Source: Eledone cirrhosa
Lineage: Eukaryota
Length of the DNA: 64,000 nt
NCBI GenBank assembly: GCA_964016885.1
Contig: OZ024742.1
Location: 265,236,001 to 265,300,000, forward strand
Reading direction: 5' to 3'
The translations under genes were made by a program, and so were the position numbers. Under the pieces are notes generated by a model. The model was not told the origin of the DNA and ran no database searches. It was given only the letters and a program-made list of their open reading frames with translations. The first letter of the stretch is position 1, and every line of letters begins with the position of its first letter. Below are positions 1 through 64,000 of the stretch, piece by piece.

Positions 1-345
1 AATGGATACTAGAACATTATTCATCAAAAGAATCCTAAAGTGAGAATATTTGAAAAGCTGTATATATGGACCAGCGTGGTATATCTTTTATATCATATAT
101 TTTATCAGCATTTGCAATGATACATTTCCGATGGCGTACTCACGATTATGCTGATGGAAGTTTTAAAACTTGGTTAAAAGTTAAAGCTGGAAATGTTTTA
201 ATAATGTCTTCCAGTGTCATGGTTCTAATGAATAACGTCAGTCAGGATAATTTAATAGATTTTCTATAGAAACGTAATGTCATTTCAACAAATAGGAATT
301 ATGTACAAAAAATAGTTTTATCAAGATAATCATAATCTCCATCTC

Positions 346-512
<167 letters not shown>

Positions 513-780
513 GAAAAATTATTAGGAAATACATAAGGAAACGCAATCGGTGGGAAGACACTAACCTGTAGTTATGGCATTAATAGTTCATTTATTTCAT
601 TTTAGTCTCAAATATATAAGGCCGTGAAACAATTGTAGAAAGTTATAAGGAAATAAAGAAAATACATCACATACATTATTATTGTAATAATTACATTCCC
701 CATGCATGCCCCAACTAAATATGATTTGCATATATCTAATGGAGCACGCCTGAGAAGGAGAGGTTATATCACCATTTCCG

Positions 781-859
<79 letters not shown>

Positions 860-861
860 AT

Positions 862-2512
862 TAAAATAACAGATTAAAGTTTAAGCAAAGAATCGCTGCT
901 TTCACCCACAACGGGATCTTCTGCCTGTTTCTCCCCACTTTACCCCGAAGGATCCCAAACCTAATTTCGCTAACAACCCTTCTATTCGGCTAATTAACTC
1001 TTCGAAGTCTGATTTAGCTTTAGTAAAAGGATTTTAGATAGAATTATACCCGAAATTAGAAGCTTGGCCCCTCTTGCACTGTGGAATAATTCTTTCGCGG
1101 GATAGACTGGTTCAATGGCATATGCAACAAGGAACATTGCCGTTTTATCCATTTCGACATCAATAATTACTACTCCTCCATCACTTCACCACTTCTTCTT
1201 AGAGCTATCAATTTCGCTAAATCGCTCACGGTGGTTAAGGATTTCGAAGGATGTCATCCTCAATGCCCGTAAGTCGGTGATTAATTTCGACGACTCTATT
1301 TAGATTAAAAAAATCTAATAGCACTCCATTCGACGTGAGTATGGGCGCTAGCGATTCGGCGGAGGTTACAGATCTTATCGGCGTTTTCCTTCTTTTCTCT
1401 ATCAAGGAAGAATTCCCTAATATGGGTCGTTGTTTGTACCGCGATGACGGTCTTTTGACCATGACAAAGTGCGGTCCCGGCGCTTGCGAAAGGTTTAGAA
1501 AAGAACCCACAGCCTTCTGTAAAGGCTTCAACCTCACCATACAGGTTGAGGCAAACCTTTCGGTCGTAAGCTACCTCGACGTTACCCTCAAATTGTCGAA
1601 TGGCTTGCACTACCCGTATAGAATGCTGAATGATACGCTTAATTATATCAGTAAGCATTCTAACCATCCTGCCAGCATAACCAAGAACCTGGTAAGAAAC
1701 GTTTCTATCTACAAACGAGTATATTTTCACCGACCATTCCACATAATACAATGAAGCTCGATCGGAGTGGATTTGTCGATAAGGTAACATATACTAAGTA
1801 TGAGCATAAACCTAGGAAAAATAGATCCCGACGCATTATATGGTATAACCTACCCTATAATATGGCGGCGGCCACACCATTAGCTAAGATCTTTCTCTCC
1901 CTTATTAAGAAGCATTTCTCCTCAGCACATAAATATAACATTTTAAAAAATAGAAATACCATTAAAATATCTTACTCCACGACTCCTAACTTTGCACATA
2001 ACATCACTGCTTCAAATTTAGTTAAATTACCTAGCCGTAGGAACACGTGCAACCCTGTAGCTAGTACTAACTGTAATTGAAGGAATCGGGTTGACTGCCC
2101 TCTATCCGGGAAATGCCTCTCCAGTAACATCTTCTACAAATGTAAGGTCGAAACACCCACATCTAGTAGGGCCTACATAGGGTTAACCGCCAATAGATTC
2201 AAGCAGCGTCTTTACATGCACACTCATTCTTTTCTTAACCCTTTAAGAAGGAATATGACGTCACTTTCTGCTTATATTTGGAGTATAAAAGACAACCACA
2301 CCCAATATAGGTTACACTGGGAGATCCTAGCTGAGGCTAGATCGTATAACGGAAATAAAAGACCATGTAATCTTTGCGCTGCTGAAGCTCTGGAAATACT
2401 CTACGCCAATGATCACATCTTAATCAAAACATCTGAGGCAATTTCGGCTTGTAAACACAAATTGTATAAAACTTCCTATATTACTGCCCCCACATTATAC
2501 CCTAACGGATAG
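862..2512 (+). mobile_element. Penelope-like retroelement (RT + GIY-YIG), 5'-truncated and frameshifted, Hydra-clade-like; TG/TA-rich 3' UTR continues to about 3475
   Basis: RT motifs across frames: KD.KPNF.NNPS.RLIN.SKS, FDINNYYS, FDVSMGASDSAEVTDLIG, LYRDDGL, YLDVTL. Then IIWYNLPY, CN*...CPLSGKCL, YIGLTANRFKQR and CNLCAAE. Starts next to (CA)n(TA)n. Confidence 0.92.
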
Positions 2513-3877
2513 TACGAACAATACGCGGATAATTTACGTCTTGATGTGGTAGCTAAGTATATTTTATGTTTATACCATTACTTATTTGTATAGGTAAGTA
2601 TACCTTACCCGTATGTTTTGTGGAGGTACGTATACTTTCTCGTACGTATATATGCCTGTATTTGTTATAGGTGTATTTATTATATTATATATACTGGTAT
2701 ATGTGTATATGGTTATGTGCATATATGTATTTTGTGTTTGTGTGTGTATGCGTGTATGCGTGTATGCGTGTTTGCAGGTATGTAAGATGTGTATATGTGT
2801 ACATTGAGTTTTAGTATACGTACGTTTGGTGAACATATGTGTATTTACCTGTAGGTATGTGTGTGTGTGTGTGTGTTATACACGTATTTATGTGTGTATA
2901 TTTATATACGTTTATATAATTATATGTATACACACACACATATATTTTGTTTATGTGTATTTGATGTATACATTCGTATGTGTGCGGGTACATGTGTCGC
3001 GCGGGTTTATGTATGTGTGCGCGTGCTTATGGGTACGCGCATGTATATGCATGCATGGCGGATGTTTTCGCGTATGTACGTGTATGTACGTATATAGATG
3101 TGTGTATGTATATATTTAATTTTTATTACTTCATGATTTTAATAACCTCTGTCATTTTCGTTCTATTAATTTATTTACATTATTCTTAACTCTGAAGCCG
3201 AGAATCATTCGGTTTCCTAAATAGAATATTAGTCTACGACTCCATTTATACATCTCCATTTATACATCTTTGCGTGTAATTGTTCTCAACGATCCACATA
3301 ACGATGTATTATGTTCGCTTTTTTTCCGTTCATTGCCAGGGAACGTCTTCCTGTTTTCTTTTGGTTGCAACGTTTTTCGAAATATTTACTTCTTCGTTCA
3401 CAGACTGATTTTTTTAGTTTCAGTAGATTCCGTTAAGCAGCGATTCTTTGCTTAAACTTTAATCTGTTATTTTAATATATATATATAGTAAGAGAAAGAG
3501 ATAGCTATAGATAGAGGAATATGCAAATTCGTTATCTCTGTAAAATGTCAAGTGATATGCTTATGTGTGTGTTATTCAATCAAATTTGAAGTCCTTATTT
3601 CAGCATATCAACTTATGTATACAAAATGTTCGTTACCTTTTTTCTTGAGCAGAATGAATTTTTATAAAATATCTGTATTCAATATAATACTAATATCGTG
3701 ATCGGTTATGGTAATGTATGTTTCTCTAAATTCCAAGAAAAGACTTTTAAGAATGGATGAATAGAATTATACAATATTAAACTAGATATATCAGCCCTTC
3801 TATATTATTAAGCCAATTGATATTTGCACTGATACAATTCTATTTTGTAAGGTGTGTTGCGATTTATTTTTGTATTA

Positions 3878-4030
3878 AGGCGGCGAATTGACAGAGTTGT
3901 TAGTCGGCTAGAATGGCTTGCGGTATTCGTTCCGGCTCTCTGTTTTCAGTTCCAAACCTACTGAGGTGAACTTTGCTTTTCACACTTTTGAGGTCGAGTA
4001 AAAATATCAGTCCAGTATTGGGGTCGATTC
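3878..4030 (+). mobile_element. Degenerate tRNA-head SINE
   Basis: ggcggcgaattg head and ...gaggtgaactttgcttttca...gaggtcga...aaa body, matching the other SINE copies. Confidence 0.65.
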
Positions 4031-5084
4031 TTCTATCTGTCTTTCTCACTTCCACACAATCTCACTCTCTCTCCCTTTCTCAGACCCGGAGAGGTGTTGA
4101 GCTCCACCAGGTTTAAAAAGCCCAAGACCCTCCGGTGCCTTTATGACACTATCAGGATTATGAGTCCATAAATACATTTTTTAATTGTATTTTTGTATTT
4201 TGGAATAGTTCAGTAGTTGTCTCTGTGATCCTTTTTTTTAATTTTCAGTAAGATTTTCCTTAATTGAGATGCTCAGTTAAATCTGTTACATTTAAATGTG
4301 TGACCAAGGAGTTCGACACGCAGTCATTAAATGTGCTGTGTGTATTTAACCTTGTTTTCTTGTATGTGCAATTCATGGCTACTATCTTTCTAGATGTCAG
4401 GCTGAATAGTTTAAATAAGTCATAAATCTAATATGAGTTGATGGTCGTTATCTTCCCGCATATCATGAAGCACAAGGAGGAAATTATCTTTTCTTCTTAT
4501 TGGCATATTCAAAGCACTACAAAAGAAATTTAATTCACAGTTCAAAAGGGATTAACTTGTAAATACTTAAGGAACTAAGCTCGTTGAAAATTGAACCCTT
4601 GACATGTCATACATTCAAATTGAATCCTAATGAAGATTGTGGATACGTATAGATCCAATTTGTTATAACATGTTTTGGGGGAAGAAAAAATAAAACCAAA
4701 AAAAAATTGAACAAAGGAAGAGTAGAAGGAAAACGGTATATAGTTACAGGGTGAGAAATATGCAAAATGTGCTCTGTAAATGGAACAACGCATACTCCAG
4801 ATTTCTACAGTTAAGCACTCATTATCCCACCCGAATAAACACAATGTCTAACTTTACGCACTAAGTATTATTACATAAGATGAATTCATCTTTATGTTTA
4901 CATTTTACAACGCTTCCAAATTAACGATTAAGAGGTTATCACCATTGATCCATGGAAATACCCAAGAGTTCTCTATTGGATTGAGAGAATGCGCATTCAA
5001 GAATAGAATATATAATATATATACATGTGTGTGCGTGCATGGATACTCACATGCACTCCCCCCACCCCACACACATATACATAC

Positions 5085-5124
<40 letters not shown>

Positions 5125-5306
5125 ATATATATATGTGTGTGTGTTATGCAAGGAGATAAATCAGCTAAACATTCTGTATGAAATTTCTGCAATTATCCAC
5201 GCAGTCCTGACATGTATATAATAGAGTATATTCGTGATGCTTCAGCAAACACATACCGATACACACTCACGCACGCACACACACGCACGCGCGCGCACAC
5301 ACGCAC

Positions 5307-5396
<90 letters not shown>

Positions 5397-5459
5397 TTAT
5401 ACGCATACACATGCACATGCATGGACACACACATACACACACACATATATGTATATATG

Positions 5460-5493
<34 letters not shown>

Positions 5494-6113
5494 CACGGGA
5501 GCTAATAGTTATGATGTTAAATTCGCTATCTAAATATTATAGATTCGATAGTTGTACCTGTTGGTGAGTTTTGTTCTTGGACAAGATGTTTTATTTTGCA
5601 TTACCTCAGCCCGTTTAGCAACAAAAAATTGTAGAAGCAGAAGCAGCTGGGAGTTGACCCCTACAACTGACTGGTATTCATTACATTGATGATTTTTTTT
5701 AAACAGATAAGAAACCTGGTAATAGGTGGAACCTCATAGGACAGATAAACCTGCATTGGCATGAGTTGAAGCAAGATCAACAACGTGCACACACGCGCGC
5801 GCACACAGACACACAGACACACAGACACACATACACACGGTAATGGTCGGGGTTATTTGGTTCATTGGACAAGAAAACAAAACACAAATGTACATATCGA
5901 TACAGAGGAGTAAGCAGGGAAAACGTGACAAGCACGCTGTAGGAGGGTAACATACACACGCACAAACCAGAAACATATAGAGGCAGTCGTAACCATGTGG
6001 TCTCGGGTTTAGTACCACTGCATGGCCTCTTCGGTAAATGTAAGATACGTCTACACATGGGTCGACATATACCCTGTGACTGAAATTTAGTAGACACAAA
6101 CTGCTCTGAGGCC

Positions 6114-6248
<135 letters not shown>

Positions 6249-6348
6249 TGTATATATAGTGTATTTTGCAATACACTGTATGCTTAATTAAAAGCATTTT
6301 GAAGACCATACGCTATTGTTTTAAAGTAGTGACAATGTCACTTGCTTA

Positions 6349-6444
6349 AATTTTCAGCAAACAGGAGAGATAAACTGACAGAGCTCTGTTTTGTACTTGT
6401 TGGTACTTATCAAAGCTCACTAGTCTCCCTGTTTGCTGGAAATT
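6349..6444. other. ~96-nt imperfect hairpin
   Basis: aattttcagcaaacagg pairs with cctgtttgctggaaatt; inner gaga/tctc, gagct/agctc and gtac/gtac pairs. Confidence 0.7.
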
Positions 6445-6535
6445 ATGTCTGTTGGGTACTTATAGAATTCCAGTAATAATCAGGAACTGATTATACGGAG
6501 CAGTCGCATACACACACACGCACACACACACACAC

Positions 6536-6601
<66 letters not shown>

Positions 6602-6702
6602 GCGTGTGTGTGTGTGCGTATGAGTTGGGTCTTACCAATGAAACGCACTGATTAAAAATACTTTAATTCCTTGTGTCACAATAGCTTCTCCGTAAATTAA
6701 TG

Positions 6703-6734
<32 letters not shown>

Positions 6735-7175
6735 TTATTTATATATGTATGTATATGTATCGGGAATCTACCGTCGATATCGCCGTTATAAGTGTCGAGT
6801 TGTTCGAGCAAATAAACTATTTAATAGATACTGGATGAAATAACGTACAAAGTGGCTAACACCTGTATTGATAACGTGGTTTTCAAGTGGAATCAGCTTG
6901 ACTCAGTGTAAGTATGCTGACCATTTAATCACAGGTGCACTCAAGGGAAGGGGTTTCTGCACACTTTATGTCAACCTAATTCCACTGAACAACTTTTGGC
7001 TGAGCTGATTCTACATTATAAACGACACTTACCGAAAATTCCATGTACTGAGATCGAACGCGGGAACTCATGTTTCCGAAAGACCCACTTAATTATTTAT
7101 CCACACCTGCGTCCATAGATTTGTACAGGCCCACGCACACACACGCACACAAACACAAACACGCACACACGCATG

Positions 7176-7223
<48 letters not shown>

Positions 7224-7413
7224 TAACATGAAACGGTATGTTTACTTTGATATAAACGTATATATATATATATAACACAAACACACGGCAAATTTTAGGT
7301 ATGTGCACGTGCATAAACAGAAATCTTTCATTCAACCATGAATATTTTTATGGCTTTGCACATGTCGATATATTTTAAGAAAAATACAGTATAATATATA
7401 ATATAATATAACA

Positions 7414-7458
<45 letters not shown>

Positions 7459-7502
7459 CACATGTGTGTGTGTATATATAAATATACGTATATATATGTA
7501 AT

Positions 7503-7560
<58 letters not shown>

Positions 7561-7784
7561 TAATTATATATATATATACATATATTTATACATACACACA
7601 CATGTGTATATATACATATATATCTATATATACATATATATATACACACACACGTGATGATACAAATTTAAGTGGGTCTGTACAGTGGTACATTATATTA
7701 TCACACCTGCACACAAATATGTATACAATATCTATTGTATATTGTACACTGACACATACACTTACATGCATACCTTCCTGCCTA

Positions 7785-7835
7785 CCTACTTACATACATA
7801 CACACATATACATACACACATACATATATACACAC

Positions 7836-7868
<33 letters not shown>

Positions 7869-8030
7869 CACACATACACACACATACATACATACATACA
7901 TACATACATACATACATACATACATACATACATACACACATACACACACATACACACATACACACATACATACATACACACACACATACATACATACATA
8001 CATACATACATACATACATACATACATACA

Positions 8031-8060
<30 letters not shown>
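7785..8060. repeat. (CATA)n/(CA)n microsatellite mosaic
   Basis: Direct reading. Confidence 0.95.
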
Positions 8061-8061
<1 letters not shown>

Positions 8062-8202
8062 GTGTAGGTGTTAGTGTGCGTGTGTTTATAATTATGTGTG
8101 TAACTTAAAATGTAGAAAAACATATCTGGAAAGACTTCCATTTGTGTATGCACGTGTGTTCGTGTGTTTGCCGCTGTGATTAATAGGCAAACAGCCCCAC
8201 AC

Positions 8203-8254
<52 letters not shown>

Positions 8255-9877
8255 ACGTGTTAATAATCATTCATCTACATGGATACACACACATATATAT
8301 GAAACAAATATGTATTCTAAAAATATATTTTGTTTATGAATATGCGAATATAAATGTAAAAACATTTATATATTCTTATGAATATTTATGTGTATATGTG
8401 TGTATGTCTTTATGTGTATATGTGTTACTGTGTGTTTCTGTTTATATATACACACACCTCTTGTATAATGTTGGGTATGTTTGTGCTGGTTGAAGCTGAA
8501 ATGACAGCTAACTCAACAGTCACCATCTGGTCAGTGTATATACAATTACTGCAGTTTATTACTTTCGTTCATTGAAGCAGAAACTTGTTTTGAGAAACAT
8601 TCTCTTGTACAGGTGGTTTTCCCGGATGTTTTCCAAGAATTCTGTCAAGATGTAGATGTTAACAATTTTGTCTTTAGAAAATTATATTTCATGAAAACCT
8701 TGTACAAAGGAAATTTCTGTCTGGTCTTGAAGGTCATAATTGCGCATGATTTATCTCGAAGGATCACGACGGAGATGCGCAGAAAACGCCAGTTTTTTTT
8801 TATGGGGCATATTTTTTTATGATTATCTCCATCCCGTTCAAACTGAGTTGCAGGGGAGTTCGAGGGTTCCAGAATGCCGGCGAGTAGTCGGTACTTCATC
8901 TACTAATGATCCTCAACCTGTCAGTCAGCAAATTCTCCGTCTGTTGCCAGGTTGACGCTATGAAAATATCGTTACGGGTCACATCACTGTTTTTGGACTT
9001 GCCGTATCTGGCTGGAAGGTTTGTGATGCTACCCAGTCTTTTGCCTGCTATAGTTGCTGTGTTCAAACCGTGTTTAAGATATTGATTAGAGCAGCATGCC
9101 GAGAGAAGCAACCGGCATTGAGTCGGTATGAGAAAAACTGTTGACAAGCCACTGCATTTGTCTTGCTCACAGACCCAAAATCAAGCCCTAAGTGAAACAC
9201 CAATTTGGAGACTGTCCTTATAGAATGACAGTCGATATAGATTGTACAAATATATCATAAGGGAATTTGTCCGTCTGTTTTCCAACAAATGTTTCAAATT
9301 ATAGATTGTTCAAATAATTCAAACGTTGAATATATTTCGGGCCATGGAGAAGAAAACGTGATAAACCTTTCGGATGTTGGACCTTCGGAGAAAGAGAAAA
9401 CGCACATATAGTTTCTCTAGACAGCAAAATGTATTATCCGTTCGCTCCAGAAGGTGATAAGCGTCCGATACGTCGTATATCTTTTCTTTATCACGATATA
9501 AAACATGCTAATGTTTCTGATTTGTTTCTGTGTTTCGAGAGGATGGGAAGGCCTCCCAGACTTGCGGGAGGAAGGTTATCTTTAAACTGTGTTTTCAAGC
9601 AACCTAAAACATGTAACAGTGAGGACTTTGCTAAAGGCACACAAGGGCTAAGTAACACTTTTAAACCGGATGCCGTATTAATTCTACCTCCCAAGAAGGC
9701 CGCAGTGAGACTTTAACTCAGAAAACAAAGAGCCGGAGAAACTACAAGGAATCTCGTCCAACGTTTTAACGATTACACCAATCCAGTCCGAGAATGAAAT
9801 AAGAGATATGTACTGGGGTCAATTTTATCGACTAACACCACCCGCAAATTCATGGGATTATGCCTAAATTTGAAATA

Positions 9878-10056
9878 ATTGTTTCTACTTTAGGCACAAG
9901 GCCAGCAATTACCCAGTGCATTACTGGTACTTTATTTTATCGACCCCGTAAGGATGAAAGGCAAAGTTAACCTCGGCGGGATTTGAACTCAGATCGTAAA
10001 GGGACGTAACTATGCTGGAAAGCATGGCGTCCGACCCTCTACCGATACTGCCAATT
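9878..10056 (-). mobile_element. tRNA-head SINE
   Basis: Minus strand has B-box gagttcaaatcc, the conserved body ttgcctttcatccttacggggtcgataaaataaagtaccag, and a tail ending gtagaaacaa. Confidence 0.88.
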
Positions 10057-11054
10057 AGGAAAAAAGAGGTATATAAGCATTTACTTGTGGGCTGAAAGGA
10101 GAGTATACAATCGGGTTGGAGCAGCAGGCAAAAAGTGAGATAGAAAAACAAAGAACCCTTGAGCGCACGCACAGTGTCATGCGTATATGCACACGCATAT
10201 ACACATACAAAAAGTGTTCGTTGAGAAAACAGTAAATGCGTATAGCATTTGCACATGGTTGCATTTTCTTTTAATCGTTCTTTTTCATGAATGGAAGAAA
10301 CATACCAGAATATATATATTCTCGATTTACATTTATCTCCTTTTTCTCAGATCTCTACAAATACTATATTTGTAGTGTGTAGTAAATTTATCGTTTTTTT
10401 TTCTTTTCCAATCTTAAGGGAGTTACGGGAATTTGACATGCTAACATATTTATATACTCAGTGTTTATATTGTAGATAGAGTTTATCGAATATTTGTAAT
10501 GTTTTAGGTGTAATAAATTCTGTTTATTTATATTTATACATTTATATTTATTTACCTACTCTTACCCACAGTGCTAAACGTATACTTCCACGTTTACCTG
10601 CCAAATGACGAGTAACACTCTACTATCTGTATGTTACATCTCAAAAAATGTTTCACAGTGTTGTTAATTACAGAAAATATAAAGAATTCTTATCAATTTT
10701 ATTATGGATTAACGCATTGTGTAAAGTTCCCATCTTTTAATGATTTTGAGAGATTTTGGCTAGTATTCCTAGCATATATTTAATTTTTTTCTTTTTAAAT
10801 CACACGACACAATACCAAACATTCGGATTTATCGAAGAATTCAATTCCTGGATAATACAGAATATAGTGGGAATTGAATTCTCCGAAAAATACGTTCGGA
10901 GTAGTTTTTCTAGATCTTGTCCATTTGTAAGTGAGCGAAACACGCGTCAATTGCTTAATAAATGTTGATCCTCTGATGTTGCCATATTCATGTTACTTAT
11001 TATATTTATATTATATTATATTGCACACACACACAACACGAACACATACAAAAA

Positions 11055-11123
<69 letters not shown>

Positions 11124-11214
11124 TAGAAGGGATATTTAGTTTGTTGGAAATCTAACAAATATAAATGTTTATAACTGATTCAGAGCACTCGACAAGTTTC
11201 TGGAGTAAATATTC

Positions 11215-11399
11215 AATGATATTAAATAAATGGAAACTATATTTATAAAACCATATTTATTCTATTATATATATTTCAAGGGTACCAAAAACTTTGGTAC
11301 GCTTTCATCAGATAGAGCGTACCAAAGTTTTGGTATCTTTGAAATATATATAATAGAATAAATATGGTTTTATAAATATAGTTTCCATTTATTTAATAT

Positions 11400-11403
<4 letters not shown>
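11215..11403. repeat. Fold-back inverted repeat (~90-bp arms) centred on a hammerhead
   Basis: aatgatattaaataaatggaaac...ggtacgct mirrored by agcgtacc...gtttccatttatttaatatcatt. Confidence 0.9.
11261..11316 (-). ncRNA. Type I hammerhead ribozyme
   Basis: Minus strand: tctat CTGATGA aagcgtaccaaa-gtt-tttggtaccctt GAAA tatat ATA ataga. Stem I tctat/ataga; palindromic stem III. Confidence 0.75.
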
Positions 11404-11437
<34 letters not shown>

Positions 11438-11453
11438 GTATACACACACACAA

Positions 11454-12020
11454 AGTATGTATGTATACGTATATACATATATGTATACAGACGTACAGTA
11501 GTATTTATATATATACATACATGCACACATATATATATGCACGTATCGGTTTACCGAACATTTATTATAATGCTCGGTTTGTTTGTTTGTAAACAAACAA
11601 ACAGCCCGAATTAGGCCGTACAGTGTTTAGGCAACCACGTCACCTTTTTGTTCAACACTGACTCAGGAACGATGTACTAGTTTCAAGCTTATTAGCTATC
11701 GTCAGCATCGTATACCTTCCTGCCAGATGGTTGAACGTCTGAAAGTATATACTTTCCTTATGCATATTAACGGCTGATCAGCCTAATTTGCATATCGAGT
11801 GAGTTTAGTCGGCCGGGCGGACCGAAAACGATAAATGGAATAGAATGAAACGAAATTTCATTTCTCACTCTTATTACGGCACTTACTTAAATATAAGTAT
11901 GTATGTATGTATACGTACATACAAACAAACCGATACGTGCATATATATATGTGTGCATGTATGTATATATATACATACTGCTGTACGTCTGTATACATAT
12001 ATGTATGTACGTATACATAC
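11454..12020. repeat. ~100-bp inverted repeats (11454-11552 / 11927-12020) flanking a hammerhead-containing spacer
   Basis: ...tacagacgtacag...tgcacgtatcggtt mirrored by aaccgatacgtgca...ctgtacgtctgta... Confidence 0.8.
11669..11711 (-). ncRNA. Minimal type I hammerhead ribozyme
   Basis: Minus strand: acgatg CTGACGA t-agct-aata-agct-t GAAAC ta GTA catcgt. 6-bp stem I; ACTAGT palindromic stem III. Confidence 0.85.
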
Positions 12021-12692
12021 CACGGAAATAATAACGACAGCATCACCAACAAGAACAATAATAACAACAATATTAACAACAACTGCAATAATAACCAGAG
12101 CACCAACAACATCAGCAACGATAAAAACAATACCAACAACAACGAAAAGCAAAAGAAGAGTGATAGGACAAATATGTCCGCCTGCAACATCAACAGCAAC
12201 AACAGCAACGTGAACAGCCACTCGTTCGCGACTGCAACAACCAAAACATTTTTCACGTGAACATTTTAGACAAGGAACATCAGTTGGCCAATACATTAAG
12301 GCAGATTAAGCGAGAAAAATCCTGAGCTAACCTAAACATCTTGGACGAAGCACAAGCAACAACGCAAAGGAGGACTTTGCATTATCGATGTATTTCAGTG
12401 CAGACTCGGAAAGAGGGACGCACCACCCAAGTGGAAGTTGAAGCTGCACTGAAATACATAAAAATTGACAAAGTACAAAACAAGGGCCAGATAGTTCGGC
12501 ACCATCTCGGTGCTGTTCAAAACCGAGGCCTTTGCTATTAAAAAATCGGTGGACCCCTGTAGAACGGACCACATTGTGATGTACCCGTCCCACATAGGCA
12601 GAAGGACTGCAAAGGTTCACATTCCTAGGATCCTGCCAGGACTGAACCTATGGTGGCTGCTGAGGTGCTAATGATGCGCAAACATGGGCTGC

Positions 12693-12948
12693 AGAAGAAG
12701 AAGAAACTTTGTGTACAAGCTTTACTTTTTCAGCATTACTCTACATTGTTCGAACAGTCTATGGTTACAGACCAAATGCTCATTTAATATCTGCAGATCC
12801 CAGTCTACTATAGAATTGCTGTTATACTTCTAATTTAGTCTCTAATATTACATATTTCTTATTGTTTGTATCCACATATAGTATTGTTGTACAAAATAAT
12901 AAATAAACTGGATAATTTTGTATCGGATAGGTTTCATATTAATGAGCC
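12693..12948. repeat. Left arm of a ~255-bp inverted duplication (partner 15364-15846)
   Basis: Reverse complement of 15364-15846 once the SINE there is removed. Confidence 0.9.
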
Positions 12949-13435
12949 TAAATGGTGAACAGGTGTGGCCGTCATTTGTGAGACAAGCCTTTCCGCAGCT
13001 CGTCTCTTTGACTGAGCTGCAGTCCTGGGTCAAGAAGAGACCGAGACTTGGCGCCTGGCATCTGGAATTTTGCCAGGCCCTCACTGCTCTCTACCAGGTT
13101 GGCAATGCGATCAGTGGAACTTCCACTGTCGGGTTGTATAAAATATTATTGGTGGGTAAGTGCGACGACGCACTCGGGGAGGCTCTGGACGTCGACGAAA
13201 TAAAACTGACCAGTCTATTCCGGAGGACTTTCTATCCGGGGACTATGGATAACTTCCAGAAATCCCTCGCTTTGTAGTGCTACCGGGGTGAGGTGGGGAG
13301 CACTGCTGGTTCGAGATAAACTCTACAGGCACGGAAGTGCTGTCAGACGGACCTGCCCGAGATGCGAGCAGAGCGACGAAACTGTTCTGCATGCACTCGT
13401 CCAGTGTCCCTGCATTACTGACATGTGGAGTTATG
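12949..13435 (+). mobile_element. L1/Tx1-like LINE ORF2 C-terminal fragment (zf-RVT-like)
   Basis: MDNFQKSLA..CYRG, RDKLYRHG, CPRC...ETVLHALVQC; homologous to 25390-26150. Confidence 0.75.
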
Positions 13436-13711
13436 TTGTGTCACAGTCAATTGCAGGGCAGGGTATGTCACTCATGTTGGTTTGCAGAAAGTCGACTGTA
13501 CTTTTGTCATAAATGAGTCTCGAACACTCTTTGCTTTTCTTAAGGCTTTATTTCTGAAGCAATGTCAAAAGAAGTTCTCAGCGCGTCTGTCCATGAGTAA
13601 GCCATTTACAAAGTGACGAAAGAGCTTCAACGTCTAGCGAAGAAGTGTTCCACAACAAAGGGAGATAAGGTGCGAGCGTGTACGAGTCGTATTCCTCTAA
13701 TATATATTTTA

Positions 13712-14073
13712 CTAGCTGCAGTTCCCGGTAATACCCGGGAATTGTGGTGTTATTCGAAGTTCCCAGAGTGAGCCTGAAAATGCTAGCGACCCTGGGTGCC
13801 CATACTGGATGTTCAATAGCAACCTTTGCTAGGTGCGTTTATGGCAGATCAAGCTGTTTAAATAAGTCCTTCTTCCATCCAGCTTTCCTCCTCCATTTTA
13901 AAGATGTCACCAGGGGTTCCATTATTGAGTTTTATTGAAATCCAATTAGCCAGTCCTGTTTCTGAATATTAGCTTAACTTGTGTGTAAAGTTTCATCAGG
14001 ATTGGATCTCTGGTGTAGGCGCCAACTGGTTATACACAGATACACAGACAAAAATTGTCATTTATGTAGCAGA
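13712..14073 (-). mobile_element. Non-autonomous Helitron-like element
   Basis: Minus strand starts A|TC and ends with the hairpin cccgggtattaccggg followed by CTAG|T; no TSD. Confidence 0.7.
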
Positions 14074-14767
14074 TATGTATTGATTAATCCTAAAATTAGC
14101 TTATTTCTATCGTAATTTCTCTAAACTGGTTTGAGGTGTCTAAAATGGATTCTCCTCGAGCTCTTTCTTAGCAATCCTTAAGGCATGTCCTGTTTTATCT
14201 ACCCTTCCGTAAAATGTAATTATTACACCACGTGGAGATTATTTTAAAAAATTTCTTCCAAAGATAGATGACTAATATTTTAATGCACCGTGAGATATAT
14301 ATGTTTACCTAAATCAATAATTGGTAATCGATACTAATTACTGTGATCGAAGGTTAGCATTCCGTTTTGTAATTTCCAGAAACAGATCTATCTATAAAAG
14401 TATAGTACACTTTAACACCTAGGAGTATGTATTTAAATTTGTATTTAAATTTACATATTATTTGTTCTATATATATGTACAAAATACTAGTTTGCTTCTC
14501 AATTGATATATCGCTCTTGAGAAATAAAAAAAAAAAAAGCAAATATTATAGAATATAAATTCATGCTACATTTTTGCTTGATTTTATTTCCTCTTCTTTC
14601 GAAATCTGCTACGTTTTTCAGTTTAGAAAATAAAAATAAAATAAGCAATGGTGAATGAATATACTAAACATTCTACCACCTTTATTTCTTGATTGTCACC
14701 TAAGACACTATCTTTATATATCTACTTTTATTTCATGGAGATGTAAAACAATACGTAAAATATATAA

Positions 14768-15060
14768 TAATTGTTTCTACATTTGGTACAAGGCCAGCAA
14801 TTACCCCAGTGTATTACTGGTGCTTTATTGCATCAATCCTGTAAGGATGAAAGGCAAAGTCAACCCCCGTCGGGATTTGAACTCAGACCGTAAAATATGT
14901 AATAATGGTTTTTTTCTATAGACACAAGGCCAGCAATTTTTGGGGAGGGGAACGTCGATTAAATTGACCCCAGTGCATTACTGGTGCTTTATTTTATCGA
15001 CCCCGTAAGGATGAAAAGCAAAGTTAACCCCGGCGGGATTTGAACTCAGACCGTAAAATA
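14768..15060 (-). mobile_element. Two tandem SINE copies (5' heads truncated)
   Basis: Two successive copies of ...gtaaggatgaaa.gcaaagt.aacccc.cgggatttgaactcagaccgtaaa. Confidence 0.85.
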
Positions 15061-15468
15061 TATAATAATGAAAAGTAAAGTGAAGAACGGTAAATAAGTT
15101 AATAGATACCAATTAATATAATTTTAAGCAGCGTCTGCTTCTACGAGTACTATGTTAATTTACATAACATTTCTAGTATAGAAATGATGATGATGATATG
15201 ATCTCTATCTTCCTCGATGTATTGAATGATAAATGATTTCTTTTTAGTTTCTGCTAACATGTTGCCTTTCTCTTAGACCTTTAGATATGGTAAATCAAAG
15301 AGGAAAAAATATAAATAATTGTAGTGAGAGGAAAAGTTAGAAGTTCTAACAAAGCAGACGAGTGGCTCATTAATATGAAACCTATCCGATACAAAATTAT
15401 CCAGTTCATTTATTATTTTGCACAACAATACTATATGTGGATACAAACAATAAGAAATATGTAATATT

Positions 15469-15653
15469 TGTTTCTACTTTAGGCACAAGGTCAGCAATTA
15501 CCCAGTGTATTACTGGTACTTTATTTTATCGACCCCGTAAGGATGAAAGGCAAAGTAAACCTCGGCGGGATTTGAACTCAGACCGTAAAGGGGCGTAACT
15601 ATGCTGGAAAGCATGGCGTCCGACCCACTACCAATACTGCCAATCCACCGCCC
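15469..15653 (-). mobile_element. Full-length tRNA-head SINE with 19-bp TSD
   Basis: TSD ataagaaatatgtaatatt at 15450-15468 and 15654-15672; A-box tggcagtattgg and B-box gagttcaaatcc on the minus strand. Confidence 0.93.
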
Positions 15654-16499
15654 ATAAGAAATATGTAATATTAGAGACTAAATTAGAAGTATAACAGCGA
15701 TTCTATAGTAGACTGGGATCTGCAGATATTAAATGAGCTTTTGGTCTGTAACCAGAGACTGTTCGAACAATGTAGAGTAATGCTGAAAAAGTAAAGCTTG
15801 TACACAAAGTTCCTTCTTCTTCTTCTTCTTCTTCTTCTTCTTCTTCCACTGGACAATATGAGTGACGGTGTAGAATCATTACGAATTTTAGCAAATAAAA
15901 TTTGAGGCTTTTATGTTTTTAGATAAATTATTGCTCATTTTCACCAAGAAATATCCCAAAGAGGGAGAACTTCGGAAGCCAACAAGTTAATAATTGTTTC
16001 TACGTTAGGCACAAGGCCAGCAATTACCCAGTGCATTACTGAAGTGCTACAAGGAATTATACAAACAGAAGAAAAATGAACGAAAAAAAGGCTTGGAAAA
16101 ACTATGAATATTAAATGGACATATATTAAAGTAATTATCCTTTTGGTGTTAAAAGCTTCCTTAAAGTTATTATAATACACGTATATTTCAATGTTTAAAT
16201 ATCTTGAATTTTTGTTTCGACGTTTGGTGACTACGGGTATGGCATTGAAACGTAACTCTTGTTTATATCATTGAACAGAGGATTAATTGTCTGGTTGTTT
16301 GGTTGGCTTGTCGATGAGCCGACAGGCTGGCTGACTCTCTAGCTAGTTGGCTAACTGAATGGCTGTATTGCTGGCTGGCTAGAGGGGTGGTAAGGTGGGG
16401 GCGAACATACATCGAATTGTTGGCGAACATACAACAATCGACGGTGGAGGCGTAGATGAGAAGAGGATGGTAGAGGGAGGGAAAGAATTTGTGTGAGTT

Positions 16500-16570
<71 letters not shown>

Positions 16571-16963
16571 CTGAAGAAATAGATAAAGACTGACTAACTG
16601 ATTCACTGAACGTATGATTGAATGGATATGTGAATGAATGAATGAATAAGAATAGCAAAGAATGAAAAACTGTGTGAATGAATTAGTGAATAAGCAGAAC
16701 AGAGGTTGAAGAAATGAAAGATTGTGAAGAATATACTACAACTTGTGAATGTAGATGAAATATCAGAAGAAACAATTCTAATCTTCTTATATTCCTTGAT
16801 TCTGTATTATTTCATTGGTTGATCCATTCACATTTCCTTTAAGTTTTCCTTCGTGAGATTGAATTTAGTAGAAGAATTTTGAAAGATATGTGAACTGAAG
16901 GTATAGATAATGCGTGGAGTTCCGTCCGAAAATAACAACAAATACCCCGGAGAAAACAATAGA

Positions 16964-17007
<44 letters not shown>

Positions 17008-17219
17008 TTCCGTGTTATCTTATTTAAACCGTGCTGATGATCCGTTTGAGGTAAGCAAACTGTTCTCAGAAATGGTGTATTAACTGTTGTGGAACTACTT
17101 CTACCGAACTCGTCCCATGGACTGAGTGCTCTACTACTACAGATATAACCAACCAGTGTTTTACCATTGTATATATATATATAAGCGATGCCGTTTCGTT
17201 TACATGTTTTTATTGATTA

Positions 17220-18884
17220 CACGGGTCAACAACTTTTGAAAAGTTGTGTGCTTCTTGAATGAGATTATTCAATTCTTATGTATTTTCATGTACTGAATCC
17301 AAATATCACATTGATAAATGCTCATTAGCTACAGGCTTAAGGATACACGACTTGTAATATTTGATTATTTGATTATAAACTACTCTATGTGTCATATGGT
17401 TTAAGCTCTAGTCCGTATCTACTCTGCCTTTTTGATTGACACTTATAGTGGACTGAACAATCATCTCTTGCCAATGTCCAGCAATAGTCTACAAGCATTG
17501 TTGTGCTCCATTTGCCCTGGTACCAATTTTCCATGGTTGAAATATCTTAGTGAAACCTATCATCATGTTCTACACTAACTACCCCACAATTCGCTGGAAA
17601 AGTCCAAATGGATTTTAAGTGACGTGTTGCATCCCATATTCCTGTAAGCCTTGATGAGGTTCTCCACCAATTCTTCATAATTTCCTTCCATTCAGTTTCC
17701 TAGAAATCCCTTCGCCACTAACTTGAATGCTTCCCAAGCAACTTTCTTCTAGTCATGAAGGGCTGATTTAAAGTCACCATATTTAAGAAACTCTTGAATC
17801 TGAGGACCAATGAAGACTCCCTCTTTTATCTCAACATCGCTCAGTGAGGGGACCTTTGATGTTAAATACTTCAATACCTGACTGGATTTGTCCATAGCTT
17901 TTATGAAGTTATTCATGAGCCGCAGTTTTATGTGAAGTGAGGGTAGCAACATTTTGATTGGTTCAGTGAGAGGTAGCTGTTGAACATTTATCATTCCAGG
18001 CTCCAATGATTGATGTGGTGTCCAGTCTCTCCTGATATAGTGGGAACCTCTTCAACGACTTTCTCATTCACACAGAAAGCAGCAGCACTTGGTGTATCCG
18101 CGCTGCAGTCCATCACAAGAGCAACAAGCTTTAAGTCACCACAGAGCTGCCACTGATGTCCACCATATGTTATGCATTGCAACGTATGCTTTATATTCTC
18201 ATAAGTTTCTTTCATATGTGATACATAGCCCACACCAACTCCAGTGACTGGATCCGTATCCAATACCAACGGCTTCCATCAGACCATTAATATTGTTGCA
18301 GGCCAATAAATCCCCTTCCATTATGAAGAAATTGCTGAACTGTTGCTGACGGTCATGAAATTTCGAAATCTTCACATCAGATGCTAGGAGATTCCACTGT
18401 TGAAGACGAGAGCCTAGCAGCTCTGCCTTATTCTTAGGTAGTTGTAGATCTCTGACACGGTCGTAGAGTTCCCTTCGTGTTATGAGATGTGTCTAGAAGA
18501 GTGTGCTTCATCAAAAATATATCATTCAGTAGGAAAATAAAATCAATATAAAATGCTTTACATGCATATCAATAGCTTACTCAATAAATATTTATTATAA
18601 AAAGTGTTTGACTAGGAAAATCACATACCTTTCACTCCAATATATAAACTTGCACAGCACAACCACCTCCTATGACTGCTGGGACAATACTGAAGGGCTG
18701 TGGGACTGTGAGTGTGGTAAGAAACACACTGCCACAAGCCTGTTGGAGCCTGCTGTGACACATATGTCAATATTGAAAAGTAGAGCTAACAAACAGTTTT
18801 AACCATGATATTCATTATCAGCGATCTAAAATTAGTTTGAGATTGCTACTCTGGTCTGAGAAGAATTTTGGTTGTTGACCAGTT
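17220..18884 (-). mobile_element. Chapaev3-like (CMC) DNA transposon, degraded transposase
   Basis: TIRs cacgggtcaacaac / gttgttgaccagtt (12/14); TTA TSD at 17217-17219 and 18885-18887; transposase motifs LCGDLKLVA, LLPSLHIKL.LM.NFIKAMDK and IKEGVFIGPQI. Family assignment is from recall. Confidence 0.8.
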
Positions 18885-19028
18885 TTATCGACATGTTATG
18901 TACGTTTCACAGACGATTGGCTCAAGGTCACCTATGGAAGCTATGGACCTGATTTCAGGATCGATCTGCTCATCAGACTTGATGATTCAGTGAAACAAAA
19001 CAGAGAACACACACACACACATATATGA

Positions 19029-19083
<55 letters not shown>

Positions 19084-19989
19084 TGTGTGTGTAAAAGTGT
19101 GTGTAAAAGTGTGCGTGTGGATGTGGAAGAGAGATGATATCACATATTCAACATCATTTTTTGCCAGTACATCATTCCGTTATGCACATTTCGAAGGTAC
19201 AGCTAGGTCGTTATTCAACGATTATTCAATAGGTTTTCGTCTGATATGAAGTTCGAATGTGAATAAAAATAAAGTTTGCCTTTTTGTTATATGCTGCCGT
19301 AGAAGGCGTATTTACATCTCGGCGTTCGGCAAGCATATGTCCGTACCAATTCTAGTAGTCGTAAGTCAGTGGACATGAGGGAGGGAGTTATAATGGTGGT
19401 ATCAGTAGTTGGTGTATGTATATACCTGATGATTCATTGCCTAGTTGTTGATGTGTTGAACTTACTTTCATAATTTCGTGACTTCAATTCCCAAACAAGG
19501 TGGTGCGTTGTTTTCTTTAGCATAATACTTCATTTCCCGTTACCCCAGTCTGTATAGCAATGGATATGAATGAATCTATGGATAATTGGATTAATGAACT
19601 AAATATAAATGAATGAGTGGCTGAATGAATTCAGTTGCGAATGACGGAGCACGAGGATTTAAATAATTGAATTCACAAGTGGAAGATCGATTAAATGAAA
19701 ATTAAATGAAGGAATATAAAACTGTAAATGATCGTCTCAATAAAGTAATAAAACAAATAAATGAATCTCGTGTATACGAAGCCGATCTCTCGGACTTTTA
19801 CGAAGCGCTCAGGAGATAAATTAATGTAGTGGATGCTATGAAATAGCTCATGAAATAGGGTGAAGACTTTTTAAGGTGGAAAATAAAGTTGGCATAGGCG
19901 GCTATGAGAAATCGAACCCCATATCTCCCAGATATATAAGCTATTTTGTTGCATACCCGTACATGAACACACCATGAAATAAATAGATA

Positions 19990-20340
19990 ATTTTTTTTTT
20001 ATTAGAGATTTTTATTACAAACAGAACAAATATTGCTTCAAGGAATATAGCCCGATGTACTGGAGGGGGTGGGGGAGGGGGGGAGGGGGGGGGGGTGAAA
20101 AGTAGAAAACGAAAGAAGGATCAAGCAACGAGATAAAGGGAAAGGGGGCAGGACAGTCACTACACCCCAGTCTGAACGGCGGCACAGCCGCGCCCCGCAG
20201 TGAAAACAGTAAAAGCGTTACTACGGTGAAAGGCCAGAGGCACCCACTGCAAGGGGGGGTGGGGGCACCCTCTTTAAGACTTTGCCGAGGAAATCAGCAT
20301 TGCGGGGATTAGAGACGCCAGTGGTACGGCGGAGACCGGG
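19990..20340 (-). mobile_element. Probable LINE 3' tail (poly-A)
   Basis: Minus strand ends aataaaaatctctaataaaaaaaaa after a GC-rich, C-tract-containing segment. Confidence 0.45.
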
Positions 20341-20519
20341 GCAATGAAATACGGATTGTAAGCAAGAATGAAGGAATTGAGTAATGGAAGAATTAAGGAT
20401 GAATGAGTATCCGAATGAATGAATGAAGAGAGGAAGGAATGAAGGAAGGAAGGAATATATGAATGAATACTGAATGAATGAAATACTGAACAAAAATTGG
20501 CAGCGTTGTACTTGTTATG

Positions 20520-20588
<69 letters not shown>

Positions 20589-20589
20589 A

Positions 20590-20640
<51 letters not shown>
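20520..20640. repeat. (TAG)n microsatellite, followed by (GATA)n at about 20690-20972
   Basis: Direct reading. Confidence 0.95.
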
Positions 20641-20704
20641 CATTCAGTGTTAAATAGATAAATAGATGTAGAAGAGAATGGGCATTGCTAGATATATAGA
20701 TAGG

Positions 20705-20742
<38 letters not shown>

Positions 20743-20864
20743 TATAGGTGGGTTGGTAGGAAGGTAGTCAGATAGATTGATAGATAGCAAAATCAAATAG
20801 GCACAATGACAGATAGATAGTTAGATAGACAGATATATAGATATATTTCTTTATTTAGATAGAC

Positions 20865-20932
<68 letters not shown>

Positions 20933-21173
20933 GGATAGATAGATATATAGATAGATAGATAGATGGATAGATAGGTAGGAATATTGGTAAGGTGGTAGAT
21001 GTGTAGGTATGTAGGGAAGAATGAAAACATCAACCGTGGAAGGTGAGGAGGAATGAAAAATACCTGATAAATGGTAGAAATGAATGCGTGGACGCACACA
21101 CAAACACACAAACATACGTACATACACACATACATACAGAGACATAGATTCACACACACACACACACACACAC

Positions 21174-21278
<105 letters not shown>

Positions 21279-21551
21279 GGAAGAGAGAGATGGATAGAGA
21301 AATAAAGTGTAGAAAGAGAGAGAGAGAGATAAAAGGAAAGGAAGATATGAATGTAAAACAAGTGGAAAGGTGAGGGGAAGGGGAGAATATAAGAGTGAGT
21401 GTCGGGATAAAATACATAGAATGAATACACGAAAGCAAAGTAGGTGTGGGGGGGAGGGGGGAGGAAGAAAAAGAAATACTATTACACACATACACATACA
21501 TAGTATATAGATACATACATAAACAGATGTGTATGTTTGTATTCGTAAGTA

Positions 21552-21612
<61 letters not shown>

Positions 21613-21671
21613 GTGTGTGTGTGTATGTGAGAGGGAGAGAGAGAGAAAGAATACATTTACATACACACAAA

Positions 21672-21739
<68 letters not shown>

Positions 21740-21929
21740 CATATCTACATATATATATACATATACATATATATATATATATACATATACATATCTACAT
21801 ATATATAAGTATATATATAAGTATATATAAGTATATATAAGTATATATAAGTATATATATATTTATATATACTTATTTATTTTTCATGTTTGTATATTGT
21901 TGTGTAAGAATATTAACAAGTGTATGTGC

Positions 21930-22006
<77 letters not shown>

Positions 22007-22573
22007 GAGAGAGGGGGAGAGAGAGCGAGCGAGAGAGAGAGAGTCTCCTTTACACACATAGACTTGTAGAAGAGAAAGAGAGGGTGAGAAAGAAAGGGTG
22101 AAAATGCAGAAACAACTATACACACATACACACACGTATTTACACTTCTTTTGTGCCCTGTGGCTAATAAAGAAACATATCTATATATCCATCTATCTAT
22201 CTTTCTACCTATCTTTCTATCTATCTATCAATCTATCTATCTATCAATATATCAATATATCTATATATCTCTATATATATATCTATATATCTATCAATAT
22301 ATATACAGAAAACATCGTAAACCATACACACATATACACGCACACAGAACAAATAAAAAAGGGGAAAAAAGCTTATACAAACATGAGCATACGCTCACAG
22401 ATCACAGATTATAACACATAATCAACTATCTATCTATCTATCTATCTAGCTGCCCATGTGTATATGTGGGTGGGGGTGAGGGGTGAGAGAGAAAGAGATG
22501 GTGTATAGATTGATAAATGTGTATACATACATCATATAGTCATTTGTGAGTGAATACATACATGCCCCTCCCA

Positions 22574-22614
<41 letters not shown>

Positions 22615-22757
22615 AACTTTTTTGGAGTCATATAGTCAATGCACACTGATTATACAAGTGTACCCACATATACACAGAGAATTATAAATAAATAAATATG
22701 TGCATATACCTACATACCTACACACACACTCACACACACTCGCACGCACATTCTCAC

Positions 22758-22841
<84 letters not shown>

Positions 22842-23971
22842 ATATAAATATACACAGACACATACATATATTTATATATGCATACATACTCATCCCTCCC
22901 ACATCCTTACTCTTCCTTTCCTTTTTTTCTTTTTCACTCTGGAGCCGTCCATTTTTTCTGGTTGAGAAGATGATAAATTCATTGGTTAAGTTCTGTGAAC
23001 TTGCTTCTGCTTTCCTATCTGTGCTTCTGTTGACGAGAAATTCGCCTCAGTCAGTGAAGGCCAGTCGCCCGCCACCGCTAACGCGTACAACACGACTTTA
23101 TAACTTTGACGGTAGGTGACACTTCTACTTATTTTCTTTTTACTCAGCTCACAACTTAGCTACTTTCTACTGTACTATCAGTAGTATTTGTAATGTGTGA
23201 TTGTGCGTGTAAAGTATCTGTGTGTTTATAATATTTATAGTGTTTGTAGTGTGTATATGTGTGTGTTTATAGTGTCGTGTAGTATGTATGTGTTTGTTTG
23301 TAGTATGTGCGTGTTTGTTGTGTGCGTGTATTTGTAATGTTTGTGTGTATATGTGACAAGTATGTGATATTTATAGTGTCCGTAGTGTGTGTCTATGTTT
23401 GTAGTGTTTGTTTGTAATGTTTTTGCTGTTTATTAACTGTGTTGAATCGTGAGCGTGTTGTTTTTTATAGTTTGTGTCTGTGTGTGTTGTGACATGCTGT
23501 GCGCTTCTAATAGTGGGCCAGCGTGTTGTGATGTGTGTATATTATAGTGGCCAACAAGTAGAAACAATTGTAGTACGTCTCTCAGTGTCATGTGTAGTAC
23601 ATTGTTTGTTATCGTATTATGTGTAGTGCATTCTCTACGGTTTGTTGTGGTATGTTGTAAAGTAGTTGTGACACAATATATTATGTGATATGTGTGTAGT
23701 ACTATGTCATGTGTTAGTATTTTTATGATATGTTCTATGGTGCCCATGTCACAAGATATTGCATAATAGTTGTGTTGTAATTTGTGTTATCTTGTGTGTT
23801 ATATAATATTGTGTGCATCTTTTTTAATATCACCTATAGCATATTGTGCAATGCTTGGATTCTAGGTCATTGTGTAGTCGTGTGTTGTGTTCGGTTGTTG
23901 TGAGGCAGTAGTGTTGTGTAATATTACATTGTAATTGTGAGTTAGCAGAGTTGTATAACATTATGTTACTG

Positions 23972-24110
23972 TTGTGGTAGCAAAGTTGTGTAACATTATG
24001 TGATGGTTGTGTGGTAGCAAAGTTGTGTAACATTATGCGATGGTTGTGTGGTAGCAAAGTTGTGTAACATTATGTGATGGTTGTGTGGTAGCAAAGTTGT
24101 ATAATATTAT
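23972..24110. repeat. 37-bp minisatellite, about 4 units, inside a TG-rich low-complexity tract
   Basis: ggtagcaaagttg recurs at 23976, 24013, 24050 and 24087. Confidence 0.92.
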
Positions 24111-24709
24111 AAGGATGTTGTGTGCTAACAGAGTGGTGTGTTGTGATTGACAGTCCAATGGTGTATTTTTGTTTTTCTTTCAGTTGTTTTCCCGTTGCAT
24201 GATTGCTTGAGAAGTATTTATTACATAGTTCCTATTATGTGCTAATGATATTAGTTGAGTTGTGTTGTGATATATTTGTTGTGTGGCAGCAGTTCTGTAT
24301 ATATAATGGTATTAATTGTTGTGTAGCTATATTCTTAGATGTATTGATTATATGCTGGTATTTGTTTTCGTGTTGTGACATTTTTGTTGTATTGTGACAG
24401 TTGTATATAATGGTTTATAATGCAGCCCTTCGGTTGGACTGTACCTGTACTTCAAAGGGCTAGCCTTGTCACACACCAGGCCATGCTGAACGAACACCCT
24501 TGACAATTACGTTAAAAGTGCACGTGTCTTTGTAATGCTCAACCATTTACGCGTTTACTTCATGAACTCGCTGTCCCGTTGATCGAAGAACTAGAAGAGC
24601 CATCGTCAAAAGCAACGGAGATCCATTCCATAGTGGTTTTAGTTGTGGGGCATGTGTTGTATGGTGGTAGTTATGTACTATAAAGAGGTGTTAGTTACTG
24701 TGTTGAGAA

Positions 24710-24945
24710 GACACGTGGCTTAGTGGTTAGGTTGTTCCACTCACGATCTTAAGGCCGTGAGTTCGATGACCGGCAGTGCATTGTGCCCTTGAGCAAGACA
24801 CGTTATTTCTCGTTGTTGCAGTCCTCTCAGTTGGTGAAAATGAGTTGCATCTGTAATTTAAAAGGCCAGCCTTGTCACACACTGTGTCACGCTGAATCTC
24901 CGTGTGTAGTACGTTATGGCTACACGTGTGTGTGGAAGGTTCAGT
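24710..24945 (+). mobile_element. Second SINE family, tRNA head plus CORE-like domain
   Basis: A-box tggcttagtgg, B-box gagttcgatgacc, then tgtgcccttgagcaagacac; the 3' part of the family also occurs at 24420-24620. Confidence 0.7.
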
Positions 24946-25200
24946 CATCAGTGTTTTATTTCATCGAACCCGTAAGGATGAAATGCTCACCTCGGCGGGA
25001 TTTGAACTCAGACCGTAAAGGGCCGTAACCCTATGCTGCAAAGAATGGTATCTGAAGCTCTCCCAATACGTCCAATCCGATGTCATAATAATACTAATAA
25101 TAATAATGATTTTTTTATTGGCCACAAGGGCTGACATCAAGAAAAATATTACAGAAGGCACAGGACGGTTCGATGTGGATTTTGTGTGTGTAAAGATTTT

Positions 25201-25380
25201 TTTCTACTTTTGGTAGAAGGCCAGCAATTACCCAGTGTATTACTGGTACTTTATTTTATCGAACCCGTAAGGATGAAAGGCAAAGCCGAGGTTAACTTTG
25301 CCTTTCATCCTTACGGGTTCGATAAAATAAGGCACCAGTAATATATAGGGTAATTGCTGGCCTTGTGCCAAAAGTAGAAA
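25201..25380. mobile_element. Fold-back (inverted) SINE pair, ~85-bp arms with 10-nt loop
   Basis: tttctac...gaaaggcaaag ccgaggttaa ctttgcctttc...gtagaaa. Confidence 0.9.
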
Positions 25381-25389
25381 CAATTATTT

Positions 25390-26150
25390 ATATAAGAAAA
25401 GAAAGAAAAAGACATAGAAACGTATATATATATAAACAATAAAAATGAAAATTGAAACAATTAAAAAATCCCCAATAGGGGGGGAAACCTCCGATGGTTA
25501 CTCGTGGCGAAAACCACACATAAGACCACGGCCACCCTGACAACCAGGGCAAGCGCCCTCTCTCAATTTTTCCATTTCTCAAACTACAGGCATATATTCA
25601 CAGTGGTCCCGTTCACTCAGACCATTCTCGCTACATTCACCCACCTTTCAACAAACTTGCTAGAAGGCAGCACTTGCCTCTCCACCCTGATTTTCCTCTT
25701 CAAGTGAAACTTGAAAAAGTTAATTAGGGATTCTCCGAAGAGGAAAGTGTCTTTCAACCTTGTCCACCACACAATCTCTTTCGCCATGGCCACCAGGCAG
25801 ATGAAAACCGCCTGCCCTTCCTCCTCGAAGGAAGACGGCGAGACCATCTGCACAATGGACTCAGTCGATAACCGGATCAGTCCTACACGCGACAGCAACT
25901 GTTCGACATAGCTCCACAAGTCAGCAATGCTCGGGCACTGAACGAGTGCGTGCACGACGGTTCCGTCGCTCTGCGCGCATCTCGGACAGGCTCGGCTAAC
26001 GGCACTTCCGTGCCTGTAGAGTTTATCTCGAACCGGCAACGCTCCCCGGTAGCACTGCCAGGCCAGGGATTTTGGGAAGTTATCCATAGGCCCTGGGCTG
26101 AAAGTTCTCCGGAAGAGAGCAAACAGCTGATCTTCTTCGACGCCCAGAAA
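25390..26150 (-). mobile_element. L1/Tx1-like LINE 3' fragment
   Basis: ORF 25617-26087: LAWQCYRGALPVRDKL, CPRC....TVVHALVQC, KEIVW.TR, FVERW; plus 3' UTR. Confidence 0.8.
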
Positions 26151-29059
26151 TAATAATAATTGTTTCTACTTTAGGCACAAGGCCAGCAATTACCCAGTGC
26201 ATTACTGGTACTTTATTATATCGACCCCGTAAGGATGAAAGGCAAAGTCAACCTCTAATATATATATATATATATAATCTGTGTGTGTGTGTGTGTGGGG
26301 GGGGGGGGGGGTTACCTTGAATTTCTCTTTAGAAACACTCATACTTTTTCACACGATTCCTGTCTATCTATTTATCTATTTATCTATCTTGTTATCTTTA
26401 TCACTATCATCGTCACGGCATACACACTCACACACGCACACACATATATATATACTCGCATATATATATATATATATATACATACATGCACATAAAAACT
26501 CACACACTTCTAATTATCAATTTGTCAAACGATCTTCCTTGTCTGTTTCTCTTTCCATGTACGCACGTTCGTGTGTAAACTGCTGTTCACCTCATCATCC
26601 ATATATACAGCACATGATACATGAATGAACACACACACATATACATATTTTGTATATCATAAAATGTACCGACTTTTCTCAAAACTAATTGTTAATGTCA
26701 AAAGTTTATTCCTCTATATTATTGCGTTTTGAGTTCTTCTAAATAAGACAAGGCTCATATTGTGTCAACCGTTAAGATACACCCATATAAAAAAAAAAAA
26801 CAATACAGTAGGATATATATGTTTGTGTGTGCTTGTGTGTATGTATATAACTAATTAACTAACAGACTACAGCCGTCACTCACAATCGAGTATGACTTGG
26901 TAGTTTGTACCTAATGCTTTAGGAATCCATGTCATTGTGAGCAGACGCAGGCAACCTCATGACACTACCCCCCTTGATCCACTGGAACAGCCAGAATGTG
27001 ACAACTAAAAAGCGAGAGGGCTATATCAGCAATGGGCTGACACTTTCTTTGTCGTCCCCGAATGGATGACATGTTGAGTAAACCTTGGCGTGATTTGATC
27101 TTGGAACGTAAAAACTCGAAACATATATCCGACGTTACTTTTACCTTAGGGTAATTTATCCGTCATTCTATGAGAGCACTGAGCAATGCTTGGATAGGCG
27201 GCTACATAGCAGATAACAAATCAATAGAGCAGTGGTTTGTGTCCTTCCATTGGGATCGTATCTATGTCTGTTTTTAGGGCTTAAACACTTCTATTTCAAC
27301 GAGAAAATATAAATAGAATGTAGAAATCATATAATAGTTTACTGTTGTCGTCGTCGTTTTTGCTATTAGCTCATAGTTCAGCCTTACAATCGGGGTTCAA
27401 CGCGCTGTGTTCATTCTCTTTTTTGTTTAGGCGGTGAATCTAGGATTACAATTTCCAATATATCCTTCCTTTATTTTAAACTTAGAGTGTAGTTTAAAAG
27501 ATAATTAGCTGCTGTTTCTAACAGGTTCTATCGATGGCCAATGTTTCAAGCCATGGCAGTAGTTGCGGCAAATTTACGAGTTTTCTATTAGTTTGCAGTA
27601 TTGAGTGCAAATTCCCTGTAGGGAAAGATAAAGCAAGGTGAGACTAATCTAGTGTTGTCATTGTATTGTTTCCTCAGCCACCTAACAGTATTACACTAAA
27701 TAACAGTACCAACGCCATAGAATGTCATTCTATTTACACTAAACGTCTCGGATTTCGTTCATATATAAGACGGAGATAGGCTTGTAAAACATTATTTTAT
27801 TGTTTGAAAACGATTGTGGGGTCTCCTTCGGAAACGCTTCGCAACTATATAGTCATGGGTTTGAGCACACTGCACGGCACATTGTTTGGATTAAGAAATA
27901 TCATGTGAGTGAAATTTGACATATGAAAATCGTGGAAACCCATTAGGAAAACAGTTTCTGTTTTGGGACTTAAAACATCGTTTGATTTAACACCACAACC
28001 ACCTGCCCTTTAGTTAGTAGAGTTCACTCTGTTAGATTCATTTCTGTCAATTATCTGTTCTTTTTTCCTGTTGTTTAGTCTGGATGAAGGGCAGTGTGAA
28101 TGTCCCTTCTCAGGACCTCATAATCAGGTGGGACTGGAGGCCTTGTCCGAATGTTTGTAACAGAGGGAAGATCGCTAAAGGCACATTAAGGATCAGATGA
28201 TGGTCTTGAAAAGGGTGACGGATTAGATAAACCATTGCGGGATTTTAGCGCACAAAGCAAAAAGCCGATACAAAAACATAAAGTATCTCACCTAACGCTT
28301 TTAACAGTTTCACCAATTCATCCCCTTGTAATTGTACTTTATTTTCTCGACCTAGAAAGGATGAAATGTGAAACTGGTCTCGACTGGATCTGAAATCAGA
28401 AAATAAAGAATCGGAGGAAATATATCTCGTCCGATGCCTTAACTATTTCGCCAGTCAACCGCCCTGATTAGTACTTTATTTTATCCATCTTGGATGAATG
28501 AAAGCCGAAGTTGGCTACTTGAACTCATGGTGTAGAGAGCCGAGATAAATTACGCATGATAATCGCTGCCCGAGGATTACTGCTTTTTTCCCTCTCATAA
28601 GACTCACACGGGTATTACGCCTCTTCCTTTGAGTAAGCCACTAAAAAGAACAAAAATTAAATAGACAAGAACAACTACAACTAGTCTAGCTATTGTTCAT
28701 TGATCTCAAAATAAATCAATGAATTTAGGGAAAAAAAATTGCTTCACAACTTTTAAAGGGTTGGTTATAATTTGAAGCGACTATATACTGGTTCGTATGT
28801 TGGCTCGGCAAAATGATTTAAACCCAATTGGCATTACCCTATGGATATTGACCAAAATCTATTGGTCCAAAGGTGTTGTTAACTAATTATTTTTGTTGAC
28901 TCCAACTAAAATAATCTTAACTTTAAGCTTAATTCTCAAGAAAGAAGTTCGCTTCGTAATAATTACGACACAGTTCGTTGCAAATGTGTGACATCTTGTG
29001 CAAGTGTCATTTTGTCTAGCCTTGTGTCGACCACTGCATTGTGATTGAAGTGAGGTAGT

Positions 29060-30250
29060 CGGAAATCTATCAAGTACAAGTCGGAGATCACCTTCTGTCG
29101 AGTTAAGTAACACCATGTCGTTTGCAAGTTCCAGCCGAACGATTTTACACTCGCCAATTAGGATACCACTTCCAATCCGGCTGTGCATGTCAATCCTGTT
29201 CAAGTAAATAATGACAGTACGCACCCTTGGCGAAGTCCGACACCTACATTGAATGATGTCGATTTAGCATCATTTATCCGAACACAAATACAAGGGCATC
29301 CGTATAAAAACATCATGGCACCACGAAGCTGACTATCGATGCATGCTCTTGCACAACCTTCCACAACATGTCCCGAATAACGCACTCATATGCCTTTTCA
29401 AAGTGACAAAACAAGAATATACCTCTTGACAATACTCACACGATTTATCGAAGACTTGCTGCAGTGTGTATATATGTTTGGCTGTTCTGCGTCCGGGCCG
29501 AAAACTGCACTGTTCCTCAGCTAGCTTGGACTCGACAATCTCCCTGTACCTCGTTGCCAGACACTTAGCATAGACTTTACCGGGGAGTCTAACAAAGATA
29601 TCCCTGTGTAATTGGAACAATCATTCTTGTCTCCACTTTTGAAAATTTAGATTAACACTCCCGATTGCGTTTGCTTAGGTTCTTTTCCAGAGATCCAGGC
29701 AATCCTCCACACACGAGTCAGCCAGATAATACCTATGTAAGGCGTTTAACATTTCGGCCGAGATTTCATTTTCATCATCGGGCGTGCCATATTTTAACTC
29801 ATTAACTGCTATTTTGACTTCAGCCTCCGAGAGATTAGGCACTACTCTCAGATGTTCCACGTGTAAATCAGAAGATGCTGTTGTGATCGGGTTTAAGAGA
29901 TCGCGAGGATGCACCTTTTTGAAGTCAACGGATGGTCTGCCAAAACACTTTATTTGCTGATCTGAAGTCGGATTCCAGCTTATCCCCAAAGTCCGTCCAT
30001 GTCTTAACATTGGACGCCTTTACTGTCTCTGCTGCGATTCTTCGTGCATGCTTGTAACGCACGTGGAAGAAGAAGGACTTATTTCCAAGCCAGGCTTTGT
30101 AGGCCTCCTTCTTTGCTCGGGTGGCATCTTTAACCCCTTGATTGAACCATGGGGTCCTCCTGTCATTCGGCGTCACACGAAGCCTCTTTCGCCCGCAGCA
30201 TTCATCAGCTAAGCAGAAACTGATGAGCTAAACAATCTCCAGTCTGTGCC
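29060..30250 (-). mobile_element. RTE-clade LINE relic (RT N-terminal half)
   Basis: RRTPWFNQGVK, LPGKVYAK, EEQCSFRPGR, GVGLRQGCVLS and L.LANDMVL, spread over several frames. Confidence 0.85.
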
Positions 30251-30694
30251 AACACTCAGTGCCGTCTTGTGCATTGAAATCTCCCATCAGGATATATGAC
30301 TCAGTCTTAACCACATCTAACGCTGCAGTGACTACATCAACGAACGACCTGTATTCGGACTCTTTGTTTGCTGGATAAACTTGCACCACCTACAGAGACC
30401 TATATTTCAGCTTAAGCTTCAAGAGGCAAATCCCCCCTCCTAATGGGATCCAGTCCATAACACATTCTGACAGCCGGGGCTATGAGTATCCCCATTCTGC
30501 CTGTTCAGTCATTTCTAGCACCACACTTGAATAATGGAGACATAGATGCATATGGGTGCGAGTGAAAGAAATAGATAGAGAGATAGACGCATAGATGGAT
30601 AGATTGACACAAATAGATAGATGGGCACATAGATGGATAGATAGACGAAAAGAAGCACACATAGACAATCAAACAGACAGATAGATAGATAGAG

Positions 30695-30733
<39 letters not shown>

Positions 30734-30985
30734 CAGCGGAGATAGTGTGTTACTGTAGAAATGACACTACGACTGTCACTTAAGTTGAATACCTTCAAAG
30801 AGATGACGGTCGCGTGGCTTTCTTGAAATGAATATATCCGTTATCCCCACCCCCATGCAAACATTTTTTTGCTTTCACTTCTCAACCTTTCTACATGTTT
30901 TATTATATGTCACTTAATCTCTACATCCTCTCTCTCACTCCGTGTATGCATATATATAAATATGTAAATAAAGAATATATATATA

Positions 30986-32068
30986 TATCAATACAACCCC
31001 TAGAGGTGAACTAGCCTACAAATTTAGAAGGGCCCTAAAGAAACATAATCTCAATATTAAGATAGTAGAAAGACCTGGTACCTCCGTAAAAACACTTATT
31101 AGCAAGACATACCCGTTCCAAAGACCCTCATGTATAGATAAGAAATGTATAACCTGTAAAATAAGCCCCCATATTAACTGTAAAACTAGAAATGTAGTAT
31201 ATAGCATAAGATGTACTGAGGGACAATGTAGAAACAAAAATATAGTGTACATAGGTGAGACAGCTCGTAGTATAGGGGAACGAATAAATGAACACTGGCG
31301 AGACCTCCAAGATAGTAAAGAATCATCTGTGCTCTACCAACATGCTAAGATAGAACACAGGGGTAAATTAGAGAGCATAGAAATAAAAATAGAATCCACA
31401 CACAAGAAAGACGCAATGTTTAGGCAAATTACAGAGGCAGTAAGCATAAAAGAATTAAAACCAAAATTAAATAGAAAATATGAGTGGAACAGCAACATCA
31501 CAACTTACAATTAAGGACAAAATGAAAACACACACACACATATATAAACAACTTACAATTGAAAACACACACAAAATGAAAACACACACAAGACAAAATG
31601 AAAACACACACACACATAGAACAAACAACCAACCAACAATAAATAAATAAATAAACAAACAAATATAAATAGAAAAATAGAAAAATGAACACAAACACAC
31701 ACAGACACCCGGATGTGGCGCATGCGCAAACTGAGCACGCAACCCACACACAAACAAAATGGCGTAGGATAGAAGAAAGGAAAGGCACAGAAACGAAGAA
31801 AGAAATCCCCAGTCACTGAAGAGGTCACAGAGTGTGTGACGAAAGAACTATGACTATATATATATAAACAACTATCTGGTTGTGGAACCAACCAACCAAC
31901 CAGAAATTTATAAATTTGTAAATTTATAAATATATATTAAATTAAATTGAAGTGAAAGCAACTGGTGCGTGTGTTTCTTATTGGCAACATGACCCTCCCA
32001 AAGTATAACAATATCGGTTTCAACACACGATTTCAGATAAAGAATCTTGCTAAACAAATTCAGAAACG

Positions 32069-32070
<2 letters not shown>
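30986..32070 (+). mobile_element. 5'-truncated PLE, family 2 (GIY-YIG end plus pLTR)
   Basis: CKTRNVVY...YIGETARSIGERINEH...RQITEAV.I..LNRKYEWN; close homolog of 49949-50925; flanked by (TA)n on both sides. Confidence 0.9.
31811..31855 (+). ncRNA. Minimal type I hammerhead in family-2 pLTR
   Basis: agtca CTGAAGA g gtcaca-gagtg-tgtgac GAAA gaa CTA tgact. Confidence 0.8.
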
Positions 32071-40190
<8,120 letters not shown>

Positions 40191-40191
40191 A

Positions 40192-40409
40192 TGGTCGGGT
40201 CGTTGGCGACTAAACTGGCAACCCCACCAAGGTTTCTTGGTGAGGAGGGTGACTTTGGACATCCTGCAGGACTAAAAACAAAACCTGTCAAAGGGCAAGG
40301 GAGCTCTTAAGACTCAATAGCCATCCAAAATCACCGGGAGAGATGACCCCTTAGCCTTTGTCAAGGCAGAATTCTAGGAGAAGGAAAACTCTGATATAAC
40401 ACCTGCAAC
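40192..40409 (+). mobile_element. Probable RTE LINE 5' UTR, cut by the gap
   Basis: ggagaaggaaaactctga motif, recalled from RTE 5' UTRs; GC-rich structured start right after the microsatellite. Confidence 0.45.
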
Positions 40410-40609
40410 NNNNNNNNNNNNNNNNNNNNNNNNNNNNNNNNNNNNNNNNNNNNNNNNNNNNNNNNNNNNNNNNNNNNNNNNNNNNNNNNNNNNNNNNNNN
40501 NNNNNNNNNNNNNNNNNNNNNNNNNNNNNNNNNNNNNNNNNNNNNNNNNNNNNNNNNNNNNNNNNNNNNNNNNNNNNNNNNNNNNNNNNNNNNNNNNNNN
40601 NNNNNNNNN
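40410..40609. other. Assembly gap (200 N)
   Basis: Run of N. Confidence 1.
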
Positions 40610-40739
40610 AAGAAAAGAAAAGAAAAGGGGGAGAGAGACAGAAGAGAGGAGCGAGAGAGATAGCGGGAAGAGTGGGGGGAAAGGTCAGGGGGAGAGAGAG
40701 GAGATAGATATGTCCGGTGAGAAATTCAAGGTGCGAATT

Positions 40740-40774
<35 letters not shown>

Positions 40775-40784
40775 TATATATATA

Positions 40785-40822
<38 letters not shown>

Positions 40823-40998
40823 GTACATTATGAAGAGAGAAGAAACATTAGATATAATTAGTAATAAGATGTATCATACCTAAACTGCTTCTAAATTCCT
40901 CGACTACGTAGTTTCTCAAGGATAGATGTGGATATATTCATGCATATGTATTGTGTCCGCATGTATCTGTGTGTTTCTATATATATTGTGTATATATT

Positions 40999-41095
<97 letters not shown>

Positions 41096-41249
41096 GTATA
41101 TATATATATATGTATATATATATATTTATATATATATATATATATTTATATGTATATATATATTTATATATATTTATATATTTATATATATTTATATATC
41201 TATATATATATTTATATATATATATATTTATATATATATATATATATTT

Positions 41250-41291
<42 letters not shown>

Positions 41292-41392
41292 TTATATATA
41301 TTTATATATTTATATATATATATTTATATATATATATGTATTTATATACTTACATATATTTATATATATATATATTTATATATATATATATT

Positions 41393-41517
<125 letters not shown>

Positions 41518-41692
41518 GTTATGAAGTAAAGTGCAATATTGGTTGTGTAAAAAGGTCCAATAACTTTATGTTAGCAATATTAAGTTCTCAACGCTTTTGT
41601 ATATCTCAAATTCCATTCGAGGGAACAGCTAGATGATTTAAAACGGAGTATAAGTATCAAAATGAAAATCCGAAGGCAAGGTAAAATTCCAA

Positions 41693-41780
41693 TCATTTAA
41701 TCACGACACATGTTTCAATAAGAGATAGATCGATTGTGAAGCCACGATCAATTATCACTGATCTCATCAGGTGAAAATGA
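41693..41780 (-). ncRNA. Type I hammerhead with long stem II (pLTR copy 1)
   Basis: tcattttcac CTGATGA [~47-nt imperfect hairpin with GCUU loop] GAAAC atgt GTC gtgattaaatga. Confidence 0.8.
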
Positions 41781-43341
41781 ATTGTCTTCAAATAAACGAT
41801 GTTACCTCACATAATTCATTCCCTCATATGGAGACACACCAGTCAGTCAGAGACGAGGCGACTGCTATTAGCTTAAAATTGAGGTCACAAAAGTTTTCAG
41901 ACTTCCATCGCTGCAAAAGACGCTGGACATCGAAACAAATCCGTAGGGATGCAGTCAGTCACAGTTAGAAGTAAGTGGATACACACACACCTCACACCCG
42001 CATATATCGCCTCGAGGTCAAATAAAAATAAAAATAAACATAAAAATAAATACATATACACACAACAACACAGTATTAAACCCGCAGAATTAGCGTGGGT
42101 GGGCACACATACACCCCAACACACACCGAAGCGACATTCGAGAAAAAGCATATATAAGAATGTACCAACACAGCAATCACCGAAAAGTTAGTTCGTAAAG
42201 CAACAGATATTATGTCGGTCAAATCTCAATTTGACGATGTAATCCGGAAATGTTAAGTTAACCAACGCTACACACACATACACACAGACACAAGCGCGTG
42301 CGCGCAAGTAAGTTCAGTTCAGTGTTCTGCTGTACGTGTAAAGATCCAATTGTAACATCAATATCTTCAAGTGTGTGTTATGGCAAAAGGTATACACACA
42401 TCCAAATCACCCAAAAAATGGAAGTCTGGGTATATACACATCCATGTGAAGAGCTCAATTTGACTAAGTAGATTGGAAATATTGGGTTAACCAACGCTAC
42501 ACACATATACACACACACACGTGCGTGCGCGCAAGTAAGTTCAGTTCAATGTTCTGCTATACGCGTATACATCCAATTGTAACATCCATATCTTCAAGTG
42601 TGTGTTATGGCAAAAGGTATACACACATCCGAATCGTCCAAAAGAAAGGGGGAGGGGTATCCGGGCATATACACATCCATGTGAAGAGCAGGCATTCAGC
42701 TCATGTCGAACTCCTTGTGTACCGCTGTCCAGTTGAGAATCAAAATAACCAAATCCGTGCGTGCAAGCAACTGCAGTGTGGGCCGGCTAGGGCTCTATGT
42801 AGGGTTGGGTATAGGGTAAATGAGCCCGCAAGTGCGATCTGCCGCCACATGGGCCATTGAGCTTTTAAGATAGTTGTTTGAGTGGTGGAGGTGTGTTATT
42901 CAGCATAGAAGGTGAAGTAAGGAAATACAGGACAGTGAATGTGTGTAGGCCCATTAATGGTGTGTCAGTATCATTGTTCAATCCGTAACAATGAGTCCTC
43001 CATGGTTAGATGATCACGCATCAAAACCTGGTGTAGAGTTCAATCGGTAGGAACGTGACATTCATAAATGTTGGAGCTCAATGTCTAAAGGAAGCGGGTA
43101 CTGTGTGTAGAGCTATGCATAGGGAGCGTAATCGGTCCTAACTAAGTGTGTAATCAATATAACTATTTACTAGCTAGGTATTCTAAAAGAGAGCACTCAG
43201 CTATGAGAACTCCGTGGAAACATGCCGAGTATCTTCGCAAGTGCGCAAACAATCTTAGCCGTCTAACTACCTAAGTGTGTGACTGTCCGTCTATTGAGAG
43301 GACTCTAGGGCTAAAGTAGAGAGGGGGGAGTTATTGGTAGG

Positions 43342-46084
43342 TTACCTTCCGAAAATCCTGCGGACGGTTTTAGAGGTTCTATGTTGACAGTTGCTGAAAA
43401 AATCCGCTCTTCTATTAATTAACAAGGGGCCGCCTCTAATAATATTGAAAGTCTCAGCTATACATAAATTGCAGACGCCAGTGCTGCCGTTATAAGGTTG
43501 GGCTGAACAAGCTATGGACCAGGATAAGGAGTGCTCTATATTCTGAAGTTTAAGCTTCCAGACTAATTCCCAAAGTGCCGTGCTATTTTTCTTATCTAAT
43601 CTATTAAAGGTATGGCGGTGATTATACCATCTAGCCTTAAATTCAGTGGCAGTTGCTCAAACATACCTAAAAGTTCTATCAGGAGTGGAGACCTTACAGT
43701 CGTAGACTATGTTTTTGGTAAGGCATTTCCCAGCCAAGGGGCAGGTGGCGGTACTTCTGCAGTTGCAATTTCTACTATCGATTTGGGTGGTTCGGGAAGG
43801 ACCACGATACCTTTGAGGTCGGGTCTCAATTCCACTCTGCTCTGGGATAAATTCACCGGGGTAGGGACGACCCGACTCGCCTCACGCGTATGAGTCAGTT
43901 CCTCAATAGAGCTGCCATTGTTCCTGCCATGCCTAAATCTCTCATTGGCTGTAAGTCTACTAAAATTCATCTTAGCTATATTCTGAGCTATGTTACTAGT
44001 TGTGGAGTAGGACAACTTAATAGTATTTCTATTGAATATTTTATAATATCTGTGCGATCTGGGGAATCTATTGTCTAAGGCCCTAGAGAAAAGCTTAGCT
44101 ATACTAGTGGTCAGGCCAGTGGAGTAAGGGGGATTAAACCACAGGACTTTTCTGGTCCGATGCTTCCTGTTCCTACTAACTATATTAGAATTACCACTCA
44201 CCCTAGTAGTATCCAATCTATTGTAACTGGAAATTACCTGTGGGTCGGAGGTGTCCAGGGGTGTCACGATTGTTTTCGGAATCGTCCCAAGTGTCCAAGG
44301 CGGTGTAACCCCCGTGCGGCTATTGGGGTTACCCTCGATAGCTAGGGTTGTATCAGGTATGCGTCTGCTACACTTATCCCAATTCCCTCTACTGGACCCT
44401 CGTTCCATACTGCGTTCAACCGTAGTTCTATCGGTTCCACAATTAAGGTTACTACTAGAGTTTCCGCTGGCGTTACGTTGCTCAGATCCAGTGTTAGTAC
44501 CTGGGTGGCTGTTTCTATTAGTACCAACTGCATTGGAACTAGACGGCAGTACAGCTTGAATACTATGTGAAACCTCCCTCGTATCCCGCCTGCTGTTAAC
44601 TAGAGTGTCACCATAAAGGCCTAAGCTATCGCGAACAAAGTTACTACTACTATTTAATGGACGTTTGAATGAGATTCCCTCGCTATGTCCTGCGCGTTCC
44701 AGGGCGTTATTATAGTAATTCGAGATCTTATTAAAGGTCCTGAAATTCTACTAGAGACGCTTTTCGTAATACCTTTAGTGACTATTCTAGGGTGGTTCGA
44801 TTTTGCGTTGACATAGTTTAGATTCTCGTTAGGTTTGTGGTAGGGTTGGAAGAGTCCTGAATTGAGGTCAAGTGTAACATCTAGAAAATTAACTATTTTT
44901 AAATTCTCTTCAAATACTATACTTAGGTCTATGCTCTTGAAGAATTTGCTAAGTTTTTTCCTCACCCTCTCTACCATACTATTACTATGGAACGACACAG
45001 TATACAAGACGTAGTCGCGGTAAGCGCCGCCTCCCAAGTGGGGCATCTCAGCTCCGAGACAGTCAAGGAGGTAAAGGCCCACCAGATCAGTCACCTGAGC
45101 CGAGTCCGAGGATCCCATAGTGATGTCGAAATTATCCAGCCAATCCCTCCTAGTCCACAGGTCACCGTTGAACTCAATTAAGGTTTTTCTAGCTAGGAGG
45201 ATAATGCTAATTTCCTCGGATGTAAGGTCGGTGTGTAAGCTAGCAAAATTAAGGGACCTACCTAGGAGAGTTGGAGAGATTGACGAGTAGTAATTAGAGA
45301 TATCGAACTGTATAAACTTAGTGCTATTCTTATTCTGCGATTTCTCAAACCAGTTAATTACCTCACTAGTTCCTGACCACAACTTGAGCTTCGATGTCCT
45401 AACTAGGGTGGGGATTATCTTATCAAGGATGTTTTTACTTACGATTCCTATCTCCGATTTCGAAGGGGCTATCAGCCTGACAGGTCTTAATGATTCAAAG
45501 TTCAATTTGTGGTCCTTCAGCAAAATTCTCGGGGTTCTAGGATGGAAGGGTTCGGTTTTATCCTCAATACCCAGTTTAATCATGACGCCATTGGCCTCCG
45601 TGTTAATTAAATCCAGGTTGGCCCGTGTAGTTTTTCTGTAGCTTTTCCTAAGTTCTCTGGTTATCAAATCATCATAAGTTACTCTATCCATATCGTCCAG
45701 GTTGCTAGTCTTGTCTGCGTGCACCAAAATGCCGGTCGAGTTCTTCAATTTTACTAGATCACCATTCAGTCGTCTCAGGTAAATATTTCTCCTGAGTGGG
45801 TTTTTCCTAAACTTAAGGTTGGACATTATGTTAGACATTTCAGTCTCGAATTCCTCCAAGTGTCTATGGTGTGGTGGATTCCTTCTGGACTTGAATATTC
45901 GCTCGAGGCCGCGCGTTCCCTCCCTGGGGTGGTCTGCTGGTGTTCCTCTGTCGACGTGGAAAGCCTTACAACGCATTCTACGGATAAAAGAATCCGATTT
46001 ACCTATGGCCAACCTAGTGAATTCTTTAATGTCGGGCAAAGGGATGTCCTTAAGTGAAGAGTTCACCGAGAATTTCTCCATCAT
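43342..46084 (-). pseudogene. PLE RT-GIY-YIG ORF, disrupted
   Basis: YRDD is mutated to YRDY; frameshifts near 44735 and 43845; TGA at 43657-43659 within the YVG motif. Confidence 0.9.
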
Positions 46085-46131
46085 ATTCCTTGCTTAACAG
46101 CATTAATTGCTCAACAAAAATAGGAGCTTTA

Positions 46132-49100
46132 AGTTGTTATATAGTAAGGTGCAATATTGGTTGTGTAAAAAGGTCCAATAACTTTATGTTAGCAATATTA
46201 AGTTCTCAACGCTTTTGTATATCTCCAATTCCATTCGAAGCAACAGCTAGATGATTTAAAACGGAGTATAAGTATCAAAATGAAAATCCGAAGGCAAAGT
46301 AAAATTCCAATCATTTAATCACGACACATGTTTCAATAAGAGATAGATCGATTGTGAAGCCACGATCAATTATCACTGATCTCATCAGGGAAAATGAATT
46401 GTCTTCAAATAAACGATGTTACCTCACATAATTCATTCCCTCATATGGAGACACACCAGTCAGTCAGAGACGAGGCGACTGCTATTAGCTTAAAATTGAG
46501 GTCACAAAAGTTTTCAGACTTCCATCGCTGCAAAAGACGCTGGACATCGAAACAAATCCGTAGGGATGCAGTCAGTCACAGTTAGAAGTAAGTGGATACA
46601 CACACACTCCACACCCGCATACATCGCCTCGATGTCAAAGAAAAATAAAAATAAACATAAAAATAAATACATATACACACAACAACACAGTATTAAACCC
46701 GCAGAATTAGCGTGGGTGGGCACACATACACCCCAACACACACCGAAGCGACATTCGAGAAAAAGCATATATAAGAATGTACCAACACAGCAATCACCGA
46801 AAAGTTAGTTCGTAAAGCAACAGATATTATGTCGGTCAAATCTCAATTTGACGATGTAAATCGGAAATGTTAAGTTAACAACCGCTAAACACACATACAC
46901 ACAGACACAAGCGCGTGCGCGAAAGTAAGTTCAGTTCAGGTTTCTGCTGTACGTGTAAAGATCCAATTGTAACATCAATATCTTCAAGTGTGTGTTATGG
47001 CAAAAGGTATACACACATCCGAATCAGCCAAAAAATGGAAGTCTGGGTATATACACATCCATGTGAAGAGCTCAATTTGACGATGTAGATTGGAAATATT
47101 GGGTTAACCAACGCTACACACATATACACACACACACGTGCGTGCGCGCAAGTAAGTTCAGTTCAATGTTCTGCTATACGCGTATACATCCAGTTGTAAC
47201 ATCCATAACTTCAAGTGTGTGTTATGGCAAAAGGTATACACACATCCGAATCGTCCAAAAGAAAGGGGGGGGGGGATATCCGGGTATATACACATCCATG
47301 TGAAGAGCAGGCATTCAGCTCATGTCGAACTCCTTGTGTACCGCTGTCCAGTTGATAATCAAAATAACCAAATCCGTGCGTGCAAGCAACTGCAGTGTGG
47401 GCCGGCTAGGGCTCTATGTAGGGTTGGGTATAGGGTAAATGAGCCCGCAAATGCGACCTCCCGCCATATGGGCCAATGAGCTTTTAAGATAGTTGTTTGA
47501 GTGGTGGAGGTGTGTTATTCAGCATAGAAGGTGAAGTAAGAAAATACAGGACAGTGAATGTGTGTAGGCCCATTAATGGTGTGTCAGTATCATTGTTCAA
47601 TCCGTAACAATGAGTCCTCCATGGTTAGATGATCACGCATCAAAACCTGGTGTAGAGTTCAATCGGTAGGAACGTGACATTCGTAAATGTTGGAGCTCAA
47701 TGTCTAAAGGAAGCGGGTAATGTGTGTAGAGCTATGCATAGGGAGCGTAATCGGTCCTAACTAAGTGTGTAATCAATATAACTATTTACTAGCTAGGTAT
47801 TCTAAAAGAGAGCACTCAGCTATGAGAACTCCGTGGAAACATGCCGAGTATCTTCGCAAGTGCGCAAACAATCTTAGCCGTCTAACTACCTAAGTGTGTG
47901 TCTGTCCGTTTATTGAGAGGACTCTAGAGCTAAAGTAGAGAGGGGGGAGTTATTGGTAGGTTACCTTCCAAAAATCCTGCGGACGGTTTTAGAGGTTCTA
48001 TGTTGACAGTTGCTGAAAAAATCCGCTCTTCTATTAATTAACAAGGGGCCGCCTCTAATAATATTGAAAGTTTCAGCTATACATAAATTGCAGACGCCAG
48101 TGCTGCCGTTATAAGGTTGGACTGAACAAGCTATGGACCAGGATTGGAAGTGCTCTATATTCTGAAGTTTAAGCTTCCAGACTAATTCCCAAAGTGCCGT
48201 GCTATTTTTCTTATCTAATCTATTAAAGGTATGGCGGTGATTATACCATCTAGCCTTAAATTCAGTGGCAGTTGCTCAAACATACCTAAAAGTTCTATCA
48301 GGAGTGGAGACCTTACAGTCGTAGACTATGTTTTTGGTAAGGCATTTCCCAGCCAAGGGGCAGGTGGCGGTACTTCTGCAGTTGCAATTTCTACTATCGA
48401 TCTGGGTGGTTCGGGAAGGACCACGGTAGCTTTGGGGTCGGGTCTCAGTTCCAGTCTGCTCTATGGGTAAATTCACCGGGGTAGGGGCGACCCGACTCGC
48501 CTCACGCGTATGAGTCAGTTCCTCAATAGAGCTGCCATTGTTCCTGCCATGCCTAAATCTCTCATTGGCTATAAGTCTACTAAAATTCATCTTAGCTATA
48601 TTCTGAGCTATGTTACTAGTTGTGGTGTAGGACAACTTAATAGTATTTCTATTGAATATTTTATAATATCTGTGCGATCTGGGGAATCAATTGTCTAAGG
48701 CCCTAGAGAAAAGCTTAGCTATACTAGTGGTCAGGCCAGTGGAGTAAGGGGGATTAAACCACAGGACTTTTCTGGTCCGATGCCTCCTGTTCCTACTAAC
48801 TATATTAGAATTACCACTCACCCTAGTAGTATCCAGTCTATTGTAACTGGAAATTACCTGTGGGTCGGAGGTGTCCAGGGGTGTCACGATTGTGTTCGGA
48901 ATCGTCCCAAGTGTCCAGGGCGGTGTAACACCCGTGCGGCTATTGGGGTTACCCTCGATAGCTTGGGTTGTATCAGGTATGCGTCTGCTACACCTGTCCC
49001 AATTCCCCCTAATGGACCCTCGTTCCATACTGCGTTCAACCGTAGTTCTATCGGTTCCACAATTAAGGTTACTACTAGAGTTTCCGCTGGCGTTACGTTG

Positions 49101-49350
49101 CTCAGACACAGTGTTAGTACCTGGGTGGCTGTTTCTATTAGTACCAACTGCATTGGAACTAGGCGGCAGTACAGCTTGAAGACTATGTGAAACCTCCCTC
49201 GTATCCCGCCTGCTGTTAACTAGAGTGTCACCATAAAGGCCTAAGCTATCGCGAACAAAGTTACTACTACTATTTAATGGACGTTTGAATGAGATTCCCT
49301 CGCTATGTCCTGCGCGTTCCAGGGTGCTATTATAGTAATTCGAGATCTTA
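46132..49350 (-). mobile_element. Upstream 5'-truncated tandem copy of the same PLE
   Basis: Highly similar direct repeat of 41513-44730 at an offset of about 4618 bp. Confidence 0.95.
46311..46397 (-). ncRNA. Hammerhead (pLTR copy 2; 1-nt deletion in stem I)
   Basis: Same core as 41693-41780. Confidence 0.7.
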
Positions 49351-49351
49351 A

Positions 49352-49607
49352 TTTTGTGACCTCAATTTTAAGCTAATAGCAGTCGCCTCGTCTCTGACTG
49401 ACTGGTGTGTCTCCATATGAGGGAATGAATTATGTGAGGTAACATCGTTTTTTTCTCCCTCATATCAAGAAATTTGAAGACAACTCATTTTCACCTCATG
49501 AGATCACTGATAATTGATCGTGGCTTCACAATCGATCTATCTCTTATTGAAACATGTGTCGTGATTAAATGATTCGAACTTTACCTTGCCTTCGGATTTT
49601 CATTTTA
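49352..49607 (+). mobile_element. Inverted pLTR fragment with a mutated hammerhead (CTCATGA) at 49485-49572
   Basis: Reverse complement of about 41655-41891. Confidence 0.9.
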
Positions 49608-49690
49608 ATATATTTATATATATATATATATATATTTATATATTCATATATATTTATATATATATATTTATATATTTATATATATTTATA

Positions 49691-49797
<107 letters not shown>

Positions 49798-49806
49798 TTA
49801 TATATA

Positions 49807-49855
<49 letters not shown>

Positions 49856-49864
49856 TTATATATA

Positions 49865-49948
<84 letters not shown>

Positions 49949-49950
<2 letters not shown>

Positions 49951-52670
49951 TTCTGGATTTGTTTGGGAAGTTTCTTTATCTGAAAACGTGTGTTGAAACC
50001 GATATTGTTATGCTTGGGAGGGTGATGTTGCCAATAAGAAACACACGCACCAGTTGCTTTCACTTCAGTTTATTATAATAAATTTATAAATTTAGGAATT
50101 TATAAATTTCCGGTTGGTTGGTTGGTTCCACAACCAGATGATTGTTTATATTTTGTCAAAGTTCTTTCGTCACATATTCTGTGACCTCTTCAGTGGCTGG
50201 GGATTCTTTTCTTCGTTTGTGTGCCTCTCCTTTGTTCTGTCCTACGCTATCTTTTTTTCGTGTGTGTTGTGTGCTTAGTTTGCGCATGTGTTACATCTAG
50301 GTGTCTGTGTGTGTTTATATTTGTTTATTTATTTGTTTATTTACATGTTACTGGTTGGTTGTTTGTTCTATGTGCTTGTGTGTTTTTATTTTGTCCTTAA
50401 TTGTAAGCTGTGATGTTGCTGTTCCATTCGTGTTTTCTATTTAATTTTGTTTGGAATTCATTTATGTTTATTGCCTCTGTGAATTGACTAAACATTGCGT
50501 CTTTTCTGTGTTGTGTAGATTCTATTTTTATTTCTATGTTCTCTAATTTACCCTTATGTTCTATTTTAGCATGTTGGTAGAGTACAGATGATTCTTTACT
50601 ATCTTGAAGGTCTCGCCAGTGTTCATTTATCCGTTCACCTATACTACGAGCTGTCTCATCTATGTACACTACATTCTTATCTCTACATTGTCCTTCAGTA
50701 CATCTTATGCTATATACTATATTTCTAGTTTTACAGTTAATATGGGGGCTTAATTTACAGGTTATACATTTCTTATCTATAGAAGGAGGTCTTTGAAAAG
50801 GGTATGTATTGCTAATAAGTGTTTTTATGGAGGTACCTGGTCTTTCTACTATCTTAATATTGAGTTTATGTTTATCTAGGGCCCTTCTAAATGTGTAAGC
50901 TAATTTACCTCTAGGGGTTGTATCGATGAACATTACACTCTGGTATTTATTGCTATCATACCATGAGTTTATTCTATTAGCCTTATTCCTAGTTCTTTCT
51001 ATTCTATTCGAACATTTGCTCCTATACAAGGGGCAGGTCCTATTTGTGTCATTATTTACCATTTTTTTCCATTTGGTTCTGGCTCCTCTATACACTCTGA
51101 TTTTATCTCTCTGATTGTAACCAGAGAACTGCATACGGTGGATGAAGTGTTGTATGTGTCTCTCTAGTTCTTCGGGGTTGCACATGCGGGACAGGTTTCT
51201 CATCACCCGTACCAAATCCGCAATCAGTATGTTGATTTTGGTATGGTCTGAAACAGCTGAGTTTCGGTGGATCAGATATTTGGAAGTCATGGGTTTGGCA
51301 TAATGGGAATGGAGGATTTGTTTTTTGTTATTAATGGTATCTAACCAGAGCTCTGTGTCTAGTACAGGTAATCGATGGTTGGGGTGTTTACTTGGGTAGT
51401 CTATAGTAACTCTAATACTCTGGTGGATGGAGTTAGCTATTTGCTGGATGCTTTCCATTCTGTTTTTCTCTAATTCCTAACTGTTCTCTAGTGGGGGTGT
51501 CTTAACTACGATGTTTATATCATCAACGTAGCGGGAGTACATTATCAGGGTTAAGGGGTCTTCTAATTGTTCTTTAAGTTTAAGTTTAAGTCTACTGTCC
51601 CACCATACCATGAATAAGTTAGCTATGTCGCCTGCAATGCTAACACCAATAGCTGCTCCCTCCTCTTGGGCATATGTTTTTCCATTAAATTTGAACATAT
51701 GTTCCTTAAGGGTTAATTTTATGCTGGCCCCCACCGCATGTGCAATCATTTTCTTTAGTTCATAGTGTTTTTCGGGGGTCCGTATGGCTCTGGTCCACCC
51801 GTTTCATCTATCTGTGTGGGTTTTCTTGGCCATTGAGGTAATGGTAGCTGGTCTGTCTCTTGCTGGTCTTGTAGGGCACAGGTGGCTAAGGTCATATGTG
51901 TCTAGGTAATTATTACTATAGGTAAGTTTAATTAGGAGTCCCAGCTCACTGGTATCAATCCCACGGAACTGAACATTGCTCTCACTGATAATTTCTACGC
52001 ATTTCTCCACAGCACAATCCACGTCAATAGATGGATACAGGGACACAACATCCATACTACCTATTATGCAGTTTGTTAGGTCCCTAAATCGGTTACCCTC
52101 GTCCCTTCTGCTGAGGAGGTCCTCCGTGCTGTCACATACATCTGGGGACATTTCAATGATGGGGCGTATGATCAGGGAGAGGAAGTAGGACAGTCTGTAG
52201 TTACTAGCAATGTTAGCTCCACAGACTGGCCATGTTGGTGGTCCCGTGACAGGGTCACTGCCCGTGTTATGGTCTTTTCGAAGCCCATACAACGCTGGCA
52301 CGTCATTGTTCCAGGCCTGGAAGTTGTTGGCAGTCCTTTTGTTGGGCTGCATTATATTTGTCCACATCACCATATGGGCATTGAGGGCTTTTTCTCTATC
52401 CTCATGCTCTTGTGGAGTTACTTCTCTTGTGTTAGTGATGTGGGGTTGCATTGCCTGGATGTAGTTTGGCAGACTGTCAACCGACATTCTGCCAGACTTG
52501 TCTGTTGGAAAGCATGCTATCTCTCCATTACGTGAGCGCTGCATGAGCTTACGCAAGCCATTTGCAGATGTTTCTCCCAGTTGCTGGGCCTCTATTCTAT
52601 TATGCTTCTTGCTATACTGTTCTATAATATTTCTAAGTTTAGATCTAGCTATACTTAATTGTGCTTTAAC
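49949..52670 (-). mobile_element. PLE family 2, nearly complete RT + GIY-YIG in one frame with two stops; pLTR carries a degenerate hammerhead at 50154-50198
   Basis: DKSG, YGLRKDH, GSMDVVSLYPSI, QEEGAAIG, RYVDDI, LPVLD, CKTRNIVY, YIDETARSIGER. ORFs 51804-52718, 51477-51749 and 50397-51458 are all in frame. Confidence 0.93.
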
Positions 52671-52850
52671 AAACGCACGCAATTGCCGTCGCAGGTCGAT
52701 GAACAAACAGAAGCACAATTTAGTATAGACGACGACAAAGAAAAGGAACTGGGGTCGAAGGACTAGGGAGGGATGGGGGAAGGAGGAAATATAGAGGAAG
52801 CGATAAAGGAATGTAAAAGAAGATCTTACGTCTCCATTGGCAAGCAGGGG

Positions 52851-53765
52851 TTACCCATTACAAAATAGGCAAGTGGGGTATGATAGCCCTAGTCTACCCC
52901 CCCCCCGGTCATTATGGGGTTTGAGGGCGAGGTAAGTCCTACGTAATCTGTGTTTACATGCAGTAACCAGTTCATCTTTCTTGTTTAGGAGTTGGTCCGT
53001 CGAAAACAGCATTTGTAAAGTTTCCTCCGAGCATAAATTGCACGGACGGCGTCCTCCCGTGTAAGAGTTGGCTCTGGACAGTAATTTCCAAGTGAGATCA
53101 TAGGTGATGTTGTTGTCCTTGAGGTCCCATATGTAGCCCGAAAGTGTAGTGGCGTGACGCCGGGCCGGGTTTCGGAAGGTATATCTGTGTTGGTATAGCC
53201 GGGTCTTGAAGTCGCATGCGGTTAATCCTATATAAGCTTTGTTGGAGGTGTCCGTGCTCCCGTTGCACTGGTAGATCACATTACGCACTCTGCATCTGTT
53301 GTCGAGGGGGCAACTGGATCTATCAGGACAGTTGCACCTCCTGGTCGGCTCTCCACTGCTATTTAGGTTGTTTCTTCCATCGGGGTTGAGTTTTTTGTTG
53401 TTGGAGGAGACGATGTTTTGTGCAAAGTTAGGTGTAGTGCTGTAAGAGAGTTTGATGGTATTTTTGTTGATTATGTTGTGGTAGCGGTGTTGTGGTGGGA
53501 AGTGTTTTTCAATGAGCCTAAAGAAAATTTTCCCGATGGGAGTTGTCACCTCGGCGTTGTGGGGAGGATTGAACCATGATACATTGCGTGAGCGGCGGTG
53601 TCGCCTGCTGGTTCCGCTAATGGGAGCTGGACAGTAGGATATTTCCTCTCGGAACCCACTCCGCTTGAGGGCCTGGTTGTAGTAAGGCGCATGTTCATCG
53701 AATATCTTCTCATTAGCTGACAAACGGGATATACGGAGGGAGATGTTTTTGACCAGGTTGTTGGT
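52851..53765 (-). mobile_element. Hydra-like PLE 3' fragment (RT thumb, linker and GIY-YIG; open)
   Basis: YNQALKRSGF, WFNPPH, CNCPDRSSCPLDNRC, YIGLTACDFKTR, CNLCSEE. Confidence 0.92.
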
Positions 53766-54002
53766 GATGTTCTCTCTCAGTACCTTTTATAGTTTTACCC
53801 TTCATTGTTCTACTTACCGTTTCGACTTCCTCCCCCTCCCCCTCCCCAGTACCCTCTTTGACCTCACGCTCAGCTGTAGCTGGCACTACCAACGCATGAA
53901 TGGGTCTACTCCACCCCCTCTCCCTTTTTCTCCTACCGGCAGGTTTAGCTACCCCTTCTCCCACCAATTTGCCATCACAGATTTACTACTAACTTGTGAT
54001 GT

Positions 54003-54138
54003 GACCAATCCTGGTGATTATCTCTTTGACCATATATGGAATTATCCCTTGATAATCTCGGCTATTTAAATACCAGAATAAATTTTCATTCAGTACAGAA
54101 TTAGCCGTCGAAACGGCTTGAGCTCAGCCGTCGGGGTC
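54003..54138 (+). ncRNA. Hammerhead-like motif with variant core and large stem II, in a probable inverted pLTR (53770-54230)
   Basis: gaccaatc CTGGTGA ...~90 nt... GAAACGGCT tgagctc AGCCGTC ggggtc. Confidence 0.55.
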
Positions 54139-54228
54139 TTACTTGTTCCTATTACCCACTCTACTACCCTAAGTATTGAGTACTTTGGTGCGTTATGGTC
54201 CACCTGGTTCCTTACCACATTTCCTTCG

Positions 54229-54295
<67 letters not shown>

Positions 54296-54411
54296 TATAT
54301 CTATATTTATATATATATATTTATATATATATATTTATACGGTATATATATATATATATATTTATACGCTATATATATATATGTATACGGTATATATACA
54401 TATTTATACGG

Positions 54412-54668
<257 letters not shown>

Positions 54669-54825
54669 GATATAATGCTCTGAAATAGCGATATATATGT
54701 GAAGACAAACATAGAATATTCGAAAATATTCTGTATGTTTATAATAAACATTTCGAAGACCCAATCGCTATAGAATAGAATACGTCACGTATTACAATTT
54801 GAGATTCTCGATAAAAGCAAGGAAA

Positions 54826-54868
54826 GTAACCTACGCGTTTCATTCTTATTAGAAATCATCAGGATTAC
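54826..54868 (-). ncRNA. Minimal type I hammerhead (left arm)
   Basis: Minus strand: gtaatc CTGATGA t-ttct-aata-agaa-t GAAAC gc GTA ggttac. Confidence 0.85.
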
Positions 54869-54996
54869 ATATCCAGTGCTTTTATCGAGAATGACACAGC
54901 TAGAGACTTATAGAATACTTTCAAACCAGTTCCTGTACACAGCTAAGTATTCTATAAGTCTCTAGCTGTGTCATTCTCGATAAAAGCACTGGATAT

Positions 54997-55039
54997 GTAA
55001 TCCTGATGATTTCTAATAAGAATGAAACGCGTAGGTTAC
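54997..55039 (+). ncRNA. Minimal type I hammerhead (right arm)
   Basis: gtaatc CTGATGA tttctaataagaat GAAAC gc GTA ggttac, with a 16-bp distal stem I extension (54973-54988 / 55046-55061). Confidence 0.88.
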
Positions 55040-55163
55040 TTCCCTTGCTTTTATCGAGAATCTCAAATTGTAATACGTGACGTATTCTATTCTATAGCGA
55101 TTGGGTCTTCGAAATGTTTATTATAAACATACAGAATATTTTCGAATATTCTATGTTTGTCTT

Positions 55164-55198
<35 letters not shown>

Positions 55199-55280
55199 GT
55201 TATTCCGGGTTGAATCGGAGGTAACCACAGTAAGTAAGGTACTCAATACATGGCAGAGTATAACAGTTTTAATATAGAAG

Positions 55281-55331
55281 AGATTCTACAGGACTATAAC
55301 TGTTTCATTCATTAGAAATCATCAGGAATCT
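55281..55331 (-). ncRNA. Type I hammerhead, probably the pLTR of the 57448-58195 PLE
   Basis: Minus strand: agattc CTGATGA tttctaatgaat GAAACAG ttatagtc CTGTA gaatct. Confidence 0.85.
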
Positions 55332-56004
55332 GGGTATCAAAAAATAAATATGGTATTTATAGGTCTCTACAAGTGGTAGGAGAGGGTGGGGAGTGGGATG
55401 GGTGCAGGTCATTGGTTGATAGAAAAGGGAATTCATTAAAAGCTAATTCTACAAGGCTATAGTTTATTTTTATTTTTATTTATATTTATTTATGTTTTTA
55501 GAGTAACAAAGGCAGACAGAATTCTATAAACAGGTTCCGGATGGCATACCATTCCTTGTCAATAAGTTTCTCTTAAGCTAACAGATGTCTATAAAGTCAG
55601 TGGGGGGTCAGTTATGGTCGATAGAATTAAAGAAAAGGGAGATTCTTTAAAAGCTAAAGTCATTAAGGTTCTACTAAGTGACAAAGGTCTAGAGAATTCT
55701 GCAGACAGATTCAAAATACTGAGTGCATATCTTACTATTATCTTCGAACTTCTCTTAAACTAATCAACTATATGCCAAAAATCAACAGACACATTCACAA
55801 AAAAACAAAAAAACAAAAAAACAAAAAAACACATACTCACTCACACACTTATGCGCAACCATAAACACACACACAAACACATATACACACATAAAAACAC
55901 ACACACATATATAAAAAATATATAAATATAAATATATATTCATGTACACACACATACATACACACATACATACATACATACATACATATACAATACATAT
56001 ACAC

Positions 56005-56065
<61 letters not shown>

Positions 56066-56092
56066 CATACACATATACACATATACACAGAT

Positions 56093-56149
<57 letters not shown>

Positions 56150-56258
56150 GATACACACACACATACACATACATACACACAGACATACATATATACACAA
56201 GTAAATACACTCACACGCATACATACAAACACGAGTATACATATGTATAAATATTTAT

Positions 56259-56299
<41 letters not shown>

Positions 56300-56306
56300 A
56301 ACACAC

Positions 56307-56338
<32 letters not shown>

Positions 56339-56438
56339 ATAAACATATATATAAAAACACATATATATATATATATATATACACATATATACATATATAT
56401 ATATATATACAGACACATATATATATATATATATACAC

Positions 56439-56471
<33 letters not shown>

Positions 56472-56590
56472 CACACACATACACATATATATATATATAT
56501 ACACATATATATATATATCCATACATATACAAACATACACATACATACACAGACCTATACATAAATATACAAATATATATACAGACATAT

Positions 56591-56639
<49 letters not shown>

Positions 56640-56673
56640 GCGCACACACATACATACATACACACACACACAT

Positions 56674-56728
<55 letters not shown>

Positions 56729-56773
56729 CACACACACATACACACATACATACACATACACATACATACACAC

Positions 56774-56848
<75 letters not shown>

Positions 56849-56965
56849 TACATATACACATATATATACACATATACACGCACATACATACACACATACA
56901 CATACATATACATAAACATACATACATACATACATACATACATACAAACACATATATACACATAT

Positions 56966-57066
<101 letters not shown>

Positions 57067-57150
57067 CATACATATACACAAACATATACATACATATACA
57101 TACATAAATATACACACATAAAACACATATACACACAAACATATATATAT

Positions 57151-57229
<79 letters not shown>

Positions 57230-57447
57230 TACACATATACACATATACAAACAAATATATACACATACAAGTAAATAGGTACTCAATAAATATACGCATA
57301 TACGCAGGCACATAAAGACACCTCTACAGGCAGAAAATGTAGATACGAAAGAGGTACTCACATAACCATAGTGGCCGTGTTTCAGGTTGAGGAGGGGTGG
57401 GGGTAGGGTGGGGAGGAGGTATAGGGGCCAATAGGGGGAGGTCGTTT

Positions 57448-58191
57448 TTAGCCATCGGGCTTTAACACTGGCTTAAAGTGTTTGAATGTTGCAAAGTTCT
57501 TGTGCATGCAGTTCGGGCAGTGTTCAGAGAGTTTGTTCAGTAGCGGGCCCTTGGCGAATAAAATTTCGTAGCTCTCTGAAATACAAAGGTCGCAGCCCTT
57601 GTGTCCTCCGTTGTAAGAGCGCGCTTTCTGGAGTATTTTCCAATTAAGCGTGAAGGGGGTGGAGTTCCTTTTGAGGTCCCAAACGTAGGAGGCTAGTGTT
57701 GTTTGATTTGATTTATCCGGTCTTCTGAAGGAGTGGGTATGGGCATACCAACGGGTCTTAAAGTTGTTGGAGGTCATGCCGATGTAAGTTTTTTTGCAAT
57801 CCTCGGTGCCTGAGATGACATCGCATTTGTATACGATGTCATTTGTGAGGCATTTGTTTTCTAGTGGGCATGTTTCCTTATAAAGGCAATTACATAGAGC
57901 CCCAGTCCGGGGATTGGTTTCGGAGGTGGTTGGCTTATTTAGTTTAGAGTTGTGGTTGGCTATATTCCTAGCTAGGTTAGGTGTGGTGGAGTAAGACAGT
58001 CTTATAGTGTTCTTATTAAAGATGGTGAAGTACCTATGTTGTATGGGGAAGTGTAATTTCAGTAAAGTGAAGAAAATCCTAGCTATCGGAGTAGATACCT
58101 CTCTATTGAAGGGAGGGTTGTACCAGCTAATCTGCCTATGTCTATTCCTCCTCTGCAATTTTGCGGTGGTTTCTAGGTAAGTTATCTTATC

Positions 58192-58195
<4 letters not shown>
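57448..58195 (-). mobile_element. Hydra-like PLE 3' fragment (open GIY-YIG domain); microsatellite-rich 3' region probably extends to about 55197
   Basis: ISWYNPPF, CNCLYKETCPLENKCL, IVYKC, YIGMTSNNFKTR, CDLCISE; 5' end abuts (TA)n. Confidence 0.92.
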
Positions 58196-58252
<57 letters not shown>

Positions 58253-58501
58253 TATATAATAAGCAAAATGTCGGGCGAAACTACATGGGACGTGGGTGCA
58301 CATGAAGTGTGAACACTCTAGTAGAATCTTACATTCTGAAAAATGTTGGTGGAAAATGTTTGAATCAGCTGAGACTATCTTCACAATTTTTAGACAAAAA
58401 ATTCTTTTCAAAATATCCAGAGCTACTGAGAAGCAAATAAGGGAGAGTATTTCTATATTCAAAGCTAGTCTAAATGTTTGGAAAGAATTTTTAGGCAATG
58501 C

Positions 58502-58576
58502 TTTTGGCATGGGCCGTGTTCGCTGCTTTTACCATTTTGGCATGGGCCGTGTTCGTTGCTTTCACCATTTTGGCAT
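58502..58576. repeat. 33-bp tandem repeat, about 2.3 units
   Basis: ttttggcat recurs at 58502, 58535 and 58568. Confidence 0.85.
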
Positions 58577-58904
58577 AAAGACAAGGCCACTTTAACTACA
58601 TTATCTTGAATATTCCTATAATCTGGACTTGCTCAAACTACAACAGGTCCGATCTTTGCAGATTTCATAGTATCTGAATGGACTCAAAGGGATATTCTAT
58701 TTGGAAACTGAGAAGATAGCCTGAGCTGATTTAAATTGTTTCCACTCATACTTTGAATGAAAAATTCTATTTACATCTCCCCTCACATATATACATGTGT
58801 GTGTCTGTGTGTGCGTGTGTGCATGTGTTTGTATGAATCCATGCATACATATGTAATATATGTACATAAATGTATGTTTATATGTGCCGGTGTTTGTTTA
58901 TGTA

Positions 58905-58941
<37 letters not shown>

Positions 58942-59235
58942 AGAGGACATAGATGTTGGCATATAAATATCAACTGAAAAATTACAAATATGTCTACATT
59001 CATACATCCATATACAAATCAGTAGCTCACATACACACGTTCATATAAATACATTCATACACACACGCACAACTGTCTCACCACGAAACAGAAACACATA
59101 TATACCTAAGTGAGCACACTGACAAACACGCAGATATCCACACACAAATACATACTCAAATGTTTAGCTTCAATTTTCGGTGTTTTTTAAGAGTTGTGTG
59201 TCCTTGAATTGTAAAACAATTTCTTCTGAAATATT

Positions 59236-59415
59236 TGTTTCTAATTTTGGCACAAGGCCAGCAATTATCCTAGCGTATTACTGGTACTTTATTTTATCGA
59301 CCCCATAAGGATGAAAGGCAAAGTTAACCTCGGCGGGATTTGAACTGAGATCATAAGGGGCTGTAACTCTTTAGTGCAAAGCATGGCGTCCGACCCTCAA
59401 CCGATACTGCCAATT
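59236..59415 (-). mobile_element. tRNA-head SINE
   Basis: Same family as 15469-15653. Confidence 0.88.
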
Positions 59416-61444
59416 GACATCTATTCAGATATGAGTGTGTGTAATTGTAAAGGAATCTAAGCATGGAACGCACATGCAGACAGGTATTTCTGAATGAACA
59501 TACTTACCTACATACATGCATACATTGAAACATCCCCACAATTTCAGATTTCAAATCTCTTAGCGCTTCCGTAATTTCTAAATGTTGTTTACATGCGGCT
59601 CTGGTCACTAGCTATTCAGTATGGCCATCCTGTAGTGGCTGATGGCCATTTTTTAAAGTTGTTATGGGGTATTTTACCCAGTTTTCAAGGCAGCCATCGA
59701 CAGTTGTTACAGATATTTTTTCTGTGTCATGGATTCCAACATTTTTTCTTGTATGTATGTAAGTAAATCAAATCTATATTCCTAACCGTAATTTAAGTTG
59801 ACTTAAGTACTAGCTTAGTTATAGTAAATAAACTTGAACCAAAAATTCCATTAGATATTACTTTAATAGCACCGGATAGTAGGCTAAATCTTTTCTTTAT
59901 GCTAAACACATTTATTCTACTATTGATTTCATCGACTCAGCCGTTGCTACAACATTTTCTTTAAAAAATATCTGTGCAAAGTTTCCGTTTTAAAATACGG
60001 ATTATTAAGAAAGCCCAGGATTAGCTTATTTAAATAATATCTAATATCCTCAATTTAGTCAACCTTGTAAAAATAACATCTATCATTGTTTTATCAAGTG
60101 CGTGTCAGTGTTGACGAACCGGCTCGTTGTTCTTTATTTTTTCAGATAGCTAACAAATATGTTGTCACTTTGTTAATAAATATATTTCTCATTCGCTGAA
60201 CTTGGACTATGCTTTGATTTGGGTGATTTTCTGACAGGACTGACGCCAATTCGATAAACCTGTTGTCTGAAGGTCGAAATAACCATGCCTGGGGGCAGAC
60301 ACATGCACACACACACCCTAATATATTTTCTCGATAAATATAATTCCACCACGCATACTAGCACACATACACTATCTAAGCCAGATATCTACACACACAA
60401 TCACTCCCTAAACATAAAAAAAGCATTTATCTGAAGAGAATTTACAATTGGATAAACAGTGTATGCACTTATTTGGACGAACCATATCTCCTGACGATAC
60501 AGGCTGTTAACCACCAAGGCCTTCAACAATCAATCTGGAACAAGCTGTTGAAACGACAAGAGTTCAGTCCTCGGTGTCCATCTCTTTATAATATATATAT
60601 ATATATATATATAATATTGATAATAATAACAGTATTGTTATTATTGGGTATAAACTTTACCAGAGCGTTTAAAGCTCGATGCATTGGGTACACGCAGAGC
60701 TTATATATAAAGATTAAAAAGAGCAAAAGACTCAATACACTTTTAAACTAACACATTTTTCAGCCAATAATAAATAAATAAAGAAGCATGATTTAGCCTA
60801 TTAAGCATGCAATATAACTAATTTTGACATATATTGAATTCTAACTACAAATACTCATCCAAACCATCACTAATAACCTTTTAAATATGTCCTTGATTTT
60901 TGTAAAGAACTTTTCTCACAGTTCATTTCTGAGAAACTAAGTCTGAGCATGTATACGCACCATTAAGTATCTCACAAAAAAATAACACATTGCACTAATG
61001 CTTACACAATAAACCTACTACATCTAAACGGACTATAATGGCGCCATCTTACTTTTTATATTGTTAAAGCACATCGAAAAAACTTCTAGTGAAACATACA
61101 TGTCTCCCAAGAGGTATACCTCTATTAGTTGAGGACTTCCTTTGATTCCATATTTGAAATTCTTTCTGTATATATATTGTTGCTGCCATCTCTTATAATT
61201 GATATATATGTGGAAATAAACTCTGATGATGCTGATTTTGAGCCCATTCCCGATAGTCGCAGTATAAAACCATAAGGATATTCGGATAATAATTATTTGG
61301 AATTTTTTTATTTTTTTATTTATCTTTTAGAGAATATTTAAAATTTCTGATTTCGTAACTTCACATCCTCAAGATGAAACTCTATCGGCTGAAACATGTG
61401 TGAGTTTAAAAGCGTATTGACACTTTGGTGCTTTCTAATCTTTA

Positions 61445-61551
<107 letters not shown>

Positions 61552-61953
61552 ATGTGTGTGTGTGTGTGTGTGTGTATTACATGCGGCTCTATATGGGAGT
61601 TTCAGTTAATTTGCTGCATCGATGTTTGCGTGCAAATATGTTATCATGCAACTGTATGTATGTAGGACAGCGGATATGTTACGTCACAAGTAATTGACTA
61701 GTGGCCTTGTGTTCTTTGGTAAGTTGATATTAGGGTATTAACAGTTGTTTACTGCAAATCATTTAACCGTTTTAAGTTCGTTAATCCCGTTATAAATAAC
61801 TTTTTTTATATTAAAATTTCATGTTATTAACATGTGGTACGTGTGTGTTTTAATCGTGTTAGATATTTGTAAGAATAGGTTGAGGTCACCGCAGTTTTCC
61901 TGAAAAAGAATTATAGATAGCGCTCGAATAACGAGCTTAACTCGTAAACCTAT

Positions 61954-62024
61954 AGTTGCTTGCAGCTTCTTCTACTTGCATCTGTCTCTTTCGAAGATGC
62001 AAGTAGCAGAAGCTGCAAGTAACT
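61954..62024. other. 71-nt near-perfect hairpin (30-bp stem, 11-nt loop)
   Basis: agttgcttgcagcttcttctacttgcatct / agatgcaagtagcagaagctgcaagtaact; 28/30 Watson-Crick pairs plus one G-U. Confidence 0.85.
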
Positions 62025-62195
62025 GGCGAGTAACATGTAGAAATATCTGATGAAGGTAATTACTACATAGAGGTCCGACGAGCTCTTGATTCCAGAGTCA
62101 GGATTGATCGATACAGAACAAACCTTGAGCTGATCAATAGCGAAACGTGCGTCAGCAACCAATAAATGTAATGAAGGCTTAACAAATCATCCTTG

Positions 62196-62245
<50 letters not shown>

Positions 62246-62594
62246 AGTTAGGAACTCAAAATAGTTTCTTACGACAAAATAGCCATAAGAAAGAGATATT
62301 TCTGAGCCGTATATTATAATAGAATATAAAAAAAAACGAACACAGATATATAGATATATTTGTTCAAATCGTAAGGGACCTGATTCGCTAAGGTGAAAAG
62401 AATACTAACTATAGACAATTGGGTTCGCTTGTCTTAATTTAAGAAAAAATTAAGAAAATAAATACAAACCGGAATTGTGGTAACTACCAATCACCCAGAG
62501 AACTTGTTGTTGTTTCGCAAAGTTAATTGTGAATAGGAATACTAATCCAAGCTCATTTATATTCTATTATAATATACGGCTCAGAAATATCTCT

Positions 62595-62950
62595 GATTAC
62601 GAATGTAAAGTGGTAACTAGTATCAATACCTATACCTACATTGGTTCTACTTCTAGCTCCTTTAAAGCAATATTTTATAATCATTCTTCTACATTTAAAA
62701 GGACCAGCACCGCACTCACAGAACTTATTTGGTCCTTAAAAGACAAAAACATAAATTAAGAAATTTCTTGGCGTAAAATCTACAACGCATCTCCATACTC
62801 CAATGCTTCCGTATCTAGTGTTTGTAATTTATGTCTAGTTGTAGAATTTACCATTATCTCGAATTTCAACACAATAACAAATCGAGGAACCGATTTATTT
62901 GGACTTTGTAATCATAAATCCTACAGGACCTTTCACAAAGTATATAGCTG
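62595..62950 (+). mobile_element. Degraded Hydra-like PLE GIY-YIG fragment; 3' region probably extends to about 63900
   Basis: YECKV, YIGSTSSSFK, LTELIWSLK, CNLC; preceded by a 39-bp inverted repeat (62292-62330 / 62556-62594). Confidence 0.8.
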
Positions 62951-63705
62951 ATTTCCTATAACATATTCCATCTTTACACATCTTTACACATCTTTCATTA
63001 TATTCTACGATGTATTAATTTTGTTTTCTCATCATATATTAAGCCTTTAATCTTTTTTTCTATAGCCCTAGATTTTTGCTCAAACCTTCGTAGATTTTGT
63101 AAACAAATTATGACGTCATATGTTTTTCTACGTTTATAAATCATTCTAGCAATTTCCTTTATTTACTTGTTGACATAAAATAAAAATTAAATAGTATACC
63201 CCCACATATATAGATTTTTACTAGAAATTATTAATTTTGACATAGATATATTATTTTTATTTTATTTTATAAAAATCTTTTTTTTTTATATTTATTTTAT
63301 TTTATTTTATTTTATTAATACATTTTTACACTTCTTAATACAATTTTTAGTATTTAAACCCAATATAAAATAATATACCCAGTTTCTATATTTAGACCTA
63401 TAATATTTGAATACCGTCTATAATATTCGCACATAAACCTCATCAATTTACTTTTCAACCGTTATTTACAGCTGTTTTCATTTTGACAGCCTTCCTGATC
63501 ATAAGTCTCTCTCTCTCTCTCTTTCTCTCTCTTCCTTTTTTTTCTTCTTTTTTTCCTTTCTTCTCTTTCCTTTTCCTTTTTCTCCTCTTCTTTCTTTTTC
63601 TTCTATTTTCCTATCTATTTCTTACTAAAGTATTAACACTTATATTTCTGTCATATCTAGACTTAGCACTTTCCTGTAAACAAGTGCTATTATGCCTCAT
63701 ATCAC

Positions 63706-63790
63706 GTTACCTTATTTTATCTGATGAGAACACAATTTTTGTCCCAGGATGATTTTGTATTCGAAATGCGCATAATAAAATATATGTAAC
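63706..63790 (+). ncRNA. Type I hammerhead ribozyme
   Basis: gttac..tattttat CTGATGA gaacacaa...ttgtattc GAAAT gcgc ATA ataaaata..gtaac; palindromic stem III ATGCGCAT. Confidence 0.88.
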
Positions 63791-64000
63791 TCTTTTAACC
63801 ATCTTTTAATTTCTTCTTTATTATATATACTCCAGTTCTAGTAACTGTTGTAACAATTGCATTAAAAATACGATGTAAATTGAACTTTTAATAATAAATT
63901 CAATGTGGTTAGTAACAGACATTATCATACATATATCACTAGTAATACTTGAAATAAATTGTCAACCACACCACATATACATACATATATATACATACAT

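What the first reader, a model, noticed from the sequence alone, without database searches (positions are those of the whole stretch)
54691..55174. Non-coding inverted dimer with a hammerhead on each strand (retrozyme/viroid-like element)
Seen: a ~230-nt unit duplicated in inverted orientation with one mismatch, embedded in (TA)n. Each arm has a complete minimal hammerhead (ACGCGT stem III) whose stem I is extended by a perfect 16-bp helix (attctcgataaaagca/tgcttttatcgagaat). There are further hairpins (aatacgt-g-acgtatt; agaatatt-ttcg-aatattct) and no ORF. Established: PLE pLTRs and metazoan non-LTR retrozymes carry such hammerheads, usually as direct tandem repeats. Inference: this is a young non-autonomous ribozyme element mobilised by the neighbouring PLEs. 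A transcript from either strand contains a hammerhead, and a read-through transcript can instead fold into a 230-bp dsRNA rod that would mask it and feed ADAR or Dicer.
Basis: partly seen in the sequence, partly recalled or inferred. Interest (0 to 1): 0.8.

Follow-up and report, generated by a model that had tools for sequence, protein, structure and literature searches.

The report
Two-armed clonal ribozyme retrotransposon insertion
This palindrome is one short copy of a 312-base hammerhead-ribozyme repeat that lies in thousands of units in this genome, mostly as two back-to-back arms made of the same unit, which likely records a Penelope-type enzyme copying what was probably one circular RNA from both ends of a DNA break.

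Summary
The palindrome is real (230-bp arms, one mismatch), but it is not a dimer of a 230-nt unit. It is two 5'-truncated 257-nt pieces of a 310-312-nt non-LTR retrozyme (type I hammerhead, no ORF), joined head-to-head over 3 nt of microhomology inside (TA)n.

The geometry is the family rule. Of 71 loci, 49 are two-armed, all divergent, and 47 of the 49 have one short 3' end and one end with an extra 25-40-nt tail: the known Penelope-like-element (PLE) footprint. Units within a locus are clones across both arms (205 shared alleles uniform, 3 not; 12 haplotypes among 15 long-array loci), and 5' ends do not pile up at the cleavage site.

Best reading: a PLE protein primes from both sides of a cut, once at each of two RNA start sites, and reads one monomer repeatedly, probably as a circle. 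This copy has one hammerhead per strand, predicted to need a partner and to be masked by the rod, so it is probably a dead end. The helper PLE was not found; cleavage and circles are untested. Retrozymes and the PLE footprint are each known; their union with clonal arms I did not find in print.

The parts
54230..54665 (.). (TA)n target, left side
   Evidence: (TA array 54230-54665)
54664..54920 (-). Left arm: retrozyme monomer positions 224-312 then 1-168 (numbered from the predicted cleavage site); 3' end points left and carries the tail
   Evidence: (257 nt, 99% to a natural unit)
54664..54690 (-). PLE-type tail (monomer 142-168), present on this arm only
   Evidence: the same tail end recurs at 158-174 in other loci
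54826..54868 (-). Type I hammerhead of the left arm (C3 at 54862, predicted cut after 54832 on -); its 16-bp stem I extension spans 54804-54892
54918..54920 (.). 3-nt microhomology (CTT) joining the two 5' ends; the junction occurs once in the assembly
54918..55174 (+). Right arm: monomer positions 197-312 then 1-141; short 3' end merging into (TA)n. 54921-54944 is the part without a mirror
   Evidence: 100% to a natural unit
54973..55061 (+). Hammerhead domain of the right arm: 16-bp helix 54973-54988/55046-55061, 6-bp stem I 54997-55002/55034-55039, core from 55003, 3-bp stem II with U-U at 10.1-11.1, palindromic stem III 55027-55032, predicted cut after 55033
55094..55174 (+). Region best conserved among sister families, holding the UUCG hairpin (55133-55152) and the short end; inferred binding and initiation site for the PLE protein
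   Evidence: function inferred from PMC11167929
55167..55197 (.). (TA)n target, right side
55198..58317 (-). Neighbour, not part of the element: 5'-truncated young PLE ('PLE-R') ending in the same (TA)n, with its own hammerhead (C3 at 55325) and a GIY-YIG ORF end at 57448-58317

Best explanation
This is a 5'-truncated, two-armed insertion of a 310-312-nt hammerhead retrozyme, likely made when a Penelope-like element's protein cut a (TA)n site and copied what was probably one circular monomer RNA from both DNA ends. Shown: tandem non-coding units; divergent arms; one short and one tailed 3' end per insertion; (TA)n at the ends; microhomology at the centre; one unit haplotype per locus across both arms. 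Inferred steps: (1) tandem loci are transcribed, and neighbouring hammerheads pair through the ACGCGU palindrome as a double hammerhead and release monomers; (2) a host ligase closes them into circles; (3) a PLE RT/GIY-YIG protein, probably a dimer, binds the conserved region at positions 60-170, cuts both strands of (TA)n and starts one cDNA at about 134-141 and the other at about 166-168; (4) each cDNA runs round the circle for under one to more than 26 turns; (5) the two cDNAs anneal by a few bases and are repaired into a head-to-head pair. Here both stopped after 257 nt, so each strand holds one hammerhead and the copy probably cannot make monomers or circles.
For: Architecture: 49 of 71 loci are two-armed, all divergent; 47 of 49 have one short and one tail end, none has two of a kind; in the 39 loci taken in positional order, 27 are two-armed and 26 of the 27 are short+tail; pooled 89 loci, 62 of 63. 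109 of 120 3' ends abut (TA)5. 18 of 27 scorable junctions overlap by >=2 nt, against 18% of random joins. This is the PLE footprint (PMC8557442, PMC3846280), and a PLE protein extends both strands from two RNA start sites that delimit the tail (PMC11167929). One template: arms of a locus differ by 0.8% against 2.7% between loci (44 loci, p = 1.5e-9); 15 rare alleles lie on both arms against 0.34 after permutation; 109 of 129 whole units equal their locus's commonest unit, with 12 haplotypes in 15 loci; 205 both-arm alleles are in every unit, 3 are not, and 8 are private to one locus, although 172 unit-private changes exist in 504 units. 5' ends are not enriched at the cut site (6 of 120 against 3.8 expected). 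The double hammerhead costs 0.7 kcal/mol over the free fold. No locus-level variant falls in 14 core columns, while N7, loop II, stem I and 10.1 vary.
Against: No helper found: no unit ran into a PLE ORF in 36 + 20 + 10 + 30 loci; the young PLE next door shares only the hammerhead core, 26 of 28 nt. Arrays also change after insertion: L134 and L135 share a junction but differ in unit number; 7 rare alleles sit in several units of one arm only; two alleles recur in the 26-unit arm of L162. L043 has an allele on both arms but in only some units, which fits a multimer template. Rfam finds no hammerhead, and 10.1-11.1 is U-U in 83 of 86 loci. In vitro a PLE used uncleaved RNA (PMC11167929), and 8 of 9 frog retrozyme dimers did not cleave (10.64898/2026.07.22.740005). 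22 of 49 junctions could not be scored for exact microhomology.
Confidence: 0.66

Rival explanations
1. Same PLE two-ended insertion, but the template is a long uncleaved read-through RNA from homogeneous source arrays, or a monomer re-read by template jumping; no circle is needed.
For: HHR cleavage was dispensable for insertion in vitro (PMC11167929). L043 fits a multimer read in register. A strand excess of 344-513 hits hints at large one-strand arrays that I could not locate. Only part of the loci were sampled, so 'private' alleles may have unsampled sources.
Against: Linear copying cannot spread a new mutation to every unit, yet 12 haplotypes occur in 15 loci, each clonal, and uniform alleles outnumber in-register partial ones 205 to 3, although unit-private changes are common. 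Template jumping between cut monomers should leave 5' ends or scars at the cut site; ends are not enriched there.
Confidence: 0.2
2. Short PLE-type inverted insertions are expanded and homogenised afterwards in DNA (unequal crossover, gene conversion between arms), as proposed for retrozyme tandems in 10.64898/2026.07.22.740005.
For: Post-insertion unit changes are seen (L134/L135, L044, L064, L139, L162).
Against: The loci with least mutation are the most clonal and among the longest (L143 12 of 12, L163 16 of 16 units identical), leaving little time for many rounds. Both arms would have to expand independently in phase, and older loci keep unit-private changes unhomogenised.
Confidence: 0.09
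3. The inverted form is a selected dsRNA switch that masks the ribozyme and feeds Dicer or ADAR.
For: A read-through RNA is predicted to form a rod of -390 kcal/mol with hammerhead pairs at probability 0; most loci could form such rods.
Against: Junction positions and arm lengths are scattered and uncorrelated (rho 0.05, 47 loci), as expected of a by-product. No A>G over T>C excess: 6 vs 4 (p = 0.26) in uniform alleles, 12 vs 21 in private ones. dsRNA may still arise as a side effect.
Confidence: 0.04
4. Fold-back assembly artefact.
For: No independent read covering this locus's junction was seen.
Against: The arms are unequal (tail, 24-nt centre, one mismatch); the short+tail rule holds at 62 of 63 loci with different junctions; raw Illumina reads of two other samples hold tandem joints and two opposite-strand joints of the family, each in both samples.
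Confidence: 0.01

Closest known systems
Metazoan non-LTR retrozymes (Cervera & de la Pena 2020, PMC7229834; Li et al. 2026, 10.64898/2026.07.22.740005)
   Same: Non-coding tandem units of a few hundred bases, GC below 50%, a type I hammerhead with a weak palindromic stem III in each unit. Circle-templated reverse transcription and PLE helpers are proposed there.
   Different: Those papers support the PLE link by shared ribozyme type, co-occurrence and pLTR phylogeny. The main text of PMC7229834 has no 'inverted'; the preprint has no 'tail' or 'orientation', and 'inverted' only in a reference. The preprint favours local amplification for tandems. Here the insertions carry the PLE footprint and clonal arms.
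EN+ Penelope-like element insertions (Arkhipova 2013, PMC3846280; Craig 2021, PMC8557442; Frangieh 2024, PMC11167929)
   Same: Head-to-head inverted 5'-truncated copy, 30-40-bp tail often at one end only, microhomology joins, AT-rich or (TA)n targets, two internal RT start sites.
   Different: No ORF; multi-unit arrays on both arms. The one-short-one-tail pairing is nearly absolute here, whereas in vitro the two strands showed no start-site difference. Arkhipova 2013 explained head-to-head inversions by self-priming on an antisense template.
Non-autonomous Chlamys elements such as MRC1 (PMC8557442)
   Same: Non-autonomous PLE derivatives with multicopy head-to-tail insertions.
   Different: Naiad/Chlamys lack canonical hammerheads, and their non-autonomous elements resemble their helpers at the 3' end; no such helper was found here.
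Viroids and viroid-like RNAs with hammerheads in both polarities (PMC7761336)
   Same: Size about 310 nt, structured, hammerhead, probable circle.
   Different: The unit has a hammerhead in one polarity only and lies in chromosomal DNA; the two strands carry ribozymes only because of the inversion.

Membership tests
Metazoan non-LTR retrozyme | Tandem repeats of about 150-450 bp | tested here: met
   310-312-nt period, up to 26 whole units in one arm
Metazoan non-LTR retrozyme | Type I hammerhead motif in each unit | tested here: met
   Core, stems I-III by sequence; 4 changes in 2351 core letters; no locus-level core variant. U-U at 10.1-11.1 departs from the canonical pair; no Rfam hit
Metazoan non-LTR retrozyme | No coding capacity, no LTR, GC under 50% | tested here: met
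   Longest ATG frame 34 aa, GC 35%; ends are (TA)n-joined, no LTRs. PBS/PPT not searched
Metazoan non-LTR retrozyme | [quoted passage not shown] | tested here: not met
   One hammerhead per strand at 54664-55174; met by many other loci of the family
Metazoan non-LTR retrozyme | Self-cleavage; expression as linear and circular RNA | not testable with these tools
   Needs bench work or RNA reads; only folding energies were computed
Metazoan non-LTR retrozyme | Target-site duplication longer than 4 bp when present | tested here: inconclusive
   6 of 63 loci show a junction-anchored repeat with non-TA letters, against 1.0 (max 4) in shuffles; compound microsatellites could give the same
PLE-type insertion | Inverted, 5'-truncated copy joined head-to-head | tested here: met
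   49 of 71 loci, all divergent
PLE-type insertion | 30-40-nt tail at one end | tested here: met
   Short end 134-141 (blurred by TA; about 123-128 in two loci), tail end 158-174, mode 166-168; 62 of 63 two-armed loci
PLE-type insertion | AT-rich or microsatellite target | tested here: met
   109 of 120 3' ends abut (TA)5
Autonomous PLE / pLTR of a PLE | Unit attached to an RT + GIY-YIG ORF | tested here: not met
   No unit continues into a PLE ORF in the loci checked by tblastn
Non-autonomous derivative of a named PLE | Sequence shared with a helper's pLTR or initiation region | tested here: inconclusive
   Only the hammerhead core matches PLE-R (26 of 28 nt); few PLE 5' ends were available
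Viroid-like RNA | Ribozymes in both polarities of one unit | tested here: not met
   Motif scans found the hammerhead in element sense only; no ribozyme family in Rfam at E<=1

The most novel reading that the evidence does not exclude
These arrays are a genomic record of two-ended rolling-circle reverse transcription: one PLE protein dimer holds one circular ribozyme RNA, uses each of its two start sites exactly once, one per side of a double-strand cut in (TA)n, and spools out up to 8 kb of identical units in both directions. That would be direct evidence that animal retrozyme circles are the transposition intermediate and that PLEs mobilise them, and it would explain PLE inverted ends and one-sided tails without an antisense template.
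Probability: 0.55. Interest if true: 0.82.

Novelty: new variant of a known kind. Interest (0 to 1): 0.64.

Why it matters
Two open questions meet here: how animal retrozymes move (circle template and PLE helper were proposed, not shown), and how PLEs make inverted ends with a one-sided tail. A 310-nt non-coding unit with thousands of young copies gives a minimal substrate and many natural products with readable start sites, strand pairing and template haplotype. It predicts a simple assay: PLE protein + circle + (TA)n should give two multimeric cDNAs starting about 30 nt apart. The many long inverted arrays are also a likely source of dsRNA and of genome instability. The single copy in this window is an ordinary, probably dead member.

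Tried and rejected
Rfam scan: only microRNA-hairpin and snoRNA noise, no hammerhead. Pfam on 11 window ORFs: 2 of 11 hit; the intact PLE-R ORF reached only a sub-threshold GIY-YIG match, so its PLE identity rests on motifs, layout and Atlas neighbours, and its clade is not assigned. Helper search through sister-family loci, singletons and variant tail motifs found none. An apparent pile-up of 5' ends at the cleavage site was an edge effect of my reference phase and vanished with a second phase. Apparent two-unit periodicity in L044 is partly one CpG and is arm-restricted, so a dimer circle was dropped. The large one-strand array suggested by strand excess was not located. The alignment fold mis-registered stem I, so only stem II and the 3' hairpins count as covarying there. 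ADAR trace: none. TSD: inconclusive. No RNA holder listed. Very high contig depths in runs X1 and X4 were not used, as their library type is unknown or guessed. Endless ORF on the 312-nt circle: every frame has stops. Lunse et al. 2017 could not be read (title seen in a reference list). Three look-ups in earlier findings returned nothing. Rows dropped: L135 and L169 as duplicates; L135.

Full report
Observation. Positions 54691-54920 and 54945-55174 are reverse complements over 230 bp with one mismatch and a 24-nt unpaired centre. Each strand carries a hammerhead core; the 16-bp helix and the two hairpins appear in the fold of the right arm, which none of 200 shuffles matched. Rfam gave no hammerhead at E<=1. 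The longest ATG frame is 34 aa.

What the unit is. A search of the 3.0-Gb genome with one arm gave 151 matches from 40 of 474 candidate regions, mostly as tandems with a 312-nt period. An exact 43-mer over the cut site occurs 1,638 times, a two-letter-degenerate core 3,251 times, and the tail motif shared with sister families 21,739 times; reversed controls gave 0. Numbered from the predicted cleavage site, the window's left arm (54664-54920, -) is positions 224-312 then 1-168, and the right arm (54918-55174, +) is 197-312 then 1-141. They overlap by CTT. The 'spacer' and the 27 nt left of 54691 are ordinary monomer sequence present on one arm only. The junction occurs once in the assembly.

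The geometry is the family rule. I examined 36 loci chosen by score and 35 more from the first 100 positional hits. Of these 71, 49 are two-armed and all 49 are head-to-head. 47 of the 49 have one short 3' end (about 134-141, where the unit itself reads ATATATA; about 123-128 in two) and one tail end (158-174); none has two of a kind, and two have one end cut otherwise. Independent 50:50 choice would give about 7e-15 (my arithmetic). In the 39 loci taken in positional order, 27 are two-armed and 26 of those pair short with tail. Adding 20 loci (the last 9 picked partly for length) and dropping two duplicates gives 62 of 63. 109 of 120 3' ends abut (TA)5. 18 of 27 scorable junctions overlap by at least 2 nt against 18% of random joins; 22 could not be scored. 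An older sister family shows the same two ends about 24 nt apart. Raw Illumina reads from two samples of coded organism A hold the tandem joint (2,472 and 1,939 reads) and two opposite-strand joints, each in both samples (98 and 110 reads from one start; 2 and 3 reads), but not this locus's junction.

This is the known PLE footprint. PMC8557442 (passages) and PMC3846280 (passages) describe an inverted 5'-truncated copy, a 30-40-bp tail often at one end only, and microsatellite targets. PMC11167929 (parts 1-2 of 4: main text and start of methods) shows a PLE protein cutting and extending both strands, starting internally at two RNA sites that delimit the tail, predicted to be a dimer, and not needing ribozyme cleavage in vitro.

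One template per insertion. Arms of a locus differ by 0.8% against 2.7% between loci (44 loci, p = 1.5e-9), and 15 rare alleles lie on both arms against 0.34 (max 3) after permutation. In the 310-311-nt subfamily, 109 of 129 whole units equal their locus's commonest unit; 15 loci hold 12 haplotypes; in all 10 loci with whole units on both arms, the commonest unit is on both. Over 61 two-armed loci, 205 non-standard alleles found on both arms are in every covering unit and 3 are not; most of the 205 are subfamily alleles, but 8, in 8 loci, are private. Unit-private changes are common (172 in 504 units), so the assembly does not flatten arrays, and linear copying of such arrays should leave partial alleles in register. 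Many of the haplotype alleles also appear in raw reads. 5' ends are not enriched at the cut site (6 of 120 against 3.8, p = 0.19), so the template was not a cut linear monomer. A monomer bottleneck followed by repeated reading, most simply a circle, fits best. Against: L043; seven arm-restricted multi-unit alleles; L134/L135 with one junction but different unit counts; two recurring alleles in L162. Arrays therefore also change after insertion.

The ribozyme. Stem I is 6 bp plus a 16-bp extension, stem II 3 bp on a U-U pair (A-U in 3 of 86 loci), stem III 2 bp round a palindromic loop. PMC4209133 (passages) states that such motifs cleave poorly as monomers and can fold as dimers in tandem repeats. 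In a natural tandem dimer the double hammerhead is at -110.9 against -111.6 kcal/mol for the free fold. In the right arm alone stem II has probability 0.07-0.08, and in the whole insert all hammerhead pairs have probability 0. Locus-level variants occur at 10 of 51 columns round the ribozyme, at N7, loop II, stem I and 10.1, none in 14 core columns. Sister families change both sides of stem II, and a third has U3-A8 in place of C3-G8 (that this swap occurs in natural hammerheads is recalled). Cleavage itself is untested.

Helper. The window is a nest of PLE fragments. The right neighbour is young (40 of 40 scored copies 99-100% identical, 2,315 candidates), ends in (TA)n (11 of 12 loci), has an intact 713-aa ORF in L099 and shares 26 of 28 nt of hammerhead core, but not the initiation region. 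No retrozyme unit ran into a PLE ORF in 36 + 20 + 10 + 30 loci. It is a candidate, no more.

The rod is predicted, but scattered junctions and uncorrelated arm lengths mark it as a by-product, and copies show no A>G excess.

Comparison and novelty. PMC7229834 (abstract, passages, discussion) and PMC7761336 (passages) propose circle-templated multimeric cDNA and PLE helpers. The 2026 preprint 10.64898/2026.07.22.740005 (parts 1-3 of 5, all main text) adds co-occurrence and pLTR phylogeny, and favours local amplification for tandems. Eight searches listed no paper reporting inverted, tailed, clonal retrozyme arrays; I saw only listings for most hits. I read no supplements (Supplementary Figure S9 of PMC7229834 and the preprint's tables may bear on this), and Repbase and subscription journals were out of reach. 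Verdict: a member of the non-LTR retrozyme kind whose insertions carry the PLE footprint. PLE-type mobilisation about 0.9, monomer-circle template about 0.7, whole mechanism 0.66. This copy is probably dead; the family is the finding.

Noticed in passing
window 55198-58317 (-); L099 1489-7246; L100: Young (TA)n-targeting PLE with long microsatellite-rich 3' region, hammerhead in its pLTR and an intact 713-aa ORF elsewhere; it also forms divergent pairs.
   Followed up: partly
window 41515-44730 and 46133-49350: 3.2-kb direct repeat (97.6%): partial-tandem PLE with ORF pieces 44654-46093, 43707-44747, 48687-49361 (-) and a 227-bp internal repeat.
   Followed up: no
window 49951-52850 (-) and 30991-32065 (+): Another PLE family (RT and GIY-YIG pieces) with hammerheads at 50193 (-) and 31816 (+); the two copies are 87-90% alike and inverted.
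   Followed up: no
window 6236-6507 (-); L153, L154: Older relative of the retrozyme whose hammerhead core has U3-A8 instead of C3-G8.
   Followed up: partly
window 11705 (-), 11311 (-): Further minimal hammerhead motifs, with relatives in L046, L051, L034, L061, L049: the genome holds many hammerhead families.
   Followed up: no
genome-wide: Strand excess of 344 and 513 hits suggests one or more very large single-strand arrays of the unit; not located.
   Followed up: partly
L134 and L135: Same junction and same right flank about 470 kb apart, but different unit numbers: a duplicated insertion that changed afterwards.
   Followed up: partly
L143, L148, L152: A haplotype with A at 10.1 restores a Watson-Crick 10.1-11.1 pair; L143 and L152 also add a C in stem I. 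A natural activity series for cleavage tests.
   Followed up: no
89 loci: Locus-uniform rare alleles are richer in A>G/T>C (10 of 22) than unit-private ones (33 of 172; Fisher p = 0.011), perhaps an RNA-stage error spectrum; polarity is uncertain.
   Followed up: partly
PLE 5' regions in L034, L032, L099, L102: A GAGCAC-like word lies shortly before the ATG of several PLEs and within the retrozyme tail; a lead for a shared initiation signal, untested.
   Followed up: no
window 32071-40189: An 8-kb degenerate (AT)n array with 23-31-nt higher-order units.
   Followed up: no
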